Source: Rhizodiscina lignyota
Taxonomy: Eukaryota
Length of the DNA stretch: 64,000 bases
Assembly (NCBI GenBank): GCA_010015805.1
Contig: ML978128.1
Span: 682,001 to 746,000, forward strand
Direction of reading: 5' to 3'
Shown here: piece after piece, positions 1 to 64,000 of the stretch
Layout of the letters: every line of letters starts with the position of its first letter
Numbering within the stretch: position 1 is the first letter of the stretch
Notes under the pieces: generated by a model
Databases searched by the model: none
What the model was told of the DNA's origin: nothing
Seen by the model: the letters and a program-made list of their open reading frames with translations, nothing else
Program-made: the position numbers and the translations under genes

Positions 1-10019: not shown

Positions 10020-12426
10020 ATGGCGCCCTCAGCAATATACGAGAGCGCGACTCCGTCAGGGCGAAACTCGCCAAAGCCTCCGCCAAAGAAAATATGGAAT
10101 ATCAGCGAGCCACCATTCGCAGGCGCCAGGCCTGTTGACAGCTCTGGATACCAGAAAAGCTCGACAGGCACTGCGATAGTGATTGACAATGGTACTTCTG
10201 CCGCCCTTCACGCGCTGAATTAATGGATTGGGTGCTAATTGCGATTATAAGGCTCCTCCGCCGTGCGTGCAGGCTGGTCGTTTGACCAAGCGCCTCGACT
10301 ATCCATACCTCCATTCATGGCACGATACCGCGATAGAAAGCTGAATCGTACGTTCATGTTCGCTGGCTCAGACATCTACTCAGATGGAACTGCGCGTGGG
10401 CAGGCCAAGAACATCTACGAGCCTGGAAGTAATATAGTCAACAACTGGGACGTGATGGAGGGTGTACTAGACTACATATTCATCAAGATGGGCATTGAAG
10501 GCTCAAACGGAGGTATCAACCGACCAGTCGTCATGACTGAACCGGTCGCTAATTTGGGCTATGCGCGAAAGAGTTAGTTGACCCTTGTTCACCCATTTCA
10601 CTACTCAGTCTGATATTATTCAATGTACAGCCATGTCCGAGATCCTGTTCGAGTGCTATGGCGCCACCTCCGTCGCATACGGAATCGACTCTCTCTTCTC
10701 ATACAAGCAGAACAAGGGCAAAACCGGCCTTGTTGTCTCCTCATCCTACACCTCCAGCCATCTCATCCCCGTCATAGACTCGAAACCTATCCTCACCCAC
10801 GCAACGAGACTCAACTGGGGCCGATTCCAGAGCGCAGAATATCTACTCAAGCTGCTTAAGTTGAAGTATCCTTCCTTTCCGGGCAAGATAAGTGATCCTC
10901 AAGCAGAGGCCTTGGTGCGAGAGCACTGTTATATCTCTCAAGATTACGAGACGGAGATCAGTAATTTTCTCGACTGGACAGGCTTGGAGGACAGAGATCA
11001 CATCATCCAACATCCTTTCACGGAGCAAGTGGTTGTGCAGAAGAGCGAGGAAGAGCTAGCACGTCAAGCTGAGAAGCGCAAAGAGAATGGTCGACGGTTA
11101 CAAGAGCAGGCTGCCAAAATGCGCCTTGACAAGCTCATCCGGAAGGAACAAGATCTCTCTTATTACAAAGAGCTCCAGGAGAAGATTGCGCTCACCAGTA
11201 AAAAGGAAGCGAGGCGTATGCTAGAGTCTGATGACTTCGATGACGAGTCGCAACTAGATAAGAAGGTTAAGGAGCTCGAAAAGTCAATTCGAAAGGCCAG
11301 GAAGCAAGACGTGGGAGACGTAGAAGAGCCGGAAGAAGCACCCGTCTTTCCCCTCCTCGAAATTCCTGACGAAACGCTCGACGAAGAGGGCTTGAAGCAG
11401 AAGCGCCAGCAACGGCTCATGAAGTCAAATTACGACGCAAGGCAACGGGCAAAGGCTGAGAAAGAGCGAGAGAAGGCCAAGGCCGCAGAAGAGGAGAGGT
11501 TAGACAATGAGAAGCGCGAAAACAACCTGGACGGCTGGGTAGAGGAGCGCAGGGTGGCACGACAAGCAGCAATCCAGAAGATCCGCGAACGAGAAAGACT
11601 CAAAGCTGATCTTGGAAACCGCAAATCTCTTGCAAACCAGATGCGAATGAAGAGTATTGCCAATCTAGCATCGGATAATCCATCAAAAAAGCGCCGAAGA
11701 GGTGGTGACGATGACAACTTCGGTGCAGATGATGCAGACTGGGGCGTATACCGAACGATCGCTACCGGAGAACAAAGCGATGATGAAGAAGAGGAAGATC
11801 TCAATGTCACTCTCAAGAACATCGAAGCTCAGTTGCTGAAGTACGATCCCAACTTCACGGAAGAGAGCACACGTGAGGCGCAGATGGACTGGACGAAGAG
11901 TCTTATACATGCATTTCTACGCGGACCGTGGCCGTACAATCCGGAGAGCGCGCGAGAAGAGCATCAGATCCATCTTAACGTCGAACGCATCCGAGTGCCG
12001 GAAGTGGTATTCCAACCCTCCATGGCCGGACTAGATCAAGCGGGTATCGTGGAGATTGCGTCTGGCATTATCAACGAGCGGCTGGCTGAATCACCGCATC
12101 AGCAAGATATCCTCAAAGACATCTTCTTAACCGGTGGCAACGTTCTGTTCCAGGGGTTCGAGGAGAGACTCAAGAATGAGTTACGCGCGACACTACCTTC
12201 TGAGGCATCACTTCACGTCCGCACTGCTCAAGACCCGATATTGGACGCTTGGAGAGGCGCAGCGAAATGGGCTTCAGAACCTAGTTCCAAAACGGCTTTC
12301 ATAACACGTGCGGAGTTCCTTGAGAAGGGTGGAGACTATCTGAAGGTATGTACTTGCACATTCAAACTAAACTACAGCGTGGCTGACATCTTACAGGAGC
12401 ATGAATATAGCAACACTCTGAGCTAG
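10020..12426 (+). CDS. ARP5: Actin-related protein Arp5 (INO80 complex), multi-exon
   Basis: AIVIDNG/RAGW, VVMTEPVAN, EILFECYG..YGIDSLFS, long charged insertion, HLNVERIRVPEVVFQPS, FLTGG, DAWRGA. Confidence 0.95.
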
Positions 12427-13423
12427 GCTCATTTTCAATCGGAGTTTGAGGAGAACTTGCCATAGCGAGTGGGTCGATCAATGGGTATCAAATCTTCAGA
12501 AGTCATGGCATACCTTCTGAAACGTGTATATTAAGGGTTCAAAAAGCCTGTTACTGTCTTCTTTCCCCCTACTTTCGCTCTTGTAGCATCCTGCTAAGAA
12601 GACCGTGATGAGGCTTGCTCGACGTCCCACGCTGTCATCTTCATAGATAGTCCAGTCAGTTTATGCTTAGCAAAGCTATATAATCTTGAGAAAGGCCGAA
12701 AGATACTGTACTGAGCTTTCAGTGACGCTCCCGTTGGATTAGAGGAATAAAATCTATCCTCGCCTCACCGTTTCCACCTTCATCGAAGTGAATATCCTTG
12801 TCACCCTTGAGCGTGCCCGGTGGATGATGAGGCTCAATATGGATACATGCGTTGAAAGTAGCGAATCATTGCTTCCAACCTGCGGCAAATCGACCTGTTA
12901 AGATACACGGAGTTTTTCAATCAAGTAGGCTATGTTCAGGAGAGCTTTGCAATCATGACAAACATAGGCCGATGCGTAGTAAACCAAGCTTTCAGCGATG
13001 TCCTCAATTAGATTGAAGCTGTATCTCCTTTACCTTCATTGAGGCTCGTATTTTTGTTACCCCTAAATAGTAATAATCCTCGAGAGGGTCGGCCGCCTGT
13101 GTCAGCACCTTACTTGCATCTACTTCGACAAAATATCCACAACAGTTAGTTGCTCATGGTTAACTTTACAAAATTCGCACTCGTAGGGCCAATGGCACAT
13201 GAATGTAGGACTTTCGAGAGCACACAGTGCAGAATAATGGTGTGCACCTGCTTGTGCTCTTTTGTCAAACATGCCTCGGCCCCACAGCGTCCCCTGACGC
13301 TTTGTGCGAGACGATGGCATGTCAGGTGTATTTTGCGAGCAATGCATCGGTCATAGTTATTTATGGCCGAACGTCCTCGGTTTCACCGATTCCATTTTAT
13401 TTCTCTTTCTTTAAGTCTCCGTC

Positions 13424-14611
13424 ATGTCTCGAAGCATCACGAAAGGTATCCACCTGCTGGCGAAGCCAGCTTTCCAGCCACTCGTCACAGGCCCGTTACT
13501 CTACATATTATTAAGGGGACCTGAAAGTCTCCGAGAGCCTCTGGTGAAAGCCCTGAGTTCTCTTCCTGTGAGAATTACCCCGGAAAGGGCGATCACGATC
13601 TTGAAATGGTTGGTTGCGTTAGGTGCTTGGGGCAGACTCAATTCCTGGCTAAATAGTCTGGCATTGAACGCGTGGCAGATCAGGTCTCGGAAAGCTGACT
13701 GGAATTGGAATCAAGAAGTCGCTGTCGTGACGGGCGGCTGCAGTGGTATTGGAGAGGTTGTAGTAAACGGATTGACGCAGAAGGGAGTCAAGGTAGCTGT
13801 TTTGGATATCCAGCCACTTCCGGCAAGTCTGAAGGACTGTAGGTCATCGAAAGAGATATATTGCATGCACCGTATGAAGCTAACTAGTACGCTAGACGCG
13901 AATTTACAGCTCTACAAGTGCGACATCACAAATGCAGCTTCTGTAACAGAGACCGGCAAGGCTATCCGCGAGAAATGGGGACCACCATCCATCCTTGTGA
14001 ACAATGCTGGTATCGGTAGCGGTCGTAACATCCTTGACATACCAGACGAGTCTCTGCATAAGATATTTGGCGTCAATCTTCTCAGTCACTTCACAACGGT
14101 GAAGGAGTTTATGCCGGATATGATAGAGAAGAACAAAGGCCATATCGTTGCAGTGGCAAGTCTGGCCAGCTTCGTCGCCGTACCTGGCATTGCAGATTAC
14201 GCCGCAACGAAAGCTGGTGTACTCGCTTTCCATGAAGGTGAGTATACATTTATCCATTTACCTGTAACGCACACTGACCAAGAACTACCACTAGCGTTGA
14301 ATCAAGAAATTAAGCATCGATATAACACACCAGGTATTCTTACCACTATAATCCATCCCAATTGGACAAGCACCCCCCTTATCAGGAAATGGGAAGACCA
14401 GATCCGAAAAGCCTCAGGGCCGTTGCTGAAAGCAGAAGATGTTGGCAACTCCATTGTCAACCAGATATTTCAATGTCGCGGCGCTCAAATCATCATTCCA
14501 AGGAATGCTGCACTAATAAGTGGGATTCGCGGATGGCCAAACTGGATGCAGGAAAAGCTCAGAGACGGCATTGGACGCGTCAGAGTGAAATATCGACCGT
14601 CGGAAGGTTGA
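13424..14611 (+). CDS. Short-chain dehydrogenase/reductase (retinol dehydrogenase-like, membrane-anchored), likely 2 in-frame introns
   Basis: VTGGCSGIG Rossmann motif, LVNNAG, YAATK catalytic YxxxK. Confidence 0.9.
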   Translation: MSRSITKGIHLLAKPAFQPLVTGPLLYILLRGPESLREPLVKALSSLPVRITPERAITILKWLVALGAWGRLNSWLNSLALNAWQIRSRKADWNWNQEVAVVTGGCSGIGEVVVNGLTQKGVKVAVLDIQPLPASLKDCRSSKEIYCMHRMKLTSTLDANLQLYKCDITNAASVTETGKAIREKWGPPSILVNNAGIGSGRNILDIPDESLHKIFGVNLLSHFTTVKEFMPDMIEKNKGHIVAVASLASFVAVPGIADYAATKAGVLAFHEGEYTFIHLPVTHTDQELPLALNQEIKHRYNTPGILTTIIHPNWTSTPLIRKWEDQIRKASGPLLKAEDVGNSIVNQIFQCRGAQIIIPRNAALISGIRGWPNWMQEKLRDGIGRVRVKYRPSEG

Positions 14612-14842
14612 AACATGACGGATGCTAGGGTACCGCGTCGGTGGTGCACGAGTGACAGGCGTTCTGAGGTTTAGCTTGCTGGTGCAGATGCAGAATATAC
14701 CAGAAGGAATACGAATGAACTGAGGAAATCGCTTGATTTCTAGAAAGCCATCATATGCACTACGCCGTTTGTCCAAACGGACATGTGCCACAGCCTGCCA
14801 TATGCAATACCCATGAAACGAGACGCTCGACCTCTGCCACCC

Positions 14843-15455
14843 TTAACGGTACGACTTTTGGTATCTCGCTCTTGCACCTGGACCGCCGAACTTCTTGGGC
14901 TCGCATCGCCTGTTGTCCGCCACCAACAGAGTCCTGTCGTACTGTACCAACGCCTGCTTCAGCTGGTTCTTCGAGTGCTCGTCGACGTATTTCTGGTAGT
15001 ATGCGATGATTGACTTGGCAATGGCCTGTCGGACTGCGTAGATCTGAGATGTGTGACCACCACCGGTCACACGGACACGGATGTCCACATTCGCTTTAAA
15101 ACTATCAGTATATATCTCCCACCAACTTTCGCATATCCAACGCACCGAACTTGTCAAGGCCAAGGATGAGGAGAGGTTCGTAGACTTTGAATCGGAGGAT
15201 TTGAGGCTCAACGAGGTAGAGCGGCTTGCCGTTGACCTTGACGAGGCCCTTGCCGGCTTTGCAGTGTGCGACAGCTAGAATAGAGAATCTTGTTAGTATT
15301 GCGCAATGGTCCTCATGATGCGTGCTCGAGCAACGTTGTCGTACCTGTCGCGGTCTTCTTCTTGCCGAACTGATTTGCGCGTCAGTATATCAAACTTCAA
15401 GGTGGGAGATTCAGTAAATGCAACTTACGCATTGGACACTCTGCGTCGAAGACAT
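14843..15455 (-). CDS. RPS16: 40S ribosomal protein S16 (uS9), multi-exon
   Basis: MSSTQSVQC / FGKKKTAT / [16 protein letters not shown] ... [24 protein letters not shown] ... [19 protein letters not shown]. Confidence 0.97.
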
Positions 15456-15916
15456 GCTGGGCAATTTGTCTTCTGCGGAATGTGAAGTGCTGCTTGATGT
15501 TGACTTGAGTCGTTGATGGCGGTGCCTCGAATTGATTTTCGAAGTGTGCAGTCTTGGCACCCCATACCTGCAACTCGGGAGCCAGATATTCCGATGCCGG
15601 CCAAGCAGTCTCGGCAAATCTTCGGTTTCATCTGATCTCTCATGATGCTGTTGTGCTGAAAACCGTATTTGAGACCCCTGTGAATAACAGCAACAACGTT
15701 TGTGAGAGAATATAATCATATTGTACGGTCCTATGGGATCATGAAATTTTACCTTCCGTTGTACTTTTTACCTTACAATTGAAACTGGCGGTGCTATTGT
15801 CGGCTGAAGTTGGGCTTTCCAGCATACTTTTCTCGCTTGCCACCTAGCTCCTTGCACAATTTAGAGATCGAACTCTTTGCCTATCGTCCTCCTTAAATAT
15901 ATTCTACAAGCTTTCA

Positions 15917-16966
15917 ATGATATATGCATTGGGATCGAATGGAGCCGGTCAGCTGGCAACTGGAAATTCCGAAGACGCCCACTCTCCCACTCTGACGAGC
16001 TTCCCTCGTACCTCAGATGGGATTCAGAGCATTGTAGCAGGCGGCAACCATACAGTCGTTCTTTGCAAATCAGGAGAGGCCTATGCTACCGGCGAAAATG
16101 TAGACGGCCGGTGCGGTATTCCATTTCAATCTTGCGATGACAAAACGAACATCACAACCTTTCAACAAAGTAATGGCATAGAGCAAAATACGACATGGAA
16201 ACTATGCTCTGCCACTTGGGAGAGTACGACCTTTGTCTCTGAGCAGAATGAAGTCTACTCTTGCGGCACCGGAAATAAAGGGGAGCTCGGCCTCGGAGAG
16301 AATATCACATCATCAACAACCTTGCAGTTAATTCCCAACTTTCCTCCGAAAGGACTTCAAGTCATAGCTTTAGCTGCAAGTATGAACCATACTCTGGCGG
16401 TCTTATCAAATGGAGAGGTCTATGGATGGGGAAATGGGCGGAAAGGCCAGCTTGGTCAACCTGCAATGATTCATTGGACTCCATGCAAGATAGCAAATAT
16501 TCCATTTGAAGCTATCAATGCCGTATGTGGGCGGGACTTTTCGTACATTGTTGGCCCGCCAGAAACTGGTCAGCACCTCATTTTGGGAGCAGACAAGTGG
16601 AGTCTTATTTCCCAAGCTCCGAAGACACTTCCTCCTTGGATGCAGATTGGTGCAAGCTGGGGTAGCATCTTTGTCCTCCTCAAGTCTGGTCAATTGCTAT
16701 CATGGGGCAGGAATGATCATGGCCAGCTTGGTCCAGATAATCTAGCCCCTCTTGAAAAGATAGCTGTGGGAAGTGAACATGCATTGGCTTTGACGAACTC
16801 TGGCAAAGTCTTAGCCTGGGGTTGGGGAGAACATGGCAATTGCGGAGAACCTACCGAAAGCAATGGCGACGTCAAGGGTCGCTGGAATGAATTGGCCGTC
16901 GACAAGCGATGCGTAGCAATCGGAGCTGGCTGTGCGACAAGCTGGCTCGTATGCGCGGATGGATGA
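15917..16966 (+). CDS. RCC1-repeat protein, Ats1/Kti13-like
   Basis: Repeated GxNxxGQLG / GWG motifs; N-terminus YALGSNGAGQL and C-terminus WGWGEHGNCG...GAGCATSW resemble Ats1. Confidence 0.8.
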   Translation: MIYALGSNGAGQLATGNSEDAHSPTLTSFPRTSDGIQSIVAGGNHTVVLCKSGEAYATGENVDGRCGIPFQSCDDKTNITTFQQSNGIEQNTTWKLCSATWESTTFVSEQNEVYSCGTGNKGELGLGENITSSTTLQLIPNFPPKGLQVIALAASMNHTLAVLSNGEVYGWGNGRKGQLGQPAMIHWTPCKIANIPFEAINAVCGRDFSYIVGPPETGQHLILGADKWSLISQAPKTLPPWMQIGASWGSIFVLLKSGQLLSWGRNDHGQLGPDNLAPLEKIAVGSEHALALTNSGKVLAWGWGEHGNCGEPTESNGDVKGRWNELAVDKRCVAIGAGCATSWLVCADG

Positions 16967-16997
16967 TTCGGAGTCTTCATTTCTGGATCGTATATGC

Positions 16998-18627
16998 TCA
17001 CCACAAGCCTTTTATCTGTCGAAAAGTCAGTGGAACGGGTCGTACGGAGGATACTACACGCGTACCTGAGACATTCGCTGAGTTGGTTCCAAGGCATCAG
17101 GTCCAGGAGCTTCATACGATGCTGTTCGAGCTGGAGTTGCAGTGTCCTTGAATCCGGGTTGGAAGGCATCCTGCTAAAACGTAAGGATCCAGAGCAACAG
17201 ACTGGATTAGACGAAATGCTTACATTATCTGCGCTGGCGTCCCAACCAAGAGTTTCTCCTTCATCAAGATTAGCGGGATCCCATTGATGGTCTTCTTCGT
17301 CTTGCTGAACGAAGAGGCTGTCGGGGTCTAGGTTCCGTTGCTGGACGCCCTGAGATGGTGTTGCGGTGCCCGATGTACCGGCCCGACCCAGCGTCTTGCG
17401 AGTATTGGGCACAGGAGGAGGTGGCATTTGAGCGGAAGCCTTCTTTGCGGTATTTGCTCTTTCTTGAACAGCAGGGGCCTTCTCTGGTTTCTTCGCAGTC
17501 CTCGTCTGCATTTGATGGGTATTTGCAGGTACCGGAGCCGGAGCCGTTCTTCCATCTTGGATCGTCATGAGAGTAAAGGAACACTCCATTCCCCCGCTAC
17601 CGTACTGAAACTGCAGCGGCCGTCCAGGTCTGGAGAAGAAAGCATTGAATTGGCAACGCAATGTTTCCGCGTGGCTGACAATGGCTTTGAAGTCCTTGAC
17701 GCTTATGGTGATGTGCAGCTGTGCTTGAGCGGAGAGCTCGTCGAAGTCAGCTGCATTTAGCGTCACTGCGGTTTGGAGTGGATGCTTCAAAATCTCTACA
17801 AGTTCATTAGCTCTTGTAGCAGGCTCCTATCGAGAGGGTGTCACCTCTGTTGGCGTTGACAATCTTCTCAGTGAAACTGGTGAAAGTGACCTGATGGTCC
17901 TCAAAGCAGAAGTCAAGATGTTCGGTTTTCGGACCAAAGTAATCTATAAACTCTCTTAGATACGATGATTTGATGCTCCAGCGATTATTTGCGTTCTGCT
18001 TGTCGAATAGAGCGTGCATGACCTCAACCGACTCATACGTCAGCCGATACGTCTTTGTCACACCTATTTGAAGCATTAGCCGTGAAAGGTAGACAAGTAC
18101 TGAGAAATGAAAGCCTTATACCCTGATCGCATATCATCTTGATGATCAGACGGCACTGGGCTTGGTTTGGGCGGTCTTGCAAGCTGACTTCGCACCGATC
18201 GATGGCCGTGTCTCCCTTTCGCGGATCAAACAAGCGGCCCTTGAATACGGAAAGAAGCGCCTGATATACATTAGAGGAGCTAATCTATCGACATTAACGA
18301 TGCCACTGACCTTGCTAGTAATCTCGCATGTAAACCGTCCATTATCGCCCGCTGCGGGGGCGGGAGTGAAGTTGTATGAATCAAAGAACTCTGGTCCTTG
18401 CAGCACAAAAGAAGCATATCCAGACTTTGCCAGATTCAACGCGGAGAGTGTGAGCTGTGACTGAAGTCAAAATCCCTGGAAACAAAGCAGAAGTTCCTGG
18501 ATAATTGGCCTACTCTTTCCTGCCTGGCTTCTAGCGCAACGACGTCGCTGAAATTTTTCATGCAGATCAAGGCATCGTGGAGGCGTGCACACGCCTCCGG
18601 CGTCAGGCTGAAGTCCAGCTGTACCAT
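16998..18627 (-). CDS. RAD9: 9-1-1 checkpoint clamp subunit Rad9 (Ddc1 family), multi-exon
   Basis: LHDALICM..FSD.V.LEA, ALNLAKSGYASF, GVTKTYRLTYE, LQTAVTL..DF, ISVKDFKAIVSHAE, FSRPGRPLQF; terminal exons give ...LEPTQRMSQIKGLW*. Confidence 0.9.
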
Positions 18628-18669
18628 CGTCCTAGCCGTATTTGATGGTGACGATGGGGTGGTGAATGG

Positions 18670-18690
18670 ACGCGTCGCTGGGAGACGCGA
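18670..18690. promoter_or_regulatory. MCB-like elements upstream of RAD9
   Basis: ACGCGT at 18670-18675 and a second ACGCGA ~15 nt away, ~45 nt upstream of the RAD9 ATG. Confidence 0.35.
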
Positions 18691-18973
18691 CTGGAAATCC
18701 TCGGTGGCAGCGAATCATCGACGTCACCCTCCCCTTCCCGCCTGGACGACACCATAGCAAAATACAACAACACATTATCATATTATCGATTCAAGACAGC
18801 AGGTTCATCCAGCGGATAGTTCTGCTATTACGTCACGTGTGGCAATCCTCATTGAATAAAATTTGGCGCGTCGTTGCGGGAGTAGCAGTTGCTCTTGAGC
18901 CACCGGTCAGGCAGCTCATATCGTCGCGTATGAAGCTACAGGTATTGAACAAGCTCAGAAAACCCCTGTAACA

Positions 18974-20776
18974 ATGACAGTCGGGCTGCCGGACGATATT
19001 TTACATCTCGTTTGCGATGAGCTATCCGAGCAACGGGATTTTGCCACATTGTTCGAATGTGCTTCGTCGTCCAAGCGGCTTGCCATACCCGCGTTGAGCG
19101 CGCTGTATCGGTACGCTTTATGCATGATCAATCTACAGGAATATCTACTCACAATATCACAGAGCTCAACATGCTGCACCTGTCAAAGGAGGGAGCGAGT
19201 CATCGCCTACGATGGCCGAGCGACTGCTCGTCATTCAGAAATGGTCCATCCTCTGGCGTTCCATAGTCTTGTCGAGCCTAAGCAAGACCCTGTTCCCCTA
19301 TTGCAAGTACATCAAAGTACTTGACTTTCGGGATCTGAACTACATGTTTGAAGACGATATGTTCAGAGGTCAGGTGGCACAGTAAGTCTTTCTCTACTAA
19401 TACCGTTTGATATGATTAACGTAACGCAGAACATTCTTCGGCGGGGACCTTTCGAAATACCACAAGGTCCAGGATACGCCTTCAAAAGCCCGTTTACGCG
19501 GTCGAGCTCCGCTGCTGGACAGGACATCCATCATCGACGCGATCGGTGAAGACGTTACTCTGCAGACTCATATGGCCGAGCAGATCACAGGTCCAATCCT
19601 TGCAAGTGCACTTGTACGATGGATTCCACGCCTGCCTCGTTTGCGGTCTCTCCAGCTCTGGGACGGTGCCGCATTGGGCGATGAACGCGTTGCCAACCTC
19701 ATCACTGTGCACTGTCCAGAGTTTGATGATCTGAGCATTTACCAGTGGGACGGAGACGACACTGACCACAAGCTCTCGGTCTTCATTGCTGGTCTGCCAT
19801 CAAATCATCTCCACGGCTTTGAAACCATTAGCAAAACCGGCATTGCGGCAGAGAGTTTCCTCTCTTTGAATAGCCACGCGGACTCTCTCCGGGATCTCAA
19901 GCTCGCTATTGGTGCAGACGCTGTTCCGCACCTTGGCTTGCTAAAAGGATGCACCAACCTCGAACTTTTGGACATCGTAGACGGCAGCGGCACCATCGAC
20001 ATTGAGAAGACACAGAACGACGTGTTTCTCGAGATGATCGTGTGGCTGCGTGACTGCCACAAATTACGCGAGCTGAATTTCACCAAGTTCCTGTCCGCTG
20101 CCGCGCTTCTGGCGCAAGTACTCGGGGACCAGAATATCCGCCTCGAGCATTTAAAGCTTGACTCTTACCTTGTGAAGGACCAGAGAGATTTCCATCTAGC
20201 GTTGACCCACCAAACGAATCTAATCTCGCTGAACCTGGAAGGCAATAGTGATACCATCACCTTTGACGACCGAAGCACTTTCGTAGACTCCCTCAGCCAT
20301 CTGAAAGAGCTGCGCGACCTGAAGCTTGTCTTCCGATCAGACGAAGTCGATCTCCTCACCGACCCCGAAATCAGCACGCTAGTAGAGAATCTTCCGAATC
20401 TCCAGGAGCTGTACATCAGCGGGTACGGTGTTACTGACGCAGTACTGGAGAAGATGAGCGGCCTTCGCTCCCTACGTAGCGTGAACTTTTTCGCAGTCAC
20501 AACGTTCACGATTGACGGCCTACTCGACTTTGTCGACAAACTTGGACCGGGCAACCAAGGGCTTTCGGTCGTCATAGACATGGCTGATCCTGAGTCTGCT
20601 CTGACGGAAGAGGAGCAGAATTTGGTGAGAGAAGCGTTGGTGGCGAAGGTTGGAGGCAGGCTTGAGTACCAGCTGCTGAGAGGTAATTCACACCGCATCC
20701 CAGGAACAAATCTGCTGAATGACTAATTGATCCAGACTATGACGCGTTCTACAATTCGGACGAGGACTCAGATTGA
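18974..20776 (+). CDS. F-box-like / RNI-like leucine-rich repeat protein, multi-exon
   Basis: N-terminal LPDDILHLVCDEL F-box-like motif; LRR units such as LPRLRSLQL, LKELRDLKL, LPNLQELYISG. Confidence 0.8.
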
Positions 20777-21070
20777 TGTCTCGAAATAGGGTTTTTAGCG
20801 ATAGATAGTTCGCTGGCATATGGTTGGAGAATATGATGTTTTCAGGTATCGTTGGACACATGGGTAATTGGGTTGTGTTTTGAGTAGTTGGAGGGTGTAT
20901 TAAAAGTTAATTGGTGGCATATTGGATTGCGCTAAGCTTAGCATCAACTCATGAAGAGAGCGCAGGTGGAGGAGTGGAGTGAAAGTTAAGGCTGGAATCA
21001 TACTGTAACCCGGAATGCAAGGATGAATGAGCATCTTCAAAATCGTACTCGTACAAAATAAGTATTGGTG

Positions 21071-23255
21071 CTATGCATAGCGAAACAATAATTCCCCTTG
21101 GGGATCCGTAAAACTTCGCCGTCCATGAATCTTCATGGCGCTCTCTCGCCTCGACGGTTTTTTCAGCACTCTGTTGACGTTCCTGGCATTGATCGACGCC
21201 AGCGGTCGATTCGTTGCGACTTTCCCCGCTTCAATCCCTGCTTCAATCCCTCTGTCCGGTACCAGCAGCTTCTCCGAAAGATGGCGAACGTACTTCTCAA
21301 ACTTGAACCTCATCGTTCGCCACGCCTCGGCCTCGTTCGTACCTTTCTTGATATGGCGCCCCTGCTCAAGCCACGCGATCGACTCCAAGACGTTGTTGCA
21401 CACGTCCAGCAAATGCTTTCGTTCGTGACCGTGAAAATTTCGGACGGCGTCCGCACCGTTGCCGTTCACTTTCTTCAACACGGCGACGTCAGTGTCGTGA
21501 ATCGCTCTGATTACTGCTTTGGGCTGCTTGCTTTCCAGAGCAAGCTTGACGTAGGTATTCAGGGGGTGAAAGTCCGGGTAGTCGAGTCGCTCTGCCATGA
21601 GAGTGATGAGAGTAACTGCATGTTCTACAGCCTGGGCGTTCTTCACATTCCTGGCGCATGCGCTCATCGCGATACGGAACGTCTTTGGCAGCGGTATCGC
21701 GTCTCTCATATCGTTCTGGACGAGGCGCATCGCTTGCCCACTGCTTTTATTCTGGCGCAAGATCCGCAGATAGAAGTTGAAATTGTCGTTGTCCGGCTTG
21801 ATGTTGAACCAGGTAGACTCGGTGAATAGCTTCCAATACCCGTCGGCCGCCTTCTTGTTGGTCAGCTTTAGGCACGCTTCAAGAACCAGAGACAGTGTGT
21901 TATTCGTAGGATGGGCGAATATGAGGTTGCCCGCATGATCTTTGCGAGCGTGATCAAACTCCTGGCCCCGACTCGACAAACTCTCGTCAGGCATATCAGC
22001 TTCCATTTCCGCCAGAATCACGCTGGGATCATTGAGGGTGGGCGCGGCGTGACTGTGTGCTGGTGTCCCCAGACGAGGAACCACTCTTTGCACGTTTTCG
22101 GTCTGCTCCAAGAGCGAGAGGATATCATCCCAGTCGCGGGGGCGCCAAGAGAGTAGCAATAGGCGGCCCATAGCACAAACCAGAGTATCGTGCATCGCGA
22201 GCTCCATCTTGCGCCATTGCTCCACAATATCGACCCATATCCTACGACCTTGCAGGACTGCTCGATCGAAATGCCGCGCGGCTTCTGCGTCATTCGAGTT
22301 GGACGGCAGGCTCTCGATCGCATGCCTCTGTATGGCATTTAGGATTATGTTATAGGTGATACTGTCCGGCCGTGGCCCGCTCTTGCCAATCGTCGATACC
22401 ACGCCCCATAATGCGTCCATGTCTCCTGCGCGTGCGCAAGCCTTCACGACCATGTTCAAGTGTATTGGAGTGGGTTTGGTTCGTGCATTGTCGGCGAACA
22501 TGGAATGGTATATCGAAACGGCCTTGGGTACGCTTGATGGCTGGTGGGAAACACTTCCAAGGCCACGGAGGAGATGCATGTAGGTATAGGAGTCTGGCCA
22601 TTGCGCCCGCTTCTTCATCTGCAAGGTCGTCAGTAACTACTTGGAATGGACATTTAGAGGACCGGAAAGTACCAACCTCATTGTAAATCTTCAGAGCCGT
22701 ACTCATCTTTCCATTATTCAAACACCATACAATCAGACTGTTCCAGCTCACCACACAGTTCATTGATTTACTCGCATACTGAACCAACGCATAGGCTTGC
22801 GGAAGGTCATTTTTTTTCAACAGTCTGTTGATATGATCCGAAAACTTCAAAGGGTCGACTAGATATTGCATCGTCGACCTTAATTCTCTCTCATTTATGT
22901 TTGCCGGCTCAACTAAGACCGCAGCTTTCCACTTCTTCTTCTCCGCCACGTCCAACGAGGGTGAAGGTACAACCTCTCGAGCATGCCGTCGGTTTTCCTT
23001 TATATTCTGCTCGTGCATCTGCAGATATCTTGATTCCCGCGTCCCACTTCCGCTTCGAAAGGAAAGGAGTGAGGGTACAGTGGACGGAGAATGTCTCTCG
23101 ACGGCTGTTGAACGCCATCGGTACTGGGTGCCGGAGGAAGGTAGTGGACGACGAGGCCGAAAGGAGCGATAGTGGGAGGCATTTTGACGAACGATATCTG
23201 TGTCCCGAGCGATTGCTCTTATGGCCCGCCAGAAACAGGCATGGCACTCGAGCAT
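21071..23255 (-). CDS. Pentatricopeptide repeat (PPR) protein, probably mitochondrial; 2 exons
   Basis: VVSWNSLIVWCLNNGKMSTALKIYNE|MKKRAQWPDSYTY, PDSITYNIILNA PPR motifs; Arg-rich N-terminus. Confidence 0.88.
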
Positions 23256-26200
23256 CGCAGCGTTGTGCCAATTTTCAAGTTGCGACGCGCTTTTGAAGAT
23301 TTTCGGCCGATTTCCACACGCGCGGAAGCATCGTGATCACGTGCAATCGGACCGACTGAGAGACATCATCTTCATTTATTGCACCCAAGCCCACGTCAGA
23401 TCATTGAGAAACGCAAAGGATATGAATCAGTTATTAAATTGAACTCTATACAATGATTCAAATCGCTCCGACAATCACATTCCACGCCCATACGGACCAT
23501 AAAAGCGTCGACAGCAGCGTCGAGATGGAAATATCAAAAATCACTGACTCGCCAAAATCGTCACGATGCATCGAGGACAAACAAATTCACGATCCTAGCG
23601 GCGTCAAAGGGCAAAATCCCACCCAAATCCCACCCTCACCACCACGAGACGCTGCGCCACCCCGTCGTCGAAATAAGCTCGCACGCTTCGCCCACGCCGT
23701 CGACGGGAGCTTAACCACGCAGTCGGGCGAGACGAAAGCTGCATCCCAAAAGGAAACGGCGTAGCGCCGTCCACACGTTCCTGGCCCCGCCGAAAAAAAA
23801 AACGAAGGGAAGGGGGGGGAGGGGGACCCTTCTCGTGTCGGGCGGTGTGCGGTGTGTGTGGTTGGGGAGGAGAGATAGTGTTAGATTAATCAGATCCGCG
23901 CTAAGAGGGTGACCAGACGCCCTTCACGCCGTTTTGCTGGCTGCGTTCAAGCCTACTTATGTAGTTCGCGCATGGCGACGAGGCTAGCCACCTAGTGCTC
24001 TCTGCCTCTCACCCCCTTCTGAGATACGCGAGGCGCGACTAAGACGAGTGTACCCAGCTAGCCTCGAATCGACACGCGCGTGGAGAGGGGGCCAATGGCC
24101 GTTGCTTAGGTAAAGAGGGTGGAACCGTCATCAAAGGGAGAGCAGCAATCGGACGGCGCGGATGGGAGGTTTGTCGTTGGAGATGGGAGTCTGCGAGAGA
24201 AGACCACGCTCATCTCCCCGCACACAGCCGAGCGCGAGAAGCGAGTGTGAGCACAGCTCGTCAGCAGCAGCAGAGCCCACCTTCCAAACTCTTCCAAACC
24301 CCCATCTCCACGGCTGTGATCCGCCAGCACGGGACGGCGTCGGCGATGGCTCCTCGTCCACGGCTCGGCTTGCCGAGCGTTACACAAGACTGACGAGCAG
24401 CCTTTTGTTCTGCACGAAATCTTAGCACCCCGCCCACCAGCATCGCGCGGCACCCGAACGCCTGCGAACTCCCGTCAGCACGGGACTAGTGAATGCTGTG
24501 TAACCGTCAACGGCCTGACTAGAGCACGCAGCAAGCCGGAAGGGCGTGAGTGCCACATACACGGATCGTGCAGATGCATTAGAGTAGTTAAGGATCGCTG
24601 GCCGACGGCCTGCCCGTTCCGTCAGAGGCTTTTGCTCAGGCATGCAGAGAGAAAAAAAGATTTCTGCGGGGGCATTGTATTGGAGACCGTCGGGATGGTA
24701 GGCAAATAGCATTCAATAAGCATCGCTCGGTGAACTCCGTTGCGTGTGGCCTTCTGTGGCGTCGTGTTGCTACTTTCGTATAACAGGATCGATGTATACG
24801 AGACCCTCGCCATCGGAGGTATTCACCGAAAGCCCCTCGCCGCCGAGGGTATCCCTTCAGTGCGCGTTAGCAAGGCCAAGGGCTCAAACAACTGACAAGG
24901 GCTACGATCTGCGGCAGCCAGGCGAAAACAGGTCTAGGACCGTGAGAAATGTGCATGTGATGGGCATGGGTGTCTGTATGGAATCGATGTCCGACGAAAC
25001 ATCATGCGATACCCTTCCCATCGAGCAGGTCGTCGGACAGACTCGGTCTTAATATGATCTCAATGGGGGCCATTTGCAGGTTGGCCGCGCAGCTCCTGTT
25101 GAGCGATTCGCAAGCAGGCTTTATTGAAATCTGGGGTGGTTAGTCATGAGTGTTGGATGGCATGCTGGACGGTGAGGGATTGGACTGCATCCAAGACGAC
25201 AAGGGCACGGCCGTGATGACGAATGAACTCGTCACTGTGTTTGGGAATGCGACTGATCGCACAAACTGTTTCGTGGTGCATCCCTGTTTCGTCCCAGCCA
25301 CAGCCATCGCCTGTCGTCTATAGTCTGTCTCAAGCTCCGTCCGATATCGCGGATGAAACTCTTGCCACTCGCGAGCTCGATTTAGCACACGAAGACGGTT
25401 ACAATGCGAAGATATGTTTGCGATAGAACATTTGATATAGTGCTTTACTTTTCGCAGCTCATTCTATCAGCTTTTCGTCTCCCACGACTAAACGCAGCGG
25501 TCCATTACGAACTGAGACGAGCCGTGTAAAAGCGAACTGATGACTTATTGGTACACAGATAGAAAGGGAATCGATTCGAAGAAGACGCAGTTTGCACACA
25601 CTCACACACCCTGACCATTTTGACCAAAGCATTGCCGTAGCAAAGAAGCAAAACAAATTGAAAACTGTGCCGTTGCCCAATGCGAAGAAAAGCAGTTCAA
25701 ATATCTCGGTGCAAGAAGTGTATGCGCCGAATCCCTATGCTGGAAGCGGGAACAGATCTAGAGAAAGGTAGAGGGGGAAACGAAGGGGGAAAGCAAACGG
25801 TAAAGCTGATCGAGGGTGCCATTGAGCAAAAGAAAACACGACCAAGGTCGACGCCGTCGCCTTTTGCTTTGACCAGAAGAAGAAACCCCAAGCTCAAGGG
25901 GACGCAAGAGCCCAGAACCACCCTTGGATGCTTTCCCTCAATGCCGCTCACGATGGACCATACCGATGATGCCACTATTGGTAGTGAGGATGGTTTGAAG
26001 AAGTTGCCAGCCGTTACTCGTAAGCTCTTGTAGACCATGTTGTCCCTTAATCCCCGAAATCAGACGAACACCAGCACCACCCCATTTTTGTGCAGGAAGG
26101 AAAAAGCCGCCCCCAGCCGTGAAAATGCAGAGCAAAGCACCAAACACGCAGATGCAGAATAGCCAGTAAGTTGTGCGTCGAGGGAGATGCGGAAGTTGAC

Positions 26201-26294
26201 ACGACGCGATTTGCGACGGCACTCCAGCAGCGGTAATCAGAGATTACCTAGGCAGCCAGAAGAATTTGTGGGAACCAGTACAAATCGCGGGTGC

Positions 26295-27979
26295 TCATTG
26301 TTGAAAGCTTGCAGCTCCGTTATCCGCATCTGAAAGCCAAAATGAGCTTCAGGATAGTCGGAAGGGGAGACGGAAATGAGAACTAACGCTGCTGGTACAT
26401 GGTGTGGTTGTTCTGGCCGTATGGCGACTGAGGGTATCTATGTGGCATTAGCATGTTTGTGATATGACAAATGCTTATAAACATACTGTGGCATGCCCTC
26501 GATCGCAGGGCTTTGATTGCCATAGGATGGCCCTTGGGTTCCAGCGGGCGTGTATCCGATCGGTGGCAACTGAGGTCCGCCACCCATCGAAGGTTGCGGG
26601 CCTACTGGAGTTCGCATGTGGCCATAGAGCGGCGTCTCAGGGCCATTGCTCTCTGCACCGCGGGCTGCGCTGTCAGCAGCGACGCGCTGTCGCTCCTCGT
26701 CTGCTTTGCGCGCCTGCTCCTCTTCCTTCTTCTTGGCCTTCCACTCTTTGCGGATTTCTTTGAACTCTGCCGAAATTCACAGTGAGTATTCGGTCTATTT
26801 TTAAGTGTTTATAGCTTGAGTGAGGAGAGGTTGGATGTGGGGTTAGTCAGTCATCGCTAGCGCGCGCGATCTTGAGGCGACCCGAGTCCGCGGGAAACAC
26901 CATCGTGATAGTGCTGTGCAACACCACGCTAAAACTAGGCGCAACGCCAAAATCGACGACAAGTCTTTAAAAAATGTAGGGAATAGCGTCGAAAATAAAG
27001 TACTAAGAGTTTGCAACTCACCTTCTGGTGTTCGCTTCTGTCCATGCGACTGCATCGTGACGTGCGCGTTCAGATGGTTAAGAGTACCATACGCCTTTTC
27101 GCAGCCATTCCATCCGCACTTGTACATGCGCTCAATCTCTTCGTAGCGTCGTCGCGGACGCTTGTGCTGCTGCGCGCCAGGAATTGGAACGAAAGAGTAG
27201 ACAGTCGACAGAGGATGACCACCCTGATAGCCCTGGTCAGAATTAGTCGTCTGAAGCAAAGAAAACGAGCTCACCGCTGGTGGGCGTTGTACAGGAGAGA
27301 CCATTGCAGGCGTTGGAGGGCCTGAAGAACTAGGGTGACCGTATGGAGGCATTGGGGGATGCCCCGGGTACTGCCCTCCGGCCCACTCTGGGCGAGCATA
27401 CACGCCTGGATGACCTGCGTAGTGCATCTCGTGCTGGGCACCGTACGGCGAATATTGCGCTTGCGGAGGGTAGGTGGGGCTGGTCGCGGCGGCTATCGAG
27501 GGATCTATAGGTACGTCGTTGTTAGAAGATTTGATGTCGTGCGCGTTGCTATTGCTGGCTTGGCCATCTGGCAAAGGCATGGACGGACTTGTTGCTTGCG
27601 CCATTCCTCCTGCGTTTGCACCCTGCCCTGCGGACGGGTGATACGATCGTTGAATGTAGTCTGGAAACGAGCCTGAGCGCGCTGAAGAGGGCGCAATGCC
27701 GTACTCGGACGTTGGAGTCGCGGAGGACGAGAAATTGGCGGATCGCGGGTCTTGACCCTGCGGATATTGCGCAGCAGACGCTTGATCTGCAGGTGAAGCT
27801 TCAGATTGCGGCTCGCGAACGCTTTGGAAGGGCGATTGCAAACCTGGCTGCGTATATTCCGGCTGCCTACCGTCCATAGGCTGGTAACCGCTTTGAGAGT
27901 AGGCAACGAGTTTTGCCTCTGGTGATAGCGGGCTCTTCGGTCGCGCAGTTGGTGGTGGTGAAGAATAGGCGGTTGTCAT
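26295..27979 (-). CDS. CON7: C2H2 zinc-finger transcription factor Con7 (Vta2/Con7-1 family); 5' start and last exon uncertain; 255-nt intron 26767-27021
   Basis: VYSFVPIPGAQQHKRPRRRYEEIERMYKCGWNGCEKAYGTLNHLNAHVTMQSHGQKRTPE|EFKEIRKEWKAKKKEEE is the Con7 signature. Confidence 0.85.
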
Positions 27980-30900
27980 TCCACGAAACAAAAGTAAAGA
28001 AGTGTCCGGCACCGGTCTGGTCGCGTCGATCTAAGTGGGAGCCAACGGACCGACAACTCTTGATTCTGCTTCGCAGAGGGGCCGGCGTGGAGCAGTCGCT
28101 GTCAGGCACGATAGCGCAAAGCCCAGACGCGGGTGATTGACAGACGGACTGGTGCGCAGAACACAACCTCGGAAATAGCGAGAGAGGATGGTGGTGCGCC
28201 TTCAGGGGAATCGAAGGTCAGATAGCGCCGTTCTTAGCTGAAGCCAAATACCCTTGCTTATTCGAGGATCGTGCGCGTGGTAGTGCCGATGACAGAACAC
28301 GACTCGTGCAGGGTGGGAGAGAGTGGAGTGCTACCGACTGATGGAGTTTGAAGGTGCAGGACTGCACAGATGCGCTTGGAGCAGAGGCAAAAGCCGGCTA
28401 GGTGCAGAAACGGGATAGAGTGCGTGGCGCAACGCAAAAATAGTGGCAGGGAATGGTCAGTGATGGCCACCGTCAGGGCTCCGACACGGACGCACTGCCT
28501 GCGCTGTGGGAGAAAAGAGAGTGATGACGCTTGCCCAGACGGACGTCGATCCTTCTTTGCCGAGCCGCTGGGAGGGTACACGCTGGGAACGGCCTGGGAT
28601 CAGATTGGGGAGGGTAGCGTGAGTGGACGACGGACGGGCGACCACAAGAGGACCTCACGATCTTTGGAGACCCAGGATCAGGAATGGAAGGGCAGATTGC
28701 GGGAGACGAGTTGCAAGTCTTGCGATGCACGGAGGAAAGAGGAAAGGCGCGCAAATTTCGAGTGCACGCCCCACAATCAAAAGGCTCGCGCGCGCCGGTG
28801 ATTGGCCGCTTGCGATGTACTTTTCAGGTTGCTCCGCGAAAGGGCCGATTGGGGTTTGTTGCTGTACCGGGTCTGCAGTTGTGGGCAGCGTCCGGGCCAG
28901 AATCGGGGGCGTCGCTGGATCACCTAACCAACGGGTCCCGCGCAATGAGGGAGCAGCGAAATCAAATGCTCGCTGGAGGCAGCGCGAGTTGCGGGACGGG
29001 TCCGGATGGTGCTGATGCTGCTTGCGGGCTGATTAGCAGTGGCGCGCCGCTGAGTGGAGGAGTGGTGTGGCTGTCCAGCTGTGCTGCGATGCAGGCGTGT
29101 GTGAGGTGCTGGTGCTCAAGCGCGGCAGGCCTGCTGGTGAGCGGATGAATAATGGCAGTGACTCTGGAAGAGGCCGCAGACGGCCACGATTGCCCGGAGC
29201 TGCTGCTGCAGATCGTCGCAGAATGGCGCCGAGCTGCCCCGATCTTCCACGGCGGGACTGGCGATGTCAACAGTCGCGGAGGGTGGAGGGAAGAGCAAGT
29301 CCGGCAGCGCTCGATCCCTGTCTCACTGCGGTGGAGAGACACGGCGGAGCGAGAGGCAGAGCGGCGCGAGTGCTGGTGACGCGTGAGCTCGAGTGTTGTG
29401 TTGTGTTTAGCCACTGCGTGTCGCACGCTGGAACGGTCGCACGCGTGCGCGAGTGGCACGATGTGGGCGAGCGGGCGCGCGTGCCTGTCGACGTTTGCGG
29501 GCTGGCAGCGCAGCTCACGCGGAATAGGGCTTCAGCAGTTGCGCTACGAGCTCCAGGCGTCTGGATGAACGCCCTCCAGATGGCGTACGGCGGGCACTAG
29601 GTCTGGCGAGGCTAGCGGCGTGAGACTTGCACGGAGCAGGCTAGGAGCGCCTTCAGCCTCAGTCTGCGAATCTGGCAGGCACGCTTCGAGCGCTGCGCTA
29701 GTGCGACTGCCGAACGCGGGGCCGCAACGTCGCTGCTGGACGCTGGACAACAGGCGGATTGGGAATGCGTGCGCGGCGAGGGGCGCGAGAGGAGGTTTGC
29801 TCTGGTCTGCTGCGACTGCTGGCGGAGAGGAGCGAGGCAGAAGTGGAGGGGAGTGCGGGAGGAAGGCAGTCGCAGTCGTCGGCAGCACCGCGCGCACACC
29901 GCCCAGCCAATTCATCAAACACAGCAAGGCATGCGCGTGCGGCAGCGCAGAATGGGCATGTCACTCTGACGCTCACTCTACCTGCTCGCAGTTGTACAGC
30001 TGCATTTCTCGTATACCGTAGCTACCTTCTGTATAGCGATGCTTCTCCCACCACGTCCAGCCTCCAAATTCGCCGACAGCCAGTCAAGCGCGCGCCGTGC
30101 AGTGGCATCCGTCAGTCCAGCTGTGCATTATCTCATCTACTGTATCTCACACTCGGCCCCATGGCGGCCCACTCAGCACGTTGATCATGCAAGCGGCTGT
30201 CTGCGAGGGGGCTGGGACGAGGGCAGGCAGGAAGTGCGGTGCCTAATCGAGCGCCTGCCCCCTTCCTCCGACATGGCGGGCTTCTGCCGATTTCTGTGAC
30301 TGGCGGTTATTGCGGGAATGTCATCAGCAAAAATGCTGCTCACCTCGCCCAATTCAATCCATCCGCCCATCGCCATGCGCGGATTAGCAGCCCGAGCAGG
30401 CAAAGGCAGGCAGGAGTGGGGCCGCCGCAGACGTTTCGGTAAGCCATTCCGTAAGAATTGCTGCTGCTCCTGCCTGCCTCAGGGACCTTACCTTACTCAA
30501 CATCCATACCTCCTCCTACATGTCCCATAAGAACGCCTACAGCGACCCTCTCCCACTTCCACTCGCGCGCCTTCCTCCAACAACATTCCGCAGGCCCTGC
30601 GCCGTGGCGGCTGTCCGGACTCCCAGGCTGTCAGATGGGTCCAGCCTCCCGAGGACGACCGCAAACGTGTCTCTTGCGTGGTCCGACGATGTCATCCAGC
30701 ATGTTCCGCCGTCGCCAAGGCGAATGAGAGGCCAGGGAATACGGAAAGTCAATATCCAATGCCTTCGGCTCGCGTGCCTCGTTTGCATGGCGGTCAAGAC
30801 CGGTAAAGTGAAAGGTGTGCATTGAACCGAAGAGCTCTGAGAGGGCGGGAGCTATGTCCGCGCGGCATCATGCGGTACCGGTAACCGCGTGCGTAAAACT

Positions 30901-32725
30901 TGCTCTCAGAATTCCATCTGCTATTGCGTGCGTCTTGCAAGTGACATACGTCCAGCTGTAGACGTCGTCGATGAGTTCCGTATTCCGGCTCCCCCCCGGT
31001 GGGATACGGAGTAGGCCCCAATACATGTCACCCTATTGTTATCTTGAGCTGAGCGATTAGTCAAGACATGACTCTTGTGGCCTCTGATATCGAAATGCAA
31101 ATTGAAGATCGGCCTTAATATGTCGTTCACCTTTTACTTGATTGGATGCTATCGGCAATTTCTGGGCCATGTCCCAATCCTTCAGCCGAGCAGGGAAATC
31201 CGAAATGTCGAAAATCTGCCCATGCACATCATCCTGTCTCCACAACATCAGAGCACGTTAACTCTCACACCATCGGTTCCTCGGCCAAATTTACTTAATA
31301 TTGGAGCAGTGGAGCATGGAGATCGCCTACGCAGCATATTTCTACAGCCCGAGTCATGAACGCCTGCCGCGGGAATAAGACATAATCATCTGCAATGCTT
31401 GTGAGATGCTTGTGAGGATTAGCATGCTCGCCGAAACGGTGAGATCAACAACACCAAACTCCTCAAGTCTCCCGCAAAAAGACGTTCTGGCCGGGGTCGA
31501 CCGCTTGCGCGCTCGCCCCCACAAAAAGGACGAGTGGCATGATGGATTAGCATCGCAGCTGTGAGCACTTCCTGTCGGCTTTCCCGGGGGCGTTCACAAG
31601 CGTCCAGCAAGGGTACTGAGATCCTTTCCCTGCGTCTTGCGTCTGCCTCACGTTTCGGCCTGTGCCAACCGTGGATCTTGTCATCTCAGAGCTTGGCACC
31701 TGGCCATTTCTGAGCCGGTAGCCCTTGCGAACATAAGGGCAGAAAATGCTGTGGCGCTCGGGCATATGTACCTCTTGCTGCCTGCATATCTGGACTCGGG
31801 ATGGGATAATCTGAAAGGGCAGCGCCTTGCGCCGACGGGCCGAATTGTGAATAACCATGACTGTTGCCGTGTGTCAGGAGAACCGCCTCTCTGCTGCTGT
31901 TTCGATTGTGTCAATGATAGTCCGATCAGTGAGCGAGGAGTCTGCCCGCTCGTGCTGGAGCGGACCGCGACAATGGGAAGAACAGACTGAAAAGGGCAGC
32001 TCAGAATGCAGGATTCCAGTGTGTCAGCCTTCCATCAGCCATCAGGTTGGTCGCGTGTGTTGCATGATTCGCTGCGCAGCAGCATTTTCGACGCAAACGG
32101 ACGCAAAGGGCTTGGATAGACCCTGAACGTGGAGAGAAGTGTGGCAGTGGCAGCGGAGGCAAAAGTAACTTGATGCATTTTCCCCCTTCATCGTGCGCCG
32201 ATGTCAACGTCGATGCATGGCATTTCGGCCTGGCACGCACGGCAATACGAGCTCATTTACACAGGATCAGTGTCTCGGTGCAATCCTTCAAAACAACTTG
32301 CACTGGCATAAAAGCCATCAAATCCATTTTCGGCCTTAGGGCAAAGAGGCATCGGTAACTTCCATCGCCGTAGAAAATTATTCATGGAATTTTTTAAGGA
32401 GGAACTATCTGAACCTCTATCGTTGTAGCCAGCAAAGTAGCCCTGCAAATACTAAGTCTATCGTATTTGACGCCTTCCGTATGCACAGCCGCACTTTCCC
32501 AGCCAAAGCACATTGCAGTGCAGCTGGTGGTGAGAAGATCTTCAGAATCATGACAAAGAAAAGTAGCATCCCATGGGAGATGTGCAGCGAATTCTCCCCA
32601 GATGCAGTCTGTCGTGCACATGTGAAAGGCCCTGGGGAAGTCTATTGTGATCCTTGCAAACTCCAATTCGCCAAGAACAGAAAGGAAATAGAGAAGTGTG
32701 GATATCGAAGCACGGGTGGATGACT

Positions 32726-35090
<2,365 letters not shown>

Positions 35091-35612
35091 TCAAAGGAGC
35101 CGAAAAATCTAAGCGCAGGCTGAAAAGACCGGTAAGCCGCTCCTTTGAGAGACCAAAGACTCACGGACGGCAAAGGGGGTGTGAGGAAGTTGATGAGGAA
35201 GGGAAAGAGAAGAGTGAGTTGAGGAAGGGAGAGTGCGTTGTGCGATGTAGATGTTTGAAGGCGAACGAAGGTGCCAGAGAATTTTTGAGAAGTCGCGCTA
35301 GGCGGCTGCAAATTTAGTTTAGCGCCTTGGCAGTGAGCTTAGCCTCCGATTCGCCACCGGCTTGGGATTATGCTACCGCCTCAAAGAAGACTGCCTCACT
35401 CTGCATGCGCCTCCCTGGCCTTTAACTGCTCTTAAGATCCAGGTAAAATTGACTTGAGATTTTCATCATCTATGTCTTGTGTCTTCTTTGCTTTGGACTG
35501 AGACAGGCCGATGTCTAATGCATATCCAGAGAAGGTCCAACTCTAACTAGCACAAAGAAACGCATCATATCCAAAAGCACTATACCATTCCCGTTCCAGC
35601 TCTATCGTACCT

Positions 35613-37721
35613 TTATGGCCCTAGGCCCATTTCCCAGAACCCAGTCTCCATCTGTAGTCTCGTTAGATGAATCTTCTCTCAGCATGCTATGCAGGCACTC
35701 ACCCTCGTAGCATGAACGAAAATCTTCACCAGTTCTTCAATTCGACTTGGTGATTGAAGTACGGCATACTTCTCGACAACCTCTATAAAGCTGTTAGTTG
35801 ATAAGCACAACACAAAGATATAAATTCAGACATACCAGAACCCGCATCTACTGCAGACACGTAGTCCTCCCCGACATATGTCTCGATCCACTTCCAATAC
35901 CTGTTCCGACTTCCACGCGCCGTTTGAGGATCGTCGTATAGCCTCCTTGCGATTTTGCCATAACCGATCAAGCAGGGCAGCAGGGCCATGTGGAGTCCGA
36001 ACCAGTCTTCAGACTGGCCGACATCCAGCACGTATCTCGTGTATGCAGTGCATGCTGTCTCGCGGTGAAAATTCAAGGCCTCGAACACACAGAAGACCTT
36101 ATAGTTTCACGTACCTTGATGCTCTTCGTGTTTGACGATTTCCGCCTCTGAAAGACCAAAGTCCCTGCAATATTCGAGGTGAAGCTTCATCTCCGCCTGC
36201 ATGGACACGACGATCTCCGCAAACTGTATCATAACTCAGCGAATTGTCAAATATTCTGGGAAAGCTCTCTCACGTCTCTGATATGTTGGAGGTTTTTGCT
36301 CTTGTACGAAAGCAGAGAATATGCTCTTGAGAAATGAATCTGTATATATCAGCGTTTGTCCTTCCGTCTTGGGAGAGTGCCTCGACACACGAGGAAGAGA
36401 TAGTCCTGAATCAAGTAGAACTTGAATCTTCCGATGTCCAAAGAGTTATCGGCCAGCCTTTTTACAAAGTCGTGTTCCGTATGCTCCTTCCAAGCACCTT
36501 TCACATCGGGTCGTTCTAATAGGTAGTCGACGAATCCGCCACTTGCACTTTAGTAAGCCTACATCCTCAAATGGGGAAACTTAGCGTATGGCATACGGTA
36601 CAAATGGCAAAGTGTATGTCGAATGGAAATGATTGATTGGCCCATTTCCTTGGCCGATCTCGTAGCTCGTCCTGATTCCTGCCTCGACGTATCGGTTTGC
36701 TGCTCGGACGGCTTGCTCCATGGACATCTCCGAAGCCAAGTTTGCTGCGATCGCAGCTAACTCGAAATCAGTCCAAGCTGCAACAGAAGAAGTAGGACGA
36801 CACTTACAAGCAAGAGAACAGCCTGTCCCGTGAGTATTCTTGGAATGGATATAGTCGGACTTTAGGATGATGGGCGCCTCCTCTCCACAGAGAATGTTGA
36901 CCACTGTATGATGATCGGCTTCGGACTTGGATATCTTTTCATCTTTGGTCAAGGGTATGTGGCCTCCTTTCAGAAGAACATATTTTGGACCAAGCTTCTG
37001 GACTGATTGGGCCATTTCGATGATATCTTGCAAACTGCTCGGCTCCTTTGCCTCGACCCCAGCGTTCTCGAGCATCAATTGGGCCTCTGGAAGATTGGGT
37101 GTTAAGATGGTAGTGAGTGGAAGTATCTGTTCTCTTAACGTCTGAACAGCATCTTCTGGGAGCAATTGCGAGCCGCTCGTAGAGACCATCACCTGCATTT
37201 CAATCAGTACTGCACTGCCTAGAAGGGAGTCAAACGTACCGGATCGATGATTGTTACGCCGATTTTATGGCGCCTGAGAGCATCCGCTACGACACGAATC
37301 GTATCCGCTGAAGCAAGCATGCCTGGGGAGCAGCGTCAGTGTCACCAGTGGTTGGCAAATCGTAACACAGGCTTACCCGTCTTAACCGCATCCGCTCCAA
37401 TGTCGTCAATGCACGCATCTATTTGCTGCTTCACAAATTCTGACGGAGTTACATGAATGTTTCTGACGCCTTGCGTGTTCTGAGCAGTGAGAGCGGTGGT
37501 CGCAGTCATTGCGTAGCATTGGTGAGCCTATGGTCGATTAGCTAACATCGAGATAGATGCCGAAGACAGATGAGACGCACGGAGAGGACTTTTTGGTCTG
37601 CCTCTAACCCTCTATTTCGAATTTGTTAGCACCCTGTTCTTGCGTTCGAGATGAATTGAGCATCATACGCTCCACCTGAGCTGTCAGAACCAGCGATCAC
37701 CAATACTCGTTTCGGAGCCAT
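35613..37721 (-). CDS. THI20: Hydroxymethylpyrimidine/phosphomethylpyrimidine kinase fused to TenA (Thi20/21 type), multi-exon
   Basis: RVLVIAGSDSSGGA, TALTAQNTQGV, DPVMVSTSG, LTPNLPEA, LKGGH, THGTGCSLA, GPINHFHS; TenA part YLIQDY, YTRYVLDVG, LLPCLIGY, YWKWIETY, FWEM. Confidence 0.92.
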
Positions 37722-38549
37722 TTGAAAATAGAATCGCTTAGAAAATATTGGCTGGTTTCCAATATAGATTGAATTCTTCGAATAAACATTAGCGAAACGT
37801 TCAATTAAAGCGAAAGTCTTCATGGCGTCGGCGATCCACGGAGGTGGTCATGAAGAATCATCACGATTGAAGATAAACACTCGAGAAAAAAATATATCAT
37901 ACATCCGGCCCACATAAAAATAGTCGTACGCTTTGCAACAAGGTCCACGGGGTGTTCAGGTGATTTGCTTGTTTGGTGGTCACACAAGTGATAATAGCAA
38001 CGGTATGAATAGGCTCGTACTGCGTAGCCAAGCTTTTGTGGAAGCTTTGGGACGATTTTCTGAGCCCAAAATGTGGCAATGCCAACGACTATATGAAAAG
38101 AGTAGGATAGACAAGAACTATATCGATTGGAGAATCATTCCGAGCAGATGAAAAGGACGTTGCAGTTGAAAGAACAAGGGATGATTCAACTGAATCCATT
38201 TTTATCCGTAGCCCTTTCTGGGACCGTACTTTAGCGACCCGCGGAAAAAGTACTGTGCTCCACTGCTTCACATGCTCCAGGGCCCGTAATGGCAGGTACC
38301 AATTCATCGTCAAGACTCAAGTCGACTTCATCTTATCCACAGAAATGGCAATGTTGATCATAAAAATGGTGAATTTACCGTGCGAGTAATTCGCATGCGC
38401 TGAGCGCTACACAGCGCACGGACTTTACCGGTTGCCGTGGGCAGGGATCTCCATTGTTTGCCAACAACCTGTCGCCGATCCAACTTCGATGTGCAGAACA
38501 TCCTCATACGAAGACAATTACACTGCGCACGCATATTCGTGATTGCGCA

Positions 38550-40753
38550 ATGGAGCCTCCGCAGAAACCCTCGACGTCCCTTTTCGACGTATACCTCCGT
38601 CTACGACCCTCGCACGCCGCCGACGCGGAGCGATTCCTAGATGTAGAAGAAGCAGGCCACGACTATCCCAAACATATCACTATCAAACCACCTTCGAACG
38701 ACCACCGAAAGCGTGCAGTCGAGAGATTTGCCTTCACGAGAGTATTCGAAGAAGATGCTGCACAGGTCGATATATTTAAGGGCGTAGGAGTACTCCCTCT
38801 TATTGAAGGTGTTCTTGGACAAGAAAGTCGGGAAGGCCGAGATGGTCTGCTGGCAACTTTGGGTGTAACAGGCTCTGGAAAGGTTTGAAGTGCCCAAAGC
38901 ATTGCCAGAACGAAGCTGACCCTGAACAGAGTCATACCATCCTCGGATCGAAGGCGCAGCGAGGACTGACGCAAATGGCGCTTGATGTGCTTTTCCAGTC
39001 CACCTGTAACGGCCTCATACACCCAACGGGTCTTGCATCCGTCTTTCCCTCAATCGCCGCATCTGATGTGTCAGAGGCGCAGATGTTCACTGCTGGAGCA
39101 TTCTTGGATTCTCTGTATGGTGACGGACAATCCGAGCGAGGTTTCGGTTCAAGAGCGCAAACACCAATGATGGTAGGCGAAAAGCCAATTTCATCAATCC
39201 CAACTCACCCAACTTCCATTGGGCTCTATCCAAGTCTCAGAAAGAACATTTACTACAGTCCGCCCAATTACCCTCATTCTCAGATTCCAAAACCATGCTC
39301 GAATTCAAGTCGAGTCCCACACTTCGCCCGCCCAGTTAGAACAACTGCTAAAACTACTTCTTCATATGTGAAGGAGGGCGCATCCTTCCTCAGTATAGCT
39401 TCGAAACGCAATGTCATTCCTCGTCCATCCGCTTTGCCTCAATATCCAACCGTCGACATCGATGGAATTGAAGCAGATTCGACCGCTGAGTACGCGATTG
39501 TCATCTCTATGTACGAGGTTTACAACGACCGAATCTTCGACCTACTCGGCGGATCAATGACTTCTTCGAAAGCGGCCATCCAAAAACGTCGAGCGTTACT
39601 ATTCAAATCGACCGAGCAGTCGCCCGACCGGAAAGTAGTCGCCGGCCTGAGAAAGGTAGTATGCAGCAACCTTGAAGAGGCGCTCATGGTGCTCGAAACA
39701 GGCCTCCTAGAGCGTAAAGTCGCCGGTACAGGAAGTAACGCTGTCAGTTCCAGAAGTCACGGCTTCTTCTGTGTCGAGGTCAAGAAGCGGAGGAGAGCCT
39801 ATGGAGGCTCATGGTCTACTAGTGCTCTAACGATCGTAGATCTCGCGGGGTCGGAGCGTGCTCGTAATGCGAAGACTGCAGGCGCAACACTGGCCGAAGC
39901 AGGCAAGATCAATGAGAGCTTGATGTATCTGGGACAGTGCATGCAGATGCAAAGCGACAACCAAGACGGCACCAAGAACATCGTGCCATTCCGACAGTGC
40001 AAGCTGACTGAACTGCTCTTCTCTAACTCCTTCCCATCACACAATAATCAGCATCATCACCAGCATCGGAACCCTCAGAAAGCGGTCATGATCGTGACGG
40101 CTGACCCACTCGGTGATTTCAATGCGACATCTCAGATCCTCAGATACTCTGCACTAGCCCGAGAAGTCACCGTCCCCCGAATACCATCCGTAACGAGCAC
40201 GATTCTATCAGGCGCCCTCACACAACAGAACAGGTGCCCCAGTGCCGGCGACCGCTCATCACCAACTGCCGCGCTGGAAGAATTGGAGGCAGCGGCAAAG
40301 GAGATTACAAGGCTTTCAGAAGAAATTGACATAATTTCCCTGCAGTTGACGGAAGAAACCACAAGGCGTCAAACGGCAGAGGCTTGCTGGCAAGCAGCAG
40401 AAGATCGCATGGCTTCTTTAGAACAGGAGGTTCGAGATGATTGCTATGAGGAGATGGAGCAGAGAATCGAGGCTGAGAGGAGAAGATGGAAGGGTGCTTG
40501 GGACGAAGAGGCTGACAAGAACGACGAGCATCTGGATCGCAAGATCGAGATTCTCACAAGAGGCATCCAGATACACGAAGACCCGGAACCGACTGCTGAG
40601 GAACGAGTGGCTGAGCTAGAAGGCGAGAATGAGGCACTAAAGCGGAAGTTAGAGTCGCTGGAACGAGAGCTGCTGGGCAGAAGCCCAACGAAGAAGCAAA
40701 GAGTGCTCAAGGCAAAGAAGTGGGACGTGGATGTGGGATTTGAAAGTCCATGA
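38550..40753 (+). CDS. Kinesin motor protein, kinesin-6 (Klp9-like)
   Basis: VYLRLRP, GVTGSGK(S) P-loop, MYEVYND.IFDLL, NAVSSRSH, IVDLAGSER, INESL, VPFRQCKLT; C-terminal coiled coil. Confidence 0.88.
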
Positions 40754-41214
40754 TGTGATATCATACATTTCGCATAGGCGTTACTTCCGTTTTGTATATA
40801 CCTCGTTGGATGCTGTTCAATACCACTAGAGCATTGCTCCCGACAGAGCGGGAGAGCAAGGGAGACCGTTCAAAACCATCACTTTATCTGTTAGCCTGAC
40901 TCGAGCGTGACAAACTGGCTGGCCCTGATGGACATTAAAAGGGTGCAGCATAAGTTTTGCTCTTTAGTGAAGGTGATAGCATCGTTGAGAGCTTAGTCAG
41001 GTATAGCCCAGCTCGTGTTTGTTAGGGCTATACAGCTATAATAATCCTAGTGTTACTGTAGGGACTATGCACACCAACATGTCGTATATTGCAGCCATGT
41101 GTCAACTATTCTGTCCATCTCAAGCCACGACCGGAATCCCCTTCACTAGAGGATCGCTTGGGCTGGGCAAGAGCCAGAAATTGAGGGTTCGTTCGTGAAG
41201 CATCATAATATCTC

Positions 41215-42348
41215 TCAACCTGCACCTCCCCTTCTCTTCGTCATGACATCGATCTGCTTCGCTATCAAGGCCACCTGCTGCCTCAATAGAATCAGCTCGT
41301 CGTCTTTGGGATCGTTTCTACGTGAAATCTGGTTTGCATTAGGAGGGTTGCTGGCAGTACTGTTCGCATTCGAGTTGGGGTTAGAGTGACCATTCGCGCT
41401 TGTGATCGGTAGTACGCCCGTGCCTGCACAATGATGGCACGTCCGTGTTCCAGGCGGCCTGTTCGTTGACAGAGCCGGATCTATCGCCGCAGGCTGTTGC
41501 TGAGCTCCTGGTTGTGTGAAGGTAGGTAGAGGCTGTTGATCTGGTACTCCGCGCGGTCCAAGTACACGGAAGCCACTCTCAAAGACGAACGGCCGGTCCT
41601 CGAGTTCGAGTGGAGCGTCCTCACCCGGTGCATCTAGATCTGCTCCCATGCTCTCCTGTTCGCGTGACATCCTCTCCTCCTGCCGCTGCTGAGCCATTGC
41701 AGCTTCTGCCTCGCGCAGCTTCTTCCGCATAGCTACTTGGTCTGGCCTTCCTCCTCTGCCATGGGGAAGGGGAGGCTGAACGCCCATCTGGACTAGCAGC
41801 CTATCTCTCGACTTGTGTGCCAACTTCTCCGTGATCGTCGTGCCACATCGATCCTGAATGACTTTGACAATCTCCTTCGGGTCCGTCGTCACCTGCGGCT
41901 TGAAATTGATTCTATTCAGCGAGTCGACAACCCACCGCTGCGTCGCATGTACCGCGCGCTTGCCCCTCTGCTCAATGCCCTCATGGTTCACCCAGATCTC
42001 CGGTGGATTGCAGGTGTGCTCAGCATTGACGCTCGTCACGAGCAGCAGCCCTGTGTTGCGCGCGACCGTTGCACGGACGGCCCACTGGCAGCCATCGCGG
42101 AAGTACCTACATCTGTACTGTGCCCTCGAGGTGTCCTTCTTGGAGCAGCGCGCGATGAAGCCCTCCCGCAACGACCAGGCGTTTATGGCATGGCGCAGGG
42201 ATTCGAAGTCATGGTAGGTGGCATTGACGATGGGCGCGGGCACGTCGAGATCGGGCGGGAGACCGTCGTTCTCATTGTCGCCCTCGGCGTCGTTGTCGCT
42301 GGCGTGATCGTGCTGGAGAGGTGTGGATGGTGTGGTCATGACGAGCAT
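41215..42348 (-). CDS. Protein with Mutator/MuDR-type (WRKY-fold) DNA-binding domain, no DDE core; probable domesticated transposase-derived factor
   Basis: Y.DFESLRHAINAWSLREGF..R..K.D..R..YRC....GCQWAVRA.........VTSVNAEHTC matches the MuDR N-terminal DBD pattern; C-terminal CxxCxGxG and short leucine zipper; intronless. Confidence 0.7.
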   Translation of the reverse strand: MLVMTTPSTPLQHDHASDNDAEGDNENDGLPPDLDVPAPIVNATYHDFESLRHAINAWSLREGFIARCSKKDTSRAQYRCRYFRDGCQWAVRATVARNTGLLLVTSVNAEHTCNPPEIWVNHEGIEQRGKRAVHATQRWVVDSLNRINFKPQVTTDPKEIVKVIQDRCGTTITEKLAHKSRDRLLVQMGVQPPLPHGRGGRPDQVAMRKKLREAEAAMAQQRQEERMSREQESMGADLDAPGEDAPLELEDRPFVFESGFRVLGPRGVPDQQPLPTFTQPGAQQQPAAIDPALSTNRPPGTRTCHHCAGTGVLPITSANGHSNPNSNANSTASNPPNANQISRRNDPKDDELILLRQQVALIAKQIDVMTKRRGGAG

Positions 42349-42901
42349 TCGCTGATCGGGCAGCTAAGTGCTTTTCCTTAGTGATGCTGTGGGATGCTCG
42401 TCTTCTGCCGCGTTGCGTGTGAGGTTGGGCGCGGGCATTTGAGATGTTGGGAGGGGCCGGGGAGATCACATCCGATTTACGATAGAGTTGTGGCTGTGGT
42501 GGCTGAATTCGACGCGAAGCACCTCAAAGTCCTCCGCAGGGGACAACTTTGGACGAAGGAGACTCAGCAACAACGTAGTATTTTCTGATCAAAGCTGGAT
42601 AGAAAAATCCCGTATGGGTAAGGTATAGAAGAAACATTATAATTAGAACTGACGGCCCGGAGAGTTGAATCGAGAAGAAGTGGCGGTAAGCTCCAGGTCC
42701 ACGGAGGAAATGGAATTTGGTGGGGTCACTCTCTGAGCGATCGGTTTGTCATGGAAAGGACGGCAACAATCAGCCTCCTATCAGCAATTCCTATCACCGA
42801 GACCGAGGTGTTATTTGTGTAACGTGAGTCGAGATGCACATTGAGAATCTCAGTCAATTGAGCATACTGTACGTTCGCATGGGTGATATTCCATTGCCAG
42901 C

Positions 42902-43907
42902 ATGACAGTTCAACATCAGATCCCAACTATTGACCTCAGCGACTACCTTACTAAAGACTCGTCTCCAGAAGCAAGAGCTAGGATTATCGAAGAAGTTAAA
43001 GACGCTTGTTCACGATATGGCTTCATCCAGATCAAAGGGCACGGCGTCCCTGTCGACCTTCAGCGCAAGATAATTGGATGCTGTAAGACACTTTTCGATT
43101 TACCACAGGCTGAGAAAGACGCGCTGTCGTTGAAGAAAAATGTCTCTCGACGAGGCTATGAAAGAATAGGTGACCAAACATTGGATTCTAAAGCCCTACC
43201 TGATCAGAAGGAGGTATATTCACACATTGAAGTAATATTTCTATCAGCTAATGGAGCCGCAGGGCTTCTACATTGGCAGAGAGATTCCGCCGAACGATAT
43301 CAGCTTCCTCCGAGGTCCAAATCAGTGGCCAGAACTCCCTGAAGAGAATTTCCATGGTCCCATAACCGAGTACTACAAGCACATGCTCAGCCTCTGCAAC
43401 GGCCTTATGGAGATTCTAGTCATTGGCCTTGGCCACAACCCGGCCGTCCTGGGAACGTTCATGAGGGAGCCGGTGTGCAATCTTAAATTGCTTCATTACC
43501 CTCCGCATAATTCGACCGACGAGCGGCTATTCGGAGCAGGCGCGCATACTGACTTCGGAGGCATTACCATTTTGCTTCAGCAACCTGGTAAGAACGGCCT
43601 TCAAGTCTACTACGAACCGACCGGAGAGTGGCTGCCAGTACCGGCCGTCGAAGACGTCTTTGTTGTCAATCTTGGCGACCTAGTGCATAAGTGGACTGAT
43701 GGGACATATCGGAGTACCGTTCATCGAGTAATCAATGCCGCGGGTGGCGATCGGTATAGTGTCCCGTGCTTTTTCCATGGCGATGTGAAAGCGACAAACC
43801 CATTCAAGCCTGGAGATGGCAATAGTGAGACCGTCGAGGAACATATTCGGAACAAATTCGACCAGAGTTACGGCACCGATTCTCGTCAAGTCGCCGCGAC
43901 CGCCTAG
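42902..43907 (+). CDS. 2-oxoglutarate/Fe(II) dioxygenase (IPNS/DIOX_N family), 2 exons
   Basis: IPTIDLS, ACSRYGFIQIKGHGV, RGYE, GPNQWP, LLHYP, HTDFG, NLGD, HRV, RYS. Confidence 0.93.
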
Positions 43908-44145
43908 CTTAAGGAAACCATATACGCACGATAAGCAGTTCAACAAAAATAACAAGCCAAAATGCAAATGAAATTTCACTGCTCTAGCCGCTATGGTGGC
44001 CGTGGATGATCAATCGACGCATTGGGTCGTCTGCCTATGCAATTTGAAGCCCGTCTACTGTAGCAGCTGTCAAAGCAGCGGTCAGAAAACCAAGCCCTTA
44101 TCCCTCTATGTTTTATGTGCTCGTAACATCATAAAGTCCCGCTCG

Positions 44146-45593
44146 CTACGATCTGGAACCCATTCGTGACAACCCATCAAAACTGTTTCGCCTTCCCCAG
44201 TTTGGTGGTTGCCGCTTAAGGAATGCACCAACTGCCCCTAAATAACCTTCATGTCGCAGGAAATACGCCTGTTTCTCGCCTTTCGACCAGAAATCGATAG
44301 CGTATGATAATGTGTTCATTGTTTGCCGGTGGCCTCCAATGAACGACCCTCCAAAGTAGATGTGCTCCAGGTTGTGCCTTTGCGCATGTAGATATGCAAT
44401 CTGCCCAATGTTGTTACTGACAGCATAGAGCAGGCTTCGGCTGATGTCTTCAGCTCGGAATGCTGTCCCGCTGCTTCCTCTATCGCCATTTGACAGCCCT
44501 CCATGGTCTTCAGCTTCCCGTTCGGCCTGACGTTTCATTCGGTAGACCTTCCCGAAACTGCTGGCGATCGCTGTGCTCTTGAGACCGATTTTGTTGTAGT
44601 CCATGCCGTAGATGTCGCCTACAAGCATATCCACCGCTGTGTTGTCGCCATTCTCTGCTGTTTTCAGCATCTCTTCAAAGCTTCGTGCGCCTGTTAGAAG
44701 TGAAAGTAGACCCCAAAGCGTACCACCTCCTAATGATGTACCGCCAACACGTTGGAATTGCCGCGGCCCAGAGACTTTGATCATGGATACACCGGATCCG
44801 ATGTTGACAAGCAAGTACGGGTAGATATTTTCCCGCTTGTCAACGAATTGCATTGGATCAGATTCGCTGTATGTGAAAACCTCGTTTGGAATTTCACTGA
44901 TGAAGAAATCGAGACCTGTTGCCACAATGAGAACCCAGAGCTAGTACACAAACCAGGCATCTTACCTATTATGAGGCACTCCATTTCATCCTCGCGCAAG
45001 ACTTCTACGCCTAGCGCCTCTTTGATCTTCTCGTAGTATTTGAATGCGCCTCCTCCCGTCGCCATCACACATAACTGCTCTTTTGGGTTGAGACCATTTT
45101 GCTGCTGATGTTCCAGTTTCAAGCGGCGCATGAAATCTATACACGTCTCTATCTTGTCGGTCTCGAATTTCTGGAAATGGAGCCGGCCGCCGAGTTCTAT
45201 TGACTTGGGTTCGTGTGAGAAGTAGACGAGTTTCGCAAGGGAGCCGCCAATCTGCTCGAGGGTACATTGTTAGTACAGAGAACTTGCATTACACAAAGAG
45301 AAATTCGTCTGACGTACGTCTACAGCGATGTGACTGACTATGGCGCGGTGATTTGGTAGTCGAATATCTTGTGTCTGTTGGAGGTATTCTTCAGGCGCCG
45401 CTCCGGGACTCCCATTTGGCGTTTGAGGAGTATCGTCAGCGATAAATGCGCCTTGTACGTTGATTATAACGGATCCAGGATGAGCAATTGGGTCTCTAGA
45501 ATCGCTCCTCTTCTTGTTCGGTGTCTCGACATCTATCTCCCAAGGCGCATTCCTCGACCGCTCGTCAACCTCAAGGCCAGCATTCGAGGCCAT
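44146..45593 (-). CDS. CAB1: Type II pantothenate kinase, 3 exons
   Basis: IAVD|IGGSLAKLVYF, ATGGGAFKY, DEMECLI, YPYLLVNIGSGVS, GGTSLGGGT, HEGYLGAVGA. Confidence 0.95.
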
Positions 45594-46221
45594 TCTCGGC
45601 AGCAGCAGCGTCTCGTGACACTGAGCTTATTATCTTGTCGTAAGCGCAGGGTGAGTTTCAATTCAGGGCACGCGCATCTCTTCGATTTGTGATATCACAG
45701 CTGGCCTCGGAACTTGCGAGCTATAATCGATGGAGGGGTCCGTTCGCCCGGTCGCGTGCAAAGTGCTTCAGCGCTGAGAAATTTGATATTTGCGAGAGGT
45801 TTGTGATGAATAGTGCTTGCCCTCAGCTGTTCTATTAGCTGCCGCGTTTTTCCCATCATGGCGGCACTGGCAGTGTCGTATCGCGTGAGGCTCTGCATGA
45901 ACGACACTAAAGCATGAAGCGAAGGTAACCGACGACGCCGAGGATGATGCTCCACAATGGCCGACGTTGGGAAGGATTCTCCGAATAAAAATACAAACTC
46001 GGAGAAGCCGAGACTGTAGGAAATTTGGAGGTTTACTAATATTACAACATCTTCATTTATCTGAGCTGCTTCGTGCTTGCTAAGGTATCATGAGTCTGGA
46101 GGTCTCCACGCCGGGAGAGTACGACGCTGCTAATGCAAGGCTGCCCCAGACTCCATCAAATGCATTCGTGTCATGAACGATCATATTATCTACAATGTCT
46201 ACTCGTCCTTTAAATCTAGCC

Positions 46222-47781
46222 TTAGAGCGTGATTCCGGTGTGGCCTGGGGCATCCAGCACCTTCTTTGCGACCTTGTCATAGTTGCGGATCTTCCTCTGC
46301 CTGTGGTTCTGCGCCACGCGCCATCGTGCATACAGGATGATCGCATCTTTCAGAGCAACGAAGAGACATCCTCCAACCACCGTCCTTCCCCATCGAGTTT
46401 GAAGCAGGCCTGTAGGCTTTCCACTTTGTCCAGGCACAAACCTCGTCAATGAGCGCGGGAGGGCAAGCTTCAGCAATCCTCCCATCGCAGCCGCGATTCC
46501 TGGGAAGGCAAGCGCTCCTAGGACAGTGTCGAGGATACCAGAGAGTGCAATATCCCATCGTCGGGCCTCACGGTGACGGACAGGTCTGTCAGCTGGTGCA
46601 GCATTGCCATCCTGCAATGGCGGCGCATCTTCTCCAGGAGCATCCATCTGCGGAGGGATCTGTGGTTGCTGTTGCTCTCCTTGTCTCTGCTCTTGCTCCC
46701 GTTGGTGTTCTTCGTGCACCTCCTCATTCTCCTCCCACTCTTCGACAATGTCAACGTCAATCTCCAGCACATCCCCATCTTCCTCCAACTCGACATCTCC
46801 TCCATCAGCATCGTTATCTGGTCGTGTACTTCGTGGGAGAACTTCCTTCAGCCACTGCTTCTCCCACTTGCCCCATACCAGGTCGAGATAGGCATTGTAC
46901 GCACTTCTGACATATGGCAGCAGTGCAAATGTCATGGTAGCGCTTGGCGGCCAGGTCGTCGGGAGTAGGTCCTCTGAGGGCGCTGAGGTGGCAAAGAAAA
47001 GTACCGGTATGATCGGCAGAAGGCTATCTGCCAGCGAGCCTCCAGTCCTCGATAGGATCAACACGCTAGGGATAAGAGGGATGCCGAGATGCAATCGCCA
47101 ATGTTCGCGGAGATGACTTAGTACGGATCGCGTCGTCACTACCTCCGTTAGTGGCTGAAGTATTCGTTTCGCGTCTGCTTCTCCAAAGACGGCAATTATT
47201 GACATCGCGCCATGCACATATGAGGCACTATGAATCGTTTCCAGAAGTAGAACGCCTCCCCAAGGCAGGACGAGGTCTCCAACCACATCGTTGACCTTGC
47301 GTACTGCCTCCACTATGAGGCTCTGCGGCTGAGAAACATATATCCTTGATTTGCATTGTGGACATCTGACCTCCCGTGAAGAACCAGCTCTTTGCCTCGA
47401 ATTTGGCGCTTGCATGTCGGCTATCCAATCCAACAGGCATTCCTCGTGTGCCACCAGTGCGCAGGGACAAGGTGATCTCCATTCTGATGACATGGGTGTA
47501 TCTTCTGTCTCGTCGCTGAAACATATCCAGCATTTACGCACGTCTTCTTCGTTTATTTGTCGATTTGATACTGCCGAGGCTTCGGCCTCGTGGTGTACTT
47601 CCTCGTCCGCAACCGGTTCGGTAGACTTCTCTCCCGCTCGGTCAAGTATAAGCTTCTCAAATCCATCAGAAGTTTCGGAGATTGCCTCGCTATTTGTTCT
47701 CGGGAGTTGCGCTTGGGAAGATTCTGCTTCGGGTGGAGAGCTTCGCCTCTGACTGGCGTGTCGCGGAGGGATAGAGGCCAT
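46222..47781 (-). CDS. RING-CH (RINGv) membrane E3 ligase, MARCH5/MITOL-like
   Basis: CWIC...W.SPCPC.LVAHEECLLDW...CPQC C4HC3 motif, hydrophobic segments, GGCLFVALKD..Y...RKIRNY C-terminus. Confidence 0.85.
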   Translation of the reverse strand: MASIPPRHASQRRSSPPEAESSQAQLPRTNSEAISETSDGFEKLILDRAGEKSTEPVADEEVHHEAEASAVSNRQINEEDVRKCWICFSDETEDTPMSSEWRSPCPCALVAHEECLLDWIADMQAPNSRQRAGSSREVRCPQCKSRIYVSQPQSLIVEAVRKVNDVVGDLVLPWGGVLLLETIHSASYVHGAMSIIAVFGEADAKRILQPLTEVVTTRSVLSHLREHWRLHLGIPLIPSVLILSRTGGSLADSLLPIIPVLFFATSAPSEDLLPTTWPPSATMTFALLPYVRSAYNAYLDLVWGKWEKQWLKEVLPRSTRPDNDADGGDVELEEDGDVLEIDVDIVEEWEENEEVHEEHQREQEQRQGEQQQPQIPPQMDAPGEDAPPLQDGNAAPADRPVRHREARRWDIALSGILDTVLGALAFPGIAAAMGGLLKLALPRSLTRFVPGQSGKPTGLLQTRWGRTVVGGCLFVALKDAIILYARWRVAQNHRQRKIRNYDKVAKKVLDAPGHTGITL

Positions 47782-48166
47782 GACGACGACGGCGGAAAGG
47801 AAGGAGGTAGGAGGACTGCAGAGAAGGATTTGATATTCAGCGGATCGAATAGAAACTCATCGGAGCATAGAAGTCATCGTTATTAAGTTTGTGAAGGCCG
47901 CTTATTGTTGGATAAGAGGGTGGATAGATGCGCAAGGCAGCTCGGCAAGAGGCGTTGGTGTTGACGTCGTTTGCCTGCACCACACGCGGCACTGGAATCC
48001 CTGACGCGACTCTTCACTTTCACTTCACAACGCGCATTGGGCTTTCTGGGTACTTGATGCAAAACAACCAAGAGCTACGTCGCGATACTTATGTAATGAT
48101 GATATTCATCAATTGTTACTAAGTTCAATGAATTACCACCAGTCATAGGCAATTAAGCACTCAGAA

Positions 48167-50692
48167 ATGGCGAAGGATGCTAGTCCGCGCCGGTCTGGTC
48201 GCCAGCGCACAGCTAACCCCAAGTATATTGGGACAGTGAGCAGTATCTCATTCGTCTCCGACGAGAGTGACGCCGACGAAGATGTGGTCGCCAGAATTCA
48301 AGAGAAAGAGAACGAGGATGACAATTTCGAGATTGGAGAGGAGCAGGAAGAGGAAGACGACGAAGCTGTGTCTGGCGAAGAGGAGGATATAGTCGGATCC
48401 GCAGATGAAGATGAAGAATCTGCAGATGAAGATGAAGAGTCCATAGTCGGCCTAGATGAATCAGAGGATGACACCAGCGTCGGATCTGATTCGGATACAG
48501 CACAACACCTCAAGAGGTCAACAATATCTAAGCTTGGTTTGAGTGCTGAGAACAGCAACCTCTTACCTTCATTTGACCATAGGATCAAGGCGCCCCAGGT
48601 AGGCGCTCGACAATATAGACGCGGCATCCGAGACCTGTCAGGAAAAACCGAGCGATCAAAACGATTCAGGCATACCTGGGGAACCGCCGACGAGGATCTC
48701 ATTCCTCACATAAAAGGTCGCGACAAATGGAGACATACTGTAACTTTGCCTTCTCGAGAAGTAAGGGGAGAATTTGGTGGAATGGCCGAAAGTTTCTATC
48801 ACACCCCAGAGATGCGAAACAGAGAGATGACCGAAGGCTGGAAGTGGTACGACGAAGACGGAGGCCGAGAGAAGTTCACAACGGAACAAAGAACACGATC
48901 GATATCCATTACGGATGCAAGTGCATATCTTCCCCAACTGAGCAATGACCCGCAAAGCTTCATTATGGGCCCAAACAATCAACAACACCTCTTCAGTCTG
49001 GATATCGCCTGTACAATGAACATTTCGGATGCTTGGGATGCTGCTAGCCCGACACCCTCGACTCCTCGAGATAAGAAGGCGAGAAAATCCGGGTCACGCA
49101 AAGGCTGGATTTTGAATGCTGGAGCAAAGATCCAATGCCTTGAATGGGTGACCAACCAGCATGGTCCTCACCAGTATCTGAGTGTCTCCGTTCTCTATCA
49201 GATTCCCCATTCCAGAAAAGACCCCTCTGCTGAGCGATTTCAGAGTGATACTGCTCCAGCCTTTGCCGCTGCCGAACCTTACCCAGCTTCGATGCAAATA
49301 TGGCGTATCCAGGCCTCTGATCAGCGAGGCAGCGAAGACATGATGGACATGAATTGCCCTCCAGAGCTTGACACTGTTCTATGCTTTGACTGGGGTGACG
49401 TGAGGCAGTTCAAATGGTGTCCTGCACCACGTGAGAATGTCCATCCGCCCGACCAACGTCACCTGGGCTTGCTTGCATCAGTATGGTTTGATGGATGCGT
49501 GAGGGTTCTGGACGTCAAACTCCCTCCTGGCGGAACAGAACCTCGGTGCTTTCACATTTCCAATTCTGCATTTACCTCTACCATTCCAGATACAATACCG
49601 ACCTGCTTGTGCTGGCTTTCGACAATGTCAATTGCCGTTGGCTGTGCGAATGGGACCGTTGCCATCTTTCATCTTCCATCGACCCTCAACTCTCAAGACT
49701 CTGCTACACCGCGACCTTCCTTCTACGCATGCCTTCACACATCTTATATCAACAACATTGTTTCCGGCTATCCCTCTCGCCCTCACATCATCAGTACCAC
49801 AAGTCTGGATGGCTGGTTGCGTATCACCGATCTTCGATCACCTGACGTGGACTTTATCGTCTCTGCACGGCTGAAATCTGGCCTGCAGGTTCTGGTGTGG
49901 CACGACTTGTCGCAGTACGTATTGGTACCAGACGACACGGCGGTATTTCGCAGCTATGCGATCCGCCGCGCATATGGAACCGAACAGTCGGTGCGAATGA
50001 GCGCTATGCCTGTGTCAGTCGCATCAAGCCCGGTCCATCCTTGTATAATGGTCGGACTGCAAGATGGCAATGTTGTCTGCTTTAATCCATTCCTCCGAGC
50101 CTTGAATGTCAAGGGCGACCTCTGGAAACAAGTTTGGTTTGAGTGGACTTGGAGGCGAGGCGTGAAACAAGACAGCAATCGCACAGCTCAATCAACTCCC
50201 GAGGAAGGGCCAGCCAACGGCGAAACTGCGACCGAGGAGAATGAACAGAATGACCAAGCCGAGGTAAATAGAATAGGCTCATCAACACACACAGCGGAGC
50301 CCTCGGCAGAAGGCAACGCAATGGATGTGGACTCGCCTCAGACAAACAAACAGCAGAGCACTCCGAAGCCCGCATCGCAAACACAAATGTCTCCAGCACA
50401 GAAAGCACTGCTGGAACAGCCATTGGGCCGATTTATGGAAGGACATAAGCTCGAACGGGTCGCCGGAAAAAACCCCGAAGGTATCGAAAACACTCGTCAA
50501 TACCACACCATCTACGAAGAAGCAACAGCCATCTGTGGGGTTGCGTGGAATCCGAATCTGAAGTATGGTGGATGGGCAGCAGCAGGAACTGGTACCGGAC
50601 TGGTTAGAGTTGAGGATATTGCAATTGATCGAGATTATGTGTGGAGCGATAAAGGTCCGCGAGGTAGACCTGGAACCTTCAACACCTGTTGA
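48167..50692 (+). CDS. TFC6: Transcription factor IIIC subunit Tfc6/Sfc6 (WD40-like)
   Basis: Acidic N-terminus; GWILNAGAKIQCLEW, HQYLSV, QFKWCP, LGLLA.VW.DG, IAVGCANG, STTSLDG, VAWNPN...GWAAAG...GLVRVEDI. Confidence 0.75.
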   Translation: MAKDASPRRSGRQRTANPKYIGTVSSISFVSDESDADEDVVARIQEKENEDDNFEIGEEQEEEDDEAVSGEEEDIVGSADEDEESADEDEESIVGLDESEDDTSVGSDSDTAQHLKRSTISKLGLSAENSNLLPSFDHRIKAPQVGARQYRRGIRDLSGKTERSKRFRHTWGTADEDLIPHIKGRDKWRHTVTLPSREVRGEFGGMAESFYHTPEMRNREMTEGWKWYDEDGGREKFTTEQRTRSISITDASAYLPQLSNDPQSFIMGPNNQQHLFSLDIACTMNISDAWDAASPTPSTPRDKKARKSGSRKGWILNAGAKIQCLEWVTNQHGPHQYLSVSVLYQIPHSRKDPSAERFQSDTAPAFAAAEPYPASMQIWRIQASDQRGSEDMMDMNCPPELDTVLCFDWGDVRQFKWCPAPRENVHPPDQRHLGLLASVWFDGCVRVLDVKLPPGGTEPRCFHISNSAFTSTIPDTIPTCLCWLSTMSIAVGCANGTVAIFHLPSTLNSQDSATPRPSFYACLHTSYINNIVSGYPSRPHIISTTSLDGWLRITDLRSPDVDFIVSARLKSGLQVLVWHDLSQYVLVPDDTAVFRSYAIRRAYGTEQSVRMSAMPVSVASSPVHPCIMVGLQDGNVVCFNPFLRALNVKGDLWKQVWFEWTWRRGVKQDSNRTAQSTPEEGPANGETATEENEQNDQAEVNRIGSSTHTAEPSAEGNAMDVDSPQTNKQQSTPKPASQTQMSPAQKALLEQPLGRFMEGHKLERVAGKNPEGIENTRQYHTIYEEATAICGVAWNPNLKYGGWAAAGTGTGLVRVEDIAIDRDYVWSDKGPRGRPGTFNTC

Positions 50693-51050
50693 TGGTGCAG
50701 CTCGAACATGATCACTGGAGGACTGCCAATTAGCGCCAGTCATGGCATGCATAAAGCAGCCTGCAAACAATCTCCACAGAACTTAAATTTCAAAATGATT
50801 GTTCACGCTATTTTGCTCCGTCTTTGCTCGCCACTCTTCAATCTTTAGCCTTTATTAACTGCAGACCAAACGGCCCTTAGCCGACCCTGCATCGACCCCA
50901 GAGCTGCCTCTCCAGACCAAGCAGTATACCTTGCAGCACAAAATGCCGCCACCTGTGCATTAATCCCGGCAATTTCACGTTCTGGACTTTGGTCAAAGCT
51001 GTTCCGCTCAATCGGCACTGTTGATAAGTAATCATCACTTCCTCTTTCCT

Positions 51051-52332
51051 TTATTCCTTCCAGACGAGAATACCCTTCTCGTAAAGTCCAGTAATGATGC
51101 CCATCTTCCGCTTGACGTCTCTCACGGCCGTGCAGGTAGTTCCATATTCAGCACCAATGTAGAGGTCCCTTGTCTTGCCCTCCGGATTACCATCCCACTC
51201 TTTAATCCAACCTGCAGCTCGCGGCCTCTCCGAAGCTGGCTTCCTCCCATCATTTGCGTTATCCAGGTCGTATTCATGGTTAGTTGATGAAACGACTTCC
51301 ATAGTAGGCGGGTACGGATGACCAGCAATGAGTAGTTTCCCGTTGGAGTCAACGCTGATGTTGTCCGGAGCAAATGGAACTCGGATCTTCAGCTTCTGCG
51401 TCAAAGACTTAGTCTCCGGGTCAATAGAGTAGATGTACACATCTGGTCCAGAGGTTGAGGCCGCTGCCAGGGTCGTCTTGTTCAACATCTTGACGCCGTT
51501 GGCGAATCCGAGGCGCGCCAGCGTCCGGACTTCGTTTGTCTTCAAATTCACATACAGCACCTCTCCCAGAGGGAGGCCGAGATATGTCTCGATCTTGGAA
51601 AACGGCTTGAAATTTCTTGCCAGGAAGTAATGGTCGTTTGTTACGAAGAGCTCGTGTTCATTGATTGCCGCAATGGAGTTTGGAGTATGGACCTTGGGAT
51701 GGATGAATGTACGTTCCCACAACAAGTGTTCGCGAGTCGGGCTCAACTTGAATATTTCGATACCAGATCCGGAACTGGCGTGGTTGACGGCAAACACAGT
51801 GTCACTTGCGGGCTCGTATTCGAGACCCAGAGGATGGAACTCGCGGTCTGCTGGAAAGCCGTGGCGACCAAGAGGGTGAAGTAGAGCCTCATCTTCTACA
51901 TCTATCTGAGAATAGAGATACGACCAGATTTCTCCTTCTTTGTGTGATGAGATGAATGTACCCTTTGCATATTAGCCGATATCCGCGAACGGAATAACGA
52001 GAATTTACCATGACCGTATTCCACCAGTCACGGCCTGGATCGCAGCTTAGAAGAGCCATACCAGCATCTTCATCGATCACCGCATCTTCACAATTTCGAA
52101 TGGTATCCTGGAACAAGACCTTGTACGACGAGAAGGCATTCATGGACGGCAGCTTCGCCGGTGTGTTCTTAAGGAACATCTGGCCGAAACCAGTGTATTT
52201 GTCGTATACCCATGGTCCTGCGAGCGCTACAAGCCCAATGAGTATCTATTTTCCTGTTAGCTTGCGAGCTGATAAGCATGGAAAATGTCCGAAGGCTCCG
52301 GCCATGCATACAATTGAGCGTGTTGGAGCCAT
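51051..52332 (-). CDS. Paraoxonase/arylesterase (calcium-dependent phosphotriesterase fold), multi-exon
   Basis: NCED, SCDPGR..WNTVM, FHPLG, VNH, TPNSI, VTNDH, FANG, PDN motifs; N-terminal hydrophobic anchor. Confidence 0.88.
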
Positions 52333-52867
52333 TGTTTCAGCTCTGCTGGATACGTATCAGAACTTGTGGTATTAGAAAAGTCTCTAGGAACGACTTTGGG
52401 AGTTTGAATGTTCCCACTCTGGAAAATGAAAGGCTCTTTTGCTTTGGAGTCAGCTCGTATCAAAAGTTTGAGAGCATCTTACTCCGAGGCCTTACTTGTT
52501 TCGAACATGGCCAAGGATTGGTATCGCTCACATGTCACTCCACAAACCCCTATCCAATCAGTCTTTTTATGATGCTTTTTATAAGTATTTCATATTTTAT
52601 TTGTTAACCATTAATAAATTGCTGGTGATTTCCGATCTTTCTTCCCCGTAAACAGATTTCTCGCTCCGAACGTCTCTCAATGGGCTTCTAACGTATATGT
52701 GTAGTAAAATTAGCTTAATGTGAAAAGAATACAAGTGTCGTTCTTTCATTTAGTTTACCAGTGATTTGATGGTCGATTCGCTCTTTCTTCCCCGGTTTTC
52801 ACTCATACTCCTCCACGGCTACGGCCAACCTCCAATTGATGTTAGAACGTCCAGAAGAAACAGAAAT

Positions 52868-53031
52868 TCGCAAAAGAAAAAGAAATGGACGAAGACATCC
52901 CTTTGACTTGTGTCCTCAGTGATTTGACCCGTTTTCGCACTTTCTTACCCGTTCTTCTCCCAACCCGGCCTCCAGTTGATATCAGAGCGTCAAAAAAGAG
53001 TGGACAGTCGCAAAACAAAAAAATGGACGAA
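52868..53031. repeat. Imperfect ~25-bp direct repeat duplicating the tRNA 3' end and terminator
   Basis: TCGCAAAAGAAAAAGAAATGGACGAA (52868-52893) vs TCGCAAAACAAAAAAATGGACGAA (53008-53031). Confidence 0.55.
53017..53023 (-). terminator. Pol III oligo-T terminator of tRNA-Ala
   Basis: T7 run immediately after discriminator A73 on the minus strand. Confidence 0.8.
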
Positions 53032-53162
53032 TGGGGGATCGAACCCCAGACCTCCCGCAGGCTGGATTGCACTTGTGCAAAGCGGGCGCTCTACCACTGA
53101 GCTATACGCTGAGAGGGATGTAAGCAAAACGGCCATACGCTAGAATTTGGTGGACTCACCCC
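53024..53162 (-). tRNA. tRNA-Ala(UGC) with canonical 16-nt intron (53060-53075) and a putative 51-nt spliceosomal intron (53109-53159) between nt 3 and 4
   Basis: Spliced: GGGCGTA TA GCTCAGTGGTAGAGC G CCCGC TTTGCAT GCGGG AGGTC TGGGG TTCGATC CCCCA TTCGTCC A. Complete cloverleaf, A and B boxes, G3:U70 Ala determinant. Confidence 0.9.
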
Positions 53163-54061
53163 TTGAAAATCATGGCAACGGAAACTGTACTTTAAACATA
53201 TACCTACGAAGACGAAAAAATTTGAAACAATAATTCTCAGCAAAGCAAAAAAATTCATTCATCTTCTCGTGTGCCACAGGGCGAAAATTTTGCACCCACT
53301 ATTCCCGGTATTGCGCACAGTCTATTCGGCGTTCACTGCAAAACTCGGTATGCCGATGATTGGCGGCGGTCCCGACCGGCTGGTTCTAAATTCAGACACA
53401 TTTTCACAGCCCTGAGATTTGGTAGCTGGCGACGCAGGGCGGGTCCTGTAAGGGGCAACAGGTCACACATCAACAGTAAGCCTCGCACTTCCCCCGTCAG
53501 CTCTCCTTTCTAGCCTGCCTCTATCCTCTTTTCACACTCAGCATTAGTATGCCCAAAGACCCTAGCCACCTCGCAAGCTGCACTCTCTGGGTTTGATCCA
53601 CTGCGTGGCGGCGGGTCGCATGCTTATCCCCGACGTTGTATTCTGCAACTCAACGATTCATTCCTTTGCTGGACCTGGTTCAGTACAGACATTCAAGTGG
53701 TTGGCAGGCGACGATTGCGAACTGGCTGAAAATATCATTTGACTATTCGACTGTTTGGCGTGTATCCCTACGTTGGGTTGATCTTCCGGCCGGAATAAGC
53801 GTGTGGATCTCAGTCAGGTCTGATCGTCTTACAGCCGCAAGGAGGGAGTCAGCACCTTGAGGCTGACAGCCACAGTTGATTGGCCAAGACTTGATCCTAA
53901 AGGGTGAGTCTGTGGTAAGATGGAATATACGTGCGAAGGCTCTGGTGATTTCCTGCGCTGTTATTTAATGCCATGCTTCGCCCCTGCTTTCGACATGTAT
54001 CAACTTCCAGCTTTGATTTTCCGCTCTCATACAATCCCCTTTTGGTCAACTGCCTTTCAAA

Positions 54062-54528
54062 ATGGCTACCATAACGATGCAGTGCGAGCCTGTTCAGGTT
54101 TCGACGATGACTCTCAAGACCGAACCTGAACCATCACCTCTTCTTGATCTACCTCTCGACATCATGTTCGAAATCGTGGATCTTCTCCCACTTCATAGCA
54201 AGGTCATCTTCTCCCAAACATGCTCAGATTTGCGCGCTGTAGTAAAGAACGAGACCGCTCAGAAGCTTCTGTCCGCTCCAAGAGCAGAGCGCGTCTCCTA
54301 TCTTCGACTTCGCGAAAAGGCAATGCCCCACTATCGACTTTGCTACATGTGCATGAGGCTCCACAAACTAGAAGTCTAATTCGACGGCTCGCACCACATA
54401 CCTGGTATCAACCCTTGACTCTGTATCCTCCCGATTCCCGAGACGCCGCTAGACCCTGGGTCCCTGGCTGCTTGGGCTCTCGCACGAGATCGAAGAAGGT
54501 CTATATAAACTCCAGCTTCCGGAGTTAA
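54062..54528 (+). pseudogene. Truncated/degenerate F-box protein gene
   Basis: SPLLDLPLDIMFEIVDLLP..SKVIFSQTC F-box plus CxxCxxLH motif, then a stop at 54377-54379 and further stops downstream. Confidence 0.55.
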
Positions 54529-54963
54529 TGCAATACGACATCTTCTGGAGGAATCCATCATGTCATGCTCAAGTCATGAGAGCTGGTGCGCCGTCCGGAA
54601 TCATTCGGACCTTACGATATATTGAGCCAGAGGCCAATATAAAGACGATGACGACAACCACCGTCATGCGATCATGAGGAGAAAGCTCTCTAGACCTGTT
54701 ACCAGCTGATTGTTGCATGCCTCGGTGGAACCGAGCAAGGAATTATTTCCATTCTCGCTAAAAGACTGTTTGGATCGAGATTGAGCGATACCCTAGACTG
54801 GAACACGATTAGACTGTTACTGGAGGATGTTAAAGCAAAGGATATGCATTTCGGTAAACTTTAGAGGGCAAGAATTGTACGAACAGCTACGAGTATGTAA
54901 TATAGGTACTAATGGTCGACACCGCTCGGCTTCGACGGACTTCAAGTCAGACTATGTGACTCA

Positions 54964-56380
54964 TTACAACTTCTGTGTTTCCTTCTTAAAAGATTCATTG
55001 ACTGCAGTCTCAAATTTCTTGTACATCTCGAAACTCTCCGGATCGCCTGGAGGAATCAACTGACTAAAGTAGCATCCACAAATCCCATCCTTCGGATTGA
55101 TCCACCAGAACAGATTCGGATATCCTCCCCATTGCATGCTACCAGCACTCCTCCCCCATGGCAGACTCTCCATGTTCAGGATCCCACCGAGCCCGAAATC
55201 CACTTTGGTTCCAGGCGGAATGTTGCCAGCCAATCCAAACGCTGCAGGGTTAGCATGCATTTTCCTCAAGTGAGAAGGATCTTTAAGGTGTGGCTGGAAC
55301 ATGTATTCGACGGTCGATTTCTTCAGCAGCTTCTCGTCGTTCTTGAGGAGCGAGATGAGCAGCTTGATGTAGTCATTCGCAGTGCTAGCGCAACCACCTC
55401 CGCCGGCATCTCGCACGTTTCGGATCGGACTAGGTGTTGTCGAATCCTCTTCTGCAACTAGTCTCCCTTCGCTGTCGCGTGTCATCATGCTACAAATCCT
55501 TGCTTTGAGATCTGGTCGATCCATAAGACGGAATGTTGTGTCGTTCATCCCGAGCGGGGTCCAGATATTCTTTTGCATATACTGCTCCAATGAGAATCCA
55601 GTGAGGCGCTCGACAATTACACCTGCCCAGTCAATACCATAGCCATAGGACCACTTGGTCTCTGGATCGAAGACGAGCGGAACACGGTACGCTTGCGACA
55701 CTTCTGTACGGTCTTCAGTCGTCTTGGTTGCTTTACGGTTCTGATTGTCCCATTGCCGCCATGCCATCAGTCGGGCGTGCATGAATTCGTAACTCAAACC
55801 AGAGCAATGAGTCAGGAGGTTTCTTCGTTGCTGTTAGCAGTTGATGATGGCTTCTTGTTCATTGTCATACCTTAATGTAATCTTTCCTCTTGCTTTTCGC
55901 AGTCGAGGCATCTGACCTCCTTTACCATCGTCAACCATATCTTCAAGGACATTAATGTCCCTGAACTCCGGCAGAATTCTTTCAGAAACATCGTCATCAA
56001 GGCCGATGAGCCCTCTCTCCACACACTGCACGGCCGAGACAGTAGTCATAAGCTTAGTCATTGATGCAATCCAACACACCGAATCCGTCGTGAATGGTCG
56101 TTGTTCTTCTCTTTGTTCTCTGCCAGGCTTCTTGGAACCTGAAGAGCCTTCCGATGAGAATGCTTTGGCCCATGTTGGACTTGGTGTGTACGTCCCCGAC
56201 GAAACAGCATGCAGTATGTGCCCTGAGAGATGATTAGTAGGAGATGAGAGAGTGTTGCGGAGCCAATGTCTGACCATTCTTGTCTGCTGCTATCATGCAT
56301 CCATTTTGAAGCTTCTTCCCGTCGTTTAGCCTGTTCGTAGCCTCGTGTAGAATCTCATTGAAGGCTTCCATGGCCGCCAT
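54964..56380 (-). CDS. Beta-lactamase-family serine hydrolase / LovD-like transesterase, 3 exons
   Basis: WIASMTK (SxxK), ITLR.LLTHCSG, W.YG.G.DWAG..VERLTG, GGGG, WGG.PNLFWW. Confidence 0.9.
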
Positions 56381-57551
56381 GATGCCTCCGTCAACCAGAA
56401 GAGACCGCTGGATGTGTCGATAACCTGCACGAACAGGATCTCAGGACTTCCCGTTCCACCGACGGGAATACTGGTGACTCTTCACATCATAAAGTCGAAA
56501 TTCTTCAATCGCACTTTACGAGTGCGCCGAAGACATCTTGCCGAGGCAGCTGTGTCTCTACCCCAGATTCATGTACGTCGCTCGGTACTTGTTCCGGTTG
56601 CCGCATTTGGAAGATCGAGGTCCAAGGAGTCGTGAGAATCCCAAGACAGTCACACAGGATCAAAAAGCAGCTCAGGCAAGGTATGTATATTGAGAAATGA
56701 ATGGAATTGGCTAAAAGGATCGACCAGCAGCTGCTCTGCAGTAGCAGTGCCAAAACACTGTAGAATCATCAACCCCTGCACGAAACAAATCGCAGCGTTT
56801 CGCTCATCTCGCCCCGACTTCGACTTCATTCATCAGAACGACCTTCCTTCGCTCAAGCAAATCTATTTTTCTTATTTTCCATATCAGTTTGAAAGAATTC
56901 ATGAAGACAACGGGTTGAAAATACCTAGTGCTTGCATTCTTCGCAGGAGCAAGAGCCACCGCAGTTGCCGGCGCAGCCAGGGCAGGAGGAGCAGGTGCTG
57001 TATCAAAAGCGTCAATTTCGATATTTTCTTGTCAGCAAGAGTGGGTTGGCGTACCAGTCAGCCATGATTTTGATTGATTAGGCAAAGTTGGAGCTGTTAA
57101 ATACTGGTGTGTTTGTTCTGTTGGAGGTACGGGGTGTCTGTGTATGGAGTTCAGCCCGATTCCACGGCCATCAGGGTAACCTTTATACCCAAGCCGGACA
57201 CCTTCTTGGACAACCCCCCCACCACACTCGTGGATTCCTATCTGCAGCCATCAAGGTTGATCACACCCAATGGCAGGAAGACTGCCCGTACAACCGCGAT
57301 TTCCGAGACAATCTGGCCAACGTGGGATAGCACATGAACGAAATTCACCTTATGACAACAGTGAAATGGCCCTTCTTACGCTACATCTGGATCATATGCT
57401 TGGAAGACTCGTCTCTATCGTGACAAAAGGAACAGTGCACATTACGTATACGAGATCATGCGGACGTGTCAGCTCATGAAAGAGTCCACTTACTCCACGC
57501 CAGAAAATGCTGATATCGGACCGTCCCACCAATCAAGGCAGCGACCATGCA

Positions 57552-59273
57552 TCAACCTAGGCCCATCCTCGCCTCATCCCCAATGCCCCAATCATGCTCC
57601 TGCTGCTTGTGGTGCAGCGGAGAATGCACGTCCTCCTCCTCCTCTTCCCTCCTGCCTGTCCCCACGCTTCTCCCACTCCCACTCCCGGCAGCTGCACTCT
57701 TGTCACTCGTCGTGGCACCACTCGAGCGTCTGAACCAGCGCCGTTTCTTCGCACTGGTTGCACTGTCGAGGCTTGCCGTGTCTTCTGGCGCCTGGGAACT
57801 GTACTCCGGTGGTGGATCGTCTGGCGACTTGGACTCTGACTCGTTTTCGGACTGGGCCTCTTTCTCGTTCCCAGACGGGCCAACCTTTGGTGTAGGCGAT
57901 GGCGTTATTTCCGTTGAGGGGGTGACTTCGACCAGCTCGGCGTCGCGGCACCATTTACGGCGGCGGGTGTAGCGGCCCCAGCCGTCCTTATCACGTCTAC
58001 CATTTCTCCACTACCCACGTTTATCAGCGTCACGAGCGGCATGAAGGTAAGAAAAGCAACGTACCTTGTTGTCGTAGTACACCCAGCCCTTCTCCGCGTC
58101 GTCTTTGTCACTCTCATCTATACCTTCCACGTGCCACTGACTCCCTTCAACCCACCGCCACCTGGCATGGCCACCTTCTACTTCGGGCAATGCAAACTGG
58201 TCCTTGGCCTGCGACGGGTTCAGCTCCTCGTCAGTCCAGGAAGCACGCTCATAAGCCAGCATTGAAGAAGTCCACCCAATGCCCAACCAACGCCGCTGAT
58301 TCTCATACAAAGTGAAAGTAAATCGAATTCCAGGAGAAGACGGCTTCCGCTTCGCAACCAACGAGGCAGCGATTTCGTTTGCATTTCTGACCTTTGACGG
58401 AGGCACTGAAGCACCTTCGCTTCCATCTGCACTGACATCCGAGAAGTGCAGACCGGTGATAGCTGCGCAAGCTCGCCGGACCGTCCTCGAACGCCAGAGA
58501 ATAGTGCGTGATACTCGTGCTGGCCGAGAATGCCAGCTGAGAGATATCGTGCCGATGGCTAGGATGACACGCTTCGTGGTGATGAAGTAGAAAGGAGGTA
58601 GTGTAAGCGCGAACCAGATAGGGGACACAAAGAGTATGCGTATGAAGAGTGCTGTTAGAGCAGGTCTAGTAGTAGCAGAGGTCGCAGTCCGCTGGGTGGA
58701 AAGGAAGTCTGTCAGGCGGAGTGCCGGGTCTAGCAGTATGTTGCAGCGGGAGGTAAACAGCTTCAGCTCATCGACAATCTCATCAAGTGACTTGTGGTGA
58801 TGCGTGCTTGGGTCCGAGGGACCGCGTTTGTGTCCTTTCTGTCCCTTCTCGCCAGTCCATCCCGTTGATGAGAGTAAAGAGTATCTCCTTGCGTACATGC
58901 CCAGAATCAGCCCGCTTACCATCACTATCGGTCCTGCCCATCGGATCACTATGTCACCGTATAGAGCCACAGCCCAGAAAGCTGCAACGAGCAGGAAGCT
59001 CTCCCACGGATCTCCGGTGGTCCATGATAGCAACCCAGCAAGCTTGTTCAGAGGTACTATAAACGGATGGGAATACGCAAGAGCTCGTGTGATCTGCGGA
59101 GGTGTAGCGACGAGCAAAGGAGACTTCTGGTGGACTAATATGGTGGAGCGCTGGGCGGCGATGGTCGGATGTCCCAACGTTGCGGGCGAGAAGGCAGCAT
59201 AGGTTGGAGGTTCAGAGCTTGCAACGTTCTGGGAGGAAGAGGCATCGTTCCCGTCGCGTGTCGAGGAGGACAT
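57552..59273 (-). CDS. Peroxin Pex30/Pex31 (Pex23 family; reticulon-like plus dysferlin domain), 2 exons
   Basis: LLSWT..D.WESFL, LSWHS, FTLYENQRRWLGIGW, WRWV, GWVYYDNK|W, YTRRRKWCRDAEL. Confidence 0.88.
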
Positions 59274-59934
59274 AGATTCCAACCAAGGTAAATCTTTGGA
59301 ACGAATTAGCTATCCGAATAATAGGCTCCAGAGCTGGGTGAGCTCAAGGTCCACTAACCAAGCGCGGCCATGCGCGTCACCGCGTCATCGCACGTGGACT
59401 GAGGAGTACGATTACTTCAAATAGCTAGTCGCAAGTTGTTCTGGCGTGCACTACCAAAGTTTCTGAGCTGGAGTGTAAGTCAAAGTACTTCCGCGAAGCA
59501 AACGCGATAGATTGTCGAAGCTGGATGCTAGTCACAGGTCACAGGGCTCCCCGCATGTGAAAGAGAATGGTGAAAGATATCGGAGTTGTTGTGCCCCGGG
59601 ACAATGCCAAACGGCTTTGATATGCCCAAATTTCATGTCGCGGGACCTCAAATTGTCAACTAGTCTAGGTCCGAATGCTAATATCAGACTGGTTCGCGTT
59701 CACGATATGAAATGCAGCATTCCAAGGTTCCTGCAGCTCGCAGCCGAATGAGGCGCCTAGAGTAAATGTCTTGGCGCCCGCGGCGGAACCAGCGGCGCCA
59801 CAACTTTGATCCGCCGAAAAACTTCACGACTTTGACGGGATCGTGTCTTTGCGCCAGCTCGACAATTTAGCGACCCGACATCGGTCTTAACCGTCTCATT
59901 TCATATTCGGTTGCGTGCCACTCGAGCTCACAGG

Positions 59935-60422
59935 ATGGTATGTGACCTTTCACGCTCCCTCGATCGCTGGCAATTTGCCGCACCCCCGAAGCTAACTGCG
60001 TTCCGCAGGCCCACCGAATAATAACTCAAGTCGTCGTCAGCGGAGCTCGAATACTTGGACGGGCAGTTACAGAGTCCTGGAAACAAGCACAGGCATCACA
60101 ACGGTATGCTGCTGCTGCTGGAAAGCAACCAGGCGGCGCGCAAACCTTTGCATCCTCCGGCCTCACACTCGACGAAGCATGCAAGATTCTCAACGTCGCG
60201 CCACCGAAAGGAGGGAAGACGGACATGAACCAAGTAATGGAGCGGTTCAAGAGGTTATTTGATTCGAATGATCCGAAGAAAGGAGGGAGCTTTTATCTAC
60301 AAAGCAAAATATTACGAGCGAGAGAAAGGATAGAACTTGAAGTAAGGGCGGCGGAGGAGAAAGCAGCGCGAGAGCAGGAACTGAAAGAGACACCTTTTCC
60401 AAAGGTATACAAAGACCGGTAG
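59935..60422 (+). CDS. PAM16: Mitochondrial import motor subunit Pam16/Tim16; ATG micro-exon plus exon 60009-60422
   Basis: MAHRIITQVVVSGARILGRA..E.WKQA...GLTLDEACKILNV...RFKRLFDSNDPKKGGSFYLQSKILRARERIE. Confidence 0.95.
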
Positions 60423-60908
60423 CGGGATCGATGAGGAAGTGCATATCGGCATGTCGAGACGAATTTCGAAATCCAATTCGCCACCATCCAGCGCTCTCGC
60501 ATCTTTCACCTGCTTAAGGCATTCAGCGATGCATCACACCCTCCCATAAAGACATTCTATTGGCATAGCAAGGCGTTGGTGGTATTGTTATGATAATTGT
60601 TGTACAAATACAGGCTTCTGGGGTTGCACAAGTTAAGGCATGTGCGGAGATACCAGTCATCAGCTGGGCGCAAGAGCTTGGGATACTCTCTTCTCATTAT
60701 GTATATAACCTGAAATTTCTGGCGAATAAAGCCCCCGTAAGCCATCCCGCACAGCGGCCCCCGCAGAGTTATCTCACCTTTAATTGACACCTACATACTT
60801 TCCGAATTAACCTCCATCAATCTTCCTTTAATGAGTTCAAACTCTTCTGCTAAACAAACCCGCCGTCTTTCGAGTCCCTAAATCTGGAAAAACCTGGAGT
60901 ATTTTAGC

Positions 60909-61130
60909 TTGGGCCCTTGTATCCAAAGCCAAAGAGCCATGCATTGCCACATTCGAGGAAATCAAAGAGTTGCACACGCATTGATGGAGCATAATGCAAA
61001 GGCGGAGGAAATGCTACGGCGTGGATTTACTTTCGATGTGGAAATTGATCAACACATTCAATTGCTGGAGCTGAACTCTTTCGGAGGCATGAGTGGAGGA
61101 CGCGCATGTCCTGTACGGCACACAGAATGA
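60909..61130 (+). pseudogene. Possible remnant of a Cdc123/D123-like ATP-grasp gene
   Basis: GFTFDV...IQLLELNSFGGMSG resembles the C-terminal FDV..LIE.N.FG..SG motif of fungal Cdc123-like proteins; no intact upstream frame. Confidence 0.3.
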
Positions 61131-61708
61131 AGCGACTTTCGAATTGCACTGTGATAAATTCAAAGGAGAAAGCCGTTCTACAATGTGCGAGTTAAGAGTA
61201 GATACTACCTAGGTAGCCGTGAGCGCATTCAAACATGAGGAGAAGTTTCACGCTCAACGCTACTTTACTGTCTTCCTTCATATGTGTGATGTCTCGAAAG
61301 GTAGAACCGCTAGGAATGTAGGATTTGCCGTTCATACTTGCACAGCTCAATACGGGACTTCTTCAACTTGGAAGCTGCGATAACCGTACCGTATCAAATG
61401 ACCCAGATAGACAGTCGTTGCCTTCTGCTGCAGCCAATTGGCTGCTGCGATGTCGTTCTGCCTCACAAGCTAAACTGGATCCGGAAAGGCCGGCCTTGGC
61501 GTTCAAACAACATTTCTTCATTTCATCAGCGCGCCTCCAACTCTTCTGTTTTCCTCCAACACCTCCACACGAAATTCGCGTCGAGCTTGTGCTGGTGAAT
61601 TTCTTTCGATTTCTCAGTTTCGGTGTACACTCATCGTGGTTTTCCTTTGATGACACCGTTTACTGTGAATTAACATCCCGTTCGCCTTCACTTTCGGAGA
61701 ACACCAAA

Positions 61709-63871
61709 ATGGCACGCAGGAAGCATGCAGCGCGGTCGCGGTACTCGCGATCACCTTCCCCTCGAGGTCATCCGCCTTGGTGGGGCCAGTCCGGCGATAA
61801 CTATCGTCCACGGCCCCCACCAAGAGCTCGAGAAGACATGTTTCATTTTCATGGACAAGCTTCACGCGGTCAAGGAGATGGTCCCTACAATGACGCACGT
61901 GTTTCGTCTGCATCTTCCAACGGAGCTCGGAACGAAGAGTTCAACTTTCGATCTAATGCTCAAGGCACTGGATTCGAGCGCAGCTTTCCTGGTCCAGTTC
62001 CAAATCACGGCATTCCTACTGGCCCAAGGAGAGATCGCCAAATGCACCGAGGTGGCTTTAAGCCACGTGGTGCGAGTGACCGTGTGATTCTGAAAGCAAG
62101 GCGGGAAACGACTCCAGAGCGCCTATCTGGCATGCAAGAAGGTCATACCAGCTTCAAAGCTCTACAAGATCTCTCCGATAGTGAAGCCGAAATGGAAATT
62201 GCATCGGACGCAGGCTCTGGTATCGATGGTGTCGATGGTCAACCTACTGCAAAGAGGGCCCAAAAGGTGAAGCCTTTCACCGCCGATGAGCTGCCAAAGT
62301 GGTCGAATCCGGACCCGTACACGGCGCTGCCACCACCCGATGAATCGCAGGGGAAGAAGAAGGATATAGTCAAACTTATCCAGAAGGCGAAGATAACCAT
62401 TGAACAGGAGCAGCAAGCAGCGAGTCTCGCTGCTGATAACGCCGATTTCATTTCTTTTGGTCTCGATGAGGACGATGACTTGGTCACTTTTGGATCTATG
62501 AACGAGTCTCTTGGCGGCTTCCCAGGTGCCGCAGCTCCGGATGTAACGCATGCCCAGAAGTTCAGCCATCTGGACAATTTGCACCCCAACAGATCTATGC
62601 GTTCCGCAGCAACGACACTTGAATATGAAAATGACGACACTGAGATCCCTCCTCCGCCTCCTATGCCGCCGCAGCCACAGGTGCACATGGATAGGAACAA
62701 AAACAAGCGCAAGCGCAAGCCAGAGGTTACAGGCCAGATTACAGAGGAGTGGATGGGACAATTGATTGAAAATAACACGCCATGGTGTCGCGCCGATTAC
62801 TCCGAGAGTAAACAGATGACCGATTGGCTTCACCGCGAGATTGTGGACTTCTACGAGTATCTGAAGCCTCAATCTTTCGAGCGAGACAAGCGCGAAAACC
62901 TGATCGATCGTATCTCCAACTCCTTGCAAAAGCGCTTTCCCGGCGGCACACTACACAGTTTCGGCTCTTTTGGTTCTGGGATTTACCTCCCGACCGCTGA
63001 CATGGATCTTGTGTTTTTGTCGCCAGTATTCTCAAGATACAATCAGCCGGCATACACACTAAAGAAAGGTTTCCTGTATCAAGTGAGGCACTGGCTTATA
63101 CAAGAGGGTATTGCGCTTAGTGATGCTGAGTGTATCTTGGGTGCGAAAGTGCCAATCGTCAAATTCACCGACAAGCTCTCCAATATTAAGGTCGACATAT
63201 CCATTGAGAACAACACTGGTCTGATCGCCAATAACACGTTCCGCGCCTGGAAAGAGCAGTTTCCCGCAATGCCCATCATTGCCACGCTCATCAAGCAATT
63301 TTTGCATATGCGCAACCTGAACGAGGTTTTTACAGGCGGCCTGGGTGGCTTTTCCATAACTTGTTTGGTCACTAGCCTATTGCAGCATCTGCCTGCGGCA
63401 CAAAGCGGAAGCATGCGCCCCGAAGAACACCTCGGCGAACTGCTCCTTGACTTCTTCGACTTCTATGGGAACAGGTTTGATCTGAACAAGGTGGTAATCT
63501 CGCTGAATCCTCCCCAATACTTTCCCAAGGTAAGGATCGTTTGTGCGATGTTGGAATTATTGATTGCTTTCAAGAGCTAACGTGTGTATGCGTTATAGTA
63601 CCCCGAGGACGCTCAGAAGAAGCCTGACAGGCTCTGTATTCTGGACCCCAACAGGCCTGCGAACGACATTTCTGGCGGCTCCAGTAAAGCCCAACTTGTT
63701 ATGAGCTTGTTCAGCGAGGCGTATGCCGCAATCTTGAAACGAATGACTTTCCTCGAAAGCAGAGGCATCGAAGGACGCAAGGGAGCCAGTATTCTCGGTT
63801 CAGTCTTTGCTGGTGATTACAGCTCTTTCGAGCACCAGCGTAATCTTCTCGCAAATCTGCCTGAGAGGTAG
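61709..63871 (+). CDS. TRF4: Non-canonical poly(A) polymerase Trf4/Pap2/Cid14 (TRAMP); intron 63530-63598
   Basis: WLHREI.DFYEY, FGSFGSGIYLPTADMDL, AKVPIVKF, VDIS, LNEVFTGGLGGFS, LDFFDFYG, ILDPN.P.NDISGGS. Confidence 0.92.
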
Positions 63872-64000
63872 GACTTGATTATTGGATGCGTTATGGCTTT
63901 GAGAATCAGTTACTCTGAAGTGATTTTAGAGACTACGTCGGAGCTACGGGCTGGCAGCGCCTCCATTACGGTTCATACCAGAACCATGCTGTCAATCAGT

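Follow-up and report, generated by a model that had tools for sequence, protein, structure and literature searches.

A candidate mRNA-type intron after nucleotide 3 of a nuclear tRNA-Ala(UGC) gene in a filamentous-fungus-like genome

A nuclear-type tRNA-Ala(UGC) gene was analyzed in a 64-kb window, the term used here for the whole stretch of DNA under analysis. In its contiguous reading, the gene lacks a seven-pair acceptor stem, and it regains one when a 51-nt insert with GT..AG ends is removed from the 5' acceptor strand. In our preferred reading, to which we give a probability of about 0.5, this would be a working nuclear gene and the sole one for tRNA-Ala(UGC), carrying an mRNA-type (U2-type GT-AG) intron after nucleotide 3 and depending on the spliceosome for its maturation. 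The positions of the features are listed in Table 1.

Table 1. Features of the interrupted tRNA-Ala(UGC) locus, in the order of the minus strand (positions are those of the window)
Feature	Position	Strand	Comment
TATA-like element TATATGTTTAAAG	53190..53202	minus	-40..-28 from G1; core TATATGTTTAAA at 53202-53191; proposed TFIIIB/TBP site
Predicted 5' leader/start region TGATTTTCAA	53163..53172	minus	Ends in CAA just before G1; start site presumed
CAA start-like motif	53165-53163	minus	Directly precedes GGG
Micro-exon GGG (tRNA nucleotides 1-3)	53160..53162	minus	G1, G2, and the G3 of the G3:U70 alanine identity pair
Spliceosomal-type insert, 51 nt	53109..53159	minus	GT..AG ends; signals read from sequence
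5' splice site GTGAGT (putative)	53159-53154	minus	Directly after GGG; fits GTRNGT
Branch-like GCTTAC	53125-53120	minus	A at 53121, 12 nt from the insert end
Pyrimidine tract CATCCCTCTC	53120-53112	minus	Between the branch-like motif and CAG
3' splice site CAG (putative)	53111-53109	minus	Fits YAG
tRNA nucleotides 4-37	53076..53108	minus	cmscan; same 33-mer in 8 metagenome loci
Box A TAGCTCAGTGG	53104-53094	minus	Within tRNA nucleotides 4-37
Anticodon TGC	53079-53077	minus	Within tRNA nucleotides 4-37
Canonical 16-nt tRNA intron, position 37/38	53060..53075	minus	cmscan insertion in the anticodon loop
tRNA nucleotides 38-73	53024..53059	minus	Includes the 3' acceptor strand TTCGTCC and discriminator A73
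Box B GGTTCGATCCC	53045-53035	minus	Within tRNA nucleotides 38-73
T7 RNA polymerase III terminator	53017..53023	minus	Directly 3' of A73

The tRNA body and the 51-nt insert

The tRNA body was located by Rfam cmscan at 53111-53024 on the minus strand, with an RF00005 score of 42.9 bits compared to a gathering score of 29. A tRNA was the sole Rfam match at E-values up to 5 across 52300-54100. The D, anticodon, and T arms were all present together with boxes A and B, as were the alanine identity elements, namely the G3:U70 pair, A73, and the anticodon UGC. An 18-nt insertion around the anticodon loop was reported by cmscan, and nucleotides 5-9 of the canonical 16-nt intron found there pair with U33-A37.

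Non-standard pairs were flagged at exactly 1:72, 2:71, and 6:67. When the gene is read without excision, C1:C72 and A2:C71 are mismatched and the seven-pair acceptor stem is absent. U6:U67 is likewise unpaired; it is a trait of the family, because U6:C67 was found in 8 of 8 related fungal genes. This third position was absent from a preliminary description of the locus. That description had reported the two mismatches at the stem end and an otherwise intact tRNA with its arms, boxes, 16-nt intron, and T7 terminator; all of its coordinates and letters were found in the sequence, and the observation was confirmed.

After removal of 53159-53109 in silico, ARAGORN drew a standard 7-bp acceptor stem with A73, whereas the native stem was shifted and distorted. 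The restored pairs were G1:C72 and G2:C71, beside G3:U70. The pair probabilities for acceptor pairs 1-5 changed from 0.0 in the native sequence to 0.32-0.35 after removal. Restoration was judged by the ARAGORN stem drawings and these probabilities, and the cloverleaf energies, which include non-standard pairs, were not relied on. The native gene was called tRNA-Cys(gca) by ARAGORN because the 16-nt intron was misplaced. These outputs bear out two further proposals of the preliminary description, that excision restores both pairs while keeping G3:U70 and that standard tRNA finders mishandle the gene.

An insert with GTGAGT, a GCTTAC whose A lies 12 nt from the end, a pyrimidine tract, and CAG had been described, and each of these signals was present at its site. 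No AG occurs between the branch A (53121) and the terminal CAG of the insert. T runs in the insert do not exceed four, with a T4 at 53130-53127. The branch motif CTTAC deviates from CTRAY by a T at the R position. In the sequencing run holding the locus (X1), a read-derived 86-kb unitig matched 53030-53240 without difference at a depth of 154; therefore the insert is not an assembly slip, on reads that are possibly those behind the assembly itself.

The insert was compared with eight mRNA introns of the window, which were inferred by frame joining of ORFs, seven from 12 ORF pairs and one from an earlier finder. Five of the 12 pairs were without a convincing short intron, and for one pair the second-ranked candidate of 58 nt was taken. 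The first intron finder gave 74 candidates, mostly false, and was superseded by the joining of ORF pairs. Pfam profile continuity backs one of the eight inferred introns. Their lengths were 46, 48, 49, 50, 52, 54, 58, and 66 nt, and the median of 51 nt (n = 8, frame joining) equals the length of the insert, in agreement with the earlier claim of a size match. In these introns, 9-18 nt separate the branch A from the 3' end, a range that includes the 12 nt of the insert. CTRAY was found in six of them and CTCAY in the other two; therefore a pyrimidine at the R position of the branch motif does occur locally.

The probability of such an arrangement arising by chance was estimated in several ways. 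GGGGTRAGT had one occurrence on both strands of the window, at the tRNA locus, against 0.64 expected for the window, and none of 100 shuffled versions of the window contained the full arrangement. Among 400,000 Markov-simulated upstream regions, GGG plus GTRNGT 40-100 nt upstream occurred in 342 (8.6e-4), and the GTRAGT form had a frequency of 2.5e-4. Three of the simulated regions (7.5e-6) had, in addition to GGG plus GTRNGT, both a branch motif and Y-A at positions 1-2.

Upstream context, gene copies, and origin of the insert

Eight loci were recovered from metagenomes with the 33-nt 5' half as the query, and all of them were uninterrupted fungal Ala(UGC) genes. They comprise about six distinct sequences, since L001, L005, and L008 are the same, and they are not close relatives of the present gene because the T arm differs.

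Counted from GGG, the AT-richest decile of the upstream region was -40..-31 (9 of 10 AT). The same decile was the AT-richest, alone or tied, in all eight uninterrupted metagenome genes. The TATA-like elements of these genes, with flanks read by eye, start at -42 to -36, and one starts at -51. When the position was counted from the tRNA body instead, the best TATA-like word reached only 5/8, and nothing comparable was found upstream of the body. CAA|GGG was also found in the metagenome loci L006 and L007. Since the TATA-like element and CAA are spaced from GGG as in the uninterrupted genes, GGG marks the original 5' end of the gene, from which it follows that the 51 nt were inserted between G3 and C4. 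A true insertion into an otherwise intact gene is thus supported at the sequence level. The spacing in 8 of 8 uninterrupted genes agrees with the preliminary assignment of both upstream elements to the micro-exon and not to the tRNA body. TATA-type elements about 30 bp upstream are described for tRNA genes of S. pombe and A. thaliana (PMC11547032), and upstream TATA-type elements are assumed for those of A. niger in PMC6108506.

Gene copies were examined in X1, which contained exactly two genes with the tRNA 3' half, at a depth of 331, about twice the ~154 of the locus. The second gene sharing the tRNA body was an intact Ala(CGC) gene with contiguous G-G-G-C and the anticodon CGC. The exons of the two genes are identical except at positions 1, 2, and 34, and nucleotides 38-73 are the same letter for letter. 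Their canonical 16-nt introns differ at 7 of 16 positions. In the paralogue, nucleotide 34 (53079) and intron nucleotide 8 (53068) are changed jointly from U:A to C:G, which is a compensatory change. Judged by its sequence, the Ala(UGC) gene is one with past purifying selection.

The 86-kb unitig is unbranched through 53030-53240; therefore no other gene in X1 shares a 31-mer with the 5' half. Because the only body-sharing gene in X1 is Ala(CGC), the interrupted gene looks like the sole Ala(UGC) gene. It is probably the only one in the genome, as judged from one run, X1, with matches at 80% likeness and search filters that may leave records out. Another, uninterrupted Ala(UGC) copy, the possibility of which the preliminary description had raised, was not seen in X1. 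In 16 long ORFs of the window, GCA was the commonest alanine codon (193 of 672). A decayed tRNA pseudogene with scattered damage was also considered and was ruled out by the near-identity of the exons to those of the paralogue and the 7 differing positions in the canonical intron.

None of the 8 other fungal Ala(UGC) genes has the insert, which is therefore lineage-specific and could be very young. The interval holding the locus runs from an arylesterase-like gene to an F-box gene. Neither the 3' half nor the split pattern had a match in the prokaryote genome contigs scanned, as expected there. No other copy of the insert was found in the window, where the best extra match was 13 nt (E 0.083). 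In X1, 53113-53240 had single-copy depth and matched no other piece at 80% identity or more, and no direct repeat longer than 1 nt flanks the insert. A precise intron insertion without target duplication or other copies is the likely origin, which would be consistent with the reverse splicing that has been proposed for the U6 introns of fungi.

Other sources of the insert were rejected. An introner or multicopy element was ruled out by the single copy in the window and in X1 and by the lack of a target-site duplication. For a tandem duplication, the 31 nt after an internal CGTAT were aligned by eye with the 5' part of the tRNA; 16 of 31 positions matched, but the 9 matches among the 23 positions outside the seed do not reach significance.

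Proposed maturation and alternative explanations

In the preferred reading, Pol III would start a few bases before the micro-exon GGG, at a presumed start site placed by the TATA-like element at -40. The spliceosome would excise the 51 nt and join GGG to C4, by which G1:C72 and G2:C71 would be rebuilt next to G3:U70. The tRNA endonuclease and ligase would take out the separate 16-nt intron at 37/38, and RNase P, RNase Z, and CCA addition would complete the molecule, the order of the steps being presumed.

Several features of the locus should be noted here. The 5' exon would be only ~8-13 nt and uncapped, and the branch motif is CTTAC and not CTRAY; both count against splicing. The T4 run in the insert could weaken Pol III read-through. 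Furthermore, the distance between box A and the upstream element is 51 nt greater because of the insert. In type 2 promoters, TFIIIC guides the placement of TFIIIB from box A. With box A displaced by 51 nt, a TFIIIC-guided start could therefore fall inside the insert, and GGG would be lost.

The displacement of box A, the suboptimal branch motif, the T4 run, and the lack of the insert in 8 of 8 other fungal genes favor the view that the gene was recently disabled. In that case, a real intron-like insertion would not be productively removed and the locus would be a young pseudogene, either because box A dictates a Pol III start inside the insert or because the spliceosome is inactive on a short Pol III transcript. 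Inosine-34 reads NNA codons, and GCA would then be decoded by an inosine-34 tRNA-Ala(AGC) or by an undetected gene. However, the gene has no further damage, and its exons match those of the selected Ala(CGC) paralogue everywhere but at positions 1 and 2 and the first base of the anticodon. A second gene of the Ala(UGC) family was not seen in X1, and GCA is the commonest alanine codon. A random disabling insert would also not begin precisely with GTGAGT and end precisely with CAG, with a pyrimidine tract and, 12 nt from the end, a branch-like motif in between. Recent disablement is the main alternative, but we consider it rather unlikely. A chance resemblance would require an ordinary tRNA pseudogene or low-quality copy with the changes G1>C and G2>A, in which the upstream GGG plus GTGAGT is coincidental. 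Such a copy would be just two bases off a normal 5' end, G3 is common to both readings, and very many windows were scanned at the first stage, so rare coincidences surface. This explanation is nevertheless quite improbable given how seldom the 5' signal was suitably placed in the simulations (8.6e-4, or 2.5e-4 for GTRAGT), a frequency that fell to 7.5e-6 with Y-A and the branch motif, and given a TATA-like element and CAA that are correctly spaced from GGG and not from the body. A copy with changes at positions 1-2 only and 0 in the other ~70 exon positions is itself unlikely.

The remaining explanations keep either the contiguous transcript or the tRNA splicing enzymes. After removal of the mismatched first two nucleotides from a contiguous transcript, a Thg1-like 3'-5' polymerase might resynthesize them with C72 and C71 as the template. 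Thg1-like 5' editing acts on mitochondrial tRNAs of amoebae and chytrids. It would suit mismatches that, among the first three positions, affect just the first two, where templated synthesis would yield G1 and G2. We nevertheless regard such repair as very unlikely, because tRNA 5' editing is known for organellar tRNAs and the present nuclear-type gene has its canonical intron at 37/38 and is followed by a Pol III terminator; the upstream GGG plus GTGAGT and the position of the TATA-like element would also be left unexplained. The insert could instead be a non-canonical tRNA intron at 3/4, cut by the endonuclease through a bulge-helix-bulge (BHB) as in Archaea and the red alga Cyanidioschyzon. 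Position 3/4 is given as an archaeal BHB intron site in PMC4090602 and PMC3728597, and removal of the 37/38 intron from this tRNA already requires the endonuclease. In both registers, however, the central helix had only 2/4 and 1/4 pairs and the outer and inner helices 0-1 bp. The fold of 53170-53020 was no better than that of shuffled sequences (z = -0.77), and the GT..AG signals would be an unexplained coincidence, which makes a BHB intron scarcely credible.

Relation to known introns and significance

Spliceosomal introns have been described outside mRNAs. In S. pombe, the spliceosome excises an intron from the Pol III-made U6 RNA, and such introns are also described in U1, U2, and U5 snRNA and rRNA genes (PMC5855946). 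The present insert resembles these fungal introns as a GT-AG intron candidate with a 5' site, a branch, and a 3' site in the gene for a small structured non-coding RNA. U6 is made by Pol III and has a box A, a box B, and an upstream TATA, and the tRNA-Ala gene is alike. U6-type introns are portrayed as lineage-specific insertions with an unconserved interior and with reverse splicing as the proposed origin (PMC5855946). The S. pombe U6 intron lies in the sole gene copy, and the tRNA-Ala(UGC) gene is likewise apparently the sole one. Unlike the snRNA hosts, a tRNA is no spliceosome component and has no reason to occupy the active site. The 5' exon would consist of three nucleotides of mature RNA plus a short leader, unlike that of U6. 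Also unlike U6, the tRNA-Ala gene has an endonuclease-type intron, so that two splicing systems would be needed.

In the usual view, the classes are kept apart, with spliceosomal introns in the transcripts of Pol II and in a small number of snRNA and rRNA genes, and with tRNAs carrying introns of the endonuclease type (PMC12530127, PMC10275265). Our search of largely open-access literature turned up no earlier description of a tRNA gene with a spliceosomal intron. If the preferred reading is true, the separation of spliceosomal and tRNA intron classes would be broken, and one 72-nt RNA would be reliant on both eukaryotic splicing systems. The spliceosome would be acting on a Pol III transcript whose 5' exon is some ten nucleotides long, and the decoding of the commonest alanine codon would be tied to splicing capacity. 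The locus would, in addition, present a current case of intron gain in an RNA with no relation to the components of the spliceosome, and it would show that intron gain can strike any abundant RNA. The determinants of intron insertion into non-coding RNAs are raised as an open question for U1 and rRNA introns (PMC5855946), on which an intron gained in a tRNA would bear. Moreover, a blind spot of tRNA finders would be exposed, in that the only Ala(UGC) gene would be listed as another tRNA or as a pseudogene.

An interruption of the 5' acceptor strand after nucleotide 3 is shared with BHB introns of archaeal tRNAs (e.g., at 3/4) and of Cyanidioschyzon merolae nuclear tRNAs, as described in PMC4090602 and PMC3728597. 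Those genes are described as being miscalled by standard tRNA finders, as the present one is. Unlike the archaeal and C. merolae introns, the tRNA-Ala insert is without a BHB and has GT..AG ends, a branch-like motif, and a pyrimidine tract. Its host is a filamentous-fungus-like genome, which also differs from those cases. To our knowledge, ectopic tRNA introns are not known in filamentous fungi, and our literature search for them found none. Canonical SEN-endonuclease introns are placed at 37/38 (PMC10275265), and the tRNA-Ala gene has one at 53075-53060 with anticodon-intron pairing. Unlike introns of that class, the 51-nt insert lies elsewhere in the gene and is without any of its features.

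Interruption of the acceptor stem

The window resembles a filamentous ascomycete genome, with about 50% G+C and introns of roughly 50 nt within its genes. Its one tRNA gene lies within a 1.8-kb spacer flanked by an arylesterase-like gene on the minus strand and an F-box gene on the plus strand. The Rfam tRNA model matched minus-strand positions 53111–53024 with 42.9 bits (gathering score 29); it marked pairs 1:72, 2:71 and 6:67 as non-standard and placed an 18-nt insertion in the region of the anticodon loop. No further Rfam match was found at E up to 5 between 52300 and 54100. The preliminary description had expected standard tRNA finders to call the gene truncated or a pseudogene. It was indeed misread, since ARAGORN, with or without the intron option, reported 53110–53025 as tRNA-Cys(gca); the cause was the 16-nt canonical intron, which was folded as a long variable arm. 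Automated annotation may mislabel the Ala(UGC) genes of such genomes in the same way.

Features of the interrupted tRNA-Ala(UGC) gene
Feature	Position	Strand	Remarks
TATA-like element	-40..-28 from micro-exon GGG		TATATGTTTAAAG
Insert	53159–53109	minus	starts GTGAGT; GCTTAC with its A 12 nt from the end; then CATCCCTCTC; ends CAG
D arm and anticodon stem		minus	read from sequence
Anticodon loop TTTGCA, anticodon UGC		minus	read from sequence
Canonical intron at 37/38, 16 nt	53075–53060	minus	read from sequence
T arm, 3' acceptor strand TTCGTCC, discriminator A73, T7 terminator		minus	read from sequence

Taken without interruption, the 5' strand reads C-A-G-C-G-T-A; therefore, C1:C72 and A2:C71 cannot pair. 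CAA-GGG stands 51 nt upstream of the tRNA body, and GTGAGT comes immediately after GGG. The split of the acceptor stem by a GTGAGT...GCTTAC...CAG insert, as initially described, was confirmed in the sequence. The native sequence gave a shifted and distorted acceptor stem in the ARAGORN drawing. When the insert was left out in silico, a regular 7-bp stem with G1:C72, G2:C71, G3:U70 and A73 was drawn, and the pair probabilities of acceptor pairs 1–5 rose from 0.0 to 0.32–0.35. Both results bear out the proposal that removal restores the first two pairs and keeps G3:U70.

Uninterrupted relatives and the original 5' end

A scan of JGI metagenome contigs, in which the tRNA body's 33-nt 5' half served as the query, yielded eight loci (L001–L008) with uninterrupted fungal Ala(UGC) genes. 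L001, L005 and L008 are the same, hence about six sequences are distinct. In these loci the canonical intron is shorter and the T arm, though paired, is different; they are therefore not close relatives. Pair 6:67 is non-Watson-Crick across this tRNA-Ala family, U:U here (53106/53030) and U:C in all eight metagenome genes, and the leftover U6:U67 mismatch is thus a family trait.

GGG immediately precedes the 33-mer in 8/8 loci. Counted from G1, the decile -40..-31 is the AT-richest, alone or tied, in every one (9–10 of 10). In flanks read by eye, a TATA-like word starts there at about -42 to -36, except that the clearest such word of L007 begins at -51. CAA directly precedes GGG in the window gene, L006 and L007. 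With the tRNA body as the reference point, no TATA-like word better than 5/8 was found. The earlier placement of a TATA-like element and CAA upstream of GGG, not of the body, was upheld by this spacing, which matches the eight uninterrupted genes. This assigns the promoter-proximal context to GGG, the old 5' end, and makes the 51 nt an insertion between G3 and C4 rather than the product of a mutated 5' end. Upstream TATA-type elements have been reported at about -30 in S. pombe and A. thaliana tRNA genes (PMC11547032), and the tRNA promoter of A. niger is taken to include such elements (PMC6108506). At the 3' end, L001 and L003–L008 have no T run right after A73; a 30–40-nt trailer with a short hairpin-like palindrome precedes the first T5–T6 run. 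In L002 the T5 run is reached within about 7 nt; in the window gene T7 comes at once.

The only sequencing run in which the locus occurred (X1; contigs, about 34 Mb), which may be the assembly's own data, was compared with the locus at 80% likeness and gave five pieces, under filters that may leave records out. An 86-kb unitig spans 53030–53240 without difference at depth 154, and a 39-nt unitig over 53021–53059 has a depth of 331, equal to two copies. The second copy, represented by two 2.5-kb unitigs, has G-G upstream of G3 and so an uninterrupted G1-G2-G3-C4; it is a paralogous tRNA-Ala(CGC). Beyond the insert-linked 5' end, its exons differ only by the change of the anticodon from UGC to CGC at 53079; 7 of the 16 canonical-intron positions differ. 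The changes at 53079 (nt 34) and 53068 (intron nt 8) turn an anticodon-intron helix pair from U:A to C:G and are compensatory. Taken together, exon identity, intron divergence and the compensatory change indicate that both genes have been under selection since their divergence and that the interrupted gene is free of damage other than the insert.

X1 contained no other gene with a 31-mer of the interrupted gene's 5' half or with the same 3' half. The proposed search for another uninterrupted Ala(UGC) gene therefore found none of this sequence family in X1, only Ala(CGC). Because of the X1 filters, the interrupted gene is given as the likely, not certain, sole Ala(UGC) gene. Across 16 long ORFs of the window, Ala is encoded most often by GCA (193/672).

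Comparison of the insert with local introns

Short candidate introns emerged from frame joining for seven of 12 ORF pairs (46, 48, 66, 50, 49, 54 and 58 nt), one of them the second-ranked candidate of its pair; a further intron has 52 nt. The 48-nt intron is consistent with Pfam Beta-lactamase profile continuity. These eight introns, inferred from sequence only, have a median length of 51 nt, a branch A 9–18 nt from the 3' end, and CTRAY (6/8) or CTCAY (2/8). With its 51 nt, the insert has the size of the window's mRNA introns, as first described; its GTGAGT is closer to consensus than most of theirs and its CTTAC branch is weaker. The insert thus fits the predicted local introns. The 48-nt intron of the beta-lactamase-family gene (55870–55823, minus) ends in AAG, not YAG, as does a 46-nt candidate in the arylesterase-like gene (52008–51963). 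Provided that the gene models hold, this organism seems to tolerate AAG as a 3' splice site.

A multicopy element was rejected: the insert has no other copy in the window, shows single-copy depth in X1 with no other piece at ≥80% likeness, and has no flanking repeat.

Predicted splicing pathway and alternative explanations

We put a probability of about 0.5 on a putative spliceosome-dependent tRNA-Ala(UGC), a working gene with an mRNA-type intron between G3 and C4. Of the original proposal, the insertion, the intron-like signals and the restored stem stand. The insert also lacks a bulge-helix-bulge (BHB) motif, and from these features we infer the splicing itself. TBP/TFIIIB would bind the -40 element, and transcription would start about 5–12 nt before GGG. 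U1 would pair with GGG/GUGAGU, and branching at 53121 would free a 51-nt lariat and join GGG to C4. Splicing would have to occur before, or independently of, any cleavage by RNase P at "position 1" of the contiguous reading; endonuclease and ligase would take out the 16-nt intron, and the ends would be processed. This pathway has difficulties. The predicted 5' exon, besides being very short, would carry no cap, and the insert contains a T4 run. About 70 nt, in place of about 20, now separate box A from the presumed start; because of this distance, TFIIIC, as in type 2 promoters, might place TFIIIB inside the insert.

The promoter difficulty also fits a recently arisen pseudogene in which the intron-like insert is real, as does the absence of the insert from the eight metagenome loci of other fungi. 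This explanation, the main rival, is less probable and is at odds with the otherwise undamaged gene, the lack of a second Ala(UGC) gene in X1 and the demand for GCA decoding. Pure chance with two point mutations at the 5' end is improbable: the TATA-like element is spaced from GGG, not from the body, and simulated upstream regions rarely held these signals. Among 400,000 regions drawn from a first-order Markov model of the window, GGG+GTRNGT occurred 40–100 nt upstream in 342, GGG+GTRAGT in 98, the 5' signal together with Y-A at positions 1–2 in 27, and that combination plus a branch motif in 3. GGGGTRAGT occurs once on both strands of the window, at this locus (expected 0.64), and the full split arrangement was found in 0/100 shuffles. 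Repair of the 5' end by a Thg1-like enzyme, known for organellar tRNAs, is slightly less probable still and leaves the upstream signals unexplained. The least credible is a BHB intron, whose central helix forms 2/4 and 1/4 pairs in two possible registers with flanking helices of 0–1 bp; the fold of 53170–53020 was no better than shuffles.

A literature search, with most subscription journals outside its reach, turned up no tRNA gene described as having a spliceosomal intron. In the part of PMC10275265 covered, the sole "spliceosom" mention is a contrast with tRNA splicing, and PMC12530127 treats the classes of intron as unrelated. Genes of non-coding RNAs are already known to carry spliceosomal introns; the insert in the tRNA gene would be a case of this kind, with a putative function. 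In S. pombe, where U6 has a single gene, the spliceosome excises an intron from its Pol III transcript. Unrelated introns, each specific to its species, are found across fungal U6 genes, as well as in U1, U2, U5 and rRNA genes, with reverse splicing as their proposed origin (PMC5855946). The insert would be a predicted analogue, known from sequence, of these U6 introns in a Pol III-made RNA. Part of PMC11146597 discusses spliceosomes that are still catalytically active post-splicing as a route of intron transposition.

The 7-mer AGCGTAT occurs twice on the minus strand, inside the insert at 53141–53135 (TAG/CGTAT) and at the real junction at 53110–53104 (CAG/CGTAT). Compared by eye, likeness beyond this seed was not significant (9/23 matches). 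The repeat could be a relic of the insert's origin; alternatively, it could act as a decoy 3' site, with just 20 nt between it and the 5' site.
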